64,000 nt of DNA from Candidatus Thermoflexus tengchongensis (GTDB lineage Bacteria; Chloroflexota; Anaerolineae; Thermoflexales; Thermoflexaceae). The stretch covers positions 26,371 through 90,370 of the forward strand of contig JAEVEX010000034.1 in assembly GCA_016842085.1 (NCBI GenBank), read 5' to 3'. This document shows, piece after piece, positions 1 through 64,000 of the stretch. A program made the position numbers and the translations under genes. Every line of letters starts with the position of its first letter. Position 1 is the first letter of the stretch. A model generated the notes under the pieces. That model ran no database searches, was not told where the DNA came from, and saw nothing but the letters and a program-made list of their open reading frames with translations.

Positions 1-1213
1 TCAGACGCTCCTGGATCAGGCGGGCGGCGTTGAACTGCTGGCGCACCCGTCGACGGAGCCGGGCCACTGGATCCGTTTCCAGAAAGCGAGCGATGGCCGC
101 CGCCAGCGCCTCCGGGCCGCTTCCCTCGGGGAAAAGGAATACATCCTCTCCGCCCAGCTCCCGCAGAGAGGGGAGCTCGCGGGCGAACACGGGCAGGCGG
201 GCCAGCCCGGCCTCCAGCACGGGCAGCCCGAACCCCTCCTCCTCGCTGGTGAGCAGCACCGCGTCCGCCAGGATATAGAAATCCGCCACCGCTTCGTCCG
301 GTAGCCCTTTCCCCAGATGTTCATAAAGGAAATGCGCCGCCCCCTCCAGCCCCCACGCCGCCCGCCGGGCGCGCAGCTCCTCCAGATAAGCCCGGTTGGC
401 CGGCGTGTGGGCGCCCGGAGGACCGGTCACGAGAAGCCGGGCATCCCATCCGGTTCGCTCCCGCAGATGGCGAAGGACAGCCAGAGCGTCTTCCAGCCGC
501 TTACGGCGGGTGATGCGGACCGGCATCAGGAGGATGACGTCGGCGGCCATCAGGCCCAGGGCCTCCACGATGGACCGCGTGAGCTCACTCCAGCGGAAGA
601 ACTCCCCGAGATCCACCCCGTTCGGAATCACGTGGATATGCGCGGCCGGGATCCCCCAGGCAGCGGCCAGAGCCCGGCGGCGGGCCTCGGAAACCGTTAC
701 GTGGATCACCGGCCATGGCCGGAGGACCAGATCCCACGGCTCCCCGGGGAAGCGAGGCATCCCCCATCGCAGGATCACCGCATCATGGTGCCATCCGATC
801 CAGCGTCGGGGATCCTCTGTCACCAGATCGTAAAGAGCGGCGGAGAGGACAAGGTTCTTATCCATGGTGCAAACATTGTGGAGGATGACGACATCCACTC
901 CATGCAGGGCCTCCGCCAGCGCGCGGCGCAGCCGCTCCCGCCACTGAGGGAATTCATCGGGAAGACGACCCTCCCGCAACGCTGCCTGGAGCGGGGCGAT
1001 CTCCGGCGATCCGCCATACATCGGCGGGATCGCCACCATCTCCACCCCGGGCATGCTCAGATCGACCACGCCGGCAATGATCCGCACCGGATAGCCGGCG
1101 GCCGCCAGGATGCGGGCCTGGCGGACGAGCACGGCCTCTACCCCTCCGATCACTGGAGGGGCCGTATAGTGGATCAGGGCCACACGGGGCTTCGCACGCT
1201 CATAGGATAGCAT
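1..1213 (-). CDS. Glycosyltransferase family 4 (GT-B), runs off the left edge
   Basis: Translated by hand from ATG at 1213 (GGAGG upstream): MLSYERAKPRVALIHYTAPPVIGGVEAV...DVVILHNVCTMDKNL...SEEEGFGLPVLEAG (EX7E motif). No stop before position 1, so it is absent from the ORF track. Confidence 0.85.
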   Translation of the reverse strand, partial: MLSYERAKPRVALIHYTAPPVIGGVEAVLVRQARILAAAGYPVRIIAGVVDLSMPGVEMVAIPPMYGGSPEIAPLQAALREGRLPDEFPQWRERLRRALAEALHGVDVVILHNVCTMDKNLVLSAALYDLVTEDPRRWIGWHHDAVILRWGMPRFPGEPWDLVLRPWPVIHVTVSEARRRALAAAWGIPAAHIHVIPNGVDLGEFFRWSELTRSIVEALGLMAADVILLMPVRITRRKRLEDALAVLRHLRERTGWDARLLVTGPPGAHTPANRAYLEELRARRAAWGLEGAAHFLYEHLGKGLPDEAVADFYILADAVLLTSEEEGFGLPVLEAGLARLPVFARELPSLRELGGEDVFLFPEGSGPEALAAAIARFLETDPVARLRRRVRQQFNAARLIQERL

Positions 1214-1667
1214 CCCAGGCCTCCAGGTTCACTGGATCCGGTACCGAAACAGGCGCGTCCTGCCCGGCCTCTCACCCCCGGAGGATCTTTCATGAACCCC
1301 TTCCTTATGACCCGGCCCGGTTGGAGGCTCCAGCAGATCCGATTTGGCGGACCCGTGTTTTCTGATTATGATGGCCTTAAAGCTTCTGGGCAGGCAAAGC
1401 CACGGATTTCTCAGATAGATGGGTGTGCACAAAAATATCCCTTTGTCCTCCCCACGCCGTGTAGCAGCGTGAATCGGCCTTCGTCCAGGACCCAGCTCAA
1501 TTATGCAGCAGCGGAGAAACACGGGCTGATCCAGATGGATTTCGATGCGAACTCCGATCGTATGCTATGGGATCACCGCGCGCCCGCTCCGGCACAGGCT
1601 GTCCCTGCTGCAGGCGGCTCCTGAGGCCGGCGTGGGGCGGTTCCCGCCTGGCCATGGAGGGAAAGCC

Positions 1668-3365
1668 GTGTGGACGCGCCGCGGCGTATGGGCCATGATC
1701 CTTGTGTTGCTGGGAAGCAGCGGCTGGACCCCATCGATCCCGGAAGCCTTCCCCCGGGAGCCGGCTCGAACCCGGGAGGGAAATTCCCTGTCCTCCCCGT
1801 TCCGCGTTTATCTGCCCCTCGTCGTCCGTCAGGAGCCACAGGCCCTTTCCGGAGTGGATTTCGGACTGGTCTTCATCACATCGGCCGAGCAGCCCGCCGA
1901 CCCGGCCCGATTCGATCGGGCACGGGGGCTGGGCGCCCGCTGGGACCGCTGGCCTCTTTACTGGAGCGGTGTGGAAACATCTCCTGGGGTCTATCAATGG
2001 GCCCATGTGGATCAGGCCCTGCGGGACGCCCTCGCCCAGGGCTTTGAGGTCTCCCTGATCCTGATGGGCACCCCGGGCTTCTACGCCGCTGGAGGCCTCT
2101 CCGCCCAACCGCCCATCGGCGGGTCGATCCTCCGTCAGCCGTCCGGAGATATCCCCCCGGATGCGCCGATCCGCATCGCCGCGGCGAATCCTCCGGCTGG
2201 CCTCTATGCGCCCGTCTTCACCGATGGGACCGATCGCCCCGGTCCAGGCAAAACCATCAATCCGGCGAACCGATGGGCCGCCTTCGTCTACCAGGCGGTC
2301 GCCCGCTACCGACCGGGTGGGACGGCGAGCCGCGAGGTGCCTGGATGGCCAGCCGGGCGCGGGGTCCGCGCCTGGGAGATCTGGAACGAGCCGGACCTCT
2401 CGTCCTTCTGGAGCGGGAGCGCGGCGGATTACGCCCGCCTGCTGAAGGTAGGCACCATCGCCGCGCGTCAGGCGGATCCCCAGGCCCGCATCCTGTTCGG
2501 CGGGCTGGCGATCTTCGAGAAGCCTGGCTGGCTGCAGGAAGTTCTGAGGACGCTCCAGAATGACCCCGATCCCGATTTGCGGGACGCTTTTGGCTGGTAT
2601 TTCGATGTCCTCCCGATCCACAGTTACAGCTATGCATGGCAGACGTTTCGCTATCTGAACCAGGTAAAGGGAACTCTTCAATCCTTCGGGCTCGTGAAGG
2701 AGCTCTGGGTGAACGAGAGCGGCCTGCCGGTGTGGGACGATCCCATGCGCCCCCCTCTCAATCCGGATAGCCCGTATCGGGGCACGATGACTGAACAGGC
2801 GGCCTATCTGGTGCAAAGCACAGCCTATGCCATCTGGATGGGTGCCCGCGTGGTCTATTTTTTTATGCTGCACGACGATTGTGGCAACATTCCCCAAGAG
2901 GACGCCTTCGGTCTTTACCGGAACCCGCCGGATTACATCTGTGTGCCATTGGACGGAAGCGCCCGCCCGGCGGCGGCCGCCTATCGGCTGGTCACCACCC
3001 ATCTGCGTGGAGCCACGCCCCTCTGGCGCCTGCGCACCACAGATGGCCGGACCGACTGGGGTGCGTGCACCGGACAGGTGGAGTGGTTCGCTTTCCGGCG
3101 GCCGGACGGGGCGCGGGTGCTGCTGGCCTGGACCCGCCTGAACGTCCCGGCGACGATCACGGTGACCGCCGTCGCGCCCCAGGGGGTCATCTACGACGTC
3201 CGCACCGGAGCGGCGACTGGGGTGCGTCCCACCAACGGCATTTACACTTTCTCTCTACCGCCCGCCACCAACTACAACACGCCGACCCTGTGCAACCCTG
3301 CGCGGGAAAAGCAGGGGGAAGCCGCCGTGGGCGGAATCCCCCTCTTTCTGGTCGAGGGTCCGTGA
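1668..3365 (+). CDS. Secreted clan-A glycoside hydrolase (GH39/GH5-like)
   Basis: GGAGG then in-frame GTG at 1668; signal-like N-terminus; VYLPLVVR motif; WEIWNEPD acid/base and WVNESG nucleophile motifs. Confidence 0.75.
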   Translation: MWTRRGVWAMILVLLGSSGWTPSIPEAFPREPARTREGNSLSSPFRVYLPLVVRQEPQALSGVDFGLVFITSAEQPADPARFDRARGLGARWDRWPLYWSGVETSPGVYQWAHVDQALRDALAQGFEVSLILMGTPGFYAAGGLSAQPPIGGSILRQPSGDIPPDAPIRIAAANPPAGLYAPVFTDGTDRPGPGKTINPANRWAAFVYQAVARYRPGGTASREVPGWPAGRGVRAWEIWNEPDLSSFWSGSAADYARLLKVGTIAARQADPQARILFGGLAIFEKPGWLQEVLRTLQNDPDPDLRDAFGWYFDVLPIHSYSYAWQTFRYLNQVKGTLQSFGLVKELWVNESGLPVWDDPMRPPLNPDSPYRGTMTEQAAYLVQSTAYAIWMGARVVYFFMLHDDCGNIPQEDAFGLYRNPPDYICVPLDGSARPAAAAYRLVTTHLRGATPLWRLRTTDGRTDWGACTGQVEWFAFRRPDGARVLLAWTRLNVPATITVTAVAPQGVIYDVRTGAATGVRPTNGIYTFSLPPATNYNTPTLCNPAREKQGEAAVGGIPLFLVEGP

Positions 3366-3482
3366 GGATCCTACCCGCTGCGTAATTCTCGAAATCGAGG
3401 AGGGACAGGCCGCCTTCAGGGGCCTGCTCAGCTCCAGAACTCCAGGAAGGAAAGTTCACGGTTCCGCAGGAGGATCGACGCC

Positions 3483-4175
3483 ATGGAGAAGAACATGCGG
3501 AAGCTGGTGCTCACCACCCTGACCATCACGCCCAGCGGGGCCCTCAGCCCCGGTCCCCTGTCGGCTTCTGCCGCTGCCGTGGGCGCGATCCTGGGTCCAT
3601 GGGGAGGCGTTCTGATTGCCCTGGGGCACATGATGGTGGAGCTTCCCTACGTGGCGATCCTTCACCGGTTTGCCGGCCTTCTGAGAGGAGCCCTCGGCCG
3701 ATTGAAGGTGCCCATGAACGCTGTCATTGTCCTGTTTCTCCTCTTCTTCTCCTATCTTCTTCTTCAAGATTCCATTGCCGTTCTGCGAGGCGAGATCTCT
3801 CCAGGCCGTTCATCGATCTCAGGTCCCTGGGAGGCCCTGGCTGTTGGAGCCGCGCTTACCGGATTGAACATCTACTTCCTGGCCTGGTGGCTCACCGTGG
3901 GCTATCCCCTGATCGAGGAATCTTCCAGGCTGGGCTTGAAAGGGTTCACGGCGATGTATATCAGCCACGTGTGGATGGATTACGTGTGGCTGATCCTGCT
4001 GGCCGCCGGCGGGGGAGCGACGAGGATTCTGGGGATCATCCCTTATGCGATACTTCTGATGGCCCTGGCTGCCATCCTGATGGGGTTCGCCCTGAACATC
4101 CTCCGGGATACCCTGAGGTTCGTGAGGGCCTCAGCTACTCCCGCCGATCAGGATAGGACTTACGCAGTTGGGTAG
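3483..4175 (+). CDS. LysE-family translocator
   Basis: SGALSPGP motif, GH..VE motif and about 6 hydrophobic segments. Confidence 0.75.
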   Translation: MEKNMRKLVLTTLTITPSGALSPGPLSASAAAVGAILGPWGGVLIALGHMMVELPYVAILHRFAGLLRGALGRLKVPMNAVIVLFLLFFSYLLLQDSIAVLRGEISPGRSSISGPWEALAVGAALTGLNIYFLAWWLTVGYPLIEESSRLGLKGFTAMYISHVWMDYVWLILLAAGGGATRILGIIPYAILLMALAAILMGFALNILRDTLRFVRASATPADQDRTYAVG

Positions 4176-4214
4176 AAGCGCGGGCCTGACACCCTGAATG
4201 GCAAAGACCCGGGG

Positions 4215-4240
4215 TTCCCCATTATAATGGCGATGGGGAA
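4215..4240 (+). promoter_or_regulatory. Hairpin enclosing a TATAAT -10 box upstream of tnpB (possible element left end or promoter)
   Basis: TTCCCCAT-tataatggcg-ATGGGGAA perfect 8-bp inverted repeat; TATAAT at 4223-4228. Confidence 0.45.
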
Positions 4241-4260
4241 CAAAGCCATGGGGCCTTCTC

Positions 4261-5520
4261 ATGACGACGCTGGCCATCCGACTCCAGTTTCCGCCCAATC
4301 CCGAGATCGATCGGCTTCTAAGCTCTTGCAAGGCGATGGTTATGGAAGCCGTCTCCTGGGCGCTGGAGAACAACAAGACGGCCACCCATACCATCGTCAA
4401 AGCGCTTTACCCGTCCTTTCGGGAGAGGTTTCCAGAACTCCATTCCAGGTGGGTTCAAAAATCCGCCCGGACGGCGGCGGCCATCGTCCACGCCTTCCGG
4501 CGGCGGAAGCGGCGAGGGCGCGAGAAGAGGGACAGGCCGAAGATCGGGGAGGCTTGGGTTTATGTGGACAAAAGCACCTTCCGCTGGGAGTGGGATGGAA
4601 CCCACCTGACTGTCCGAATCACCATCAGACCCAGAGCACATCCGGTGGTTCTCCGTTTTCGACCTCACGGGAAGTATCGGCGCTTGATCGAAGCCTGGGC
4701 GCGTGGAGAGTGTGACTTCGGAGAACCGACGATCAGCCGGACAAGGCTCATTATCCCCTTGAAATTCCCCGATCTTCCGCGCTATGAGCCTCGTGCTGTC
4801 TGCGGCATTGACAGCAACGAGCGGAGTCTGGATGGCTTTGAAAGCAACGGGGCCGCCTGGACGATGGACACGTCGTGGGCGGCGATGAAATGCGCCGATC
4901 ATGATCGCCGGATTCGCCGCGGAACCCGGGGAAAGCAAAACCCGAAAGCAAGGGAAAAGATTATCCGCAAGCATAGCCAGCGACGCCGGAACCGAACTCG
5001 GGAATTCTGGCATGGGGTGGCATGCACACTGGTCTGGATGGCCATGCGCACAGGCGGCGCGCTGGTTCTGGAATCGTTGCGGGGAATGAAGAGGCGGATC
5101 GCACGCTCTATGCCGCGGCGGCTTCGACAGCGACTGCTGAATCACTGGAGCATCCGAACGTTCCATCGCATCCTATGCCACAAAGCAAAGGTCTACGGAG
5201 TTCCCCTGCTGTGGATTGACCCACGGGGCACCAGCAAAGCCTGTCCGGTATGCGGGGGGAACCTAAGGGGGCAGGTGGAGTTGGTGTGCCCCGGATGCGG
5301 GTTGAAGGGAAATCGCCATGTCCTGGCGGCGTGGAACATCGCCAGGCGGGGACAGGCGAAACTCCCCATTGGGGGAACGGGAGATCCGGAAAAGGGCATG
5401 GCCCGTTTCCGGAAGCTCCAGTCCCCCAAATGGGGACAGGGGGTCGTGGGCGCTCCCGGTCGCCCCCTTCCTGTTCAGGTCTGGTCGGGTCAGCTCGCCG
5501 GCTGGCCGCCGACAGCCTGA
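4261..5520 (+). mobile_element. tnpB: IS200/IS605-superfamily TnpB (RNA-guided nuclease family), solo, no tnpA
   Basis: RuvC-I GIDSNE, RuvC-II LVLESL, zinc finger CPVCG...CPGCG, RuvC-III-like NRHVLAAWNIA; basic bridge region. Confidence 0.9.
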
Positions 5521-5570
5521 GCACAGGGGGAAGCGCAGGCAACTGCGTAAGTCCTACAGGAATCGAACAG
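5360..5570 (+). ncRNA. Candidate omega-RNA (reRNA) overlapping the tnpB 3' end
   Basis: Nested inverted repeats 5363-5376/5422-5436 and 5385-5392/5406-5413; the C-terminal ~55 aa after NIARRG look non-conserved. omega-RNAs overlap tnpB 3' ends. Boundaries approximate. Confidence 0.55.
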
Positions 5571-5741
5571 CCAGGCAGAGCAGTAAAGATCTGATCACTT
5601 CCACCTCCAATTCTTTGGGGCCAGCTCCCCATGGGGAGGCGAACGGTATGCAACCAGGCGGGATGCTCGAAAAACCCTGCCCGATGTCCAGAGCGGTCCC
5701 GCAAGGCCGCATATCCGTTCGCCTGGAAGCCGATAGGAGCC

Positions 5742-6731
5742 TCATCCTTTCGCCAATCCGCGGCGACGGAGTTCCGCCGTGAGAGCCGGGACGATCTTGA
5801 AGAGATCGTCCACCACGCCATAGCGGGCGACTTTGAAGATCGGTGCCTCCGGATCCTTGTTGATGGCCACGATGACCTTCACCCCCCGCAGGCCGGAGAG
5901 ATGCTGGATGGCACCGGAGATCCCGCACGCGATGTAAAGATCGGGGCTGATCGTCTTTCCGGTCTGGCCCACCTGATACTTGTAGGGGATCCACCCCGCA
6001 TCCACCACCGCCCGGGTGGCCCCCAGGGCGGCCCCCAGCGCTCGGGCCAGCTCCCGCAGGGGCTCAAAGCCCTCCGGTCCGCCAACTCCACGCCCGCCGC
6101 CCACCACAATACGGGCCTCGTTCAGGCTGATCTCCCCCTCTGTTTCCTGGATCCACTCCAGGACCTCTGTAGGGAAAGCCAGGGGATCCAGCTCTATGGA
6201 AACCCGACGGATCTCCCCTTTTCGACCGGGATCGGGATCGGGTTTGGGGAAGGCACGCCCCCGGATGGTTACGATCGCGGGAGAGCGCTCGACATAGGTC
6301 CGGGCGAACAGTTTGCCTTCATAGATGGGCCGGATTACAACGATGCGACCATCTTCGATGGAGACCTCCAGCGCATCGACCAGCGTCGCCGTCCCCAGTT
6401 CCGCCGCCAGCCCCCCGGCCAGCTCACGGCCTCGGGCCGTGGAGCCGATGAGGATGGCCTGCGGGGTGCCTTCCTTGGCCAGATGGGTCATAACGGCCAG
6501 ATAGGGTTCGAAGCGGAAATCGGCCAGCGCCGGGTGCTCGACCACCTGGACGATATCCGCGCCCATGGCGATGGCCTCTTCGGCCTGATTGGCGATCGCT
6601 CCCCCGATCCACACGGCGGTCACCCCGGTTCCCAGCACATCCGCCAGCCGCCGGGCCACTCCCATGGTCTCCCACACGATCGAGGGGATCTTCCCCTGGA
6701 ATTGCTCCAACCAGACCCAGACATGGCTCAT
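5742..6731 (-). CDS. etfA: Electron transfer flavoprotein alpha subunit
   Basis: [28 protein letters not shown]-binding signature. Confidence 0.95.
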
Positions 6732-6781
6732 GGATGTCCTCCGTAAGCCGGAATCCCTCAGGAGCTATGCGAAGGGAAAGC

Positions 6782-7576
6782 TCACAGGACCTTCTCCGCC
6801 AGCAACCGATCCACCAAGAGGCGGGCGATCTCCTCCGGCGACTCCCCCTGGATGAACTCACACTGGACCTCCTGTTTCGGCGGGGCGAAGACGACAGGCC
6901 AGCGGGCTGCCGAAGCGGCCGCGCCCACCTGCTCCGGGGCCAGCCCCAGATCTACTGCCGTCCAGACCGGGATCTGCATACGAGCAGCCTTCCGGATACC
7001 CATAAAGGAGGGATATCGCGGTTCGTTCATCTGCATCGCGCTGAGAACCGCAGGGAGCGGCGCCCGCACCACCTGGCGGCCCTCCTCCAGAATGCGCTCC
7101 ACCACAATCGTCCGCCCAGCCGGATCGATCTCCCGGATCTTCCCCACATAGGCCAGCAGCGGCCAGCCGAGGCGGCGGGCAAGGGCCGGCGGGACCTGCG
7201 CGGAGTTCCCGTCCACGCTCTCCTTGCCCATGAAGACCAGGTCCACCGCGCCCAGCTTGCGGATCGCCGCGGCCAGGATGGTGGCGGTGACCACCGCGTC
7301 GGAGCCCTCAAAGGCAGGATCGTGAAGAAGGATGGCCTCATCGCATCCCATGGCCACGGCCTGCTTCAGCGCCTCCTTCGCGGACTCCGGGCCCAGCGTG
7401 ATGACCGTAACCTTCCCCCCGAATTTCTCCTTCAACCGCAGGGACTCCTCGATGGCGAACTCATCCCATGGGTTCACGATCAGCGGGGCATCGCCCCAGG
7501 ATATGCGCCCGGATGCGTCGACGGTAAGCACAGCGGTCGTATCCGGGGTTTGCTTGATGGGCACCACAATGTGCAT
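6782..7576 (-). CDS. etfB: Electron transfer flavoprotein beta subunit
   Basis: MHIVVPIKQTPDT...NPWDEFAIEESLRLKE...NEPRYPSFMGIRKA; GGAGG-like RBS before ATG 7576. Confidence 0.95.
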   Translation of the reverse strand: MHIVVPIKQTPDTTAVLTVDASGRISWGDAPLIVNPWDEFAIEESLRLKEKFGGKVTVITLGPESAKEALKQAVAMGCDEAILLHDPAFEGSDAVVTATILAAAIRKLGAVDLVFMGKESVDGNSAQVPPALARRLGWPLLAYVGKIREIDPAGRTIVVERILEEGRQVVRAPLPAVLSAMQMNEPRYPSFMGIRKAARMQIPVWTAVDLGLAPEQVGAAASAARWPVVFAPPKQEVQCEFIQGESPEEIARLLVDRLLAEKVL

Positions 7577-7775
7577 GGTTCCCTCCAGCAAAGATATCCG
7601 CACTGGAGCAGGGCGGCAGTGGAGTCGCCCGCCCTGCTCCAGTTTGTTCACTTACAGGTCATCCGCCGCCGCGCTCCCATTCCGGGAGACAGGATGACCC
7701 CTTTCCCAAAGGCCTCCAGGAAGAGGCCAGCGGCGTATTCTTGATCATTTTGGACAGAAGTTGTTCAGGGCAGGT

Positions 7776-8991
7776 TCAGGCCATCGCTGGCTCGGCGCGC
7801 CAGATCTCCGGATCGTAGGCTGGCAACTCACAGCGCAGGGGGCGATCCTTGCGATAGCCCAGGGCGTATTCCGCCTGCAGGAGTGTGGATCTGGCTGGTG
7901 CCCTCGTAAATCACCTCACCTTTCGCGTTGCGCAGGTAACGCTCCACATCATACTCATCGCTATAGCCATAGGCCCCGTGGATCTGAATCGCATCCAGAG
8001 CCGCCTGAACCGCCGCCTCGGTGGCGAACCATTTGGCCAGGCTGGTTTCCCGGGTGTTGCGTATCCCCATGTTCTTCATCCATCCGGCCCGCAGATAGAG
8101 CAGACGGGCGATCTCATAGCTGGCGGCCATCTTCGCGATCATCTCCTGGACCAGCTGATGCTCCCCGATCCGGCGGCCGAAGGTCATCCGCTCGTTGGCG
8201 TATTTCACCGAGGCCTCCAGGCAGGCCCGGATCAGCCCGGTGGCTCCTGCCGCCACCGTGTAGCGCCCGTTGTCCAGGGCCGCCATGGCGATGTAGAAGC
8301 CTTCCCCCTCCTCCCCCAAACGGTTCTCCACCGGCACCGGAGTGTTCTCAAAGACGATCCATCCGGTGTTGCCCGCACGAACCCCCAGCTTGCCGTGGAT
8401 GGTGCCGGTTTTCACGCCAGGGAACGAGCGTTCCACAATGAAAGCCGACATCCCCCGGTGGCCTTTCTCGGGATCCGTTTTGGCGATCACCAGGAAGTGA
8501 TCCGCCAGATCCGCCAGGCTGATCCATGTTTTCTCCCCGTTCAGGATGTAAACATCCCCCTGGCGTCGGGCTGTGGTGCGGATCGCGGCGGCATCGGATC
8601 CCGCGCCAGGCTCGGTGAGGGCGTAGGCGGCGATCTTCTCTCCCTTCGCCTGAGGGACCAGGTATCGCTGCTTCTGCTCCTCCGTTCCCCATTGGAGGAG
8701 GGAGAGGGAATTGAGGGCCACGTGGACGGACATCACCACCCGGAGGGAGCTATCGACGCGCTCGAGCTCCTCGCAGGCCAGACCCAGGGAGATGTAATCC
8801 ATGCCGGCGCCGCCATATTTCACGGGGATGCAGATCCCCAGGAGCCCCAGGGCCGCCATCCGCTCGAAGAGCCATGGGATCGGTTTCTGGGCCCGGTCGT
8901 GCTCCTTGATAACCGGCCGGATCTCCCGCTCGGCGAACTCGCGGACCATCTGCTGGACCATGCGATGCTCATCGCTCAGCTGGAAATCCAT
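7776..8991 (-). CDS. Acyl-CoA dehydrogenase with an apparent frameshift near the C-terminus
   Basis: [38 protein letters not shown] motifs. The track ORF ends at 7828; a more natural tail [34 protein letters not shown] is in another frame ending at 7776. Confidence 0.9.
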
Positions 8992-9192
8992 AGGGGCCTC
9001 CTCCGGAAGAGCACAGATCTGGGGCGCGGCGAATGGAATCCGCTTCCCGGTGAATTATACGTTTGATTCCCCCTCCCTGCAGCCTATTGAAGTCTTGGGG
9101 ATCATTTGAGGGATGGACACAGGACTTTCCCTTTATAGTGGGGCTGTTTGAAAAAAACAGGGGTCGACTTTGGGAAGGAGGAAACACATTTA

Positions 9193-9230
9193 TTGACATT
9201 CGCATCGCCTGTGGTAAGATAATCACAAAA
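9193..9230 (+). promoter_or_regulatory. Sigma70-type promoter, copy 1
   Basis: TTGACA-16 nt-TAAGAT with extended -10 TG; followed by AATCACAAAA. Confidence 0.6.
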
Positions 9231-9417
9231 TCGGTGGGAACCGGCCAGGCGTTCGAATACGCAGCGGAGCTCATCAGCGAAGAACGTGTGTTATCCGCTT
9301 TCCCTGTCAAAGCAGCGCACGGCGAGCAGTGGGCTGAATCACCCGGGTTGTGAGCAGGAGTTGCCTTTCTGAAAAGCCCCGTAATCAATCGTCACTTGAG
9401 GAACACAGGCGAGCGGG

Positions 9418-9455
9418 TTGACGTCTCCCCTATCTGTGGTAAGATAAGCACAAAA
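9418..9455 (+). promoter_or_regulatory. Sigma70-type promoter, copy 2 (SAM-I/metK leader)
   Basis: TTGACG-16 nt-TAAGAT; shares CTGTGGTAAGATAA(T/G)CACAAAA with copy 1. Confidence 0.65.
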
Positions 9456-9472
9456 AGCGATAGAGCGCGGCA

Positions 9473-9621
9473 CTCATCGAGAGAGGCGGAGGGACCCGGC
9501 CCGATGAAGCCTCGGCAACCTCCCGCGGAGCATCAGGGCCGACCGGGGAGCACGCCGCCCCCCGGCGGAGCGCTCGCGGGGATGGTGCCAAGTCCGGCAG
9601 ACGGTCCGTCTGGGAGATGAG
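9473..9621 (+). ncRNA. SAM-I (S-box) riboswitch
   Basis: CTCATCGAGAG...GGAGGGAC..GGCCCGATGAAGCC..GGCAACC...GGTGCCAAGTCCGGCAG...GAGATGAG consensus; P1 CTCATC/GATGAG; upstream of a SAM synthetase. Confidence 0.95.
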
Positions 9622-9641
9622 GTGGCCCGCAGCGGCGATCG

Positions 9642-9675
9642 GCCTCTTCTTCCCAGAAGAGGCTTTTGTTTTGTT
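9642..9675 (+). terminator. Intrinsic terminator of the riboswitch expression platform
   Basis: GCCTCTTCT-tccc-AGAAGAGGC then TTTTGTTTTGTT. Confidence 0.8.
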
Positions 9676-9676
9676 C

Positions 9677-9705
9677 CGCCCCTCCTCCCGGAGGGGCGTT
9701 TTATT
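9677..9705 (+). terminator. Second terminator-like hairpin
   Basis: CGCCCCTCC-tccc-GGAGGGGCG then TTTTATT. Confidence 0.6.
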
Positions 9706-9832
9706 GTCACCGGACAAACGCCGTCGGGCTCCGATCGAACAGGACGGGAGAGAAAAAGATTCTTCGAGGCCGGGTGGGCACCCTCTGCGCCGTGCTCGGC
9801 CCCATCCCTATCCAAACGGAAGGAGGACTCTG

Positions 9833-11023
9833 ATGCGCAATATCGTGGTTTCCGAGGCCAGCGGCCCTTACATCGAGGACCTCCCGGTCGAGATCGTCGA
9901 ACGGAAAGGCATTGGACATCCCGATAGCCTGTGCGACGGGATCGCCGAGCGCATCAGCCGGGAATACACTCGCTGGTGTGAGGAGCACCTCGGCGGGGCC
10001 CTCCACCATAACTTCGATAAGGTCCAGCTGGTCGCCGGCGAGGTCTCGGTCCGCTTCGGCGGCGGGGAGCTGCTCAAGCCCATCCGGATCCAGATCGCCG
10101 GACGTGGGACTCCCTTTTATAACGGCCAGGCGATCCCCATGGAGACCATCGCCATCGAGGCCGCGCGGGCCTACCTGCGGGAGACTATGCGCTATCTGGA
10201 TCCGGTGAAGCATGTCATCATCGACTGCTTCGCCGGGCGCGGCGCCAGCGAGCTCATCGATATCGTCCACCAGGTCACGGCCAATGACACCAGTTTCGGC
10301 GTTGCCCACTGGCCCCGCAGCGGCCTGGAGGAAGCCGTCTATCAGGCTGCCCATTATCTGAACTACGAGCTGATCAACCAGTTCCCCATCGGCGAGGACG
10401 TCAAGGTGATGGGGTTACGCCAGGGGAATCAGGTCATCCTGACAGTGGCCGTGCCCTTCATCGCCACCCGCGTCCACGATCCCGCTGAATACGAAGAGGC
10501 CAAGCGCGGCGTCCAGGAGGCGCTCCAGCGCTTCGTCTCCAGCCTGCCGGCCCTGGAAGGGCGGACCGTGCGGGTGGATGTGAACACCGCGGATCACGCC
10601 AAGCGGGGGGACTTCTATCTGACCCTGACGGGCACCAGCGCGGAAATGGGCGACGATGGGGCCGTTGGCCGGGGGAACCGCATCACGGGCCTGATCACCC
10701 CCTTCCGCTCCACAAGCCTGGAGGCCGCCGCGGGGAAGAACCCGATTTCCCACGTCGGGAAAGTCTACAACGTGCTGGCGCTGGAGATCGCCCGGGACAT
10801 CGTGGCCCGCCTGCCGGAGATCCAGGAAGCGACTGTGTATCTTCTCTCTCAGATCGGCAAACCGCTCGATCAACCCCTCATCGCCAACGCCGCCGTCCGG
10901 GTCCGCTCCGGCCAGCTCACCCCAGGGATCCAGGAGGCTGTGCGCGCGATCGTGGACGAACATCTATCCAACATCCATGTGGTACGTCGTAAGATCATCG
11001 CCGGAGAAGTTTCGCTGTTCTGA
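9833..11023 (+). CDS. metK: Methionine adenosyltransferase, archaeal-type family
   Basis: [56 protein letters not shown]; AGGAGG before ATG 9833. Confidence 0.92.
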
Positions 11024-11142
11024 GTTCCCCTTTCCCCTCCATGGCTCGAAGCCGAGGGAAGGGAAAATGATTCGGGGGTTGGGGGTTGCCTTCGGCGACC
11101 TCCAACCCCTCACAGCTCCCTACGTCATAAAGAAGGGATTCG

Positions 11143-13122
11143 ATGGAATCTTCATCGGAGCCTGCGATGCCTCGTCACGCATGGACCCGCTGGATAGCAA
11201 TTGCAGGGCTGCTGTGGCTGGCCGCGCTCCTCCGCTGGACGGATCTCCCCCATCTTCCCTATGGGCTCTGGTATGATGAGGCCTATTACGGCCTGGATGC
11301 CCTGTGGGTTCTGGAAGGGCATCCGGCCCTCTTCTTCCCGGAGAACAACGGTCGTGAGCCCCTGTTTATCTACCTGGTCGCCGGCGCGATCGCTATCCTC
11401 GGCCCTACCCCATATGCGCTGCGGCTCACCGCCAGCATGATCGGCCTGCTCACCGTGGCGGCCACCTTCCGCATGGCCTGGACGCTCTCCCGGCACTGGG
11501 AGGTTGGGATGCTGAGCGGGATCCTTGTGGCCTTCCTGCTCTGGCCGCTGAACCTCAGCCGGGTGGGATTTCGAGCCGGGCTGTTTCCTCTGGCTGCAGC
11601 GCTCACCCTGTGGTCGTTTGCCCGGGCCGCTCGAAGCGGACGGGCTCGGGATTGGGCGATCGCCGGGCTTATCTGGGGAGGCGGGTTCTACACCTATCTG
11701 GCCGCCCGTATGACGATCTTTCCCATCGCGATGGGCCTGACTCTCGGACGCTGGCGGGATCCCCGGCGGTTTCCCCTCCGGGGCATCGCTCTCTTCCTGA
11801 TCAGCGCTGCGCTCACGGCTACTCCCCTGGCCATTTATTTCCTCCTTCATCCTTCAGACTTCATCCTGCGCGGGGAACAGACCTCCGCCTTTAACGGCCA
11901 GCGCCCCCCCTTTTCTGTCGCTCTGGAGCAGGCGGCACGGGTGGGGGGCATGTTCTTCATACGCGGCGATGACTATCCCCGGCATAACACGGACAGCCGT
12001 CCGGTCTTCGATCCGCTGCTCGCCTTTGCCTTCCTCGCCGGTGGGATCCAGGCCACGCGGCGGACTCCCTTCACGGCGATCTGGGGATTTCTCATGCTGC
12101 TTCCGACCTTCCTGTCGACGGAAGCACCGCACTATCTGCGAGCCAGTGGGGTGCTGCCAGTGGCGGCCTTCTGGGCTGCCACCGGCCTCTGGACGCTCTC
12201 CGGGATCGCCGGGCGATGGCTCCGGACCCCCTGGGGGCGCGCGGCGATCCTGGGGGGATGCCTGGGGCTCAGCTTCCCCTGGCACACGGTGGCTTACTTC
12301 GATCCCGCCTGGTGGGCTCAGGCACGCGTCCGGGGCGCTTTCTCCCTCGACTCCTGGGAAGCGGCGCAGGAGATCCGTTCGTTCCTGAACACCTATCCCC
12401 ATGGCACCGTGATCCTGTCAGAGCGCCTCTGGGCCGGACGGGCGGAGATGCGGTTCCTGCTCTGGAATCAACCGGCTGTGCGCATCCGCCATCTGGAGGA
12501 AGATCCACCAGAACCGCCCCCTCCCCCGGCCATGGTCGTCGGATGGCAATATGAACCGGTCCCCCTTCTGCGGCGCTGGCTCCCCCGCGAAGCCCTGATC
12601 TCCCTGCACGCTCCGGAGCCATGGCCCGGGGAGGACACCCCTCGATATCGGGCCATGTGGGCGGAACCCGCCGATCGAATGCGATCCAATCTACAGGCCG
12701 TTTTCGAGGATGGAATCGCCCTGAAAGGAGGGATCGCCCAGCGGAGCGGACGCCACCTCACGGTGATCCTGGATTGGGAAGCGATCGGGACGCCCTCCCG
12801 GGATTACAGCGTGTTTGTGCACATCTATCCGGAGGCGGAGGCCCGCCAGTGGCCCCCCGCTTCTCCCCCGGTTGCTCAACGGGATGGGGGGATCATGAAT
12901 GGAGCCTACAACACCGGGCTCTGGCAGCCCGGCGACCGGATTCGAGAGACCCGAACGGTGATCCTCCCGGAGTCCCTATCCAGGGCCCCGTTGAAGATCT
13001 GGGTGGGGCTTTATCGGTGGGAAGATGGGACCCGCCTGCGGGTCCAGGGAGGAGGAGAAGCCGTATCGATTCCGGTGGAAGAGGGGGCGGCGTCCCTCCC
13101 TCGTCGCTCCGGGGCGCGGTGA
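11143..13122 (+). CDS. GT39/PMT-ArnT-like membrane glycosyltransferase with extracellular C-terminal domain
   Basis: GLWYDEA, ENNGREPLF, multiple TM helices; C-terminal VFVH..QRDG..GAYNT..WQPGD domain. True start may be 11167. Confidence 0.8.
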   Translation: MESSSEPAMPRHAWTRWIAIAGLLWLAALLRWTDLPHLPYGLWYDEAYYGLDALWVLEGHPALFFPENNGREPLFIYLVAGAIAILGPTPYALRLTASMIGLLTVAATFRMAWTLSRHWEVGMLSGILVAFLLWPLNLSRVGFRAGLFPLAAALTLWSFARAARSGRARDWAIAGLIWGGGFYTYLAARMTIFPIAMGLTLGRWRDPRRFPLRGIALFLISAALTATPLAIYFLLHPSDFILRGEQTSAFNGQRPPFSVALEQAARVGGMFFIRGDDYPRHNTDSRPVFDPLLAFAFLAGGIQATRRTPFTAIWGFLMLLPTFLSTEAPHYLRASGVLPVAAFWAATGLWTLSGIAGRWLRTPWGRAAILGGCLGLSFPWHTVAYFDPAWWAQARVRGAFSLDSWEAAQEIRSFLNTYPHGTVILSERLWAGRAEMRFLLWNQPAVRIRHLEEDPPEPPPPPAMVVGWQYEPVPLLRRWLPREALISLHAPEPWPGEDTPRYRAMWAEPADRMRSNLQAVFEDGIALKGGIAQRSGRHLTVILDWEAIGTPSRDYSVFVHIYPEAEARQWPPASPPVAQRDGGIMNGAYNTGLWQPGDRIRETRTVILPESLSRAPLKIWVGLYRWEDGTRLRVQGGGEAVSIPVEEGAASLPRRSGAR

Positions 13123-13187
13123 GGGAGCTCGGCGGCGAGCCCACCCTGAGGATTGCCCGGATTTGGGGAATGAGCGATTTAAGGGCT

Positions 13188-13214
13188 GGGCGGGCCGCCT
13201 TCAGCGGCCCGCCC
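13188..13214. terminator. Hairpin between convergent genes
   Basis: GGGCGGGCCGC-cttca-GCGGCCCGCCC 11-bp stem. Confidence 0.5.
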
Positions 13215-13258
13215 CTTCCGAATTCATCCCTGCCGGCTGCCCTATGGATGCCGGGGGA

Positions 13259-16200
13259 TCACAACTCCTCGTGACGCTTCCCGGTCGGACGCTGGGCCGG
13301 GTTTTCCTCTGAGATCCAGGGGGTGGCTTCCCCTTTTCGCAAAAGGCGAACCCGGGCCCGCCGGGCGACCTCTACCAGCGTATGAAACACCGCATTCGGC
13401 ATGTCGGATTCCTGCAGCGCGGCCACCAGGGCCTGAACGGTTTCCACATCGCTGCCCACCCGGCGCAGGGCCTCCAGCGCCCGACCCCGAATGTAAGGAG
13501 GGATCTCCGGGTCCAGGGCGGCCGATACCAGCGCCTCTTCGAATTCCACGCTGGCGCTCGTGACCATCGCGTCCGCCGCCGCCCGGCGCAGGGACATGGG
13601 GGCCTCCGCGTTCCGGGCCAGGACCCAGAGGGCTGGGAAGGCCTCCGCCCCCCCATATTCTCCCAGCGTGCGCACAATGGCCTGGCGGACCGCTGGCTCC
13701 AGCGCGTTCTCGTGGGCGAGGCGGGCCAGCGGAGCAATCAGCGAGGGATCCCACAGGCTCCCCAGGCTTTCCGTCAGGCTTTGACGGATGGAGGGATCGA
13801 TCCGGGTATCCGAGAGCAAGGAGAGGATCTCCGAAGCAGCTGGACGATGGCGAAGGGTGGCCAGCGTGAGGGCGATGGCCCCTCGCACATGGGGATCGAT
13901 CCGCTCATCCCGCAACAACCACATCAACTCATCCCCCAGCTCCACGGCACCCAGCGCCCCGATCGCATCCGCGATGGATTGCCGCACGGAAGCGGGGATC
14001 CGCTCCTCCGGCAGGAGCTGGACCAGCGAGCGCATCACCTCCCGGTTCCCCAGCGTCCCCAGGGCATCGGCGATGGCCCGACGGGCGGTCACAGGCAGGT
14101 TTTCCTGACGGAGCAGCGGCACCAGCTCCACGGCCACCGCAGGATCCCGCATCAGACCGATGGCCAGAGCGGCCCGGGCCTGGATGAACGGATCCTCCAT
14201 AGGATCCCGCAGGAGATCCAGCAGGGCCCGGATGGCCGACGTGGCCTTCATCGTGCCCAGGGCCAGAGCGATCCGCTCCCGGATCGCGGAATCGGTCCCA
14301 CGATCCTGAAGCATGGTCAGGAGTTCCGGCACCACCGAGCTCTCTCCGATCGTTGCCAGCGCGTCCGGTACCAGCGCCCGCAGGGAAGGATGAACCTGGG
14401 GGTTTTTCAGGATCCGCAGCAGAAGCGGGATCGCACGACGATCCCGCAACAGACCCAGGGCTATGATCGCCTGGCGTTGCAGGATGAGCCGGGAGAAATC
14501 CTCCTGAACCCACGTGGCCAGGCCCGTCAACCGATCGATCCATTGGACCAGGAACGGCGGGAGGGTCCGAACCCGCGTCCATATGGAATCCAGCGCGCGC
14601 CGCCAGCGGCTTTCTCGAAGGAGGCCCATCAGCCACGGGATGATCGAAGGAAATCCCGCCTCGGCCAGGGCGTTGAGAAGAGCTGCCCGCAAACTGATGT
14701 CCAGATCGCGATCCTCAACCAGAGCTTGAAGGGTTTCCACCTGCCGGGGCTCGATCCATGCGCCGAGGATCCCAATGATCCGACGCCGGAATTCCACGGG
14801 CATATTGGGATCACGGATCAATGGGATCAGCTCATCGATCAGGCGGGCATCGCCCAGCGCCCGGAGAGCCTCCAGGAGAGCCTCTCGAATGGCCGGATTC
14901 AACCAGGGGAGGCCCAGGAGCTCCACCAGTGCCGGCCCCAGTGATCGATCCCCCATCCGCGCGATGGCCATCACCACCTTACGCCGGAGCTCCACGGCCA
15001 CGCTTTCATCCCCTACCAGATCCAGCAGGTCCCGGGCCAGAGGAGGATCACCCAGGTGCCCCAGCTGTTCGGCGATCTGTTCCCGCACCGGCCCGGGGAC
15101 ACGGGGATCCCGCAATGCCAGGGCCAGGACCCCGGCAGCCCGGGCCCCTTGCTCCCGGGCCAGTGCTTCCACAATGAACCCCCGCGTCCCGGTGGGGAGA
15201 TCCGGCCTGCGGAGCTGATCCGCCAGCCATTCCATCTGGCCAGGGATACGGGCCAGGATCGCAGCGGCCTCCTCCTGGAGGAGCGCATAAGGAGTGGTCA
15301 ACAGCAATGTGCGCAGACGCTCAACGATCCGATCCCGCAGCTCCACCTGCAGGTGCGGCGCTTCGATCAGACAGCGACCGGCCAGCCGGGTCCTCGAATA
15401 GAAGAAGTCATCTTCGGAATCCAGCAGGCGGGAAAGAAGCTCGCGAGCCATGGCTGGCTCTGCAAGGCCAGCAAACATCACCACCGCCTCATGCCAGTCC
15501 GGGTCATCGATCTGCCGCAACAACATGGCCCGCCGGCCCGGATCCGCCAGCGCCACACGAGCGCTCAGAGTGAACAGAAAGGCCGGCCGCAGGAAGGCGA
15601 GCGCGGGGCCTGGAGTGACCAGCCCACATCGCTCCCGCAGCCAGGCGAGGGCCAGACGGACCTGCGCGGGCTCGAAGCGCCCGTCGGATCGAAGCAGATC
15701 CGCCAGCCACTCCTCTGCCGATGCGGCGGGGAGGGAGGATCGCCGCAACAGGAGCATCGCCCATGCCAGGTTCTCCAGCGTGGCAAGTTTCAAAGGAGCA
15801 GGAAGCTCTTCCTCCACCGGGAGCGCCTGCGGGCGATCCAGCAAAACCCCGACCAGCTGCGAATAGAGGATCGAGCGGCGGGAAGGAAGGCCACCGTGTT
15901 GGGCGAAGACCGCGAGGAGCCCGGAAAGCAGCCAGGGGTTTCCAGCAAGGGCCATGCGTTCCGGATCCTCCTGAAGAGCCCGAAGGAACGCGCCGGGCCC
16001 TTCTCTGGACGCGATGAACCATTTCCCGGACCCCGTCGCTGCCTGCCAGCGCTCCGCCAGGGCCAGGATCTGCTCCTCCGTCCATGGATCGAGGGCGAAA
16101 CTGTGGAAACCTACCAGCTGGACCGCCTGCATAGCCCCTGCCGCGACAATCGAGCAACCCGTCCTCGCAGCCAGTCGCTCCAGCTCTTCGAGCAAAGCCG

Positions 16201-16933
16201 CTTCCGCGTCCGCACGCCCGCTTTGCCCAAACCCATCCACCAGCAACGCGCATCGGCCCTGCTGAAGCCATCGCTCCAGGATCTCCGCCGGGATCTGGAG
16301 AGCGCCACGGGTAGTGCGATACAGGCCATCGGCGAGCTGCTGGCTCAGCGGGACCTGAGGCCGATAATGGGCAACAGGCAACCAGAAGGGGATCTGATTC
16401 GTGAACGCCCGGCCCGGGGGAAGGAACTCGGTGGAAACCAGCGCTTGCAGAAGCGTCAGGAGAGGTCCAGAACGGCCCTGCGCTGCCTCTGACCAGCAAA
16501 GGGCCAGCATCTGGAGGAGCGTGGTCTTCCCGCCTCCTGGCTCCCCCACGATCCACCAGCGGATTCCCGTTTCGGGCTGGGAGGCGGCTTTCTGGAGGAC
16601 TCGCAACGGAGGGTTCACAAAGACCTGTCGAAGAGGAACCAGACCGATCTGACTGGATAGCGGGCCCGTTGCATGGGGAAGGACCGGCGGTGTTCTCAAA
16701 CAGGCGCGCTGGAACTTCGCCTCATGGAATGGCCCTCCCGCTCGAAGCTGGAGAGCGCCCCAGAGTCGGGGGAGGAGCATGGGGATCAATAACGTCAGCG
16801 CCGCGCCCAGGGCCGCCGCCAGAGCCAGCGCAATCCAGTTCATTTCCGGGATCGGTTGCCCCAGGAAAATCCCCCGGACCTCAGCAAGCCATCCATTCAG
16901 CATCGGTGCCGAATCTCCTCTCGAAAGGATCAT
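13259..16933 (-). CDS. NACHT (STAND) NTPase with N-terminal TM helix and C-terminal HEAT repeats
   Basis: Walker A GEPGGGKTTLL, NPWLL, RRSILY motifs; about 15 HEAT-like repeats (VRxxIAxALG). Start may be 16843 or 16903. Confidence 0.85.
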   Translation of the reverse strand: MILSRGDSAPMLNGWLAEVRGIFLGQPIPEMNWIALALAAALGAALTLLIPMLLPRLWGALQLRAGGPFHEAKFQRACLRTPPVLPHATGPLSSQIGLVPLRQVFVNPPLRVLQKAASQPETGIRWWIVGEPGGGKTTLLQMLALCWSEAAQGRSGPLLTLLQALVSTEFLPPGRAFTNQIPFWLPVAHYRPQVPLSQQLADGLYRTTRGALQIPAEILERWLQQGRCALLVDGFGQSGRADAEAALLEELERLAARTGCSIVAAGAMQAVQLVGFHSFALDPWTEEQILALAERWQAATGSGKWFIASREGPGAFLRALQEDPERMALAGNPWLLSGLLAVFAQHGGLPSRRSILYSQLVGVLLDRPQALPVEEELPAPLKLATLENLAWAMLLLRRSSLPAASAEEWLADLLRSDGRFEPAQVRLALAWLRERCGLVTPGPALAFLRPAFLFTLSARVALADPGRRAMLLRQIDDPDWHEAVVMFAGLAEPAMARELLSRLLDSEDDFFYSRTRLAGRCLIEAPHLQVELRDRIVERLRTLLLTTPYALLQEEAAAILARIPGQMEWLADQLRRPDLPTGTRGFIVEALAREQGARAAGVLALALRDPRVPGPVREQIAEQLGHLGDPPLARDLLDLVGDESVAVELRRKVVMAIARMGDRSLGPALVELLGLPWLNPAIREALLEALRALGDARLIDELIPLIRDPNMPVEFRRRIIGILGAWIEPRQVETLQALVEDRDLDISLRAALLNALAEAGFPSIIPWLMGLLRESRWRRALDSIWTRVRTLPPFLVQWIDRLTGLATWVQEDFSRLILQRQAIIALGLLRDRRAIPLLLRILKNPQVHPSLRALVPDALATIGESSVVPELLTMLQDRGTDSAIRERIALALGTMKATSAIRALLDLLRDPMEDPFIQARAALAIGLMRDPAVAVELVPLLRQENLPVTARRAIADALGTLGNREVMRSLVQLLPEERIPASVRQSIADAIGALGAVELGDELMWLLRDERIDPHVRGAIALTLATLRHRPAASEILSLLSDTRIDPSIRQSLTESLGSLWDPSLIAPLARLAHENALEPAVRQAIVRTLGEYGGAEAFPALWVLARNAEAPMSLRRAAADAMVTSASVEFEEALVSAALDPEIPPYIRGRALEALRRVGSDVETVQALVAALQESDMPNAVFHTLVEVARRARVRLLRKGEATPWISEENPAQRPTGKRHEEL

Positions 16934-17390
16934 CCGAGACGCCAGGAGCCCGGAGGGCGTATCTCCGGCTGCCCTCCAGATCCCCGGATTTCCCTATTCC
17001 ACCCCACAAATCGGGAAGCTCATTGCATATTTTGCTTATATTTTTCAAATCTGTCCATCTTCTTCTTGAAAACCGATGGCAAGCGCGCGAAAGATATGGT
17101 TAAATTGGTTTAACTTCTGGTGCAACCGGGGGAGTTATCCAGGAGATCGGCTTGGTGAGGATCGGGAGATCTGCCCTCCCTCCTTCTGACTTTTTGAGCC
17201 GCAGGATAAATGGAAGCGAGCGGAGCACCGAAGACGCTCCGCTCGCCCCCCAACATTTCCCTGTCCGTGGTCCAGCGGGCTGTGGGAAGGGAGAATCCTC
17301 CGATGCCAGCAGGGCCCTTTTGAAGCAGATCGAAGGTGTAGACGCCAGTGCTCCGGGTGAGCTTCCGTCGCTTGCGAAGGGAGAGGGCGC

Positions 17391-19517
<2,127 letters not shown>

Positions 19518-19694
19518 TTAACTCAAATTGCAAGCCCGCGCCGGGCACCCCCCATGGAATGCCCGGCGAATGGAGCAGGACATCTGCTGTGACGTCTCCC
19601 TCCGGTATGGAGGACCCACGGGAAAATCCCCTCCGCAACCGGGATCCCTTCAGACAGTGCCCAGGCCCAGCCCTCTCCAAATCCCCTGTGGCCC

Positions 19695-19746
19695 CCTTAT
19701 GAAATCCGCATAAGGACTTGACTTTTTCGGTAAATGTGTTTAAAAT
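19695..19746 (+). promoter_or_regulatory. Sigma70 promoter with adjacent palindrome
   Basis: TTGACT(19718)-17 nt-TAAAAT(19741); CCTTATG-N7-CATAAGG immediately upstream. Confidence 0.55.
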
Positions 19747-19772
19747 TTTGAAACGATAGGTTCATATTTTCG

Positions 19773-20171
19773 ATGGAGATCAGGATGACGATGTGGATTG
19801 GCGTCTGCCCGGTGTGCGGGGAGGGGCTGGAAGTTGTGGCGCTGCAGTGCCCGGCCTGCGAGACGCGGATCGAGGGGCGGTTTCGGCTGGGCCGGCTGGC
19901 CCGGCTTTCCGCTGAACAGCTGGCCTTTGTAGAGCTCTTCCTGCGATGTGAGGGGAAATTCACCCGCCTGGAGAGCATGACTGGCCTCTCCTATCCCACG
20001 CTGCGCAAGCGCCTTCAGGAGATCCTGCGGGCCATGGGGTATGAGACGGAGGCTGAGGGGCCTCTTGGTCCGGAGGAGCGTCTGCAAATCCTGGAGGCGC
20101 TGGCGGAGGGTCGGATTTCTTACGAAGAGGCCCTCCGACGATTGCGCGGGGCGGGATCTTCGGAGGGATGA
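19773..20171 (+). CDS. DUF2089-family Zn-ribbon/HTH protein
   Basis: CPVCG..CPAC, FVELFLRCEG...GLSYPTLRKRL, C-terminal ILEALAEGRISYEEA. Confidence 0.85.
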   Translation: MEIRMTMWIGVCPVCGEGLEVVALQCPACETRIEGRFRLGRLARLSAEQLAFVELFLRCEGKFTRLESMTGLSYPTLRKRLQEILRAMGYETEAEGPLGPEERLQILEALAEGRISYEEALRRLRGAGSSEG

Positions 20172-21148
20172 TCATGGTTCGCGTCGCAGGCCGGGAAGCG
20201 ACGAGCGGGTTGCGTCCCGCCGATGTGCGACGGGACTTGCGGGGAATCGCCGATCTGCTGGAAGAAGCCTTCGCCAGCGAGCTGGATGAAATCGGCCAGC
20301 GGATCATCCGGGAAATGCGTTTCTGGTCCCACCTGGGATGGTTGCTGAAGGGTCTGGAATGGTTCCTCCCGCCTGGGGAGACCTTTGTGCCAGGCTATGT
20401 GTGGGTGGAAGGCAGGCGTGTCGTGGGCTACGCCATGGTCCGCCGCTTCCGGCCGGGCCTGGAAGGCTGGCTGATCGCCAATGTGGCGGTGGCCCCGGAA
20501 TTCCGGGGAAGGGGGATCGGCCGAGCGCTGGTCTCTGCCTGTCTGGAATATGCCCGGGCCCATGGGGCCCAGTGGGCCGCCCTGCAGGTTCGAGCGGACA
20601 ACACCCCGGCCCTTCGGCTGTATCGATCGCTGGGATTCGTCGAGATCGGGCGGATTCAGATCTGGCGTCGGGAGGCCTGGCGCGCACCGTTCCTCCCGAC
20701 CCTGTCCTCCGGGATCCCTGGCTATCGGGTGCGGCCTGCCCGACCTGGAGAGGCATCCACCCTCTCTGCCTGGATCGCTGCGGCGGAGAATCCGGCGATG
20801 CGGTTATTTGAACCTCTGGGCCTGCTTCCGATGACCCTGGCCCCCTGGCCCTTCAGCCAGCGCTGGAAAACCCTCTGGATGCTTGAAACCGAAGGCGGGG
20901 AGATCGTGGCCATCGCCGTCTGGATCCGACGGGAAGGCGCGCTGACCCTGCGGGCCTTTCTCGCTGGCTCCGGAACCCCTCAGCACGCCCGGTGGCTGGT
21001 GGAGACCGCCCTGATGGGGATCCCACCCAGGCTTCCCGTGATGGCCCTTACCGGCGAGGAACCGGCGCTCTCCGCAGCCCTGCTCTCCCTCGGCTTCCAG
21101 CCAATCCGCACCCTGATCGGGATGCGCTGCGACCTGAAGGCGGGATAG
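20168..21148 (+). CDS. GNAT-family acetyltransferase
   Basis: IANVAVAPEFRGRGIGRAL, NTPALRLYRSLGF. Confidence 0.85.
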   Translation: MIMVRVAGREATSGLRPADVRRDLRGIADLLEEAFASELDEIGQRIIREMRFWSHLGWLLKGLEWFLPPGETFVPGYVWVEGRRVVGYAMVRRFRPGLEGWLIANVAVAPEFRGRGIGRALVSACLEYARAHGAQWAALQVRADNTPALRLYRSLGFVEIGRIQIWRREAWRAPFLPTLSSGIPGYRVRPARPGEASTLSAWIAAAENPAMRLFEPLGLLPMTLAPWPFSQRWKTLWMLETEGGEIVAIAVWIRREGALTLRAFLAGSGTPQHARWLVETALMGIPPRLPVMALTGEEPALSAALLSLGFQPIRTLIGMRCDLKAG

Positions 21149-21245
21149 CGGGGGGCTATTTCCCAGAGATATCCCGGGGTAGGCTTGCTTCCGACGCGCC
21201 CATCCACCTTATGATCCAGACCTTTTCGGTTCTCGGGAGGTTACG

Positions 21246-21614
21246 ATGGCACGGGATGAAGAGCGTTTACGGATTCTGAAGATGATCGAAGCTGGCCAGA
21301 TCACCGCGGAACAGGGCCTGGAGCTGCTGAAGGCGCTCCAGGAAGCCGAAGCGGCCCCAGAGTCCTCTGGTCCCTCCGCGCGCTGGCTGCGGATCCGGGT
21401 AACGGATGTGGCCTCCGGGCGCCAGCGGGTTCACGTGAGCATTCCCCTGAGTCTGGCGGATCTGGGCCTCCGGATCAGCGGACGCTTCATCTCCGGGATC
21501 CCCGGGGGGCAACTTCAGGAGTTGCTGGAGCACCTGCGAAAAGGAGTGGCTGGAAAGCTGGTGGAAGTGGTGGATGAAGAAGAGGGAGAGCGCGTGGAGA
21601 TCACTGTGGAATAA
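21246..21614 (+). CDS. SHOCT-like/YvlB-N domain protein, typical DUF2089 partner
   Basis: EERLRILKMIEAGQITAEQGLELLKAL; C-terminal LVEV.DEEEGERVEITVE. Confidence 0.75.
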   Translation: MARDEERLRILKMIEAGQITAEQGLELLKALQEAEAAPESSGPSARWLRIRVTDVASGRQRVHVSIPLSLADLGLRISGRFISGIPGGQLQELLEHLRKGVAGKLVEVVDEEEGERVEITVE

Positions 21615-21686
21615 GCGCGTGGCCATCGGGTTTCCCTGAGGGCGCCGGGGGCGGGCCGGCCGCCTTCGGCGGCCCCCACTCGCAGG

Positions 21687-23009
21687 GTGGATCAGGCCGG
21701 AATGCAACCGGCCAAAACACGGGTCACTGGAGTGATGCCTGTGGAGAGAACGCCGGATATCCCATCGGGTTCTCCATCCCGGATCTCACATGCTTTCTGG
21801 GCTCTCTGGACCGGGCATGCGCTCTCCCTGTTCGGCAGCATGCTGGTTCAATTCGCCCTGGTCTGGTGGATCGCCCGGACTACCGATTCCGCCACAGCAC
21901 TTTCTATCGCCACGCTGCTGGCCCTCCTGCCCGGCATCCTTCTGGGCCCGGCCATCGGGGCCCTGGTGGATCGCTGGGATCGCCGGGTGATCATGCTGGC
22001 CGCAGACGGCGGGATGGCCGGGATCACCCTGGGGCTGGCCATCCTCGCGCTGATGGGAACCTTCGATCTGGGTCCGGTTTACGGGGCGATGTTCCTCCGC
22101 TCGCTGCTGGAGACCTTCCACTGGTCCGCTCTCCAGGCCTCCATCCCGATGCTGGTTCCCGAGCGTCATCTGGCCCGGATCGCCGGATTCCATCAGGCGC
22201 TACAGGGAACCCTCAATATGATCGCCCCACCGGCCGGGGCCATCCTGCTGGGCCTTCTCTCCCTTCCCGGCGTGCTGATGGTGGATGTGCTCACCGCCGC
22301 CCTGGCCGTATCGATGTTGCTGTTCATCGCCATCCCCCGCCCATCCCGGGATCCCTCTAGCCGCTCTGCGTGGTGGCAGGAGATGCTGGAGGGTCTGGAC
22401 TATGTGCGGCGGTGGTCTGGAGCGCTGGCGCTGATGGGGATGGGCGCCCTGATCAATTTCGCAGTGAACCCGGCCTTCGCCCTGCTCCCCCTGATTGTCA
22501 CGCGCCATTTCCATGGTGGAGCGCTGGAGCTGGGATGGCTGGAGTCGGCGTGGGGGATCGGGGTGATCAGCGGCGGTTTCATACTTGGGGCCTGGGGGGG
22601 ATTCCGGCGCCGCATCCACACGACACTGGCTGGCCTGATCGGGATGGGCGCCGCACTGTTGACGCTGGGTCTGCTGCCTCCCTCGGCCTTTCCAGCAGCC
22701 ATAGGGGCGATGTTCCTCGGAGGCGTGATGAACGTTCTGACCAACGGCCCGATTTTCGCGATCCTCCAGGCGGTGGTGCCTCCGGGCATGCAGGGTCGGG
22801 TCCTTCTGGTTATGGGAAGCGTGGTGGGAGCAATGGCACCGCTGGGCATGGCCATCGCCGGGCCCGTGGCCGATGCCCTGGGCGTGCAGGTGTGGTTCCT
22901 GGCCGGAGGTCTTGCGTGCGCGCTTACAGGAGCCATGGGGATGGGGATTCCATCTATCGTCCAGCTGGAAGAGCGAGCTCCCCATCGGATGCAAACTCCC
23001 ACCTCATAA
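21687..23009 (+). CDS. MFS transporter (MefA/DHA3-like efflux)
   Basis: LWTGHALSLFGS, GALVDRWDRR motif A, about 12 TM, MQGRV. Confidence 0.88.
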   Translation: MDQAGMQPAKTRVTGVMPVERTPDIPSGSPSRISHAFWALWTGHALSLFGSMLVQFALVWWIARTTDSATALSIATLLALLPGILLGPAIGALVDRWDRRVIMLAADGGMAGITLGLAILALMGTFDLGPVYGAMFLRSLLETFHWSALQASIPMLVPERHLARIAGFHQALQGTLNMIAPPAGAILLGLLSLPGVLMVDVLTAALAVSMLLFIAIPRPSRDPSSRSAWWQEMLEGLDYVRRWSGALALMGMGALINFAVNPAFALLPLIVTRHFHGGALELGWLESAWGIGVISGGFILGAWGGFRRRIHTTLAGLIGMGAALLTLGLLPPSAFPAAIGAMFLGGVMNVLTNGPIFAILQAVVPPGMQGRVLLVMGSVVGAMAPLGMAIAGPVADALGVQVWFLAGGLACALTGAMGMGIPSIVQLEERAPHRMQTPTS

Positions 23010-23037
23010 ATTCAAGTTAGTGCGGGGAGGAGCTCGT

Positions 23038-23934
23038 ATGGCCCTCCGATTCGGCATTCAATTGCTTCAGGCTTCTCTGTTGCTGGAGTTATCCCGGCCA
23101 TGGATGGAGCGCGCGACCGGAGCGGCCGGAGTCGATGCGGCCCAGCTAACGGAACGGATCGCAGATGAGGGGTTTGATCTCATCGAGCTGAACCCGGACC
23201 TCCAGGTCCTTTTCCCGGAATCCTTTTCCCTCCCGGTCCTCCGTCGCCTGCATGAGCTGAAGGAGGCGCGGGGCGTGCACTTCACCGTCCACCTTCCCCT
23301 GTGGTCCCTGGACCCCTCCAGCCCGGTGGAGGGCATTCGCCGCGCATCCGTGGATCTCCTGGTGGATGCCGTTTTCCGACTGGCTCCGCTGCAGCCCGAA
23401 GTCTACGTCCTTCATATCGCAGGACCTCTCGCGTCTGAGTTCTTCACCTCCCCGGCTGTCCCGGAAGCCGCGCGAGGAGCGCTGATGCGCCGGTTTCAAC
23501 AGCAGGCGGCCCGGAGCCTGGAGGAGCTCCTGCGCCGCACCGGATTGTCCTCTCGATCTCTGGCCGTGGAAACCATCCAGTTCCCGCTGGAGCTCACGCT
23601 GGAGCTGGCCGAGGCTTTCGATCTCTCGATTTGCTTTGATACCGGCCATGTGATCTCGCAGCAGCCCGGACCCCATCCTTTTCAAGAAGCCCTGGAACGT
23701 TGTCTCCCTCGTCTGGCGGAGATCCATCTTCACGATGGCTATTATCGGCGGAGGCCAGACGGCTCTGTGGCCTGGGCGGACCATCTTCCTCTCGGAGAGG
23801 GGGAGGTCCCGGTGCGGAAGCTATTCCAGATTCTGGAAGTGCATCGGTTCGCCGGGCCTGTGATCCTGGAGCTGAGCCTGGATGCGGCCAGGGTTTCCAT
23901 GGCTTTCCTGAGGCAGATGAGCGAGGCAGGATAG
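23038..23934 (+). CDS. Sugar phosphate isomerase/epimerase (AP endonuclease 2 TIM barrel)
   Basis: TVHLP, AVET, CFDTGH, IHLHDG, DHLPLGEG, ILEL metal motifs; GGAGG before ATG 23038. Confidence 0.8.
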   Translation: MALRFGIQLLQASLLLELSRPWMERATGAAGVDAAQLTERIADEGFDLIELNPDLQVLFPESFSLPVLRRLHELKEARGVHFTVHLPLWSLDPSSPVEGIRRASVDLLVDAVFRLAPLQPEVYVLHIAGPLASEFFTSPAVPEAARGALMRRFQQQAARSLEELLRRTGLSSRSLAVETIQFPLELTLELAEAFDLSICFDTGHVISQQPGPHPFQEALERCLPRLAEIHLHDGYYRRRPDGSVAWADHLPLGEGEVPVRKLFQILEVHRFAGPVILELSLDAARVSMAFLRQMSEAG

Positions 23935-24048
23935 GGCGTATAGCAGGTTGAAAGGGACAAGCCCAGGCAGAAGACTTTCAGAGGGCCGAGCGGGGGCGAC
24001 TCGGGTGCCCCACTCAACCTCCAAAGCCTCAAAGGGAAACAATGAGAA

Positions 24049-25284
24049 TCAAGCGGCCTCCGAACCCGGTTCCTCTTCTTCCTCGGGGATCTCTTCGGGG
24101 GCGAAGGCCCTTCCATCCTGGAGCCACCACACCCCCCGCTCCCGGGCCATCCCCCGGGCCGGAGCGGTCAGCTCCTTCGCCGCCACCACCGGGATCACCT
24201 CCGCCTCCAGCGCCCGGGCCAGCAGGCCCGCCCGCTCCGCCGCCCGCGCCACATCCTCCGTGCTCCCCAGCCAGGAGATCTCCACCGCCAGATACACCCG
24301 GCGGTCCTCCCGCCGGTGAAACCCCTCCACCAGCAGGTCCAGGGGAGCCGCCCGATCCGCCTCCTCCCCCGTGATCCGCCCGGCCGCCTCCGCTTCCTCC
24401 AGGATCTCCAGCTTGCGCGAGTCGGGGAGGATGGCCGCCCGCCGCAGCAGCGGGCGGAACAGACCGGGGTTCTCGCGGTAGAGGGCCTCCAGGCGCATCG
24501 ACTTGAGCTCCCCCAGGTCCCGGCTGTGGTCCTCCAGACGGCGCTCCACCCGATCCACCCGCTGGGCCAGGACCCGGACGGCCTCAGCCAGCTCGGCGAA
24601 GCGGCGGTCGGTCTCCGCCCGGTATTCCAGAAACTCCTGACGGTGGGCGGCGAATTCCTCACTCAGACGGCGAAGACTCTCCTCCGTGCGCCGCTGCGCC
24701 TCGGCCAGCTCGGCGAAGCGACGATCCGTCTCCGCCCGGTGTTCCAGGAACTCGCGGCGGTGCTCCAGGAACTCCTGGCGGTGGGCGGCAAATTCCTCGC
24801 TCAGGCGGCGGACTGCCTCGGCCAGTTCGGCGAAGCGGGCCTCGGTCTGGGCCTGGTAGGCCAGGAACTCCTGACGGTGGGCGATGAAAGCCTCGCTCAG
24901 CCGCTGAAGGTTCGCCTCGGTGCGGCCCTGGGCTTCCACCAGCTGTCGCTGGGTGTCGACCAGCTGGCGCTGGGTTTCGACCAGCTGACGCTGGGTTTCC
25001 ATCAGGGCGCGGACGGCCGCGTTGAGCTCGGCGAAGCGGGCCTCATTCTGGGCCTGGTAGGCCAGGAACTCCTGACGGTGGGCGATGAAGGCTTCGCTCA
25101 GGCGGCGGATCGCTTCCGCCAGCTCCGCGAAGCGGCGCTCGGCCTCAGCGCGGAAAGCGGCGAGGTCCGCCGGCAGGCGAAGGATCTCCTCCGAGGCCAG
25201 CAGGGCCCACAGGACCTCCCGCCACTCGGGATGCGCCCGCAACAGCTCCACCAGATCCCGCAAATCTTCCGCCGTCAGCGCCAT
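24049..25284 (-). CDS. Heptad-repeat coiled-coil protein with C-terminal PD-(D/E)XK-like domain
   Basis: Repeats RLSE(A/E)F(I/A)AHRQEFL, RRFAELAEA; C-terminal DLLVEG...YLAVEISW...DVARAAERA. Confidence 0.7.
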   Translation of the reverse strand: MALTAEDLRDLVELLRAHPEWREVLWALLASEEILRLPADLAAFRAEAERRFAELAEAIRRLSEAFIAHRQEFLAYQAQNEARFAELNAAVRALMETQRQLVETQRQLVDTQRQLVEAQGRTEANLQRLSEAFIAHRQEFLAYQAQTEARFAELAEAVRRLSEEFAAHRQEFLEHRREFLEHRAETDRRFAELAEAQRRTEESLRRLSEEFAAHRQEFLEYRAETDRRFAELAEAVRVLAQRVDRVERRLEDHSRDLGELKSMRLEALYRENPGLFRPLLRRAAILPDSRKLEILEEAEAAGRITGEEADRAAPLDLLVEGFHRREDRRVYLAVEISWLGSTEDVARAAERAGLLARALEAEVIPVVAAKELTAPARGMARERGVWWLQDGRAFAPEEIPEEEEEPGSEAA

Positions 25285-25354
25285 AACATGCCTCCCTCTT
25301 CAGGGAATTGTATCACAATCCGGAGGCCGTATGCGATCCATCGTTCTCGCCGGA

Positions 25355-25852
25355 TCACTCGAACTCCCATCGCGGCTCAAAGGCCGCCGCCATCTCCCAG
25401 AACAGGGCGATCTGAAGGATTGTCGTCATATGCTCATACGTGTGCTGGATCGTCTTCGTCACGATCCAGGCCAGCGTCTGCGTCCCCCAGACGGTTCCGG
25501 GCACCGGTCGGCCCCAGACCTCCGGTGGGATCGGGCGGACCAGGGCTAGGGTCTCCTGGCGAACCTCCTCCAGACGGGCGAGCCAAGTCGCAGCCGGGAT
25601 CTCCCGGGGCCAGGAGAGATCCTCATCAGGCACCTCGCCGGAAGCCAGCGGACCCCGAAGGCCCAGGGCGTAGCGGATTTGTGGCAGGGCAATATGATGC
25701 TCATAGAACCAGAGATGGTAAAGCTGGCGCCGCACCGACCAGTCGCCCAGGGCCGGCGGCGGCCGACGCCCTTCCCGATCGGGCGGGACCTGAGCGACCG
25801 CCCACCGCAGATCGTTCAGGGTGGATTCCAGGCGATCCAGCAGTTCCTTCAT
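25355..25852 (-). CDS. DinB-family protein
   Basis: WSVRRQLYHL, HTYEH metal-binding His motifs; start MKELL at 25852. Confidence 0.75.
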   Translation of the reverse strand: MKELLDRLESTLNDLRWAVAQVPPDREGRRPPPALGDWSVRRQLYHLWFYEHHIALPQIRYALGLRGPLASGEVPDEDLSWPREIPAATWLARLEEVRQETLALVRPIPPEVWGRPVPGTVWGTQTLAWIVTKTIQHTYEHMTTILQIALFWEMAAAFEPRWEFE

Positions 25853-25956
25853 CAGGAATGCTCCCCTCCAGGAAGAGGAGATGGGGCGGAGAAAGAATCC
25901 CGGCCCTGCCCCTCTCCGATCAGGGGCAGGGCTCACCATCTTCCTGAGCGGCGACG

Positions 25957-26074
25957 GTCGGGGCTGAAGCCCCCCTACCAAGTGGTCTCGCCGCGCGGTC
26001 GATCATAACCGGTAGGAGCCGCTTCAGCAGCGACATCCATTGGGGCTGAAGGTCGGGGCTGAAGCCCCTCCTGC
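25957..26074. repeat. Cluster of three GTAG-type REP-like elements (BIME-like)
   Basis: GTAGGGGGGCTTCAGCCCCGAC (minus, 25957-25978), GTAGGAGCCGCTTCAGCAGCGAC (plus, 26012-26034), GCAGGAGGGGCTTCAGCCCCGAC (minus, 26052-26074). Confidence 0.7.
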
Positions 26075-26159
26075 CGGTTTCCGGAAGGCCAGGCCGGAGG
26101 CCGCGGGCCACCTCAAATGCTGCCCATCTTCAGCGTCCTGGTCAGTCCTCCACACTTTG

Positions 26160-28178
26160 CTATCCGATCGACGGATGGGTCAGCGCCTCCGCCATCACCT
26201 CGGCGACGTCTCGAATGGGGATCTGATCAACCACCCCTTTGCTCTGGGCGGCGGAAGTCAGCATCAGATGGCAGAACGGACAGGCGACCGCAACACCCTG
26301 GGGGTTCACCCCTATCGCTTCCTCCAGGCGCTGGAGATGGATCGGACGGGCTTGTGGGGTATCCATCCACACCTGAGCGCCGCCTGCGCCGCAACAGAAC
26401 CCTCGCTCCCGACTCCGGGCCATTTCCACCAGTTCCACTCCGCTCTCCTGCAGCAGACGCCGGGGCGCGTCGAAAATCCCATTGTAACGGCCCAGGTAGC
26501 AGGAATCGTGGAAGGTCCAGCGCTCCCCCACTCCCCGCTTCAGCTTCAGCCGGCCCTCCTCCACCAGACGCACCAGGAACTCCGTGTGGTGAACCACTTC
26601 GAACCGCCCCCCGAACTGGGGGTATTCGTTGCGGAAGGTGTTGTAGCAATGCGGGCACATGGTGAGCAGGGTGCGGAACCGATAGGACCGCAACGTCTCC
26701 AGAATGGCCTCCGTGGCAGCGACATACATGGCCTCATGGCCGGCGCGGCGGGCCCACTCGGCGGTGCACGTCTCTTCATCCCCCAGCACAGCGAAGTCCA
26801 CCCCGGCGGCCTGAAGCAGGCGGACGATGGCCCGGGCGGTGCGCTGGCCGTTGGGATCGAAAGCACCCGCGCACCCCACCCAGAAAAGGACCTCCGCCTC
26901 CCCCTTCTCCGCCATCACCGGCACTTCCAGCCCTTTCGCCCACTCCAGCCGCGAGGTCCGCTGCCCCCACGGGTTGCCTGTCCGTTCGGTGTTGCGGAAA
27001 GTGTTGGAGAGGGAAGCCGGGATGTCTCCTTCCATCAGAGTCAGGTATCGCCGCATGCCGACGATGAGATCGACGTGCTCGATCAGCACCGGGCATTCGG
27101 AGACACATGCATAGCAGGTGGTGCAGGCCCAGATGGCCGCTTCCGGCGTCACTGCCCCGGCCAGGGCCAGGCGATCCTCCTGGATCTGGATGGGCGCAAA
27201 GGGATTGAGGGTGGGCGGCAACACCGCGAGGAGGGTGTTCCGCACGTCCAGCACCACCTGCTTGGGATTCAAGGGGGTCCCTGCGGCGTAAGCCGGACAG
27301 GCTGCCTGGCACCGCCCGCACTCCGTGCACGCCTCCCCATTCAGCAGCTGCACCCATGTCAGATCCCGCAACGTCCCGATCCCCAGCCGCTCCGCCGTTT
27401 CCAGATCCGGGATCGGCGTCAGGGCCCCGTTGGGTCGATCCAGGCGAGAGAAGAACACGTTGAGGGTGGAGGAGACAATATGAACCAGGAAGCCCACCGG
27501 GATGAAGACATAAGTGAGGCCAGCCAGGGCAGCATGGAAGGTCCAGGTCGCCTGATGGAGGGGGCGCAGGATGTCTTCACCGAGGCCGATGGCGATCCAG
27601 GCCTGGCCGAGGCTCCACCCCATAAAGGAGGCGGGTCCCCACGGCGGACGCTGCACGGCCATACGGAAGGATTCCAGAAGCCAGCCGGTGACGATCAGAA
27701 CCAGCAGCCAGACCAGCGCCAGATCGAACCGGCGGCCGTAACTCAATTTGGGCGGGCGCGTCCCATAGCGGCGCCACGCCAGGATCCCCAGTCCGATCAG
27801 CGCGAGCAGAGTGAAAAGGTCGAGCACGAACTCGTAGGCCAGATAGACCTCCCCGCGCAGGAACTTAAAGATATCCGCATCGATGAAGGCGAGGGTCGTT
27901 CCGATGAAGAAGATCACGAACCCCCAGAACAGCGAGGCGTGGGAGAGCCCTCCGACCGGCTCCCGGATCACCCGCCGCTGCCCCAGGACGTAGATGAGCA
28001 CCCGTTTCAGGCGCTCCGGGATGCGATCGAAGCGCATTTCTGGCCGGCCCACCGCCCACCAGATCCGGATGCGCCGGTAGAAGGAAAAGAGGAAAATGGC
28101 GAGACAGAGCGCATGGAAGGCATAGACCACCGGCTGGGCCCACGCAGGCATGTTCCACAGGTTAATCCGCTCCGGCAT
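26160..28178 (-). CDS. Membrane Fe-S oxidoreductase with two CCG domains (FadF/EtfD/HdrD-like)
   Basis: N-terminal TM region; CTECGRCQAAC and CTTCYACVSEC ferredoxin motifs; GC, CPHC, HDSC, CCGAGG, CPFC. Confidence 0.88.
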   Translation of the reverse strand: MPERINLWNMPAWAQPVVYAFHALCLAIFLFSFYRRIRIWWAVGRPEMRFDRIPERLKRVLIYVLGQRRVIREPVGGLSHASLFWGFVIFFIGTTLAFIDADIFKFLRGEVYLAYEFVLDLFTLLALIGLGILAWRRYGTRPPKLSYGRRFDLALVWLLVLIVTGWLLESFRMAVQRPPWGPASFMGWSLGQAWIAIGLGEDILRPLHQATWTFHAALAGLTYVFIPVGFLVHIVSSTLNVFFSRLDRPNGALTPIPDLETAERLGIGTLRDLTWVQLLNGEACTECGRCQAACPAYAAGTPLNPKQVVLDVRNTLLAVLPPTLNPFAPIQIQEDRLALAGAVTPEAAIWACTTCYACVSECPVLIEHVDLIVGMRRYLTLMEGDIPASLSNTFRNTERTGNPWGQRTSRLEWAKGLEVPVMAEKGEAEVLFWVGCAGAFDPNGQRTARAIVRLLQAAGVDFAVLGDEETCTAEWARRAGHEAMYVAATEAILETLRSYRFRTLLTMCPHCYNTFRNEYPQFGGRFEVVHHTEFLVRLVEEGRLKLKRGVGERWTFHDSCYLGRYNGIFDAPRRLLQESGVELVEMARSRERGFCCGAGGAQVWMDTPQARPIHLQRLEEAIGVNPQGVAVACPFCHLMLTSAAQSKGVVDQIPIRDVAEVMAEALTHPSIG

Positions 28179-28469
28179 GGGACTTCCTCCCGCTGGCAGG
28201 ATCCCTGCGGCGCTGAAGAGGCTGGCTTTCAGTTTAGCACACCAGATGTTCGGGAAGTGTTCAGATCCCGCTGCGAGCGCACGCCGACGCCGTGTCTTTC
28301 AGAGCTGGATGGGGCGAGAATGTCGGTGTAAAATCAATGATGAAAACGGATCCGGCGATGAGGCTCGCCGGGCGGGGGCTTTTTCCCGCGAACCGCCATG
28401 CCCTGGGCGTGGCTGATAGCCTCTATCCCGCGGATGGGATAGAGGCTTTTTTGTTGGGGAGGCAAGGGG

Positions 28470-29237
28470 ATGAGCTGGGGACTGGCAAATTTGAAGCATG
28501 CGATGCGACAACCCGGCTGCCCGCTATGTCGCCTGCAGCGCGAGGCTGAGGCCCGCTACCTGGAGAACCTGCTCTGGGAGAACGTGAACGATCCTGCAAC
28601 CCGGGAGCAATGGGCGGCGGGGCTGGGATTTTGCAGCCGGCATGCCTGGCAGCTGCAACGCCTGGAGGCTCGTCGTTACGGGGATGGGCTGGGAAACGCC
28701 ATCCTTTACGAAGATCTCCTGCAACGGATCATTCCGGTCCTGGAGACGCTCGCCCGGCCATCCGCCGTGGATCCCCCTTCCCTTCACCGGCGGCTGGGCC
28801 GGTTTCTCTCCCGTCTCCCCCATCGGGGACGTGCCCGCCATGAAATCCCGGGCCTGCGGGGATATCAGCGGTGTCGGGTGTGTCGGCTGGGAGAGGAGAC
28901 GGCCCAGGCCTATGCCGAATGGCTCATCGAAGGCCTAGTGGAGGCGGATGTCTGCGAGCGCTATAAAACCTCAGATGGATTGTGTCTGCCCCACCTGCGG
29001 ATGGCGCTTTCCTGTGCTCGTGGCCGGGCGCCTCAGACCTTCGCCTGGCTGGCCCGCGACGCCGCCCGGCGTCTTCAGCGTCTTCTGGGGGATCTACGGG
29101 AATATATCCGCAAGCATGACTGGAATTATCGCGATGAGCCGATGAGCCATGAAGAACGCATAGCCTGGATTCGCGCGGTAGCTTTCTTTGCTGGGGAGGT
29201 AGAGAACAATGGTTCGCTGGACGATCGAAGTGGATGA
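28470..29237 (+). CDS. DUF6062-like Cys/His-rich protein
   Basis: CPLC, ENVND, GFCSRHAW, CRVC, GLCLPHL duplicated Zn-binding pattern. Confidence 0.7.
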   Translation: MSWGLANLKHAMRQPGCPLCRLQREAEARYLENLLWENVNDPATREQWAAGLGFCSRHAWQLQRLEARRYGDGLGNAILYEDLLQRIIPVLETLARPSAVDPPSLHRRLGRFLSRLPHRGRARHEIPGLRGYQRCRVCRLGEETAQAYAEWLIEGLVEADVCERYKTSDGLCLPHLRMALSCARGRAPQTFAWLARDAARRLQRLLGDLREYIRKHDWNYRDEPMSHEERIAWIRAVAFFAGEVENNGSLDDRSG

Positions 29238-29640
29238 AGAGACAGCGCGCCGCTGGCGGGCTTTCTGGGAATCCCGGGGCCTGAGCGAAACAGAGGGCCT
29301 GCTCTATTTTCTGGGGCTGGGGGCAGCTTATGCGGAGGGGCATGTAATCCTCTCCGGCGTGGCCGCCGGGACCCATTCCGCGGAGGAGGTGGAGCGTTTG
29401 ATCCGGCGCCTGGTGGAAATGGAAGGGCGTTACGCGGTAATGAAGTTCCGCCTCTTCCAGGCGGAGCAGGCGTTGCAGAGGTGGGAGCTCAGCCATGGAG
29501 CCATTGAGACAATGAGCACGGGGCTCCAGGAGGTGGTCCGCCGCCTGCAGCAGGAGAACGCCCGGCTCCGGGAGGCGCTGCGCCGTCTTCAGGGGGGTCA
29601 GACGACAGCGCTGGATCTGAATGAGGATGGAGGGGTCTGA
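29209..29640 (+). CDS. Hypothetical coiled-coil protein
   Basis: Overlaps the upstream stop; GGAGGT RBS; coiled-coil C-terminus. Confidence 0.6.
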   Translation: MVRWTIEVDEETARRWRAFWESRGLSETEGLLYFLGLGAAYAEGHVILSGVAAGTHSAEEVERLIRRLVEMEGRYAVMKFRLFQAEQALQRWELSHGAIETMSTGLQEVVRRLQQENARLREALRRLQGGQTTALDLNEDGGV

Positions 29641-29661
29641 ACATCCAGCAGGAGGCATCGG

Positions 29662-31943
<2,282 letters not shown>

Positions 31944-31957
31944 CTATGGCCCCATAA

Positions 31958-31992
31958 AGGGGTGCGGGGCGCCTTGAGCGCCCCGCACCCCT
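31958..31992. repeat. 15-bp perfect hairpin (terminator or palindromic repeat)
   Basis: AGGGGTGCGGGGCGC-cttga-GCGCCCCGCACCCCT; resembles the hairpin at 46708. Confidence 0.6.
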
Positions 31993-31998
31993 CTCACC

Positions 31999-32373
31999 CT
32001 ATCCCATCAATTTCGCCAGATCCTGAGCCGCCCGACGCATATCGAGGAAGACCAGGCCTAATTTGGCGTTCTCCCGGGCCAGCACCGTCAGCACCGCCTC
32101 CTGACCCACCGCCATCAGGATCACGTAGCCGTTCGATCCGTGCACGTATACCTGATCCAGCGTGCCCCGCCCCAGCTCGCTGGCGATCCGTTCTCCAAGG
32201 GAGAGCATGGCCGCCGACATGGCCGAGACCCGATCCTCCTCCACATCCCGGGGGAGGGCGGAGGCGATGATCAGCCCGTCGACGGAGACCAGGGCTGAGG
32301 CTTCGATATCCGGCGTGCTGGCCTGGAGATCCTTCAGCCGCTGCACGATCAACTCGGTGCGGGATCTGGCCAT
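31999..32373 (-). CDS. Roadblock/LC7 (MglB-like) protein
   Basis: ALVSVDGLIIAS, SAMSAAMLSLGERI, AKLGLVFLDM. Confidence 0.9.
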   Translation of the reverse strand: MARSRTELIVQRLKDLQASTPDIEASALVSVDGLIIASALPRDVEEDRVSAMSAAMLSLGERIASELGRGTLDQVYVHGSNGYVILMAVGQEAVLTVLARENAKLGLVFLDMRRAAQDLAKLMG

Positions 32374-32605
32374 CGGGGACGCTCCATGGCTTGAGGATTT
32401 GCCGTTCTGAGCATACCATGGCCTTCCTGAGCCGTCAAAGGGATCATCCGTTCGAGGCCCTAAAGGGGGAGACGATCCTCAACCCGAAACAGGGAAACCC
32501 CTCATGCGATAACGAGATGGACGAAAACGCCCGGATTCGGGGAGTGGGAGGAACGGAACCTGCGCATCACAGAATCCACCATCCCATCGGGAGGGCACAG
32601 AACCT

Positions 32606-33526
32606 ATGTCGGAACAACCCTGGTGGGTGATCGTCAATCCGGTAGCCGGCAATGGGCGAACCGGCCGACGATGGGGCGGGCTGGAGGCCCGCCTGCGCGT
32701 GGAAGGGATTCCCATGGAGGTCGTCTTCACCCAGGAGCCGGGACATGCCACCCTTCTCGCCCGACAGGGCCTGGAGGCCGGCTTCACCACCATCGTCGGC
32801 GTCGGCGGCGATGGAACCCTCCATGAGATCCTGAACGGGCTCCCCCTGGAAGATCCGGGGCGCATGCAAGCCATCCGCCTGGGGATGCTCCCGCTGGGCA
32901 CTGGCTCCGATTTCGTGCGCACCTTCGGGCTGCCCCGGGATCCGGTCGCCGCGGCCCTGCGGTTGCGGGAGGGACGGGTTCACCATGTGGATGTCGGCCA
33001 GGTCACCTGCCGGCGGGCCCGGGAAACCGTCACCCGCTATTTCATCAACGCCGCAGGGTTAGGGTTCGATGGAGAAGTGGCCGATCGCACCAACCGGGGC
33101 ATCAAAGCCTTCGGGGCCACCGGGACCTATCTGGTGTATCTCTTCCTCACCCTGATCCTGTATCAGAACAAGACCGTCATGCTGCGGTTCGATGGGGAAG
33201 AACGTTCGGGGCGGATGAACTCAGTGCTGGTCTGCAACGGACGATACTTCGGGGGCGGGATGTTTATCGCCCCCCATGCGGAGGTGGATGACGGATGGTT
33301 CGATGTCATCCTCCTGGGGGATCTGGGGAAAGGGGAGATCCTCTGGAATCTCCCCCGTGTCTATCGGGGAACCCATCTGACTCATCCCAAGATCACCTGG
33401 CGGCGCGCGAAGGAGATCCACGTGGAGGCCAAAGAGCGGATGTTCCTGCAGGCCGAGGGAGAGCTGATCGGGGAGGCTCCGGCGACGTTCCGCATCCTCC
33501 CCCGCGCGCTGGCGTTTCTGGCGTGA
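32606..33526 (+). CDS. Diacylglycerol/sphingoid lipid kinase family (YegS/Rv2252/BmrU)
   Basis: IVNPVAG, GVGGDGTLHEILNG, PLGTGSDF, FINAAGLGFD, NGRYFGGG. Confidence 0.9.
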   Translation: MSEQPWWVIVNPVAGNGRTGRRWGGLEARLRVEGIPMEVVFTQEPGHATLLARQGLEAGFTTIVGVGGDGTLHEILNGLPLEDPGRMQAIRLGMLPLGTGSDFVRTFGLPRDPVAAALRLREGRVHHVDVGQVTCRRARETVTRYFINAAGLGFDGEVADRTNRGIKAFGATGTYLVYLFLTLILYQNKTVMLRFDGEERSGRMNSVLVCNGRYFGGGMFIAPHAEVDDGWFDVILLGDLGKGEILWNLPRVYRGTHLTHPKITWRRAKEIHVEAKERMFLQAEGELIGEAPATFRILPRALAFLA

Positions 33527-33663
33527 AGGAGAGTGGGAAAGAGAGGCGCTGGGATCGAGTCGGCCGCCGAAGGCGGTCAGCTCGGCCCCAAAATCCCAGC
33601 CAGGGGCAGGTCCTGGAGGATTCCTCCTCTTGTCCTGAAAAACTGAACAGGGGAAGCGCATGC

Positions 33664-34797
33664 ATGTTGACCATCCATGAATGCCGAACCCCGGCCGAGC
33701 GCCGGGCCTTTGTGACGTTCCCATGGCGGGTGTATCGGGGCGATCCTTACTGGGTTCCCCCATTGATCAGCGAGCGGATGACCTTCTTCGATCCGCAGCG
33801 CAACCCCTTTTATCAGCACGCAGAAGTCGCCCTTTTCGTGGCCCGACGGGATGGGGAGCCGGTGGGCACCATCGCAGCCCTCATCAACCATCAGCACAAC
33901 GCCTTCCATGACGAACAGGTGGGCTTCTTCGGTGCTTTCGAAGTGCTTCCCGATCGGGAAGCCGCCCACGCCCTCCTCGCCACGGCCCGGGACTGGGTTC
34001 GATCCCGGGGCATGACGGCGCTGCGCGGGCCGACCACCTTCAGCACCAACGAGGAATGCGGCCTCCTGATCGAAGGATTCAACGACCCGCCTCGCATCCT
34101 GATGACCTACAACCCCCCTTACTATCGGGATTTCATCGAGAGCTTCGGCTTCCAGAAGGCGATGGATCTTTACGCCTATGAGCTGACGGTGGAGGTCTTC
34201 AACTGGCCGGAGAAGCTGGTCCGGGTGGTGGAAAAGTTAAAGAACCGTGCGAAATTCCGGGTGCGCCGGGCGGATATCCGGCGCTTCCGGGAGGAGCTCG
34301 AACGCATCAAAAAGGTTTACAATTCCGCGTGGGAGCGGAACTGGGGCTTTGTGCCGCTCACCGATGCGGAGATCGAACATATGGCGGCGCAGCTGATCCA
34401 ATTCGTGGACCCCGATCTGGTGTTCATCGCGGAGGTCGACGAGGAACCCATCGGGTTCTCCCTGACCCTTCCAGATATGAACCAGGCCCTGCGAAAGGCC
34501 TACCCCCGCCCCGGCGTCCCGGAGTGGTGGACGCTGCTCAAGCTCCTGTATTACTGGAAGGTGCGCCGGGTGGTGGATACGATCCGGGTCTTCGCCATGG
34601 GGGTTGTGGAGAGCTGGCGCTCCCAGGGGGTGAGTGCGCTGTTCTATTACGAGACCGCGAAAGCCGCCCTGCCGAAGGGCTACCGGCGCGCGGAGATGTC
34701 GTGGGTGCTGGAGAACAACCTGATGATGAATCGGGATATCCAGGCGATGGGCGGGCGGATCTACAAGATCTATCGGATCTATGAGCTGCCGCTGTGA
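33664..34797 (+). CDS. Tandem-GNAT acyltransferase, YghO/bacterial ceramide synthase (bCerS)-like
   Basis: FPWRVYRGDPYWVPPL, NPFYQHA, GFFGAFE, RGP..FSTNEECGLLIEGF, YNPPYY, SWVLENN. An in-frame GTG at 33523 overlaps the kinase stop. Confidence 0.8.
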   Translation: MLTIHECRTPAERRAFVTFPWRVYRGDPYWVPPLISERMTFFDPQRNPFYQHAEVALFVARRDGEPVGTIAALINHQHNAFHDEQVGFFGAFEVLPDREAAHALLATARDWVRSRGMTALRGPTTFSTNEECGLLIEGFNDPPRILMTYNPPYYRDFIESFGFQKAMDLYAYELTVEVFNWPEKLVRVVEKLKNRAKFRVRRADIRRFREELERIKKVYNSAWERNWGFVPLTDAEIEHMAAQLIQFVDPDLVFIAEVDEEPIGFSLTLPDMNQALRKAYPRPGVPEWWTLLKLLYYWKVRRVVDTIRVFAMGVVESWRSQGVSALFYYETAKAALPKGYRRAEMSWVLENNLMMNRDIQAMGGRIYKIYRIYELPL

Positions 34798-36095
34798 ATC
34801 CAGTAATGAGGAAATCCCGGCTGAGCGGACGAGAGCTCTGGCCCTTCGGAAGGTCCTTCACCCTGCTCTGGGTGGGCCAGCTTCTGTCGCAGGTCGGCGA
34901 TCAGTTCCTCTTCATCGCCGGATTAAGCCTGCTGGACCGCCTGACGAACTCCCGGGCCGCGTTCGGGGGGCTGGCGCTGGCCATTACCCTTCCCCAGATC
35001 CTCTTCGGGCTGTGGGGCGGGGTCTTCGCGGATCGCTGGCCGCGTCGTGCTGTGTTGATCGGCTCCGATGTGGCGCGGGCGCTGATCGTCCTGGGCGCGC
35101 TGACCGTGCAGACCAACGCCGATCTATGGCGGCTGTATCCGCTGGCCTCGGCTCTGGCCATTGCGGGGCTCTTCTTTTATCCCGCCCGGAACGCGGTGCT
35201 CCCCGCCCTGGTTTCTCCGGCTCACCTGCTCCAGGCCAACACCATGCTCCAGGCCAGCTACATCCTGGCCCTGGTGGCAGGCGGGGTTTCCGCCGGGTTC
35301 TTTGTGGATCGCTTCGGGCCCTACGCAGCCTTCATCCTGGACAGCCTCACCTTCCTCGTTTCCGCCCTCACCCTGGCCTGGATCCGCCTCCCTTCGTCGG
35401 TGAATCGGCCCCAGCCAGCCCGGCGGAATTCTCCCGGTCGGGATCTGCTGGAAGGCCTTCATTTCGTGTGGACCCGGCGTTCCCTTCGAGGGGTAGCGGC
35501 CATCACGCCCTTCGCCACCATCGGGATCGGTGTGGTGCAGGTCCTCGGCCTGGCCTTCCTGGCCGAGGTTCTGCAGGTGCGGGCCGGGGGGTTCGGCCTG
35601 ACCATGGCTATGATGGGGATCGGCCTGGCCATCGGGCTGGGGGTGGTGCCGTTGCTGAGCCACTGGATCCCCACGCATCAAATGGCGGGGCTCTTCCTGG
35701 CCGCCGCCGGCCTGGCCACGGTGGCCTTCAGTCGGGCCCAGACCTTCGCCTTCGTGCTCCTGGCGGCCTTCGCGATGGGGCTCTGTGTGGTGGTGGCCCG
35801 GGCCGGGCTGGCCACCCTGATCCAGCAGATCACCCCCAATCCCCTGCGCGGGCGGGTGGACAGCCTGGTGAACCTCGTGGTGAACAGCGCCCTGGCCCTC
35901 GCCCAGGGAAGCGCCGGGCTTTTCGGCCAGCTCTGGGGGCCCCGGCCGGTGCTGATGGGGGCCGGATTGCTGATGGTGCTGGTAGGGGGATTCGCCGCCC
36001 TGGGCCTGCGCGGAATCCGCGCCCTGCCTTCCGAAGAGGCCGCCCCGGCGGCCCCCACTCCGGAACAGGAACGCCTCCTCCCCCCTCCCCGGTGA
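34794..36095 (+). CDS. MFS transporter
   Basis: LLWVGQLLSQVGD, GVFADRWPRR, LRGRV; GTG overlaps the upstream TGA. Confidence 0.88.
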   Translation: MNPVMRKSRLSGRELWPFGRSFTLLWVGQLLSQVGDQFLFIAGLSLLDRLTNSRAAFGGLALAITLPQILFGLWGGVFADRWPRRAVLIGSDVARALIVLGALTVQTNADLWRLYPLASALAIAGLFFYPARNAVLPALVSPAHLLQANTMLQASYILALVAGGVSAGFFVDRFGPYAAFILDSLTFLVSALTLAWIRLPSSVNRPQPARRNSPGRDLLEGLHFVWTRRSLRGVAAITPFATIGIGVVQVLGLAFLAEVLQVRAGGFGLTMAMMGIGLAIGLGVVPLLSHWIPTHQMAGLFLAAAGLATVAFSRAQTFAFVLLAAFAMGLCVVVARAGLATLIQQITPNPLRGRVDSLVNLVVNSALALAQGSAGLFGQLWGPRPVLMGAGLLMVLVGGFAALGLRGIRALPSEEAAPAAPTPEQERLLPPPR

Positions 36096-36335
36096 AGTGT
36101 ACACCAGACGGAGGATTCCCCATGCTGGAAATTTTGCGCACCAGGCCAGCCCTGAAAGCCCACCGTGTAACTTCTGAACCCGTTTGAGTTATGATGAAAT
36201 CAGGATGATCGCTGAAGGCCCTTTGCTCCAGAAAAGGCGGGGCAGGTAGCTCTGCAGCCTGCCTCACCCCATCAACCATCCGGCATGGGAAAAGGGATCC
36301 TTCTGCCCTCAGGAAAGCGATCCGGGGAGGCGGCG

Positions 36336-38096
36336 ATGGAACGGCGATGGACCAATCAGGAGATCGCCCAGATCTTCGAAAACATCGCCGATATGCTGGA
36401 GATCCAGGGGGAGATCCCCTATAAGGTCATGGCTTACCGGCGGGCGGCGGAGAACATCGCCGCCCTGGGACGGGATATCTATGACCTCTGGCAGGAAGGC
36501 GCCCTGCGCACCATCCCCGGTGTGGGCGAGGCCATCGAGGAGAAGATCGATCAGCTGCTCCGCACCGGCCGCCTCGAGCTTTACGAGCGCCTGAAATCGG
36601 AAATCCCCCAGAGCCTCCTGGAGATGCGCCAGATCCCCGACATGGGCCCCAAACGCATTAAGGCCGTGTGGGAGAAGCTGGGGATCACAACGGTCGAGGA
36701 GCTGGAGGAGGCCGCCCGCGCGGGGAAGCTCCGAAACCTGCCCGGCTTCGGCGCCAAGCTCGAGAGCAAGATCCTGGCCGGCATCGAAGCGGTCAAGCGC
36801 CGTAAGATCGCCGGACGGGTGCCCCTGGGCGTGGCCTGGCCCCTGGCTCAGGAGATCCTGAGCGCTCTCCAGGAGGTCCCCGGCGTGCATCGGCTGGCCG
36901 CCGCTGGCTCCTTCCGCCGGATGAAAGACACCATCGGCGACCTGGATTTCCTCGTGGCAGCTGAAGATCCCGAGGCAGTGATGGAACGCTTCACCACGCT
37001 TCCCATCGTGGAGACCGTGCTCCTCAAGGGTTCCACGAAATCCAGCGTCCGCTTGCGGACCGGCTTACAGGCCGACCTGCGGGTGATCGAGGCCGCACGC
37101 TGGGGGACGGCGTTGCAATACTTCACGGGCAGCCAGCAACATAACATCCAGCTTCGGGAACATGCCCTCAAACGCGGCTACAGCCTCAGCGAATATGCGC
37201 TCACCCGGGTGGAGACGGAGAAAGAGATCCTGTGCGCAACGGAAGAAGAGGTCTACACCCGCCTGGGTCTCGCCTACATCCCGCCGGAGCTGCGGGAGGG
37301 CCGGGGGGAGATCGAGGCCGCTCTGGAGGGTCGCCTCCCGCGGCTGATCGAGATCGAAGATCTCCAGGGCGACCTGCAGGTCCACAGCACCTGGAGCGAC
37401 GGTCAGGCCTCCATCCGGGAGATGGCCCGGGCGGCGAAGGCCAAAGGCTATCGTTATATACTGCTCACCGATCACTCCCAGAGCCTGGGGGTGGCGAAAG
37501 GCCTGACGCCGGAACGGCTGTGGGAACAGCGTCGGGAGATCGAGGCCGTGAACGCCGAGCTGGGCGATGGGTTCCGCGTGCTTCACGGAGCGGAGGTGGA
37601 GATCCGGGCCGACGGCAGCCTCGATTACCCCGATGAGGTCCTGGCCGCTCTGGATCTGGTGGTCGCCTCGGTGCACACCGGCCTGCGGCAGGATCGGGAA
37701 CGGGTGACGGCCCGCTTCCTGGCCGCCATCCGTCATCCGTATGTTCACATCATCGCCCACCCGACCGGACGGTTGCTGGGGGAACGGGAAGGGGCGGACG
37801 CCGACTGGGAGGCCATTCTGCGGGCCGCCGCGGAGACCGGGACGCTGCTGGAAATCAACGCGAACCCGGCCCGGCTGGATCTCCCGGACATCCTGGCCCG
37901 GCGGGCGCTGGAGCTGGGATGCAAGCTCGTGATCAGCACCGATGCCCACAGCCCCGGGGAGTTCGATCTGATCCACTTCGGTGTGGCGGTGGCCCGGCGG
38001 GCCTGGGCCACACCGGAGGATATCGCCAACACCTGGCCGCTGGAGCGACTGCTCGCCTGGGCCAAAGAGAAGCCGCGACGCCTGAGGCGCGCATAA
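36336..38096 (+). CDS. polX: DNA polymerase X with PHP domain
   Basis: AGSFRRMKDTIGDLD, ADLR, YFTGSQQHN, HSTWSDG, TDH, AHPTGR, EINANP, TDAH. Confidence 0.95.
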   Translation: MERRWTNQEIAQIFENIADMLEIQGEIPYKVMAYRRAAENIAALGRDIYDLWQEGALRTIPGVGEAIEEKIDQLLRTGRLELYERLKSEIPQSLLEMRQIPDMGPKRIKAVWEKLGITTVEELEEAARAGKLRNLPGFGAKLESKILAGIEAVKRRKIAGRVPLGVAWPLAQEILSALQEVPGVHRLAAAGSFRRMKDTIGDLDFLVAAEDPEAVMERFTTLPIVETVLLKGSTKSSVRLRTGLQADLRVIEAARWGTALQYFTGSQQHNIQLREHALKRGYSLSEYALTRVETEKEILCATEEEVYTRLGLAYIPPELREGRGEIEAALEGRLPRLIEIEDLQGDLQVHSTWSDGQASIREMARAAKAKGYRYILLTDHSQSLGVAKGLTPERLWEQRREIEAVNAELGDGFRVLHGAEVEIRADGSLDYPDEVLAALDLVVASVHTGLRQDRERVTARFLAAIRHPYVHIIAHPTGRLLGEREGADADWEAILRAAAETGTLLEINANPARLDLPDILARRALELGCKLVISTDAHSPGEFDLIHFGVAVARRAWATPEDIANTWPLERLLAWAKEKPRRLRRA

Positions 38097-38131
38097 AAAC
38101 CCGGAACCCGAAGATGCTGAGGATGAGGAGA

Positions 38132-38257
38132 GGGGAGCGCCTTCGCCGCCCCCTTAATACGACAACCGCAGATCGTTGAGTGGAGCCTCCCCGTTCTCCG
38201 TAGGGCAACTGCTTGCAGTTGCCCTACACCGGGGAGCGCCCTTCGCCGCCCCCTTAA
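38132..38257. repeat. 26-27 bp direct repeat flanking a perfect REP-like palindrome
   Basis: GGGGAGCGCC(C)TTCGCCGCCCCCTTAA at 38132-38157 and 38231-38257; GTAGGGCAACTGC-TT-GCAGTTGCCCTAC at 38200-38227. Confidence 0.8.
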
Positions 38258-38310
38258 CCTCTGAACGTTTTTTTTCTATGGCCCAGAAAGCCGTGGAAAA
38301 CAGCGATCCG

Positions 38311-39225
38311 CTACGCGCCCAGAACCCTCAAAACCCCGGGGGTGAGATCGAGCAGCGAGGTGGCGTTTCGAAAGGCCTCGACCCCCGGTCCGGCGACCAG
38401 AAGGGGAACCGGGTTCATGGTATGCAGCCGGGTTCGCAGATCTTCCATGTTCCCATGGTCGCTGGTCACCATCACAGTCGCCTCCGGTGGCCGATGCCCC
38501 AGCAGGGCATCCAGGAAGCGATCCAGCGTCTCCAGGACCGGCTCCGGGGGCAGATGGCGATGGCCCACCAGATCGGTGAGGAAGCTCTCGAAGAGCACCA
38601 GATCCGCTTCCTCAAGCAACCCGAGCAGACGCATCGCCGCCTCCTCCGGCGCCACGGGCGGCAGATCCGGGAAAGGCCGACCATGCCGTCGGGCCCATTC
38701 CGGCGCGAAGGCGTTCGTGATGTCCCAGAGCAGCGCCCGTCCCTCCTGCAAATCCTGGAAGGTCCGGAACGGCAGGTTCGCCAGCTGGTTCATCCAGGTC
38801 GTCACCGAAGGGCGCAGCCGTCGCCGGGCGACCAGTTGCCAGTAGAGCTCCGAATACGCATTGGCGAAGGTGGGTCGGAAGCCTGCAGCCCGCGCCCGGC
38901 GGAACAGACTGTGGTCCTCCAGCATGCGCACCAGCTCGGGGGAGGGATAGCCCGTTCGGTGGCCGCCGATGAGCGCGGGAGCATTCAGGCCTGTGAACAG
39001 CGCGGTCTGGCCGGTCGCGCTCTGAGGGAGACCCGGCACGCCCAGGGTCGCATCCAGCTCACGGCAGAGCAGATCCCCGTTTTCTCCCCCACACCCCCGC
39101 ACCAGCGGACGACCCAGCCGGGCGGATAGCCGGGGAAGACCGGGGAGGAAGAGGGGGTTTGACGACTCGGGCTCTCCCAATCCCACGCCATCCAGAAAGA
39201 CCAGCACCACAGGCCCCATCCGCAT
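38311..39225 (-). CDS. Alkaline-phosphatase-superfamily metalloenzyme (iPGM/phosphopentomutase-like)
   Basis: FLDGVG, PQSATGQTALFTG, TDLVGH, TSDHGN, HTMNPVP. Confidence 0.82.
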   Translation of the reverse strand: MRMGPVVLVFLDGVGLGEPESSNPLFLPGLPRLSARLGRPLVRGCGGENGDLLCRELDATLGVPGLPQSATGQTALFTGLNAPALIGGHRTGYPSPELVRMLEDHSLFRRARAAGFRPTFANAYSELYWQLVARRRLRPSVTTWMNQLANLPFRTFQDLQEGRALLWDITNAFAPEWARRHGRPFPDLPPVAPEEAAMRLLGLLEEADLVLFESFLTDLVGHRHLPPEPVLETLDRFLDALLGHRPPEATVMVTSDHGNMEDLRTRLHTMNPVPLLVAGPGVEAFRNATSLLDLTPGVLRVLGA

Positions 39226-39429
39226 ATCCCCTGGATCCTGCGGGCGGGACAACCCGTCCCGCCCGCAAACTCTTCCCTTCCCTCCCCGCCCGGGCGGTTC
39301 CTTCATTCGACATTCGATGGCGCCTTCGCGGGGTGGACTCGTTCCTCCCTACCTCGGAATCGAGGGAAACCACCATCCCCCAATGGGGGGACATCTCGGG
39401 TCGAGCCCCACCGGCGGATGGCTCACCCC

Positions 39430-39921
39430 TCACATCTTATAGCCGATGCGGCGCAGGAACTCCTTACGATGAGCGACATCCGCTTCCGTCTCAATCCCCC
39501 GGGTGGCCACACCATCAATGACCCCGAGGATCCCCCGCCCCTGTTCGGTCTCGGCGATGATCACCTGCATCGGATTGGCGGAGGCCGCGTAGATGTGACA
39601 GACCTCCGGGACCATCTTGATGGCGTTCAGGACGTTGATCGGGTAGTAGCCCTTGCCCAGGACCACAATGAAGAAGTGGCCGGCACCGACCGCCAGTGCA
39701 TTCTTCTTCGCCAGCTCCACCAGCTCCGGATCCGTCCCACTGGCCCGGACCAGGGCGGGGCCTGAGGACTCGCAGAAGGCCAGGCCGAACTTGATGCCGG
39801 GGACGGTGTTCACAAGCGCCTCATGGATGTCCTCCACGGTCTTAATGAAGTGGCTCTGGCCCAGGATCACATTGAGCTCATCCGGCTTCTCGATCTGCAC
39901 AACCTTCAGCTCGACCGCCAT
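39430..39921 (-). CDS. Adenosine-specific kinase (DUF355)
   Basis: NVILGQSHFIKTVED, FGLAFCESSG, PEVCHIYAASANP, GRGILGVIDG. Confidence 0.9.
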   Translation of the reverse strand: MAVELKVVQIEKPDELNVILGQSHFIKTVEDIHEALVNTVPGIKFGLAFCESSGPALVRASGTDPELVELAKKNALAVGAGHFFIVVLGKGYYPINVLNAIKMVPEVCHIYAASANPMQVIIAETEQGRGILGVIDGVATRGIETEADVAHRKEFLRRIGYKM

Positions 39922-39993
39922 GGGGCACCTCCTGAGGACGTGGAGTGGGTCCGTGCAGATTGGGTTTCCATAAAGAGATATTTCCCGTTCCCC

Positions 39994-40021
39994 GTAGGGC
40001 AACTGCAAGCAGTTGCCCTGC
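39994..40021. repeat. Second copy of the GTAGGGCAACTGC palindrome
   Basis: GTAGGGCAACTGC-AA-GCAGTTGCCCTGC; left flank CCGTTC(C/T)CC also matches the 38200 copy. Confidence 0.8.
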
Positions 40022-41053
40022 TCACAAGGGGGCGGAGGCGCTCCCTTCCCCCACCCGGGAGATCACGATGCGATACAGGGGCACCTCCCGGGCCCCGAAG
40101 CGGAACTTATACGGTTCATCTCCCCGCAGGAAATCGAAATCTCGCTTCCCCTGCTCGATCGCCTGACGGATCAGATAAGCGAGCAGGACCACCCCGGGGC
40201 TCAGGCCTGCGAAACGGGGATGGAAACCCGCGTTATATAACCAGATCCGATCCCGGTAATCGAAATCCAGATACGTCGCCGCCCTCTCGCCCTCAATCTC
40301 AATAAACGAGAGACGGGCCCATCCTTCCCGAAAGCCATAACGGATCACGTGACGAAAGAAGGTGCGCATGCGCTCACTCAGGAAGTCCGCCTTCTCAGGG
40401 CTGCTGGCGGCCATCAGATCCAGAAATGCCTCAATGGCTTCCTCTGTATCCGGGCCTTCCTCCTGCAGGATATACCAGCGGACGTTTTCCAGCGCCTCCA
40501 CCCGGCGCATCTTGCGCCGCAGCTCGTGACGGTCCTTCCCATCCAGCATCTGAAGATAAGCCTCCCACGTCGCAGGCAATTGCAGCACCGGGCACACCGT
40601 TAATGGCTCCACCCGAGCCGTCAGGCCGTAAGCGGACGCCAGGTTCGGCCACAGGGGATACATCGGGGAATCCTCCCGGATGTTCCACAGGATCAGGAGG
40701 TCCCACTCCGGCGCCCCCAGGCTGAGCAGCCAGGACAGAAGCGCATGGGCTATCTCCCCCTCCCGACCGGATTCCACCGGGAGATCCAGATAATCCGTGA
40801 CCTCCTCGCTGAAGGTCTCCAGAACCCGGCGGCCATCCCGGACGATCCGGCGCAGGGGAGCGATGCCGATCAGCCGCCCTTCTTCCTCAAATGTCAGAAG
40901 GTGGAGCTCCCCCTCCCCGAAATGCTCCCACCAGATCCGCAGCCAGCCCGGGCGCAGAAAGGGGGCATCCACCGAGGACCGGCGCAGCAGATCGCTCCAG
41001 GCCTCCGCCAGCTCATCGAAGACGGCAGGATCCTGAAACCGACAGAGCCGCAT
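40022..41053 (-). CDS. GNAT acetyltransferase, CelD/BcsL (Acetyltransf_6) type
   Basis: PFLRPGW..WW..F, TDYLD, DRHELRRK, YNAGF..SPG, DFLRGDEPYK. Confidence 0.85.
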   Translation of the reverse strand: MRLCRFQDPAVFDELAEAWSDLLRRSSVDAPFLRPGWLRIWWEHFGEGELHLLTFEEEGRLIGIAPLRRIVRDGRRVLETFSEEVTDYLDLPVESGREGEIAHALLSWLLSLGAPEWDLLILWNIREDSPMYPLWPNLASAYGLTARVEPLTVCPVLQLPATWEAYLQMLDGKDRHELRRKMRRVEALENVRWYILQEEGPDTEEAIEAFLDLMAASSPEKADFLSERMRTFFRHVIRYGFREGWARLSFIEIEGERAATYLDFDYRDRIWLYNAGFHPRFAGLSPGVVLLAYLIRQAIEQGKRDFDFLRGDEPYKFRFGAREVPLYRIVISRVGEGSASAPL

Positions 41054-41059
41054 CCGCGA

Positions 41060-41992
41060 TCACTCCGCATCCCGAAGGTCCACGAGATCCCGGGCGAAGA
41101 CGCTCCACGGCTCCCTCCCGGTCAGATGAGCCCGGACCAGAGCGTAGAAGCTGCGGGGAGGCTTCCCCGGCTCCTGTTCGCGGACGAAATCCACCACCAG
41201 GTAACCGAGGGCGAAGGCGGTTTCGAAAAGCTCCCGCGTGTGGAATCGCCAGGCCCGGGCCAGGCCCGGATCCTGCCGCTTGATCTCCTGGAAGCGGTGG
41301 GGGATTTCCACCAGCCAGAAGCCGACGTCCGGGGTCTGGAACGTTTCCGGAGGGATCGGCAGGCCCCGCTCATCGAAGCGGCAGGGGTTCACCAGCACCG
41401 CACCGGCCTGCTCAAAGGAGGAGCGGGACAGCGCGAAATGCCCCTGGCTCAGGCGAGTCGCCACCCGCCGGCTGGCGATATACCAGTCCACCTGGAAACG
41501 ATCCGTGGGCAGCCCCCGGTTCAGAGCATCGTGAAGCTCCCCATAGGCGTTCCGGATATAGGTGTTGCACACTGCCCCCAGCTTGGCGATGTTGAAGTAG
41601 GCGTTGCGGCTCTCCAGCGGATCATACGTCCAGGTGATCAGCCGCAGGCCCTGATTGCGAACCGCCTCGCGCTGTGCGAGCTTCAACTGGTAGCCGATGC
41701 CCTTATCCTGCCATTCGGGGAGCACACCCAGTTGATGGGAACAGTGCTTCAGCTTGACCGTTGCGGGGGCCTCCCGCCCCCGGCGCTCATCGGTTCCCAG
41801 GAAACCGAACACGAACCCCACCAGCTGGCCGCCCGCAAAGGCTCCCAGGAGCACCCCTCCGTTATGGGCCGCCGTGATGAGCACATGGGCGGGAACCACA
41901 TCCAGATCATCCGAGCCCCAGATCCGGCGCTGGAGCTCCACACACGCCTCGATCTCCTCCAGAGTGCGCAGGGGTCGGATCTCCACTTCCAT
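41060..41992 (-). CDS. GNAT-family acyltransferase (N-succinyltransferase-like)
   Basis: LQRRIWG, HSHQ-like HCSHQLGV, WTYDPL..RNAYFNIAKLG, GLPTDRF. Confidence 0.8.
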   Translation of the reverse strand: MEVEIRPLRTLEEIEACVELQRRIWGSDDLDVVPAHVLITAAHNGGVLLGAFAGGQLVGFVFGFLGTDERRGREAPATVKLKHCSHQLGVLPEWQDKGIGYQLKLAQREAVRNQGLRLITWTYDPLESRNAYFNIAKLGAVCNTYIRNAYGELHDALNRGLPTDRFQVDWYIASRRVATRLSQGHFALSRSSFEQAGAVLVNPCRFDERGLPIPPETFQTPDVGFWLVEIPHRFQEIKRQDPGLARAWRFHTRELFETAFALGYLVVDFVREQEPGKPPRSFYALVRAHLTGREPWSVFARDLVDLRDAE

Positions 41993-42343
41993 CCCTCTTC
42001 CCTCGATCTCGCTGGATATGCCTTTCCCGGCCTCTGATAATCCCGGCGCCGCCGAATCGCTGCCCCAATCCCTATGATTGTATCGTAAGTTACGAGGATC
42101 CTGCGAAACAGTGTGGATATGGAACCATCACGGATCGGGCATCCGCCTCCTGGAGGACCACACAAAGTGGACATATGCGTGCGCCTGAAGGACAATGAAA
42201 GCATTCGGGCTGACATCACTGGCCTGGGTTCTGGACCCTTCGTTGGGGTCAGGCCGTTTCCAGAAGCCCCGGGAGGGAGCTCAACGGCGAAATTTCTTAA
42301 ATAGGACGGGAGATCGTCACTTTCATCGGGAGGAACCGTTCGA

Positions 42344-42604
42344 ATGGAGAAGATCCAGCTGTTCTGTGATCGGGCCGAGTGTCAGGCCCATGAAGGCGCA
42401 TGGGTACATCGGGCGCAGACGGAAGAGTGGATCGTGGAGCTGGAAGAACGCGCCCTTCGCTTTGTGGAAAGCGGGATTTCCCCCATCTGCCCGCTCTGTG
42501 GCCATCCCCTGCTCTGGCCGATCGAGCGGATGGAAGGAACCGCACCGGCTTCCCCTGAGGAACATGAGCTTCTGAGCCTCTGGCTGTCCACGCTGCCAGA
42601 ATAA
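42344..42604 (+). CDS. Small Zn-ribbon hypothetical protein
   Basis: GGAGG RBS; CDRAEC and CPLCG pairs. Confidence 0.5.
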   Translation: MEKIQLFCDRAECQAHEGAWVHRAQTEEWIVELEERALRFVESGISPICPLCGHPLLWPIERMEGTAPASPEEHELLSLWLSTLPE

Positions 42605-42832
42605 GGCCCTGTTGGGATACGCCTTCTTCCCGCGCGCGGACTGTGCAGGACGCCGCACTCTTTCCACGCCCTGCCCCCTGTTTCCCAGCAGCATGAATCT
42701 CCCACCTCCAGGAGATCCCCCGCCCAGAGCCCGGGTGAGAAGAAGCGCCCGCGAAGGCCTGGACTTGACGCCCCATCCATCCAGTGATATGATGAGGGTG
42801 CGGATTAGAACAAATGTTCTAAGGAGGTTCGG

Positions 42833-43540
42833 ATGGCCTGGCACTGGTTCCAGACTGCTCAACCGGAGGGTCTGGCCCCCCAACCGGGACGCGAGAAGGG
42901 GATGTCAGGCTCCCCTCCGGCCTCGAGCGCGGAGATCGGGGTACCGCTGGTGGTCGGGCTGATGATGGCCGGGGGATGGCTGGCGCTGGAGTGGTTCAAT
43001 TACTCGGCGTCTCAATATGCATTGACCACGCTCTTCGGCAACCTGACGGCCGATGGGATGACCTGGGGGATGCTGCTGGCCCTGGGCCTGTGGCTGGTGG
43101 ATTTATCGGGTCTGCTCTATCTCTCGATCCCCAATGAGCGGGAGAAGCCCGGCTTCTGGTATGTGCTGGTGGCCTGGCTTCTCGCTTCAGGGGCCAATGC
43201 CCTGCTCAAGTGGTGGGCTGTCACCCTGGCGCTGATGGCCTCGCCGCTGGCGCAGCCCGGCACGCCCCGCACGGCCCTGGTCAACGCCATTATGCCTTAT
43301 ATCCCAACCGCCACGGCCTTTCTGGTCTGGACGGGCCGGGTCCTCCTGGTGAGCACGATGATGGGGCTACTGCTGCCAGCGCTGCGCCGGCTCATCGATC
43401 GCCTCCAGGTATGGGCAGACGCCCGGATCGCTCAGACGCCGGAGGCAGCGGAAGAGATGCGAGGGGCCGCCCCCGGGCCTCGCCTGATGGTGCCGGAGGA
43501 CCAGGAGGCACTGCGCCGACACCGGGTCAGTTCGCGTTAA
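42833..43540 (+). CDS. Hypothetical membrane protein (4 TM)
   Basis: AGGAGG RBS; four hydrophobic segments. Confidence 0.65.
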   Translation: MAWHWFQTAQPEGLAPQPGREKGMSGSPPASSAEIGVPLVVGLMMAGGWLALEWFNYSASQYALTTLFGNLTADGMTWGMLLALGLWLVDLSGLLYLSIPNEREKPGFWYVLVAWLLASGANALLKWWAVTLALMASPLAQPGTPRTALVNAIMPYIPTATAFLVWTGRVLLVSTMMGLLLPALRRLIDRLQVWADARIAQTPEAAEEMRGAAPGPRLMVPEDQEALRRHRVSSR

Positions 43541-43553
43541 TCGGTCGGGCGCA

Positions 43554-43590
43554 GAGGGTAGAGGCGTAGCGATGGTGCACCCCTACCCTC
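43554..43590. repeat. Imperfect GTAG...CTAC palindrome (REP-like)
   Basis: GAGGGTAGAGG-N15-CCCCTACCCTC. Confidence 0.45.
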
Positions 43591-43680
43591 CGCACCGATC
43601 GCGTTTGGGGGTGGTCCAGCGGGCAGTTTCTCCGGCTACTCACCATCCCGGCTCTTCCTGGCCCTCGAACGCTTGCTGAG

Positions 43681-44367
43681 GTGGATGCGATGCTCACCCT
43701 GGAAGCGCAACGCTGGATCACGCGCGGTCTTCCCTTTGGAATCGCCGTGCTGGCGGCCCTCATGTTGACACCGCTGGCCGGGGTGGTAGCCATGTCCCTG
43801 AATCCAGAGGAGGCCATCGCCTCCATGGAACGGATCACCGCTCCCATTTCCGCCCCCTCCCGCCCCTCGGAGGTTGGGGCACTGGCTCCTTTGTTTACCC
43901 CCGAGGTGCAGCGATGGTCGGCGCAGATCCTGGCCTGGGCTCAGGCTTACAACCTGGACCCCAATCTGATCGCCACGGTGATGCAGATCGAATCCTGTGG
44001 GGATCCGCTGGCCCGATCCTCCAGCGGGGCCATCGGGCTTTTCCAGGTGATGCCCTTCCATTTCGGAGCCCGGGAGGATCCGTGGGACCCAGAGACCAAT
44101 GCGCGCGCCGGGCTTTCGTATCTGGCGGAGGCGTTGCGCCAGGCGAAGGGCGATGTGGCCCAGGCCCTGGCCGGCTATAACGGGGGTCACACCGTCATCG
44201 GACGCCCGGAACGCTGGGGTGCGGAGACCCGACGCTATGTTTACTGGGGGGTCGGCATCTATGAGGATGCTCGCCGGGGAGCGGCCCAGAGCGCCCGGCT
44301 TCAGGAGTGGCTGGAGGCCGGAGGGCGCAGCCTGTGCGAGCAGGCGGCGCGACGGGTCATCCGATAG
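43681..44367 (+). CDS. Lytic transglycosylase (SLT domain)
   Basis: ATVMQIESCG, GAIGLFQVMP, ALAGYNGG; N-terminal TM. Confidence 0.9.
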   Translation: MDAMLTLEAQRWITRGLPFGIAVLAALMLTPLAGVVAMSLNPEEAIASMERITAPISAPSRPSEVGALAPLFTPEVQRWSAQILAWAQAYNLDPNLIATVMQIESCGDPLARSSSGAIGLFQVMPFHFGAREDPWDPETNARAGLSYLAEALRQAKGDVAQALAGYNGGHTVIGRPERWGAETRRYVYWGVGIYEDARRGAAQSARLQEWLEAGGRSLCEQAARRVIR

Positions 44368-44515
44368 GGAAGAGGGAAAAGCGTCCAGGCCCGCTTCTCC
44401 CCCCATCCCAGCCCACCCGTTGCCTGAATCCGACCCCCAAGATCCCATGTAGAACCCATCAGAATCCCGGGGATAAAAAACGGGGCAGCGCTGTATGCGC
44501 GGCCCCGTTCGCAGG

Positions 44516-44607
44516 CGGAGGGGGAGGGATTCGAACCCTCGAGGGAGGCTTTTCGCACCCCCCACCGCTTAGCAGGCGGTCCCGTTAGGCCACTCCGGCA
44601 CCCCTCC
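44516..44607 (-). tRNA. tRNA-Ser(GCT)
   Basis: GGAGGGG/CCCCTCC acceptor, ACCGC-CTGCTAA-GCGGT anticodon arm, long variable arm, GGTTCGAATCC; CCA not encoded. Confidence 0.95.
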
Positions 44608-44707
44608 ATAGAGAACAAATCGATCCGGGTGACCGGTCTCCCAGCCACCCGGATCACCCCTTTGCTTCCCCAGCGGCCCACTTCGGGCCACCGAAACCCC
44701 CATCAGG

Positions 44708-44798
44708 CGGAGGGAGGGGGATTTGAACCCCCGAGGAGGCTCTCAGGCCCCCTAGCGGTTTTCAAGACCGCCGCCTTCAGCCGCTCGGCCATCCCTCC
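44708..44798 (-). tRNA. tRNA-Ser(TGA)
   Basis: GGAGGGA/TCCCTCC acceptor, GCGGT-CTTGAAA-ACCGC anticodon arm, long variable arm, GGTTCAAATCC. Confidence 0.95.
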
Positions 44799-45057
44799 AT
44801 AAGCAATTATGCCCGGCCCCGCGTTCTCCGTCAAGCCAGATCACCGGGGATATATGGGATTTCTCCCGGAAGGCTTTCGGGGGCAGCCTGGCCCCCGGGC
44901 ATTTTTTCTCCTCTGGGGGAAGAGCCTTCCAACCTTCTCCCCTTGCGCCCACCCATAACCCATCGATCCAGGACAGCGCATAACACGCCACCTCCGCTCC
45001 GCGGTTTCTTCCAGAGGAGGTATAATGGGTTTTGACCTTTTCGCCAAGGATTTCTAA

Positions 45058-45771
45058 ATGATCCCGATCAGCGACAGCCCGCGAAGCCGGACGATCCCCC
45101 TCGTCAACTGGACGCTGATCCTGCTGAACGTCATGATCTTCCTATTCGAGCTCTCATTGCCTTCGCGGACCCTGGATCGGTTCCTGTTCACATGGGGGGC
45201 GGTGCCTGTTCGGATCTGGGGGGCTTTGCTGGGGCAGGCGGATCCCTTCTGGCTGGTCACCCTGATCACCAGCCAGTTCCTTCATGGCGGATGGACCCAT
45301 ATCCTGGGCAATATGCTCTACCTGTGGGTGTTCGGGGACAACGTGGAAGACCGCATGGGCCATCTGCGCTATCTGGTTTTCTATCTGCTGTGCGGGGTCA
45401 TCGCCGGCCTGATCCAGACCTTCGTCCTCTTCGGCTCCCGTGTCCCCCTGATCGGCGCCAGCGGGGCCATCGCGGGGGTACTGGGCGCTTACCTGGTGCT
45501 CTTCCCGGGCGCGCGGGTGACAGTGCTGGCCCCTTATTTCTTTTTCGGCCTGGGCTTCTTCGAAGTCCCGGCCGCCTTGCTGCTGGTCATGTGGTTCCTG
45601 CTTCAGTTCATCAACGGCATGGCAGCGATCACCACGGCAAGCCCATCGGTGGGAGGCATCGGCTGGTGGGCGCACATCGGCGGGTTCGTGGCCGGCTGGC
45701 TGCTGGTTCGCCTCTTCGCCCGCCGCCCCCCGCCTCGCCCGGCCTGGCCGCCGGACTGGTATGGGTGGTGA
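45058..45771 (+). CDS. Rhomboid intramembrane serine protease
   Basis: HGGWTHILGNM, GASGAI, WWAHIGG. Confidence 0.93.
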   Translation: MIPISDSPRSRTIPLVNWTLILLNVMIFLFELSLPSRTLDRFLFTWGAVPVRIWGALLGQADPFWLVTLITSQFLHGGWTHILGNMLYLWVFGDNVEDRMGHLRYLVFYLLCGVIAGLIQTFVLFGSRVPLIGASGAIAGVLGAYLVLFPGARVTVLAPYFFFGLGFFEVPAALLLVMWFLLQFINGMAAITTASPSVGGIGWWAHIGGFVAGWLLVRLFARRPPPRPAWPPDWYGW

Positions 45772-45981
45772 AGCGAATCGGTTGCGTTCCCCGGGGCCAA
45801 CGGCCTCACCAGTGGAAAGACGGGGAAGATCCCGGGATGGACAGGGCCGCCCCGGAGGAAAAGCTGAGCTAAAATCATAAAGCAATTCGGAAAATATAGA
45901 TTTGTTCGCATCTTTCGAAAAGCGTAGCGGGCCAGGAGGATCCCGCTCTCACAAACCCTCTGGTCGAGGTGAAGGGAACCG

Positions 45982-46680
45982 ATGATGAATGGGAAAGCGT
46001 TGATCCTGCTCATTGATGATGACGTGCTGTTACGGGATCTGTTGACGCGGGCCCTGATCCAGAGCGGCTACGAGGTGCTCGCGGCGGGCACCGGAAGCGA
46101 GGGGCTTTCCCTGTTCGACCTTCATAACCCGGATGTGGTGATCCTGGATGTGCTGCTTCCGGACATGGAGGGCTGGGAGGTTTGCCGGCGCATCCGGCGG
46201 GTTTCCACAGTGCCGATCCTTTTCCTGACCGCTCTGGAGGAGATCCCGGACCGGGTGCGGGGGCTGGTTCTGGGGGGGGATGATTATATCGTGAAGCCCT
46301 TCGCCGTTGAGGAGTTACTGGCGCGCGTGGAAGCGATCCTGCGGCGGGTGCGCCAGGCCCCCCCTGCGGCATCCCCGATCCTGGAGGTGGGGAATGGGGC
46401 CCTGGTCATCGACCGGGAGCGACGTCAGGTGCGATTCCAGGGCCACCCCCTCGATCTCTCCCCGATCGAGTATACCCTCCTGGTCTATCTGGCTGAACGG
46501 GCCGGGCGCGTGGTTTCCATCGACGAGCTGCTGACCGCGATCTGGGGAGGAACCCAGGAGGGATCCCTGCAGGCTCTCCGCTGGTATATCTGGAACCTCC
46601 GCCAGAAGATGGAAGCCAATCCCAAGCGTCCGCGCTGGATTCAGACGGTGCGTCGCTACGGCTACCGTCTGAACCCATGA
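45982..46680 (+). CDS. OmpR-family response regulator (no adjacent kinase)
   Basis: DDD, LDVLLP, FLTA, VKPF, IQTVRRYGY. Confidence 0.93.
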   Translation: MMNGKALILLIDDDVLLRDLLTRALIQSGYEVLAAGTGSEGLSLFDLHNPDVVILDVLLPDMEGWEVCRRIRRVSTVPILFLTALEEIPDRVRGLVLGGDDYIVKPFAVEELLARVEAILRRVRQAPPAASPILEVGNGALVIDRERRQVRFQGHPLDLSPIEYTLLVYLAERAGRVVSIDELLTAIWGGTQEGSLQALRWYIWNLRQKMEANPKRPRWIQTVRRYGYRLNP

Positions 46681-46707
46681 GCTTGGGGGAGGGATCCGGG
46701 ATACGGG

Positions 46708-46734
46708 GGGTGGGGCGCCCAGGGCGCCCCACCC
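46708..46734. terminator. 13-bp hairpin between convergent genes
   Basis: GGGTGGGGCGCCC-a-GGGCGCCCCACCC. Confidence 0.5.
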
Positions 46735-46889
46735 GGCACCCCCAGGCCCATCGTGGGAAAATCCAGCGGCGCCATTCCCGGGGAGAAGATAGGCCGTAAG
46801 TCTCCCGGACGAATTCAGGACATGAGCCGGGATCATTCCGGGACGGGTGCGCCTCCGGCGCGCCCACCCACCCCAGAAGCGGGCGAGCC

Positions 46890-48152
46890 TCACCCGCCTT
46901 CCTGTTCCCCCAGCAGGGGGAGCAGAATAGGATGGACATCGCACCAGGGCTCCCCATCGCTGTATTCCAGAAGGCTCAGATTCGCCAGGAACTCCCGGGT
47001 GCGTTCATTGTTGACAAAGGCCCGCGTGCGATGGTAGCGCAGCAGTTCCCCATAATCCTCTGGCCGCAAGGTCCCCCGATAGTCGTTCTGGAGCTGGACC
47101 ACGGCGCTGCGCATCTCGGGGAGGCCGATCCGATCCTGGCCGGCGGCGAGCCCGTGCAGGATCGCCGACTGGATCAGCTGAATCAGCGTCAGGGGGATCC
47201 CACCGCTCATCCGAACGGCCAGATCGATCGCCTCCGGATCGATGAGATAGGGCTCCACCCGGCGCTCCACGATCTCTCGCATCACCCGATATCCTTCCGG
47301 CCGCAGCCGCCCCTGGCGATCGTGGACCATCACATTGGGGACGATGAACCGCTCGCTGAAGTGGCTGCGGATCTGAAGGAACTCGCGGGCGTAGCGCAGG
47401 GCGATGGGGAACGTGAACAGGATATGCGCGCGCAGCTCCGCCAGCAGGGCGGCATGGTTCAGGAAAAGCCCCAGGGCCCGCTCGAAAGAGAGCTTATCCA
47501 GATCCTCCACCACCACCAGGACGGGCCGGCGGGCGTTGGAGCGGATTTCCTCGATCAGTCGGTTGGTCCGGGATACCAGCTCGAAGAGCCGCAACTCCGC
47601 CCGTTCCCGGACCATCCGCCGGGTGCTGCTCTCGGTTTTGACCCGCCCTTCGAGTTTCAGGGCCAGGAGGTTAAGGGCAGCCTCAGCGGAGGTCTCCCGC
47701 GAGGGGCTGACCATCTCCTCCTCTACGATCTCATGGGTCAGCCAGCGGTAAAGGTCCTCCAGCATCCCCACCCCCACCAGGCTCCGCTTGCGGCCCTTCA
47801 GAATGCGTTCATCGGTGGCCTGCTGGAGCAGGCGCAGGGCGATGGCCAGGATGAGATCCACATAGGTGAGGTCCGTGAGGTTCAGGATCTCCAGGACCGA
47901 AAAGTGCACGATGAAGAAGCGCCCCTTCAGGAGGCCCGTCAGGCGGTTGAGCTCGGTGCTCTTGCCGCTCCCCCGGTGGCCGGAGAAGAGCACCTTCACC
48001 GGCTCATCCATCGCCTCCAGGTAGGCCTTTAACTCCTGGGTGGGGACATCGGGGCGCTCCACGTAATACGCCGCCATGGCCCGCCCGGACAGGGGGACCC
48101 GGGGGTCAAAGAGATTCAATGCCTCTTTCAAGGTGCGTGCACGAACCGCCAT
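46890..48152 (-). CDS. P-loop ATPase (STAND/AAA-like)
   Basis: FSGHRGSGKSTELNRL Walker A, VVVEDLDK Walker B, SGGIP, LLEY...WCDVHP. Confidence 0.85.
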   Translation of the reverse strand: MAVRARTLKEALNLFDPRVPLSGRAMAAYYVERPDVPTQELKAYLEAMDEPVKVLFSGHRGSGKSTELNRLTGLLKGRFFIVHFSVLEILNLTDLTYVDLILAIALRLLQQATDERILKGRKRSLVGVGMLEDLYRWLTHEIVEEEMVSPSRETSAEAALNLLALKLEGRVKTESSTRRMVRERAELRLFELVSRTNRLIEEIRSNARRPVLVVVEDLDKLSFERALGLFLNHAALLAELRAHILFTFPIALRYAREFLQIRSHFSERFIVPNVMVHDRQGRLRPEGYRVMREIVERRVEPYLIDPEAIDLAVRMSGGIPLTLIQLIQSAILHGLAAGQDRIGLPEMRSAVVQLQNDYRGTLRPEDYGELLRYHRTRAFVNNERTREFLANLSLLEYSDGEPWCDVHPILLPLLGEQEGG

Positions 48153-48249
48153 AGGCCCTCCTGGAGGATTCATGCCCTTGCAAGCGGCCGAACGGGCGAT
48201 CTCGCCTTCCTGTGGCCCTCTGAGCCGCAGGAAGGCGGGGGAAGAACCG

Positions 48250-48777
48250 TTACTGGGCGAGGAAGATCTCCGTGCCGCAATAGGGGCAGCGGATCACCCC
48301 CTTCCCGGCCAGCTCCAGCGCCCCACCGCAGTTCGGGCACTTGCCGGCGTCCCGCAGGGCGGCGGCCTCCGCGGAATACAACAAACCCTCCGACCAGTTG
48401 ATGTATCCGGAGAAAAGCCCCATATGCACCAGATCGTAAATCCACGCCCGCACCTGATCCCGGGTCGCCCGCAGCTCCAGGGCGATATCGGACAGCGCGA
48501 CTTTCCCCCGCGCCTGGATCATCCCCAGCAGCCGACGCTGTTTCTCCGCCACCTCCGCCTCCTGGGCCTCCACTGCCCCTCGCCGCCACAGATAGAGCCC
48601 GGCAATGAGCAGGGGGGAGAACACCAGGAAGATGAGGAAAACCCCCAGCGCGAAGCCTCCCGGTGTCAGCTCCGCTCTGACCCGCTGGATGGCCAGGAAA
48701 CTGAAGAAGGCCACCACCAGGAAGAGGCTGACGCCGATGATGATGACCCCAAGGGTCTGCATCGTGCGTGGATGCAT
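48250..48777 (-). CDS. Membrane protein with PCI-like winged helix and C-terminal Zn ribbon
   Basis: 2 TM; VALSDIALEL...LVHMGLFSGYINWSEGLLY; CPNCG..CPYCG. Confidence 0.7.
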   Translation of the reverse strand: MHPRTMQTLGVIIIGVSLFLVVAFFSFLAIQRVRAELTPGGFALGVFLIFLVFSPLLIAGLYLWRRGAVEAQEAEVAEKQRRLLGMIQARGKVALSDIALELRATRDQVRAWIYDLVHMGLFSGYINWSEGLLYSAEAAALRDAGKCPNCGGALELAGKGVIRCPYCGTEIFLAQ

Positions 48778-48841
48778 GTGGCTTCCCCCTTTGGGTGAGA
48801 ATCGCTGGCGAATGGGCGGCTTTGTTGCCCGCCGCCACGGA

Positions 48842-50689
48842 TTAGCCGAACCCGCTCCGGCCCCCTCCGCCACCCCCGCCGCCGAAGCTCCCGCCGCCGC
48901 TCCAGCGCCCGCCGCCTCCCCGATCGGAAGGCGGACGGCTGATGAAAGCATCCGCAGCGGTGTTGAGCATACCCGTCAGGCTCTCCGCAAAGGCGTTCAA
49001 ACCTCCGGTCAGGGCACTCGCCGCCTCATCCAGCGAGGGAACCCCCAGCCCCCCCGGAGAGGGAGCAGGCGCGGCATGGCCCGGAACCCTCCCCGGTGCG
49101 CCCGGCGCGGAAGCCGGACGAGGATAGATCCACGGCCGATACCACGGCGGCGGTGGGAGATCGGGAGCCAGCTCCTGCCACTGTTGCAGGAACCGCCGCT
49201 CCATCCCGAAGGCGATCGCGTAGGGAAGATACGCCTCGAGCCGCGCCCGGGCCTCATCCGGGGCCATCTGCTGAAGCCGGCGCAATCCCCGGGCGAAGGC
49301 CCGCCAGCGGGCGGCCAGCTCCGCGCCTTTCCGGGTTTTCCGGGGCATATGGGGAGCGATCAGAAACCACGCGAGGGCGGTTCCCCCCAAACCCACGGCG
49401 ACCGCCCACATCCCCCAGAGCCCCTGGCCGCTCCAGTTCCCCGCGGCGATGCCCGCCAGAACCGCCAGGCCGCCGAAGGCAAAGGCCAGAAACTGATAGG
49501 CACCCCGCACCCGATCGGGGCGGCCGGCAAACCAGCCCGCCTGGGCGACCGCCCGATACAGCGCCGCCTCGATCTCCGGCAGGCGATGGGCGAAGCGATA
49601 GCGGAGCTCCCCCAGACGACGAACCGGGCTTCCGTTGAAAAGGGCGCGCAGCAAAACCACCTCAAAGGGCCGCAGATCCTTTTCCGGTCCGGTCCGCCGA
49701 AGGACGAAATCCCGGCGAAAGCCTTCGCGGATCTCCTCGATCGTCAGCACCCCCCGCCGGGCCAGATCCACCACCGTCGCCAGGATATCCCGCAGGTCCG
49801 CCCGCTCGTCCAGCAGCACGCCCACCATCGCCGGGGGATCCGCGGAAGGCGGCTCAGCGAGCGAATCCGGCACGACCCCGACATAAGGATCCCGCCCCCG
49901 CGCTGCCCACAGCGTTAGGGCCAGGGCCGGCCCGCCGATCAGCAGCAGCACCCCCAGGGCCAGCAGCCCCAGGTTATACAGGGGCAGGCGGTCCTCCTGA
50001 ACCTGCCAGGCCGGAGGCTCGGGGGGCAGGATGCCGTGGGGGAACTGGACACGGATCTCGAAGGACTCGTCCGGTTGAAGAGGACGCCGGATCTGGAAGC
50101 GAACGGTCCGCCCGCCTTCCCGGATCTCCCCATCGGCCGGGCCATAGGCGGCGATCCGCTGGGCCAGCGCGCCGGGGGGCAGAACCACCGTGACGGTGCT
50201 GCGGCGGATCTCATACGCATGTTCGGCGGGAAGCGGGTTCCACCATAGCTGATCCCCCTCTGGATATCGCCGGATCGCGCCCCGGACCTGATAGCGCAGA
50301 TGGAACGTCCGGACCGCGTTGGTGGTGGGCGGGAAAAACCACCGGACGGTGATCCTCTCCCGGCTTTCCTCCACCTCATAGGTGAACGGCTGGCCGGAAG
50401 GCTCGCGGCGATAGATGGCTTCATCATCTCGGAGGTCCAGGATCGTGATCCCCTCCGTGCGCTGGAGGGGGAGCTCCCGGAATCCCCGGCGGAACGTCCC
50501 GTTGAAGCGTATGGTTTGATGTTCCGTGACCTCCATCGTGCCATCCGGCCGCACCTGGATCTCCACATCAAAGCGCTCAGCGACGGCCCCGGAGGATTGA
50601 GCATGGAGCACCGGGGCGAAGCTTCCCCAGACGCTGAGCCCAAGCCCCAGCACAATGCCCCACCGGATCCACTTCCTGATGCGCTTCAT
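48842..50689 (-). CDS. DUF2207 membrane protein
   Basis: Signal peptide, DGTMEVTE, PPAMVGVL, ATVVDLARRG, YLPYAIAFG, Gly-rich SGGGSFGGGGGGGG tail. Confidence 0.88.
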   Translation of the reverse strand: MKRIRKWIRWGIVLGLGLSVWGSFAPVLHAQSSGAVAERFDVEIQVRPDGTMEVTEHQTIRFNGTFRRGFRELPLQRTEGITILDLRDDEAIYRREPSGQPFTYEVEESRERITVRWFFPPTTNAVRTFHLRYQVRGAIRRYPEGDQLWWNPLPAEHAYEIRRSTVTVVLPPGALAQRIAAYGPADGEIREGGRTVRFQIRRPLQPDESFEIRVQFPHGILPPEPPAWQVQEDRLPLYNLGLLALGVLLLIGGPALALTLWAARGRDPYVGVVPDSLAEPPSADPPAMVGVLLDERADLRDILATVVDLARRGVLTIEEIREGFRRDFVLRRTGPEKDLRPFEVVLLRALFNGSPVRRLGELRYRFAHRLPEIEAALYRAVAQAGWFAGRPDRVRGAYQFLAFAFGGLAVLAGIAAGNWSGQGLWGMWAVAVGLGGTALAWFLIAPHMPRKTRKGAELAARWRAFARGLRRLQQMAPDEARARLEAYLPYAIAFGMERRFLQQWQELAPDLPPPPWYRPWIYPRPASAPGAPGRVPGHAAPAPSPGGLGVPSLDEAASALTGGLNAFAESLTGMLNTAADAFISRPPSDRGGGGRWSGGGSFGGGGGGGGRSGFG

Positions 50690-51013
50690 TGGGGAATCCC
50701 CGCGCCAGAGTTCATCCGGACAGCGAAGAGAGAATCCTATGCCCGTGAATTCGAGCCTGACATGATACGTGGTTCCGGCTTGATTGTAACAGGAGTTGGG
50801 AATTCGGGGGCCCTTCCCTGGCCGTGCGATTTCTTCGCAGGTCAGATTCGGCATAGATGGCCCTTCGAGCGAGGACGAGAGCCAATTGGAGGAATTCCAT
50901 CCCCGCAGCCTGCCGCCGGAGGCGTGGTCAGAATGGGTGGGGACGCCGTGGGACAATCAATCGAACCGAGGTCCCCTATTGTCTTACCCTCACCCCCCAT
51001 TACAGGTGAGGGA

Positions 51014-51499
51014 TTATTCTCCTGCCCATCTCAGGGCCGTGGTGTACACGGCGTCGCTCAGGTAGAATCCGGCTTTGTGCCGCAGATCGTCCAGCAGCGG
51101 CCTCACGCTTTTCACAAGTCCTCTTGCCTTTGCTTCAAGCAGCACACCAACAACACCTACCACACGCAACCCCAGGCGTTGTGCTGTGTGGCGCCCTTCC
51201 CGTTCATCCAGCAGCACCAGGTCAGCCTGCAACTCCAGGGCCAGGGCAATGGCTTCTGCTTCACCCGGATCAAGGTGTTCACACAAGGCTGCCACGACGG
51301 TGGTATTCGCAACATCCATCGTGGTAATCCAATCTGCCCGGGCAACTTCCTCACATCCCGGCCACGCGCGGCCCAACGCGTTCAGTTCCTGCCAGACCGC
51401 GGTGGGAATGTAGAGGTGGCCGTAGAGGTCGCGCAACAGGTGAAACTTACCGATGGCCGCCAGATTAGTGAGTGGGGAGGTATCGCTGACGACTTTCAC
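51014..51499 (-). CDS. DUF3368 PIN-like predicted toxin
   Basis: VVSDTSPL, LDPGEAEAIALA, LLDEREGR, GVVGVLL, GFYLS. Confidence 0.88.
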   Translation of the reverse strand: MKVVSDTSPLTNLAAIGKFHLLRDLYGHLYIPTAVWQELNALGRAWPGCEEVARADWITTMDVANTTVVAALCEHLDPGEAEAIALALELQADLVLLDEREGRHTAQRLGLRVVGVVGVLLEAKARGLVKSVRPLLDDLRHKAGFYLSDAVYTTALRWAGE

Positions 51500-51753
51500 A
51501 GTCGACCTAACTCACGCAGTGTGGCGATGTCCTCTTCAAGGTCTTCCACATCATAATGGGGGGAAATCCCGCGCGCGGCCAGCAGGTGGCGGAACTCCCC
51601 CAGGGACATGCCCGCCAGCTCTCGCGCCTTTCCAATGGAGAGACGCCCCTCTTCGTAGAGATGCACGGCAATTTCCACCATCAGGTCCTCGGGCGTCAGT
51701 CGAGCTGAATCCAGGATATCCTGTGGGATGCGCAGCGTGGCGACCTTGTTCAT
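51496..51753 (-). CDS. UPF0175 predicted antitoxin
   Basis: LYEEGRLSIGKARELAGMS..F..LL..RGI..HY...DLEED; overlaps the toxin start. Confidence 0.88.
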   Translation of the reverse strand: MNKVATLRIPQDILDSARLTPEDLMVEIAVHLYEEGRLSIGKARELAGMSLGEFRHLLAARGISPHYDVEDLEEDIATLRELGRL

Positions 51754-52134
51754 GGCTTCCCTCACCTCACTTATCGGCTGAAACATCCCCTGACTTCCGG
51801 GAGTGTCCGCTCTGGCGGCATCCATCGCACATATTGAGCATACCCCTTGTAGCGGGACGGAGAAAACCCATTCCAGTATACCACGTGCGACGCGACCGGG
51901 AAAGTCCACTGACTCCCCTCCCCTGGGAACCAACCCCGGGGAACCAAAATCTCATCCCTTGGGGCTTCTGGGTTAGAATGGTGGGTGAGATAGAAATCGC
52001 CTGCCAGCTGCGTAACTCCCAATCCTAACCAGAAGAGGGCTGGCTTTCCCGCTTATCGCTCTAAAAACCGGGGAACACCCTCCTGGCACAAGCGGTTGAA
52101 TCCCCTATCACACCATGACCCGAAGGTGGCTCCC

Positions 52135-52680
52135 ATGCCGAAATCGTGGACGGCGGGGATTGTCTTGATGATGCTGATCGGGGGCGTCTGGCTGGTGGCG
52201 AGCCGGGTTCGCGAGGCCGGGCTCCCCACCTGGGAGGCCCCGCAGCCCGGCTATCGCGCCCCGAGCTTCTCCCTGCGCACCCTGGAGGGAGAAACGGTCT
52301 CCGTCGCGGATCTGCGGGGTCGGGCCGTGATCCTGAACTTCTGGGCCACCTGGTGCCCACCATGTCGGGCGGAGATGCCAGCCTTCCAGCGCCTCTACGC
52401 CCGTTACCGGGACCGGGGGCTGATCGTGCTGGGCGTCAACGCGACGTCCGGGGATGATCTGGCTACGGTGTTCGCTTTCCGACACCAGTATGGCCTGACC
52501 TTTCCGATCCTGCTGGATGAAGCCGGCCAGGTGCAGCAGCGCTACCGGGTCACCGCGCTTCCCACCACCTTCTTCATCGATCCGCAGGGGATGATCCGGG
52601 ATGTCGTGATCGGTGGCCCCTTAAGCGAAGCGGCGATCGAAGCCCGCCTTTCCCAACTCCTTCCATCTGGAACCCGGTGA
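52135..52680 (+). CDS. TlpA/ResA-like thiol-disulfide oxidoreductase
   Basis: LNFWATWCPPCRAEMP, LPTTFFID; N-terminal TM. Confidence 0.92.
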   Translation: MPKSWTAGIVLMMLIGGVWLVASRVREAGLPTWEAPQPGYRAPSFSLRTLEGETVSVADLRGRAVILNFWATWCPPCRAEMPAFQRLYARYRDRGLIVLGVNATSGDDLATVFAFRHQYGLTFPILLDEAGQVQQRYRVTALPTTFFIDPQGMIRDVVIGGPLSEAAIEARLSQLLPSGTR

Positions 52681-53417
52681 TGTTTCCGGTTCTCTCCCTG
52701 GGCCCCCTGGCCTTACCGGTTCGGCCGATCCTCCTCCTGCTGGGCCTGTGGCTCGGGCTGGCCCAGATTGAGCGGGAGGGCCGTCGGAAGGGAATGGGGG
52801 CGACCCTGGCCACCGATGCGTTATGGGGGCTGGCCATCGGATATGGGGTCGGCCGGATTACGGCATGGCTTCCTTACGGGATCCCCTCCCCCGGGGATCT
52901 GCTCTTCATGCTTCGTCCTCTGGACCCCTCCATCGCGCCCATTCCGGCTCTCCTGAGCGCCGCGGGGATAATCGCATGGCGCTGGCATCGCCATCGGATC
53001 CCATGGCGGACCGGGCTGGACGCCATGGTCCCGCTGATGTTCGCTCTGGTGATCGCATGGGCTCTGGGGGACTGGGCGGAGGGCCGTCGTTACGGGGAGC
53101 CCACCTCGATCCCGTTCCTGGCCCTCCTGGGCGGTGGGGAACGCCATCCGGTCCAGCTTTACGAAGCCGGGCTCGCGCTCCTGGCCTGGATCGTCTGGAA
53201 CCGGGGCCGTTCGACGCTGAAGGCCCCGGGGAGCGCTTTCCTGCTGGCGCTGATGCTTTACAGCGGGGTGCGCCTGATTGTTGAAGGCTTTCGGGCGGAG
53301 AATCTTGTGTGGATGGGATTCCGTGTGCCCCAGCTGCTGGCCTTCGCGGGCCTGCTGATCGGAGGGTGGGGGCTGGCCCAAACCGAGCGACCCTCATCTT
53401 CCATCCCAACCGGATAA
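52677..53417 (+). CDS. Lgt-like membrane protein
   Basis: RYGEP, HPVQLYE, YSGVRLIVEGFR; lacks an obvious SxHGG motif. Confidence 0.7.
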   Translation: MMFPVLSLGPLALPVRPILLLLGLWLGLAQIEREGRRKGMGATLATDALWGLAIGYGVGRITAWLPYGIPSPGDLLFMLRPLDPSIAPIPALLSAAGIIAWRWHRHRIPWRTGLDAMVPLMFALVIAWALGDWAEGRRYGEPTSIPFLALLGGGERHPVQLYEAGLALLAWIVWNRGRSTLKAPGSAFLLALMLYSGVRLIVEGFRAENLVWMGFRVPQLLAFAGLLIGGWGLAQTERPSSSIPTG

Positions 53418-53551
53418 AGCCGATACCGGCGTCGTTCGGCTCGAATGGGAGGATCTGAGAGGATTTTTCCCCTATCGTCCCCAGAAGGAAGAGCCCCCTG
53501 CGAACGGCTATCATCTTTATGAGCGCATTCCATCCCCATCGGAGGTGTCCG

Positions 53552-54571
53552 ATGCGCGGGATCCGCACCCTGATCCAGGAGCTGTGGTGGTATCTCACGT
53601 ATGATTACTACGGCCGGCGCCGCCTCCGCCCGGCCGCTTACGCCCTCCTCCTCACCCTGGGGCTGGTCGCCGTCGTCTTCCTCTGGGCCTTCTTCCAGAG
53701 CCGCCAGGCCCTCCCCGCCGAGCGCCCCGCGCCCACCCTGCCCCCGCCCACGGCCACGGCGATCTTCGCCACGGCCACGGCCATCGCGTCCCGGCCCACC
53801 GCCACCCCGGCCCCCCTCTGCCCCGAGGACCCGCGGGTCTGGGCCCTGGTGGAGATCCGGCCCTTCCTGGACCCGAAGACCGGGAAATCCGTCCAGCTGC
53901 CCAAGCCGCCCCAGCGGATCGATCCGCCCTGCGTCTACGAGGCCCTGGCCCGGGACCTCGCCCGCACCCTGGTCCCGAACCCCGACGCCCCCATCCCCTC
54001 CGTGGCCGGGAAGACCCTCTCCGTCCCCTGGTTCTGGGCCCCGGGAACCGAGATCATCCAGACCCAGGTGGAGCCGGACCAGGCCCGCGACTTTGAGGCC
54101 TACTATGACGCCCGGGGGCGGAAGATCGATGACCTTTATCTGCCCTATACGGCCGTCGCCACCAGGGATCCCGACTTCCCGGTCCTGGTTTACATCTATC
54201 TGGATAGGCCTCAGCTGGCCTGGGGGACCCTGCACCGGGAAGGGGAGGAGGACCTCTGGGTCCGCTACGAGCTCCGGGGCGGGGAGGTCGTTCGTTCCAT
54301 CATCGTGATGGTCTACGACGCCAAAGCCCGGCGCTGGGTGCGGGGGGCTTATCCCCGGGAGGCCCCCACGCCCCGGGCGATCCACGCCGTCCCGGCGGGG
54401 TCGGCGGAGGATCTGGCGGGGCTGCTGGGCCTGCCCCTCTGGCGGCGGGGGGAGCTGCTGGCCCGCGCCGGCCTGAAGGACATCTTCCCCGATTCGGTCA
54501 ACCCGGCGACCATTCGCCCCCTCGGGACGTTGCGGATCAGCCCCGAGGGGTATGTGGTGGAAAGGAGGTAA
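53552..54571 (+). CDS. Hypothetical membrane-anchored protein with Pro/Thr linker
   Basis: GGAGGT RBS; single TM; PTLPPPTATAIFATATAIASRPTATP linker; strongly G/C-ending codons. Confidence 0.7.
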   Translation: MRGIRTLIQELWWYLTYDYYGRRRLRPAAYALLLTLGLVAVVFLWAFFQSRQALPAERPAPTLPPPTATAIFATATAIASRPTATPAPLCPEDPRVWALVEIRPFLDPKTGKSVQLPKPPQRIDPPCVYEALARDLARTLVPNPDAPIPSVAGKTLSVPWFWAPGTEIIQTQVEPDQARDFEAYYDARGRKIDDLYLPYTAVATRDPDFPVLVYIYLDRPQLAWGTLHREGEEDLWVRYELRGGEVVRSIIVMVYDAKARRWVRGAYPREAPTPRAIHAVPAGSAEDLAGLLGLPLWRRGELLARAGLKDIFPDSVNPATIRPLGTLRISPEGYVVERR

Positions 54572-54573
54572 GC

Positions 54574-55860
54574 GTGATGCGGCGGATCGCCCTCTCCCTG
54601 TTCCTCCTCGCCCTCCTCCTGGGGCCGGCGGGGGGATCCCCGCCCCCCGCCGCCGCCCAGGGGGGCGATGGCTGTCAAAGTGATATATGCCGTCTTGAGA
54701 TCGAGATCCAGACCTCCCAGGCCTGGCAGATCCCGGGCCGGGAGGCGCGGCGGTGCACGGGGACGTATCGCGTCGGGATGATCACCCGGGGGCGGCAGAA
54801 CCAGAGCTATTGCGCCGAGGTCCAGGTGGAGATCGACTGCGCCGGGAATGTCCAGGTGGTGGAGCGGTTCGGCGAGGGCGCGGATTTCTGCCCCACGGCC
54901 AACGCGGCCTGGAAGGCCTACTGCGATCCTGTCTCCCGGATGGGCGACGCCGGGGGCTTCTGCGACCTGGTGGACTACTACGGGAACCGCATCCGCCTGA
55001 AGGTGGAGGTCCCCAAGCACCGCTTCCGCATCGTCCCCTATCCCGTGGGCTTCGTGGCCCGGGAGGACCCCTGGGGGGTCTTCCATCCCACCGCCCGCCT
55101 GGTGTGGGAGACCCCGCCCTTCCCCCAGTATGCCGACTCCGGCTGGCGGCTGTGGACGTGGGGCGGAAATCGCGGCCCGGGGAGCGCGGACTTCCCCTGC
55201 GATCTGGACGAGGCGGGGCTGCTGGCCCGGAACGTCCCGGCCGGCACCGAGTGCCTGCGGCTGCAGCTGTGGGCCTCCCCGGGCTTCCAGGGGCTGGAAC
55301 CCACCCTCCTCCCGGGCCTGCTGCAGTATCCGGCGGCCCGGGTGAACATGGAGCTGATGCCCGGGCGGGAGGTGGCGATCAACTTCCCCTACGCCTCCCA
55401 TCCGGCCACGGGCGAGGTGAGCGAGTTGAAGTTTGGGGACCAGATCCTGCCGGCCTTCAACGGGTATTTCAACCGGTGGTGGCCGGTGCGCCTGCGGGTG
55501 GAGAAGAAGACGGTGCGGGACATCACCGGGACGGAGTGCCATCCGGTGGCGGCGGACGAGAAGGGGAAGCCGAAGGAGGGCGGGGACTGCTGGGTGACCC
55601 TCGGGGACCCGCCGGCGCTGTGGCCGGGGAAGCAGGTGACGGTGGTGAAGGAGAAGAAGTGGGAGGCGGAGAAGCGGGACGATCTCCTGCAGCTGAACCT
55701 GGATCCCTTTAACCGTCCGTGGCCGTATCTCCATCCGGACGGGGCGATCATCCGGGGGGCGGATCGGACCTGGCGGACGGGGGTGATCGTGCGGGGAGGC
55801 TACCCCTGGCTGTATCTCCCCCTGGCGGTGCGGGAGGGGCAGGGCGTGGTGACCCGGTGA
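54574..55860 (+). CDS. Hypothetical secreted Cys-rich protein
   Basis: Classic signal peptide (MRRIALSLFLLALLLG...AAAQ), about 12 Cys, GGAGGT RBS, coupled to the upstream gene. Confidence 0.75.
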   Translation: MMRRIALSLFLLALLLGPAGGSPPPAAAQGGDGCQSDICRLEIEIQTSQAWQIPGREARRCTGTYRVGMITRGRQNQSYCAEVQVEIDCAGNVQVVERFGEGADFCPTANAAWKAYCDPVSRMGDAGGFCDLVDYYGNRIRLKVEVPKHRFRIVPYPVGFVAREDPWGVFHPTARLVWETPPFPQYADSGWRLWTWGGNRGPGSADFPCDLDEAGLLARNVPAGTECLRLQLWASPGFQGLEPTLLPGLLQYPAARVNMELMPGREVAINFPYASHPATGEVSELKFGDQILPAFNGYFNRWWPVRLRVEKKTVRDITGTECHPVAADEKGKPKEGGDCWVTLGDPPALWPGKQVTVVKEKKWEAEKRDDLLQLNLDPFNRPWPYLHPDGAIIRGADRTWRTGVIVRGGYPWLYLPLAVREGQGVVTR

Positions 55861-55980
55861 GCTGGAGGGCCGGCGATGAATGGATATGCGCTTGTGGGAT
55901 CCCAGACCCGCTTTCGAATATGGTTGAGGTGGGGTCGGCTCAGACGTCTGTGAGGGAGACCATGGGGCGCGACCTCGATG

Positions 55981-57000
55981 CTATGGATAAACCAGCACTT
56001 TCAATGCCTCGTAGGCCCGCATGGCCTGATAGCCCTGCGGGGTTTCCTCCAGCGACAGCCGGTGGGTGATCAGACGCTCCACGGGCAGGCCCTCCGCGAG
56101 CAGGCGCAGCGCCTCCCGCATATCCGGCGGGCCGGCGGAGTAACTGGGGATCACCCGAATCTCCCGGAAATACAGCGTGTGGATGTCCACCGGCCAGCGA
56201 GCCTCCGGCGGCGTCGGCGTGAACAGCAACAGGGTTCCCCCAGACGCCACCAGGGACCATCCCAGCTCGATGGCCTCTACGGATCCGGGGCCCACCACGA
56301 CCAGATCGGCCCCCAGCCCATCGCTCTCCGCGCGGATCCGTTCGACGGCCCCGGAAGCGGGCACCGGGGCGATCCCGAGCTGCGCTCCGATCTCCAGGCG
56401 GGCGGGGATCCGATCGATCCCCCACACCCGCTCCGCGCCCCAGCGGAGCGCGACCATCCCGTGCAGCAACCCCATCACCCCCAGCCCGATCACCGCCACC
56501 CGATCCCCAGCGTGCACTCCGGCCCGCCGCAGGGCCTTCACCACCGTCGCCAGGGGCTCCGTGAACGCCGCGACCTCATCGGAAACATGGGACGGGATGG
56601 GGAGGAGATCCCGTTCCACAACCGGGGGAGGGACGATGGCATAGGTGCTCAGGCCGCCCGGGATCAGGCGGGTGGACCGCCAGGTCGGGCAGTGCACGTA
56701 ATCGCCCCGCTGGCAGAACCGGCAGGTTCCGCACGGCGCGTGGTGATGCACCACCACGCGCTCCCCTCCCCGGAAGGAGGCCACCCCCGGCCCCACCTCC
56801 ACCACCTCTCCGACCAGCTCGTGGCCGGGGGTGAGCGGGGCCTTCCGGGCCATATACCAGTCCATGATCTCCCCCGGGCACAGCCCGCAGACCCGGATCC
56901 GGACCAGCACCTCCCCTTCGGCGAGGGGCCGCAGGGGCACCTCGGCGATGCGGAGATCCTCCCGGCCGTGATAGATCACCGCCCGGGTATGGGAGATCAT
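55981..57000 (-). CDS. Zn-dependent (polyol/sorbitol-type) dehydrogenase
   Basis: GHE, CGTCRFC..C, EPLA (Glu ligand), GLGVMG. Confidence 0.9.
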   Translation of the reverse strand: MISHTRAVIYHGREDLRIAEVPLRPLAEGEVLVRIRVCGLCPGEIMDWYMARKAPLTPGHELVGEVVEVGPGVASFRGGERVVVHHHAPCGTCRFCQRGDYVHCPTWRSTRLIPGGLSTYAIVPPPVVERDLLPIPSHVSDEVAAFTEPLATVVKALRRAGVHAGDRVAVIGLGVMGLLHGMVALRWGAERVWGIDRIPARLEIGAQLGIAPVPASGAVERIRAESDGLGADLVVVGPGSVEAIELGWSLVASGGTLLLFTPTPPEARWPVDIHTLYFREIRVIPSYSAGPPDMREALRLLAEGLPVERLITHRLSLEETPQGYQAMRAYEALKVLVYP

Positions 57001-57395
57001 CCTTCCCCCTCCGATCGCTCCTTCCGGAGCAGCGCCTTATTCGGGATCACGCACAGGAAGCCGAAAGGCTCCTCGCCGACGTTCTCGAACTGATGGAGCT
57101 CCATGGGCGGGATATAGAGCACATCGCCCGCCTGAACCTCCACCATCTCCGAACCCAGGCGGGCGCGGGCGCGCCCCTGCAGGACCACCACGCCGTGGTC
57201 GTGGGGATGGACGTCCAGGCTGGAGCGGCATCCCGGAGGGAGCTCGAAATAGCGAAGGACGAAATACCGGGCGCGCTCCCGGGGCCCGATCAGCACCCGC
57301 CGGGATCCGCACACGCCCTCCGGTCCGGTGTAAGGGACCACCGGCACGCCCTCCCAGTCCCATCCCTCGGGCCTCCGCCGATGCACAATGCCCAT
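56997..57395 (-). CDS. Cupin domain protein (methylsulfurylase-like)
   Basis: WDWEGVP..Y, RYFELPPG..S.L..HPHDH, HQF, FGFLC. Confidence 0.85.
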   Translation of the reverse strand: MGIVHRRRPEGWDWEGVPVVPYTGPEGVCGSRRVLIGPRERARYFVLRYFELPPGCRSSLDVHPHDHGVVVLQGRARARLGSEMVEVQAGDVLYIPPMELHQFENVGEEPFGFLCVIPNKALLRKERSEGEG

Positions 57396-57420
57396 AGCGA
57401 GGCATCCTCCTATCCCTGGC

Positions 57421-58836
57421 TTATTTCTGCGACCCTTCCAGGAAGGCTTGAGGCCGGCGCCAGACCAGCGCCCACAATCCGAGATAAACCACCAGGTAAG
57501 CGATGGCCAGGATGAATCGAGGAAGATCTGATCGGTACCCGACCAGGAACCAGAAGATCTCGAGAATAGGCCAGGAAAGGGTCTTGAAGCCCGCTGCCAT
57601 TGCCGTGACGGTCTGCCCGGCTGGAACCTGAGCTCCTACCTGATGAGCGATCTGCGTGACCACAGGGGCCGTATCGGTGGCTACCAGCAGCATCAGAGGA
57701 ATAAAGACCAGCGCACCGTTCAGGATCCCACGGAAAATATTGCCCCTGGACGGAGCCACAGCCCAGATCAGCAGGAACACGAAAACCGAGAGATCCGCAA
57801 AGGGAACCACCCGGTTGCCTGGCAACAGCGCCGCGATCGGGAGCGCCAGGGGGATCAGGATCAGCGCCGTCGCCACGATGGCCGGAAAGCCGGTCACAAT
57901 TGCCGCATCCAGCCCGATGTAGAGCTCGCGGCCCGGGAAGCGACGGGTCATAAATGTCCGCACGCTTTCGGAGATGGGGATCAAACCCTCCATCAGCAAG
58001 GCGATCATACGCGGCATCAGCTCCATGAAGGCAGCCGTGGTGATCCCCAGTTTGAGGATGGCCGCTGCATCCTCCGCCGTCATCCCCGGCTTCAGATAGG
58101 CCAGGGCACCGATCAGCAACCCAATGATCAATCCAACGATGGCCGATTCCCCCAGCACTCCCAGCCGCCGCTGAATCCTCTCCGGGTCAATCGAAATCTC
58201 CCGCAAGCGGGGAATACGCTCCCAAAGGGCATCCAGAGCGAAGCCGATAGGTGCCCAGATCACGGTATCCCCATGAGGCAGAGAGATGCCCGGCATTTTG
58301 AAATAACCGCTAAGCACCGGCGCGGTCCAGTCCGCCAGCTTGAACAGGAAGGCGGCGTAGATCATGGCCCCTGCAAGGCCCAGCAACACGTTCTGACTCA
58401 CCGCCCAGATCATCGAGAACACATAGGCCATGGACCAGTAGTTCCAGAGGTCCACATCAAGGGTTTTCGTGAAGCCGATCAGGATAAGGAGGATGTTCCA
58501 CACGAAAATCACAATAAAGACGGTGAAAGCGAAGGGGGTCCCAAAGCTGATGGCGGCCAGGACCGGCCAGCCGATGTCCGGGATATCCAGGGGCAGCGCA
58601 AAGCGCCTGGACATCGCCTGGACAGCGGGGCCGAGCCCATTGATCAGCATGCCCAGCACCAGGAAGAGCCCCGTGAACCCGATCCCAACCCGCAGGCCGG
58701 CCCGGAAACTCCGTCCCGGCGGGGCTCCGAAGAGCAGGCCGAGGAGGAACAGGATGATCGGCATCATCACCGATACCCCGGCCGTCTGCACAATCCAGTT
58801 CATGAATGCATTGAGCGCCTGGATCCATCCGCTCAT
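57421..58836 (-). CDS. gatC: PTS galactitol-class IIC component, paralog 2
   Basis: GLRVGIGFTG, DIGWP, KTLDVDLWNYW, LLMEGLIPISE, YIGLDAAI, GNRVVPFADL. Confidence 0.88.
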   Translation of the reverse strand: MSGWIQALNAFMNWIVQTAGVSVMMPIILFLLGLLFGAPPGRSFRAGLRVGIGFTGLFLVLGMLINGLGPAVQAMSRRFALPLDIPDIGWPVLAAISFGTPFAFTVFIVIFVWNILLILIGFTKTLDVDLWNYWSMAYVFSMIWAVSQNVLLGLAGAMIYAAFLFKLADWTAPVLSGYFKMPGISLPHGDTVIWAPIGFALDALWERIPRLREISIDPERIQRRLGVLGESAIVGLIIGLLIGALAYLKPGMTAEDAAAILKLGITTAAFMELMPRMIALLMEGLIPISESVRTFMTRRFPGRELYIGLDAAIVTGFPAIVATALILIPLALPIAALLPGNRVVPFADLSVFVFLLIWAVAPSRGNIFRGILNGALVFIPLMLLVATDTAPVVTQIAHQVGAQVPAGQTVTAMAAGFKTLSWPILEIFWFLVGYRSDLPRFILAIAYLVVYLGLWALVWRRPQAFLEGSQK

Positions 58837-58920
58837 CGGCTCCTCCCTTCGTGGAGATCCGGGGGCTCGGGGCGGCCGCAGTGAAATTTGCGGCCGCCCC
58901 GAAGCGGGTTTCACACGCTT

Positions 58921-60312
58921 TCATGCCTCCGCCGGAGCCCCGGCGGCGACCTCCCAGGCCTTCGGGTTCCGCTGGTAGAGGAAGAGCGCGGCGGCCAGGA
59001 GAACCAGCAGGATCAGGAGCCCCAGCACTCCGGCCAGCCGCACAGCGCTCACGAAGACAAAGGGCGGCCAGAGGAAGCCATCGGCGATACTGGTGATCCG
59101 CACCGCACCCTCCGGCATCTTAAAGCCCGAGGCCACCGCCGCCGAGGTGAAGAGGTCCGCCATCCCGGTGGCGATGTAGAAGCCCACCGCCAGCGTGAGG
59201 GTGCCTGCGATGATCATGCGGAAGATGTTCCCCCGCATCAGAGGGGCGAACATCGCTACCACAAAGGGAATGACCGCAAGGTCCGCGAAGAGGATCACAC
59301 GATTGCCGGGCAGGATGGCGCTGAGCAGAATCGCCACCGGCACCAGCACCAATGCGGTCGAGATGGCCGCCGGATGGCCGATCAGGATCGCCGAATCCAG
59401 CCCGATGTAGATCTCCCGCCCCCCTGCCCGCCGTTGCATGAAGTCCCGGGCCGCTTCCGAAACCGGGATCAGGCCCTCCATCAGGATCTGAACCATCCGC
59501 GGCAGAAGGAGCATCACCGCCGCCAGATTCATCGCCGTTTTGAGGACTTTCACCACCACCGTCTGGACGTCGCCAGCGTTATAGAAGCCGAGGATCCCCA
59601 GCACCAGGCCGATGATCAGGCCCAGGATCACCGGCTCCCCCGCGACGCCCAGCCGGCGCCGGATCGCCTCCGGATCCGCCTGCACATCCCGCAGGCCCGG
59701 GATGCGGTCGATGATCCAGTTGACCACGATGGCGATGGGCACCCCAGGAGCCGTGGTGAGATGGGGAATGGAGATCCCGGGCAGCCCATAGAAACGCTGA
59801 ACCGCCGGTGCCGTCCAATCCGCGAAGAATAGGGCGAGCGCCGCAGCGATCGCCGCAGCCAGCAAGCCGAGCGGCAGGCTGCCCGTGGCGGCTACAACCA
59901 GCGAGCCGATGAACGCAAAATGCCAGTAATTCCAGATGTCGATGTCCAGCGTCTTGGTGAGACGGGCCGCCAGCATCAGGATGTTCACCAGAAGCGTCAG
60001 GGGGATCACCCACAGGCCGACGGCGGAGCCGAAGGCGATCGCCGCGGCCGATGGCCACCCCACATCCACTACATCCCGCTGGATGCCCGTGTTCTTCACC
60101 ATCGCCTGGGCGACCTCGGACAGGTTGGTCCACATCAGGCCGATGACCAGGTTGATCCCGATGAAGGCAATGCCGATGGTCACACCTGCCCGGAAGGCGC
60201 GCCCGGGTTGCGCGCCCAGGGCGACCGCAAACAGAAAGATGATGATCGGCAACGCGACCGTAGCCCCCAAGTTGTCGATGATGGCCTTCAGGGTGCTCAG
60301 GAAGACTTCCAT
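58921..60312 (-). CDS. gatC: PTS galactitol-class IIC component, paralog 1
   Basis: VDVGWP, KTLDIDIWNYWH, ILMEGLIPVSE, YIGLDSAI, GNRVILFADL. Confidence 0.9.
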   Translation of the reverse strand: MEVFLSTLKAIIDNLGATVALPIIIFLFAVALGAQPGRAFRAGVTIGIAFIGINLVIGLMWTNLSEVAQAMVKNTGIQRDVVDVGWPSAAAIAFGSAVGLWVIPLTLLVNILMLAARLTKTLDIDIWNYWHFAFIGSLVVAATGSLPLGLLAAAIAAALALFFADWTAPAVQRFYGLPGISIPHLTTAPGVPIAIVVNWIIDRIPGLRDVQADPEAIRRRLGVAGEPVILGLIIGLVLGILGFYNAGDVQTVVVKVLKTAMNLAAVMLLLPRMVQILMEGLIPVSEAARDFMQRRAGGREIYIGLDSAILIGHPAAISTALVLVPVAILLSAILPGNRVILFADLAVIPFVVAMFAPLMRGNIFRMIIAGTLTLAVGFYIATGMADLFTSAAVASGFKMPEGAVRITSIADGFLWPPFVFVSAVRLAGVLGLLILLVLLAAALFLYQRNPKAWEVAAGAPAEA

Positions 60313-60502
60313 GGCTACCTCCTTTGAGGGTTGGAATCGGAAATCGAGATTTTGAGGATCCGCAATCGCTTCCCTGCCGAACCCTGAAGACTCTGTATTT
60401 GCCCCAATCACCTCCTTTCTTGAATCCACAATTGTCAACCATGACGGGAAAAACCACGTCCCCTACTCCCACGGACCGCGAAAACCCGGATAGCACCCCG
60501 GC

Positions 60503-60796
60503 CTACCCAGAGCGGCGCAGGATCTCGGCGATCTGATCCAGCACCTGATCCTTCCCGATGCCTGTCAGAAAGGCCAGCGTCTGGATCACCGGGATCCCAA
60601 GGTCTGAAGGCACCGGGGTGGTGGTGACCACCAGATCGAAATCTTTCGCCAGCGCGGGGACCTCCGCCGCCTTGCACTGGCGGGTGATCACCGGGATGCC
60701 CCGCGCCGCCAGCCCCTCCTCGATCGCTTTGGCTACCACTGTGGAGGTCGCGATGGCGGTGCCGCACGCCACCAGCACACGCTTGGGTTGGGTCAT
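60503..60796 (-). CDS. gatB: PTS galactitol-class IIB component
   Basis: VLVACGTAIATSTVV phospho-Cys loop, FLTGIG. Confidence 0.92.
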   Translation of the reverse strand: MTQPKRVLVACGTAIATSTVVAKAIEEGLAARGIPVITRQCKAAEVPALAKDFDLVVTTTPVPSDLGIPVIQTLAFLTGIGKDQVLDQIAEILRRSG

Positions 60797-60811
60797 AGAC
60801 ACCTCCCAGGC

Positions 60812-61306
60812 TCAGTTCAAAAGATCGATCGCCCGGATCAGCTCCTCAGGGGTTTGGGCCTCGTAAACCTGCCGTACACGTTGAGGCTCCTGAAAGAAAG
60901 CTGCCAGACGCTGCAGCATCTCGATCTGGGAATGAGGTTCATCTAAAGCCATCAGGATCACGATGGAGACCGGCACCATTTCCTCGGGGTTCACCATATT
61001 GCGGAAAATCACTGGCCGTGCCAGGGTGGCGATGGCCAGGGCCGGCGCGATCACATGCACAACATCCGCATGCGGGATCGCCACATGCAGATCCCCTGCT
61101 AATGGGAGGCCGGTGGGATGGGTTCGCTCCCGCTCCAGCACGGCTTCCACGAAGGAAGGACGAACAAGCCCCTCCCTCTCCAGCCGGGCGGCCAGCTCAC
61201 GGATCACCTCTTCCGCAGAGGAGGCTTCCATCCGCAGGATCACCAGACGCTCGGACAACGTTACTTTCCGGATCGCAGCTGATGAGTGAGCCGAAGACTC
61301 CGTCAT
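60812..61306 (-). CDS. gatA: PTS IIA component (galactitol/fructose class)
   Basis: VLERERTHPTGL, VAIPHAD phospho-His, F.NM. Confidence 0.9.
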   Translation of the reverse strand: MTESSAHSSAAIRKVTLSERLVILRMEASSAEEVIRELAARLEREGLVRPSFVEAVLERERTHPTGLPLAGDLHVAIPHADVVHVIAPALAIATLARPVIFRNMVNPEEMVPVSIVILMALDEPHSQIEMLQRLAAFFQEPQRVRQVYEAQTPEELIRAIDLLN

Positions 61307-61317
61307 CGAAGCCTTCC

Positions 61318-62619
61318 TTATCCCAGCAGGATCCCCGGGCGCTCCAGAACCATGCGCAGGTCGTCCAGGAAGCGGGCGGCCTGGGCGCCGTCCACGATGC
61401 GATGATCCGCCGTCAGGGTGAGGGTGGCCATCGGGCGGACCTCCACGCGGTCCCCCTCCCCAACTACCGGACGTTTCGCCACCCGGCCCACGGCCAGGAT
61501 GGCCGTCTGGGGCGGGTTCAGGATCGCCGTGAAGCGGTCCACCCCATACATCCCCAGGTTCGACAGGGTGAAGGTCCCCCCCTGCACATCCTCGGGCCGC
61601 AGACGTCCCTCCCGCGCCCGCTTCGCTTTCTCCTCCAGAACCTGCGCGATCTCCACCAACCCTCGTCGATCGACATCGTGGATCACCGGGACCACCAGGC
61701 CCTCGGGCACAGCGACCGCCACGCCGATGTTCACGGCTTCCCATTCCAGGATTTCTTCCCCTTCCAGAGTCGCGTTGAGCGCCGGATGCCGCCGTAACGC
61801 CCAGGCGCAGGCCTTCACCACCAAGGCCGTCAGGGTCACTCGAGGCCCGCCCTCCCGCTCCGCCCACGCCGCCAGATCCTCCACCAGGGCCAGCGCCCGG
61901 CCCATCTCCACGTCCACACTGACCGTGAACTGGGGCGCTTCCCGCACGCTTCGGAGCATCCGCTCCGCGATGATCCGCCGCATCCCACTCAGCGTCACCC
62001 GCCGGCGGATCGCCGGACGGGCAGGGGCTTCCGGCTCTACCGCGCGGCGCAGCGCCTCCGCTGCCCGCCGCACATCCTCCGACTGGATCCGACCCCCCGG
62101 CCCGGTTCCCTGGACCGTGTGCAGATCCACCCCCAGCTCCCGGGCCAGCCGCCGCGCCGCGGGGACCGCCCGGATCTTATCCCCGGCTTCACCTGGAGCG
62201 CGCTGAGCCAGGTAAGCCTCCACATCCGCCTTCGTCACCCGTCCCCCCGGCCCGGTGCCGGGAACGGCGTGGATCTCCACGCCGTGGGCCCGGGCCATGC
62301 GTTCGGCCACCGGGGTCGCCCGGGGGACCTCGGGGGCGGCCGCCGGAGAGGGTGTGGGGGAAGGTACCTCCCCGGTTTCGCCGGGTTGCAGAATATAGGC
62401 GATGGGCTGGCCGATCGGCACCACCTCGCCAGGGCCCACCCGGATCCCCACCAGCGTCCCGCTGGCCGGCGCTTCCACCTCCATGGCGACCTTATCGGTC
62501 TCCACCTCCAGGATGGGCTCGCCCTTCGCCACCGGCTCCCCCTCCCCCTTGAGCCAGCGGAGGATCTTCCCGCTCTCCTGGGCCATCTCGAATTTCGGCA
62601 TAATGACCGGGACCGGCAT
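61318..62619 (-). CDS. 2-oxoacid/acetoin dehydrogenase complex E2 (dihydrolipoamide acyltransferase)
   Basis: Lipoyl VETDKV, two E3-binding repeats (GTGPGGR), GGTFTLSNLG, DHRIVDG. Confidence 0.95.
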   Translation of the reverse strand: MPVPVIMPKFEMAQESGKILRWLKGEGEPVAKGEPILEVETDKVAMEVEAPASGTLVGIRVGPGEVVPIGQPIAYILQPGETGEVPSPTPSPAAAPEVPRATPVAERMARAHGVEIHAVPGTGPGGRVTKADVEAYLAQRAPGEAGDKIRAVPAARRLARELGVDLHTVQGTGPGGRIQSEDVRRAAEALRRAVEPEAPARPAIRRRVTLSGMRRIIAERMLRSVREAPQFTVSVDVEMGRALALVEDLAAWAEREGGPRVTLTALVVKACAWALRRHPALNATLEGEEILEWEAVNIGVAVAVPEGLVVPVIHDVDRRGLVEIAQVLEEKAKRAREGRLRPEDVQGGTFTLSNLGMYGVDRFTAILNPPQTAILAVGRVAKRPVVGEGDRVEVRPMATLTLTADHRIVDGAQAARFLDDLRMVLERPGILLG

Positions 62620-62639
62620 GCGTTCCAGCGCCTCCTCCC

Positions 62640-64000
62640 TCAGATCTCCAGGCGCGCCAGCCGTCGGGCCGCCTCGACGATGTCTTCCACCTGGGGAACC
62701 GCCGCCCGCTCCAGGCGCGGATGATAGGGAATGGGGACATCCGCCCCGCCCAGCCGCACGATGGGCGCCTCCAGATACGCGAAGGCTTCACTCTGGGCAA
62801 TAGCGGCAGCCAGCTCCCCTCCAAAGCCGCCCAGAAGGGGCGCCTCGTGGACGATGAGCAGCTTGCCGGTCTTCTTCACCGACGCGATCACCGTCTCCGC
62901 ATCGTAAGGCTTCAGGGTGCGCAGATCGATCACCTCCGCCTCGATCCCTTCCGCCGCCAGCCGCTCCGCCGCCTCCAGGGCCCGCAGCACCATCAAGGAG
63001 TAAGCCACGATGGTCAGGTGCCGGCCGGCCCGCCGCACCGCCGCGCGCCCCAGGGGGACGACATACGGCTCCTCCGGAACGGGCCCCCGGGTTCGATAGA
63101 GCAGTTTGTGCTCCACAAAGATCACCGGGTTATCATCGGCCAGGGCGGCCAGCAGCAATCCCTTGGCATCGTAAGGTGTGGCGGGCGCCACCACTTTCAA
63201 TCCGGGCACGTGCACAAACCACGCCTCCAGGCTCTCGGAGTGCTGGGCCGCCGCCCCCGTGCCCGATCCTCCGGGAAGCCGCAGCACCAGGGGAACCCGG
63301 GCCTTTCCCCCGAACATGTAGCGGACCTTGGCGGCCTGGAGGACCGTCTGCTCCATCGCCAGGGTGACGAAGTCCATGAACTGCATCTCCACGATGGGCC
63401 GCATTCCGGTCAGCGCCGCGCCCACCCCTGCGCCCACAATGGTGTTCTCAGAGATCGGCGTATCCCGCACCCGATCCGGCCCGAACCGCTCGATCAACCC
63501 CTGAGTCACCCCGAAGGCACCGCCGTAGACCCCGATATCCTCTCCCATCAGGAAGACCCGCTCGTCGGCGGCCATCGCCTGAGCCATCGCCTCCCGCAGC
63601 GCCTCCGCGTAAGAGATCTCCCGCGCCCCGGGGGGTGGCTCCACCGCGATCCCCGGCCCGAACGTCTGGCGGATCCAGAGGGGCGGCATGTGGGGATCTT
63701 CCACATAGACCCCTTCGGTCAGCTGGTCCACCCGGGGCTCGGGATCTCCCTCCGCAGCCCGCAGCGCCTCTTCGATGGCCTGCCGGGCCCGCGCTTCGAT
63801 CTCCGCTGCCTCCGCCTCCGAGAGCCACCCCTGGGCGATCAGCCAGGCGCGGAAGCGGGCGATGGGGTCCCGGGCCATCCAGGCCTGCACCTCCTCTTTC
63901 GTGCGGTAGACCTGACGGTCGCTCTTCGAATGTCCTTTGTAGCGATAGGTGATCGCTTCGATGAGGGTGGGGCCTTCCCCGCGCCGGGCCCGCTCCACCG
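62640..64000 (-). CDS. Fused E1 alpha-beta ThDP-dependent dehydrogenase (acetoin/2-oxoacid type), begins beyond the right edge
   Basis: TYRYKGHS..D (alpha C-terminus) continuous with MGEDIG..GG, DTPISE, QFMDF, AAQHS, VIDLRTL (beta). Confidence 0.92.

Follow-up and report, generated by a model that had tools for sequence, protein, structure and literature searches.

A candidate ceramide synthase gene of Thermoflexus, its conserved MFS transporter partner and a predicted, dispersed sphingolipid pathway

The window analysed here is the whole 64,000-nucleotide stretch of a Candidatus Thermoflexus tengchongensis contig (JAEVEX010000034.1). Positions 32,606 to 36,095 had been described in a sequence-only reading as three genes of a sphingolipid- or diol-like lipid module. 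The three open reading frames are present in one orientation and lie between housekeeping genes, with pyrG on the upstream side and PolX on the downstream side. The features of the locus are:

32606..33526, + strand: lipid kinase of the DAGK_cat / YegS-BmrU-DgkB type, soluble, 306 aa (PF00781, PF19279, TIGR00147)
33527..33663, + strand: kinase-GNAT spacer with a strong hairpin (fold energy, repeat matches)
33664..34797, + strand: tandem GNAT N-acyltransferase of the bCerS/YghO family, 377 aa, candidate ceramide synthase (YghO homology, trees)
34794..36095, + strand: MFS_3 (DHA3/EntS/LplT-like) transporter (PF07690, PF05977)

Two GTGA overlaps had been proposed. That at 34794-34797 is real and joins the GNAT stop to the MFS start, with an in-frame ATG at 34806 as an alternative MFS start. 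At 33523-33526 the tetranucleotide exists, but the GNAT starts elsewhere and a translational coupling at that point is not supported. GTG 33523 was rejected as the GNAT start on three grounds: homologues are 377-390 aa long and align from residue 1 of the product of ATG 33664; in 12 Thermoflexus genomes, DNA conservation is interrupted at the spacer; and relatives carry approximately 50 nt in place of the 137 nt spacer (joint 33526/33664). The kinase and GNAT genes are therefore 137 nt apart. A Shine-Dalgarno-like GGGGAAG is found 7 nt 5' of ATG 33664. Within the spacer, 33540-33610 forms a hairpin with a fold energy of -32.7 kcal/mol, and 33550-33595 (query 1151-1196) is a dispersed short repeat with many matching sites in other Thermoflexus genomes. 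A scan of the locus for intrinsic terminators and promoters gave nothing above chance. RNA-library contigs of relatives cover the kinase, GNAT and MFS genes, bridging the kinase-GNAT junction and ending in the flanking intergenic regions; these are assembled metatranscriptome contigs of even depth, from relatives that are approximately 84% identical, and could include DNA carry-over. In Thermoflexus, the kinase is probably co-transcribed with the GNAT.

The middle gene had been likened to bacterial ceramide synthase on the basis of the motifs DPYWVPPL, NPF, GFFGAFE, GPTTFSTNEECGLLIEGF and NPPYY. All of these are in the translation, and they occupy invariant or nearly invariant columns in alignments of 12 and 50 family members. 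The ORF, which is single-copy in the genome, includes domain PF00583 and has no match in NCBIfam. With Caulobacter bCerS represented by E. coli YghO, an orthologue according to the literature whose activity is itself only inferred, the GNAT matched at full length with 35% identity over 365 of 377 residues (E 4e-72), and it was 34% identical to the YghO copy in an intact E. coli cluster (L020). The yghO gene (ECD_02850) is listed as the counterpart of Caulobacter CC_1154 and lies in an aasR-epi-acpR-spt cluster (PMC9386255). Caulobacter bCerS (CCNA_01212 = CC_1154) and YghO share the protein family and the tandem GNAT fold of the Thermoflexus GNAT, and bCerS and the Thermoflexus GNAT are both predicted to be soluble and membrane-peripheral. 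The AF2 model of the latter has a pLDDT of 94.4 and a tandem GNAT fold. A fold search with this model returned only generic tandem GNATs, and a search of PDB sequences returned only marginal, chance-level matches (E ≥ 0.038), the family being one without a solved structure.

In a careful GNAT tree, the Thermoflexus GNAT, E. coli YghO, the GNATs of operons in family f89 and genome G007, and the AOS fusions formed a clade with support of 100/100. An inner clade (99/98) held the Thermoflexus GNAT, the GNATs of GNAT-MFS pairs and that of the AOS/CerR-GNAT cluster in family f54. MFS-paired and Spt/CerR-clustered GNATs interleave within this inner clade, where the f65 GNAT-MFS is sister to the f54 AOS/CerR-GNAT at 100/99. 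The backbone of a larger tree of the GNAT family was weakly supported. By its homology to YghO and its placement with Spt/CerR-clustered members, the middle gene is, as had been proposed, a member of the YghO/bCerS family.

The sequence-only reading cautioned that the window holds no serine palmitoyltransferase, and called for a search of the genome for Spt-like AOS enzymes and ceramide reductase. Both were found. An Spt-clade AOS sits on another contig (C55:12070-13308), which resolves the caveat, and a CerR-type reductase is on contig C1 (C1:12644-13597). As the genome holds both, it does not show the lack of an Spt-like gene that was to count against the proposal. Among NCBIfam models, the C55 AOS matched NF047600 (serine palmitoyltransferase) best, with 542 bits, below the cut-off of 640; bioF scored 391. 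The AOS tree separates it from the Kbl clade and groups it, at 100/99, with the AOS of a Chloroflexota operon, with two AOS-GNAT fusions and with E. coli Spt. BioB and BioD were not found in the genome, and the second AOS of the genome is accounted for by a separate Tdh-Kbl operon. Together with the tree position, this led us to reject BioF as the identity of the C55 AOS, which is 95-98% identical throughout the genus Thermoflexus.

When E. coli or G007 queries were used to search for CerR, ambiguous matches were returned, and the C1 reductase shares only 25-37% identity with the CerR-like proteins of E. coli and G007. The assignment was settled only with reductases found inside GNAT-reductase-AOS operons of the same class. 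The C1 reductase is 44-49% identical to these and is their reciprocal best match in 5/5 genomes; a close paralogue of the reductase is also present in f89 genomes. A GT28 lipid glycosyltransferase gene is located at C80:13915-15024. The GNAT, Spt-clade AOS and reductase genes are unlinked in the Thermoflexus genome, and inspection of their neighbourhoods revealed no lipid genes beside the C55 AOS, the C1 reductase or the C80 GT28 gene. No specific orthologue of AcpR or AasR was recognised in the genome at E 1e-3, where there were only generic acyl-CoA ligase matches. The middle gene is very probably the ceramide-making acyltransferase of Thermoflexus, with the other sphingolipid genes elsewhere in the genome.

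An Spt-clade gene was present in 151 of the 251 genomes that make up our class sample. By hand count, approximately 146 of 150 class genomes with Spt also had the GNAT (~97%), and approximately 60% of 250 sampled class genomes carried both Spt and GNAT. In the phylum sample, GNAT and Spt occurred together in 12/12. The two genes are adjacent in several families of the class: f89 genomes have GNAT-reductase-AOS operons, f54 has an AOS/reductase-GNAT cluster, and the operon order in G007 is AOS-GNAT-GT28-CerR-like. AOS-GNAT fusion proteins were also found (P0158, P0262). The GNAT is also carried by approximately 37 of 100 Spt-negative class genomes, including f62 (7/8), G250, G387 and genus g48, and thus it may accept other amines in some lineages.

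These genomes bear on a different explanation, that the GNAT and MFS make and export, or import and re-acylate, an N-acylated compound that is not derived from Spt, for example an aminolipid or a small amine, with the co-occurrence of Spt reflecting shared ancestry within the class. The GNAT, with or without the MFS, is present where no Spt-clade AOS was found (the genomes above and G304), its close homologues are in varied contexts (Lgt/NadE, NfeD-Band7, SIR2/NACHT), and MFS_3 family members include exporters of siderophores and of drugs. However, Spt-clustered and MFS-paired GNATs are interleaved in a single strongly supported clade, nearly all Spt-positive genomes have the GNAT, the two proteins can be fused, and completeness is only 85-93% for some of the Spt-negative genomes. 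We therefore consider this explanation unlikely.

The MFS ORF includes domains PF07690 and PF05977. Its NCBIfam scores were all below the cut-offs, at 179 bits for TIGR00900, 77 bits for EntS and 46 bits for LplT (NF008397, cut-off 297), and PDB sequences gave no match at E 0.01, hence it has no solved relative. The phylum sample, which includes only 20 genomes of the class, suggested that the link between GNAT and MFS was specific to the genus, and the class sample overturned this. MFS orthologues that are 39-50% identical were found directly downstream of the GNAT in G225, G304, G394, G339, G229, G311, G387, G250, G235, G277, G316 and G397, and in metagenome contig L085. The GNAT-MFS pair is thus present in at least 12 genomes from at least six families beyond Thermoflexus as well as in L085, or at least seven families when Thermoflexus is included. 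These pairs support the link between transporter and GNAT that the sequence-only reading had supposed, and MFS_3 is a recurrent, hitherto undescribed partner of the bCerS-family GNAT in related bacteria.

Conservation of the pair, the 4 nt overlap of the two genes and the RNA-library contigs that span all three genes also bear on whether the kinase, GNAT and MFS are unrelated genes that lie side by side by chance and have no functional link. The housekeeping genes on either side and the restriction of the kinase adjacency to one genus would fit such an arrangement. For the GNAT and MFS a chance neighbourhood is already unlikely, and for the three genes as a set we regard it as very improbable.

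Two known systems have a similar arrangement. LplT-Aas consists of a lysophospholipid flippase and an acyltransferase, and YpfP-LtaA of a glycolipid synthase and an MFS flippase; in both, as here, an MFS gene is coupled to the gene for a lipid-building or lipid-acylating enzyme. LplT falls in the same broad MFS_3 group as the Thermoflexus MFS, by a weak NCBIfam match. Of the features expected of a lipid-flipping MFS, the Thermoflexus gene has the conserved pairing with a lipid acyltransferase or synthase gene, and it lacks an LplT score above the cut-off or similarity to a solved MFS of the LplT/LtaA kind. According to PMC11087976, bacterial sphingolipids as yet have no identified flippase or transporter. 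That MFS_3 is such a transporter, either a flippase or an importer, is a tentative reading that we hold at less than even odds. As a flippase in the monoderm membrane, it could deliver keto-ceramide or ceramide to the outer leaflet. As an importer, it could take up single-chain (lyso) sphingoid lipids to be re-acylated by the GNAT in the fashion of LplT-Aas, which would account as well for those GNAT-MFS pairs that occur in genomes where Spt was not found. The conserved GNAT-MFS_3 pair provides a concrete candidate for a bacterial sphingolipid transporter.

The kinase, which includes PF00781 and PF19279, scored 162.9 against TIGR00147 (YegS/Rv2252/BmrU; cut-off 118.65). Its translation contains GVGGDG, and so combines the DAGK_cat fold with the GGDG nucleotide motif. 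Among solved structures, S. aureus DgkB is the nearest (2qv7, E 4.7e-31). Caulobacter CpgB (CC_1160) and DgkB share the DAGK_cat catalytic fold with it, and the sequence-only reading had drawn the comparison with CpgB, a ceramide kinase. Nearly all genera with cpgB encode Spt, bCerS and CerR (PMC10331486). The Thermoflexus kinase adjoins a sphingolipid gene, yet its distribution is unlike the published one of CpgB. Orthologues were found in 125/201 Chloroflexota and 61/251 class genomes, independently of Spt and bCerS. They are missing (E ≤ 1e-55) from f6, f58, f64, f65, f3 and f78, all of which have GNAT and Spt, and are present in small genomes that are free of Spt. The kinase adjoins the GNAT in every Thermoflexus genome with enough contig and nowhere else in the class sample. 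As this adjacency is confined to Thermoflexus and the kinase does not track Spt or bCerS, a ceramide kinase role receives little support.

The collinearity of kinase, GNAT and MFS in Thermoflexus nevertheless suggests a full module, in which the kinase would act on ceramide or a long-chain base, like CpgB or P. gingivalis dhSphK1, and the operon would make, phosphorylate and export a phosphosphingolipid. The RNA-library contigs that bridge kinase and GNAT, the spacer of only 50 nt in relatives, and a second lineage (L085) with a DAGK_cat kinase two genes from its GNAT-MFS pair are in keeping with this, and both CpgB and dhSphK1 fall within the same kinase superfamily (PMC10331486). Against it, the kinase never adjoins the GNAT outside the genus in the phylum or class samples, it matches YegS/BmrU best among families and DgkB best among structures, and it does not follow the sphingolipid genes as CpgB does (PMC10331486). 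A full module is improbable, and the kinase is more likely to be a general diacylglycerol or lipid kinase than one acting on ceramide.

The reading that we prefer, with a probability of approximately 0.62, is that the GNAT would be the ceramide synthase of a dispersed Thermoflexus sphingolipid pathway, with MFS_3 as its lipid-moving partner and the kinase as a general enzyme. The Spt-clade AOS (C55) would make a 3-keto long-chain base from serine and an activated fatty acid by condensation. On the cytoplasmic side, the GNAT would N-acylate this base with an acyl thioester as donor. The CerR-type NAD-dependent reductase (C1) would then reduce the keto group, and the GT28 lipid glycosyltransferase (C80) may add a sugar. 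MFS_3 would most likely move the lipid, or a single-chain precursor, between leaflets or out of the cell. The basis of this scheme is homology, phylogenetic placement, co-occurrence, the clustered and fused genes of relatives, and recovery from RNA libraries; from these we infer every substrate, the sequence of reactions, and what the transporter carries and in which direction. The literature searched held no data on Thermoflexus lipids, and we found no evidence for the diol-like lipid that had been offered as an alternative product.

Like the Spt-bCerS-CerR pathway of Caulobacter and E. coli, the scheme includes an Spt-clade AOS and an NAD-epimerase-type reductase. In Thermoflexus the three genes are dispersed; relatives from its class have them in clusters. 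Unlike the hosts of the known pathway, Thermoflexus is a monoderm thermophile, and therefore lacks an outer membrane, Lpt-type export and a periplasm to house CerR. The Caulobacter and E. coli clusters are without an MFS_3 transporter, whereas the Thermoflexus GNAT is paired with one.

Spt-like genes have been predicted in Chloroflexota metagenome-assembled genomes (Ding et al. 2024, PMC11334938; PMC12619533), and those studies reached the same inference of sphingolipid capacity in Anaerolineae-type members of the phylum. The pathway is thus a known one that was already predicted for Chloroflexota from metagenomes, and what is new is the transporter partner. The earlier studies rest on marine metagenomes, hitherto the only source for this inference, and on lipid-abundance correlations, whereas the present analysis assigns the genes to a hot-spring genus whose type strain is in culture, names the individual genes for bCerS and the reductase, and adds a transporter partner. 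Culture studies of Chloroflexota predicted to make sphingolipids have been called for (PMC12619533). As Thermoflexus has a cultured type strain, the prediction of Spt (C55), bCerS and reductase (C1) is directly testable by lipidomics and, if true, would place amide-linked lipids in a thermophilic monoderm. Anaerolineae-type bacteria are abundant in sediments and, given the share of class genomes that carry both Spt and GNAT, the sphingolipid trait looks like a major feature of their membranes.

The assembly that includes the window is 3.9 Mb and 95% complete, and the window lies on its contig C64. The nearest database matches of the N-acyltransferase-like (GNAT) protein studied here share 92–98% identity and are named Thermoflexus, a genus that NCBI assigns to the Chloroflexota. 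Between pyrG upstream and a gene for a PolX-type polymerase downstream are three genes:

32606-33526, + strand, lipid kinase of 306 aa with DAGK_cat and YegS_C domains (domain models; TIGR00147)
33664-34797, + strand, GNAT of 377 aa (open reading frame; start ATG 33664)
34794-36095, + strand, MFS_1/MFS_3 transporter of 433 aa (domain models)

The GTGA overlap of the GNAT stop and MFS start at 34794-34797, which the sequence-only reading had pointed out, was confirmed in the DNA. A second GTGA is present at 33523-33526, but its proposed role as the GNAT start was ruled out in favour of ATG 33664 by four lines of evidence. Homologues are 377–390 aa and their alignment starts at the first residue of the ATG 33664 product, this ATG is preceded at 7 nt by a purine-rich Shine-Dalgarno-like stretch, DNA conservation among twelve Thermoflexus genomes ends at the kinase stop and returns only ~15 nt before 33664, and in relatives 50 other letters stand in for the 137 nt spacer. 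Folding predicts a strong hairpin in the spacer. Its ~45 bp hairpin-forming core (33550-33595; also C68:16091-16136 of the same genome) matches dozens of sites in other Thermoflexus genomes (G201, G206 and G207), often at contig ends; in its own genome just one other site, a weak match, was found. Because of these many matches we regard the core as a dispersed short repeat that has entered the stretch between the kinase and GNAT genes, and it looks like a REP/MITE-like element. Separately, 4 kb downstream of the locus, 40022-41053 (- strand) encodes a 343 aa protein with an Acetyltransf_6 (FemAB-like GNAT) domain, which showed no connection with the locus.

No RNA runs of the exact source strain were found, and hot-spring metatranscriptome assemblies contain relatives ~84% identical to the locus. 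One 3992 nt RNA-library contig of a relative carries the kinase, a 50 nt spacer, GNAT and MFS genes and ends in intergenic regions on both sides, while other contigs of relatives bridge each junction separately. These contigs fit a three-gene transcript, though an assembly that runs across genes is no proof of a single RNA and, as depth is even, DNA carry-over is possible.

The GNAT is 35% identical to YghO of Escherichia coli K-12 over 365 residues (E 4e-72). The yghO gene (ECD_02850), part of an aasR-epi-acpR-spt cluster, is the counterpart of Caulobacter CC_1154, an N-acyltransferase required for dihydroceramide (PMC9386255), and we found the intact cluster beside yghO in an E. coli chromosome. 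In a careful tree of 27 GNATs, the Thermoflexus protein falls in a clade (99/98) that holds both copies paired with an MFS gene and a copy from family f54 clustered with genes for serine palmitoyltransferase (Spt) and a reductase. A wider clade (100/100) adds YghO, operon copies and fusions of an oxoamine synthase (AOS) to a GNAT. Membership of the bacterial ceramide synthase (bCerS)/YghO family, proposed from sequence motifs, is thus upheld, and the motifs fall on invariant or nearly invariant family columns. An AlphaFold model from a 50-sequence alignment (pLDDT 94.4) is a tandem GNAT that, among solved structures, best matches other tandem GNATs (TM ~0.6, 13–15% identity); structure searches returned no solved structure of the YghO/bCerS family.

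The genome carries one GNAT copy from a family of 8892 cluster representatives at E<=1e-3 and 1689 at E<=1e-30. The top-scoring representative, P0125 (784 aa), matches the GNAT in two stretches, as though the entire tandem GNAT had been duplicated head to tail. In locus L087 (359-5991), a 49% identical homologue is flanked by genes for SIR2_2 and SIR2_2-NACHT proteins, one on either side; this setting resembles a defence locus and differs from the lipid-related neighbourhoods at other loci. A long-branch subfamily from families f2 and f4 and loci L022 and L024 (100/100; 27–33% identical to the GNAT) falls outside the YghO-containing clade. In G076 and G148 (L022 and L024) one copy is divergent from an Spt-clade AOS; in many f2 genomes the subfamily is present and this AOS is not.

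That the window lacks an Spt had been a caveat, and it is resolved by contig C55 of the same genome. Of 11 PF00155 matches in the genome, two are AOSs. The C88 enzyme passes the BioF/Kbl-family model and is taken as Kbl because its gene directly follows one for a threonine dehydrogenase with 47% identity to E. coli Tdh. For the other (C55:12070-13308) the best model was serine palmitoyltransferase NF047600 (542 bits, below the cut-off of 640; bioF 391 bits), and the careful tree places it with two AOS-GNAT fusions, a Chloroflexota operon and E. coli Spt (100/99), apart from the Kbl clade, with the caveat that E. coli Spt forms a long branch there. The 95% complete assembly yielded neither BioB nor BioD, so the enzyme is unlikely to serve biotin synthesis, and the organism may need external biotin. 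The C55 AOS is 95–98% identical across Thermoflexus, and its neighbours are unrelated genes. A third AOS clade (100/100; L064, L066, L068, L070 and L080, family f2) groups as sister of the Spt clade, apart from Kbl; the query set used recognised no bio or lipid genes next to it.

Among 200 Chloroflexota genomes, C55 AOS orthologues are set off by a score gap (>=465 bits vs <=362 for the rest) and occur in 12, all of which (12/12) have the GNAT family. In the sample of the organism's own class, 150/250 genomes have an Spt-clade gene (151/251 with its own genome) and 183/250 a GNAT (184/251). By a hand count from two lists, a GNAT is present in ~146/150 Spt-positive vs ~37/100 Spt-negative genomes, counts that are descriptive and not a test because the sampled genomes are related to one another. 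Gene order and fusions support a GNAT-Spt link. G007 has AOS, GNAT, GT28 lipid glycosyltransferase and ceramide reductase (CerR)-like genes in a row (L021:8699-13134, contig C9), GNAT, reductase and AOS genes are in a row in four fetched f89 genomes and, by coordinates, in two more, and in an f54 genome the AOS is divergent from reductase-GNAT. The two AOS-GNAT fusions are ~780 aa each; one of them shares 45% identity with the window's GNAT in its GNAT part and, in its AOS part, 54% with the C55 enzyme and 40% with the Kbl-like AOS.

CerR-like queries from E. coli and G007 gave ambiguous matches in Thermoflexus. In-operon reductases from the same class matched C1:12644-13597 at 44–49% identity (250–273 bits; next best 131–152 bits), and the reverse search returned the in-operon gene first in 5/5 genomes; f89 genomes also carry a close paralogue. 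The G007 glycosyltransferase is GT28/MGDG-synthase-like, which suggests a glycosyl-ceramide product for that operon, and a Thermoflexus GT28 gene (C80:13915-15024) is 43% identical to it. The preferred reading makes the GNAT the ceramide synthase in a dispersed Spt-bCerS-CerR pathway. The main rival holds that in this lineage the GNAT acts on another amine, an idea prompted by GNAT-positive genomes that yielded no Spt. Nothing in the analysis bears on the diol lipids raised as an alternative product.

The MFS protein's best curated models (TIGR00900, EntS and LplT) are all far below cut-offs. No good orthologue was found in the phylum sample, nor any MFS gene near GNAT or AOS at 38 fetched loci, and the pairing initially appeared genus-specific. 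The class sample overturned this, an artefact of only 20 phylum-sample genomes belonging to the class. Orthologues (39–50% identity) immediately follow GNAT, in the same orientation, in 12 genomes of six families (G225, G304, G394, G339, G229, G311, G387, G250, G235, G277, G316 and G397), five confirmed on fetched DNA, and on metagenome contig L085. The pair is therefore conserved. It is absent from many Spt-positive families, and no Spt-clade gene was found in G250 and G387. The transporter is a partner of the GNAT, lineage-specific but conserved, and its probable task is to handle the lipid or its precursor. Family f62 (G222, G265, G305, G340, G371, G395 and G418; 2.0–2.3 Mb) keeps GNAT (57–59% identity), MFS orthologue and kinase orthologue genes, all unlinked, and no Spt-clade AOS was found in 8/8 genomes.

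The kinase scores above the cut-off of TIGR00147 (YegS/Rv2252/BmrU lipid kinases), and its closest solved structure is Staphylococcus aureus DgkB. Orthologues occur in 125/201 Chloroflexota and, at E<=1e-55, in 61/251 class genomes; small Spt-free genomes have them, and at the E<=1e-55 level they are missing from six families that all have both GNAT and Spt. Whereas the Caulobacter ceramide kinase gene cpgB tracks sphingolipid genes (PMC10331486), the window's kinase does not, and the suggestion of a CpgB-like ceramide kinase was not borne out. Outside Thermoflexus, orthologues in the genome samples are never on the contig of GNAT; only L085 departs from this, with a gene for a 38% identical kinase two genes from the pair on the opposite strand. 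The window's kinase probably serves as a general lipid kinase whose gene came into the operon in one genus. In f2, a Kbl-clade AOS lies 2–3 kb from a YegS-like kinase paralogue 27–31% identical to the window's kinase (L067, G043:C1:560285-564717; L071; L082), by coordinates in at least seven genomes.

The sphingolipid potential of Chloroflexota has already been proposed from Black Sea metagenomes. Added here are a genus with a cultured strain, identification at the gene level of all three core enzymes of the putative pathway in a thermophile, the breadth of the GNAT/Spt trait across the class, and the GNAT-MFS_3 pair.

Follow-up and report, generated by a model that had tools for sequence, protein, structure and literature searches.

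The last part of the analysed window (the whole 64,000-nt stretch of DNA, from a hot-spring Thermoflexus) carries, between positions 55981 and 64000, eight genes on the minus strand that were identified by reading open reading frames against Pfam and NCBIfam profiles. All the genes of the single-strand operon with short gaps that an earlier note on this DNA had described were found there, in the order fused E1 alpha-beta, E2, PTS components IIA, IIB, IIC-1 and IIC-2, cupin and Zn-dehydrogenase. Reading upstream placed the N-terminus of E1 just past the window end, together with the first gene of the operon, a SorC/DeoR-type regulator (minus strand, positions 2690-3793 of locus L001) whose gene shares 8 nt with the start of E1. 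Intergenic spacing ranges from 4-nt overlaps up to ~60 nt: 20 nt separate E1 and E2, 11 nt with a GGAAGG ribosome-binding site separate E2 and IIA, 15 nt IIA and IIB, 6 nt IIC-1 and IIC-2 (~84 nt if IIC-2 starts at an internal Met) and 25 nt IIC-2 and the cupin gene, which overlaps that of the dehydrogenase by 4 nt. The genes downstream are convergent. No kinase, aldolase or tagatose-pathway gene was found within the operon or this part of the window, as the note had also reported. Since short gaps or overlaps join all genes, and both a consensus promoter (TTGACA-17 nt-TACAAT) and a palindrome occurring once in the whole genome precede the regulator gene, we read them as one catabolic operon, predicted to be inducible by a sugar phosphate through a SorC-type repressor; to this reading as a whole, including the mechanism proposed below, we give slightly better than even chances. 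Metatranscriptome contigs, which come from relatives, span the operon and cross the E2-IIA junction but cannot prove one single transcript.

The 164-aa EIIA (60812-61306; PF00359, PTS_EIIA_2, E = 1.4e-31) belongs to the mannitol/fructose/galactitol class and has its histidine in the motif VAIPHAD, and the 97-aa EIIB (60503-60796; PF02302, PTS_IIB, E = 1.3e-12) has an N-terminal cysteine within VLVACGTA. Their top NCBIfam matches, GatA (65 bits) and GatB (58 bits), stay under the respective cut-offs of 139 and 95. The two Gat-family permeases, EIIC-1 (58921-60438; PF03611, EIIC-GAT, E = 2.9e-85) and EIIC-2 (57421-58914; PF03611, E = 4.5e-76), share 43% identity and belong to different lineages; both starts are uncertain (TTG at 60438 or ATG at 60312 for IIC-1, GTG at 58914 or ATG at 58836 for IIC-2). 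IIC-1 scores 462 bits against TIGR00827 (cut-off 542) and clusters (support 100/99) with the E1-linked IICs of L014, G184, L017 and Rhizobium rhododendri, sharing 67% identity with the last. IIC-2 clusters (100/100) with the IICs of L055 and of a Limnochordales contig, and is missing from Thermoflexus CP076326 and from the relative seen in the RNA contigs. This is the only sugar PTS of the genome. Its EI and HPr, rightly placed outside the window by the earlier note, adjoin each other on contig C10, and candidates for E3, likewise outside, lie on contigs C85 and C16. Of 401 Chloroflexota genomes sampled, 17 have a Gat-type IIC, so that the description of sugar PTS as uncommon in this phylum holds.

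The small metal cupin (132 aa, 56997-57395; Cupin_2, E = 5e-16, with a weaker match to MannoseP_isomer) contains the His-rich motif HPHDH...H. Its closest solved structures are uncharacterised cupins and the Mn-cupin TM1459, structure matches to cupin-type phosphoglucose isomerases are weak, and we propose it as a putative sugar-phosphate isomerase or rearranging enzyme. The Zn-dependent medium-chain dehydrogenase (339 aa, 55981-57000; ADH_N, ADH_zinc_N) retains its catalytic and structural zinc ligands and is probably an NAD-dependent enzyme of the polyol/threonine dehydrogenase kind, with Thermus ADH, ketose reductase and xylitol, sorbitol and threonine dehydrogenases as its closest structures and 82 bits against the GatD model (cut-off 550). 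Both genes are found with E1/E2 again across Thermoflexus (the dehydrogenase of CP076326 is 86% identical) and in L055, where the order is IIC-SDR-cupin-ZnADH-E1-E2 and the cupin in the same position and the dehydrogenase are 44% and 39% identical to those described here.

The fused, ThDP-dependent E1 alpha-beta is encoded by one 685-aa open reading frame (62640-64697, or 640-2697 of L001; Pfam E1_dh, Transket_pyr, Transketolase_C), of which the C-terminal 452 aa (62640-64000) lie inside the window. The 433-aa E2 dihydrolipoyl acyltransferase (61318-62619; Pfam Biotin_lipoyl, E3_binding, 2-oxoacid_dh) consists of a lipoyl domain, E3-binding domain(s) and a catalytic domain, and its top NCBIfam match is TIGR01349 with 350 bits, under the cut-off of 445. 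In a tree of E1 beta sequences the protein falls into a clade of 24 members from Chloroflexota, Bacillota and Alphaproteobacteria (support 98/99), of which 23 have as neighbours a PTS of the Gat or Gut class, a DXR-II-like oxidoreductase (DRL) or the two together; the remaining one is on a 5-kb contig. The paralogues C11, C25 and C47 of the same genome fall outside. Clade-specific residues are H48, T50, K258, S259, T480 and A482, and the clade-wide motifs HGT[MT]HL and GHSKSD, which read RGFCHL and GHSMSD in human E1 alpha (a 248-bit match), did not occur in the PDH or Aco E1s compared. Placed by alignment to human E1 alpha and general structural knowledge, the substitutions would replace F61 by Thr and R59 by His and add a Lys after the catalytic His-Ser (human H263/S264, which we place at the active-site channel). 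The earlier note had called this E1 acetoin-type, which we do not uphold: the E1 of a genuine aco operon, on Enterococcus faecium plasmid NZ_CP128994 (sigma54-regulator-lpdA-E1a-E1b-E2-butanediol dehydrogenase), groups with the acetoin-type paralogue C25 outside the clade, keeps the active-site Phe, has GHFEGD instead of GHSKSD and shows none of the clade motifs, and the clade itself lies nearer the PDH types with active-site substitutions of its own. The enzyme may thus be neither the genome's housekeeping PDH nor an acetoin dehydrogenase of the classic kind but a member of a third, cross-phylum subfamily found throughout in polyol-PTS or DXR-II-like islands, a view towards which we lean modestly, as part of the whole reading, from sequence comparison.

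A survey of neighbourhoods found the association between E1/E2 and PTS repeatedly, with shuffled gene order, in three phyla. Six of ten Chloroflexota Gat-IIC loci have E1/E2 and a SorC regulator, and the module also occurs in Brevibacillus, Priestia and Rhizobium replicons. Among 14 loci picked solely by E1 beta similarity, a Gut PTS, DRL or EI adjoins E1/E2 in nine; the other five comprise a 5-kb contig and four loci that have no such context and fall outside the clade. The recurring linkage, together with an E1 clade of its own, supports a role of E1/E2 in a pathway downstream of the PTS. The earlier note had named lack of conservation as something that would refute its proposal, and the survey clearly shows the opposite.

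PTS transport turns PEP into pyruvate, and an island might therefore carry its own PDH E1/E2, co-regulated with the PTS, to convert this pyruvate to acetyl-CoA, while dehydrogenase and cupin would feed glycolysis independently. Known PDH complexes (alpha2-beta2; human PDHA1/PDHB, Geobacillus PdhAB) do show the highest sequence similarity and the same E2 architecture. Of the two E1 parts, beta passes the model of the PDH beta subfamily and alpha passes TIGR03182 marginally (403 bits, cut-off 394). Minimal islands consist of PTS, E1/E2(/E3) and regulator, often with EI and HPr, and those of Priestia, Brevibacillus and L014, with just PTS and E1/E2/E3, fit a complex using PTS-made pyruvate equally well. 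Moreover, the clade member is the sole PDH-type E1 found with this query at E <= 1e-30 in two small genomes, G184 and G266, and could therefore be their PDH, though both have PFOR. However, the Thermoflexus genome has a better PDH candidate in C11 (444 bits against TIGR03182) in addition to PFOR, and the linked E1s form a cross-phylum clade apart from it, with an active-site Phe to Thr change and an added Lys that are absent from the PDH clades; here E1 is also fused, and its operon includes a PTS and a regulator of the sugar-phosphate type. At the loci L042 and L051, DRL is linked to E1/E2 and no PTS lies within 20 kb, a finding that speaks against E1/E2 as nothing more than a pyruvate sink, and to our knowledge PDH genes are not PTS-linked in classical PTS organisms. 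We therefore consider an ordinary PDH unlikely.

A substrate is instead suggested by the neighbours of the complex in other genomes. The enzyme that most often accompanies E1/E2 in the clade, DRL, is genuinely related to Brucella DXR-II (E = 1.6e-100). The window genome and four of the five DRL-island genomes have neither IspG nor DXR-I and thus lack the MEP pathway. The DXR-II of Chloroflexus is active although the organism uses mevalonate only (PMC3847144), and methylerythritol is imported by the sorbitol PTS of Salmonella, according to the passage of PMC3994034 that cites Testa et al. (2004). This context in the relatives points to 1-deoxyketose phosphates as precursors of acetyl-CoA rather than to ordinary ketose phosphates derived from galactitol-type polyols; the link to DXP is indirect in the window genome, which has no DRL, Gut PTS or IspD-like gene. 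Islands combining Gut (sorbitol) PTS, DXR-II and E1/E2 (L004, L005, L043-L049, L059; in other Chloroflexota, Rhizobium and Bacillota) share with our operon the E1 clade and its signature residues, the SorC regulator and often the IIC-1-type permease, but here cupin and Zn-dehydrogenase fill the oxidoreductase slot and the E1 is an alpha-beta fusion. We propose that one or two small sugars or polyols enter through the PTS, which phosphorylates them, and that Zn-dehydrogenase and cupin would turn the phosphorylated IIC-2 substrate into a phosphorylated alpha-hydroxyketone. ThDP on E1 would attack its keto carbon and release an aldose phosphate, and the two-carbon unit would move to the lipoamide of E2 and, with the unlinked E3, yield acyl-CoA and NADH. 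[quoted passage not shown] That the complex splits such a PTS-derived compound we judge, from sequence context, marginally probable. Of the route in the earlier note, in which an acetoin-type E1 cleaves a ketose phosphate, the role of E1/E2 downstream of the PTS is supported, but the E1 is of another type and the substrate probably a different one.

It is improbable, in our view, that the complex oxidatively decarboxylates a phosphorylated 2-oxo sugar acid or cleaves an ordinary ketose phosphate (xylulose 5-phosphate, tagatose 6-phosphate) to glycolyl-CoA and an aldose phosphate, the latter being the generic form given in the earlier note. The Gat/Asc superfamily of IICs includes the acid-sugar transporter UlaA, and UlaD-like (OMPdecase) and UlaF-like (aldolase_II) genes, whose E. 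coli counterparts lead to xylulose 5-phosphate, are present in L010 and L017; the Zn-dehydrogenase resembles ketose-making polyol dehydrogenases, and the Phe to Thr change could make room for a C1 hydroxyl. But the operon has no obvious glycolyl-CoA sink, the window has no acid-forming dehydrogenase or lactonase, the commonest partner in the clade is a close homologue of DXR-II with its known pair MEP/DXP, and xylulose 5-phosphate, already a central metabolite, needs no dedicated cleavage complex. The E. coli gatYZABCDR operon (Gat, TC 4.A.5) and the L-ascorbate ula regulon share with our locus separate IIA, IIB and EIIC-GAT IIC components and, in the case of gat, a Zn-dependent medium-chain dehydrogenase in the place of GatD. 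Here, however, all four Gat models remain far under their cut-offs, GatY/GatZ aldolase and UlaD/E/F/G are absent, the two IICs are of different lineages, and cupin and E1/E2 replace the aldolase step.

An acetoin/2,3-butanediol system, with the Zn-dehydrogenase as butanediol dehydrogenase, E1/E2 splitting acetoin and the PTS a mere neighbour or regulatory partner, is very improbable: acetoin dehydrogenase E1s are closely related, the PDB matches of the dehydrogenase include (R,R)-butanediol dehydrogenase (78 bits), and L016 and L017 combine E1/E2, Zn-ADH, SDR and microcompartment shell genes, as would fit an aldehyde-producing step, but the aco E1 lies outside the clade, acetoin needs no PTS, and the partner conserved in three phyla is a complete PTS with a sugar-phosphate-type SorC regulator. 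The Aco system (AcoA/AcoB/AcoC/AcoL) nevertheless offers the best chemical analogue for the proposed cleavage of a 1-deoxyketose phosphate, since an alpha-hydroxy methyl ketone, supplied by a medium-chain Zn dehydrogenase, is converted by a heterotetramer-type ThDP E1 and a lipoyl E2 to an acetyl-lipoyl unit and an aldehyde. Our operon differs in its SorC-type regulator in place of a sigma-54 AcoR, which is absent, in having no E3, and in its coupling to the PTS, by which the substrate should be phosphorylated.

ThDP enzymes of the DXS reaction type, which belong to the same superfamily as E1, form or cleave the bond between C2 and C3 in pentulose 5-phosphates, glyceraldehyde 3-phosphate being the partner, but neither couple to a lipoyl E2 nor produce a CoA ester, and the sequence relation is distant (86 bits against the dxs model, cut-off 466). 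Cleavage of DXP by E1/E2 would run the DXP-synthase reaction, specifically its second half, oxidatively in reverse. If this is true, Thermoflexus would possess a route, undescribed so far, by which a sugar phosphate is split to give acetyl-CoA and a sugar phosphate of smaller size.

All eight genes that the earlier note had read from the DNA were recovered on the minus strand of the window (contig C64:26371-90370 of a 3.9-Mb assembly with 64.5% G+C) by ORF listing and Pfam/NCBIfam scans. They encode a fused PDH-like E1 alpha-beta of 685 aa (62640-64697, a gene cut by the window end), an E2 with lipoyl, PSBD and catalytic domains (61318-62619), a IIA protein (60812-61306; PF00359, EIIA_2) with an "AIPH" histidine motif, a IIB protein (60503-60796; PF02302, PTS_IIB) with a cysteine near the N-terminus, two EIIC-GAT permeases of family PF03611, IIC-1 (58921-60438) and IIC-2 (57421-58914), a cupin of 132 aa with a His-rich metal motif (56997-57395), and a zinc-dependent medium-chain dehydrogenase (55981-57000) whose sequence holds both zinc sites and an Asp-type NAD fingerprint. 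The genes from E1 to the cupin are separated by 20, 11, 15, about 64, 6 and 25 nt, and those of the cupin and the dehydrogenase overlap by 4 nt. Since the genes downstream are convergent, the operon ends at the dehydrogenase. Facing it on the plus strand, and downstream of lgt and a thioredoxin-like gene, lies a pair of ORFs (53519-55860; 350 and 428 aa) with a high third-position G+C (0.90-0.91) and no Pfam match.

Beyond the window end, in the extended locus L001, a minus-strand regulator ORF shares 8 nt with the start of E1. Its N-terminal HTH and PF04198 sugar-binding domain (E = 1.5e-66) place the product in the SorC/DeoR(Bsu)/LsrR family, with scores far under the cut-offs of the DeoR and LsrR equivalog models. 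Upstream of its likely true start, an ATG at L001:3646, we found a perfect sigma-70-type promoter (TTGACA-17 nt-TACAAT, L001:3717-3689), followed 6 nt 5' of that codon by the palindrome TCACATTTGTGA, a candidate SorC operator that occurs in a single copy in the genome; together, promoter and palindrome span L001:3652-3717, i.e., minus-strand positions 65652-65717 in window numbering, just past the window end. A generic promoter scan gave no promoter inside the window part of the operon, where the terminator-like matches are weak intragenic hairpins. A GAF-domain histidine kinase of 766 aa (L001:3821-6121, minus strand) is encoded upstream of the regulator; its gene stops 27 nt short of the regulator ORF in its long form.

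The PTS belongs to the galactitol family (GatABC, TC 4.A.5) by its domains, with two matches to PF03611 and one each to PF00359 and PF02302, all above gathering scores. All Gat equivalog scores fell short of their cut-offs (GatA 65 against 139, GatB 58 against 95, GatC 462 and 402 against 542, GatD 82 against 550), and the operon has no aldolase, GatY/GatZ included. Contig C10 carries the genes for HPr and EI side by side, so that the general PTS components are encoded in the genome, and E3 candidates lie on C85 and C16; of the genes that the earlier note had proposed to look for, ptsI and ptsH are thereby accounted for, and lpd has these candidates. Further Gat or Gut (sorbitol-class) components were not found elsewhere in the source genome, in agreement with the single PTS credited to Thermoflexus, listed merely as "ascorbate" (PMC8129789).

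Gat-type IIC genes occurred in 17 of 401 sampled Chloroflexota genomes, which bears out the view that sugar PTS are uncommon in this phylum, and in 6 of 10 fetched loci they adjoined genes for E1, E2 and a SorC regulator in varied orders. Because a group should not be defined by the feature that is counted, the same 401 genomes were surveyed a second time with the E1 beta domain alone as query, and the 14 top loci were fetched. Six of these carried a Gut PTS, a DXR-II-like oxidoreductase (DRL; PF21135 plus SAF), HPr, EI and a SorC regulator around E1/E2. Two held DRL-E1-E2 with no PTS within 20 kb, one with a split transketolase and a fucose-isomerase-like gene and the other with an ABC transporter; one had EI and an IspD-like gene, one was a 5-kb contig, and four were devoid of any such context. 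In a maximum-likelihood tree the four context-less loci fell outside, and all others formed one clade with the window E1 (support 95/98). The first of the two loci without a PTS, the co-directional block L042:2363-12281 of genome G061 (GntR, L-fucose-isomerase-like protein, GFO oxidoreductase, N and C subunits of a split transketolase, DRL, E1a, E1b, E2), which has no PTS within 20 kb, is a PTS-free form of the pathway.

Metagenome contigs added three layouts: SorC-E1ab-E2-IIA-IIB-IIC-HPr-EI; this E1ab/E2 pair accompanied by a gene of the OMP-decarboxylase family and by microcompartment shell genes; and IIC-SDR-cupin-ZnADH-E1a-E1b-E2. Outside Chloroflexota, searching the proteins of annotated plasmids and chromids turned up the same module in Brevibacillus laterosporus (Gat-type IIA-IIB-IIC, a large regulator, E1a-E1b-E2-lpdA, SorC), Priestia aryabhattai (a Gut PTS divergent to E1a-E1b-E2-lpdA-SorC) and Rhizobium rhododendri (Gat IIA and IIC divergent to GutM, Gut PTS, PtsP, SorC, DRL and E1a-E1b-E2), as well as, on a plasmid of Enterococcus, an aco operon of the classic type. 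In the enlarged tree the linked clade comprised 24 rows (support 98/99), and the PDH clade of contig C11 stayed apart. The operon is therefore conserved and the earlier observation real: a lack of conserved linkage had been named as grounds for giving it up, and the E1/E2-PTS module recurs across Chloroflexota, Bacillota and Rhizobium.

The main rival explanation, an ordinary PDH that clears the pyruvate made by the PTS, draws on the E1 alpha passing TIGR03182, if marginally (403.2 bits against a cut-off of 393.85), on minimal islands that hold just PTS and E1/E2/E3, and on two small genomes in which a member of the clade is the only PDH-type E1 found. The argument that a sole E1 in such genomes must be a PDH was set aside, as they possess PFOR. 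The E2 scored below the cut-off of TIGR01349 (350 against 445 bits), its domain architecture nonetheless being present, and the E1 beta did not group with PDH, forming its own clade apart from that of C11 and sequences of other genomes (G043_b, G279_c, G111_b). Of the four sets with an E2 gene in the source genome (window, C11, C25 and C47), the C11 set is a better candidate for PDH (E1 alpha 443.7 bits with TIGR03182, E2 424 bits with TIGR01349); the C47 set is x-type and BCKDH-like, and PFOR is also encoded. Against an ordinary PDH speak also the altered active-site residues of the linked E1s and the DRL-E1-E2 loci without a PTS in 20 kb, and we consider this explanation unlikely.

The altered residues concern the channel of PDH E1 alpha (F61 and H263-S264-M in the human enzyme), with "HGTMHL" in place of "RGFCHL" and "GHSKSD" in place of "GHSMSD"; the catalytic His and Ser are retained. 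The residues H48, T50, K258 and S259 in alpha and A394, T480 and A482 in beta are shared by at least 90% of the clade and seldom occur elsewhere, and the motifs are common to the Bacillota and Rhizobium members and absent from C11, C25 and C47. In the alignment to human E1 alpha the position of F61 is a Thr, and "GHSKSD" matches the segment holding H263, which is catalytic, and S264 (phosphorylation site 1), which in the human structure lies at the mouth of the substrate channel. The clade-specific Lys and His, together with the less bulky Thr, would therefore be placed so as to accommodate a leaving group that is larger and anionic. We delimit a PTS/DRL-linked E1 subfamily by placement in the clade, by its motifs (including HGT[MT]HL and GHS[KR]SD) and by a neighbouring polyol PTS and/or DRL. 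The window E1 shows all three, and its E1/E2, judged by sequence and gene neighbourhood, belongs to this distinct cross-phylum subfamily, of which no prior description was found in the searchable literature.

We slightly favor the reading that the E1/E2 complex cleaves a phosphorylated alpha-hydroxyketone derived from the PTS. [quoted passage not shown] DXP is a phosphorylated analogue of acetoin (CH3-CO-CHOH-R); ThDP would attack its C2, releasing glyceraldehyde 3-phosphate and leaving hydroxyethyl-ThDP for the lipoyl E2. That the substrates are instead other sugar phosphates, ordinary ketose phosphates or 2-oxo sugar acid phosphates, is again an unlikely alternative. A classic acetoin system is very improbable, with a SorC-type regulator speaking against it as does the tree, in which the Enterococcus aco E1 beta, our one aco reference, pairs with C25 (96/90) outside the clade of the window E1. 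The aco E1 also carries "PGFVHL" and "GHFEGD" in place of the clade motifs, and the "acetoin-type" E1 invoked in the earlier note was, against this single reference, not upheld for the window E1. The C25 complex is probably the acetoin-type complex of the source genome; in its locus (L019:6201-12453) E1 beta is separated from E2 by an M24/DddP-like gene of 490 aa, and E2 is followed by a lactaldehyde-dehydrogenase-like aldehyde dehydrogenase.

A cleavage of DXP-like phosphates by E1/E2 is consistent with the DRL context. The DRL of the islands is a match to DXR-II of Brucella from end to end (E = 1.6e-100). IspG and DXR-I are both absent from four of the five genomes with DRL islands (these four being 98-99% complete), and the fifth has both, so the DRL is unneeded for isoprenoid synthesis in all five. 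Chloroflexus aurantiacus likewise has an active DXR-II despite a mevalonate-only isoprenoid pathway (PMC3847144), and the sorbitol PTS of Salmonella imports 2-C-methyl-D-erythritol (Testa et al. 2004, as cited in PMC3994034). No earlier description of methylerythritol catabolism, of DXR-II with a sorbitol PTS or of deoxyxylulose with acetoin dehydrogenase was found in the literature. On a Rhizobium rhododendri plasmid (NZ_CP117270, L059:15489-20698) the Gut-PTS/DRL/E1/E2 island adjoins thiC, thiO, thiS and genes for thiazole synthase, a ThiE-like protein and ThiD. DXP is the precursor of the thiazole of thiamine, and this adjacency may therefore not be due to chance.

In the source genome (95% complete) no DXR, DXS or IspG was found and HMG-CoA reductase is present (C59:13973-15082), so that isoprenoids appear to be made by the mevalonate route only. 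It likewise gave no Gut PTS and no homologue of DRL (tblastn, E <= 1e-6). IIC-1 falls in the permease clade that accompanies E1/E2 elsewhere (82% identity to L014, 67% to Rhizobium), and IIC-2 in a different one, found with SDR-cupin-ZnADH-E1-E2 in L055 or with SDR in Limnochordales; a recent tandem duplication was rejected on account of these separate clades. The cupin and dehydrogenase share 44% and 39% identity with their L055 counterparts, and a paralogous cupin/ADH pair on C87 gains no functional clue from its surroundings, which comprise genes for a two-component system, a CHAT protein and a MerR regulator. The window E1ab and its Thermoflexus hugenholtzii counterpart share 92% identity. 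The complete Thermoflexus genome CP076326.1 has the order SorC-E1ab-E2-IIA-IIB-IIC-1-cupin-ADH without IIC-2, its cupin gene being interrupted behind codon 90 by ~1.13 kb of inserted DNA with small ORFs only (L061:15839-17367); the distal end of the operon thus varies within the genus. Public RNA runs did not contain this DNA itself. Contigs of relatives (mostly 80-95% alike) from three hot-spring metatranscriptomes cover the operon from dehydrogenase to E1, one bridging the E2-IIA junction, another spanning IIC-1, IIB and IIA, and in one relative IIC-1 is joined directly to the cupin; these contigs prove neither transcription nor a single transcript.

IIC-1 would thus supply the E1 substrate directly, and IIC-2, dehydrogenase and cupin may bring a related compound into the same E1 step. 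A fuller but improbable version has Thermoflexus consuming small 1-deoxy or branched C5 sugars shed by neighbours with the MEP pathway, e.g., mat cyanobacteria: IIC-1 would import 1-deoxy-D-xylulose as DXP and IIC-2 a polyol of related kind, for instance 2-C-methyl-D-erythritol, the Zn-dehydrogenase and metal cupin would oxidise MEP to 2-C-methylerythrose 4-phosphate and rearrange it to DXP, as a split, non-orthologous reverse DXR-II, and E1/E2 would convert DXP to acetyl-CoA and glyceraldehyde 3-phosphate. [quoted passage not shown]

The closest E1ab/E2 outside Thermoflexus (67-69% identity) are found on the metagenome contigs L016 (10001-21300) and L017 (1955-19260), where they are followed by an OMP-decarboxylase-family (HPS/KGPDC-like) gene, BMC-H, BMC-T and EutN/CcmL shell genes, a PanB-like gene, a Zn-ADH and an SDR; L017 additionally has a Gat PTS, HPr, EI, a class II aldolase and a GFO oxidoreductase. 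The E1/E2 complex is a candidate signature enzyme of this microcompartment, a role on which the BMC catalogue is silent in its main text. A sugar-phosphate-utilising (SPU) microcompartment, considered because of the shell genes beside close E1 relatives, was rejected, since its defining enzyme, DERA, is missing here; in the texts consulted, neither the SPU literature nor the BMC catalogue names E1/E2, PDH or PTS.

The pathway is assembled from known kinds of parts, and its chemistry is what we infer. If true, complexes of the 2-oxoacid dehydrogenase type, with two jobs already known (2-oxo acids and acetoin), would gain a third natural one, the oxidative C-C cleavage of a sugar phosphate to acetyl-CoA, and this cleavage, which would be coupled to PTS across three or more phyla, would amount to a new route of catabolism. 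It would give a function to genes automatically annotated as "pyruvate dehydrogenase" and "galactitol/ascorbate PTS", for which the Thr/His/Lys signature is a simple sequence rule to tell linked E1s from true PDH, and would offer an explanation for active DXR-II in bacteria without the MEP pathway (PMC3847144). For Thermoflexus, for which no defined carbon source is known (PMC8129789), concrete candidate substrates can now be named for the cultured strain.
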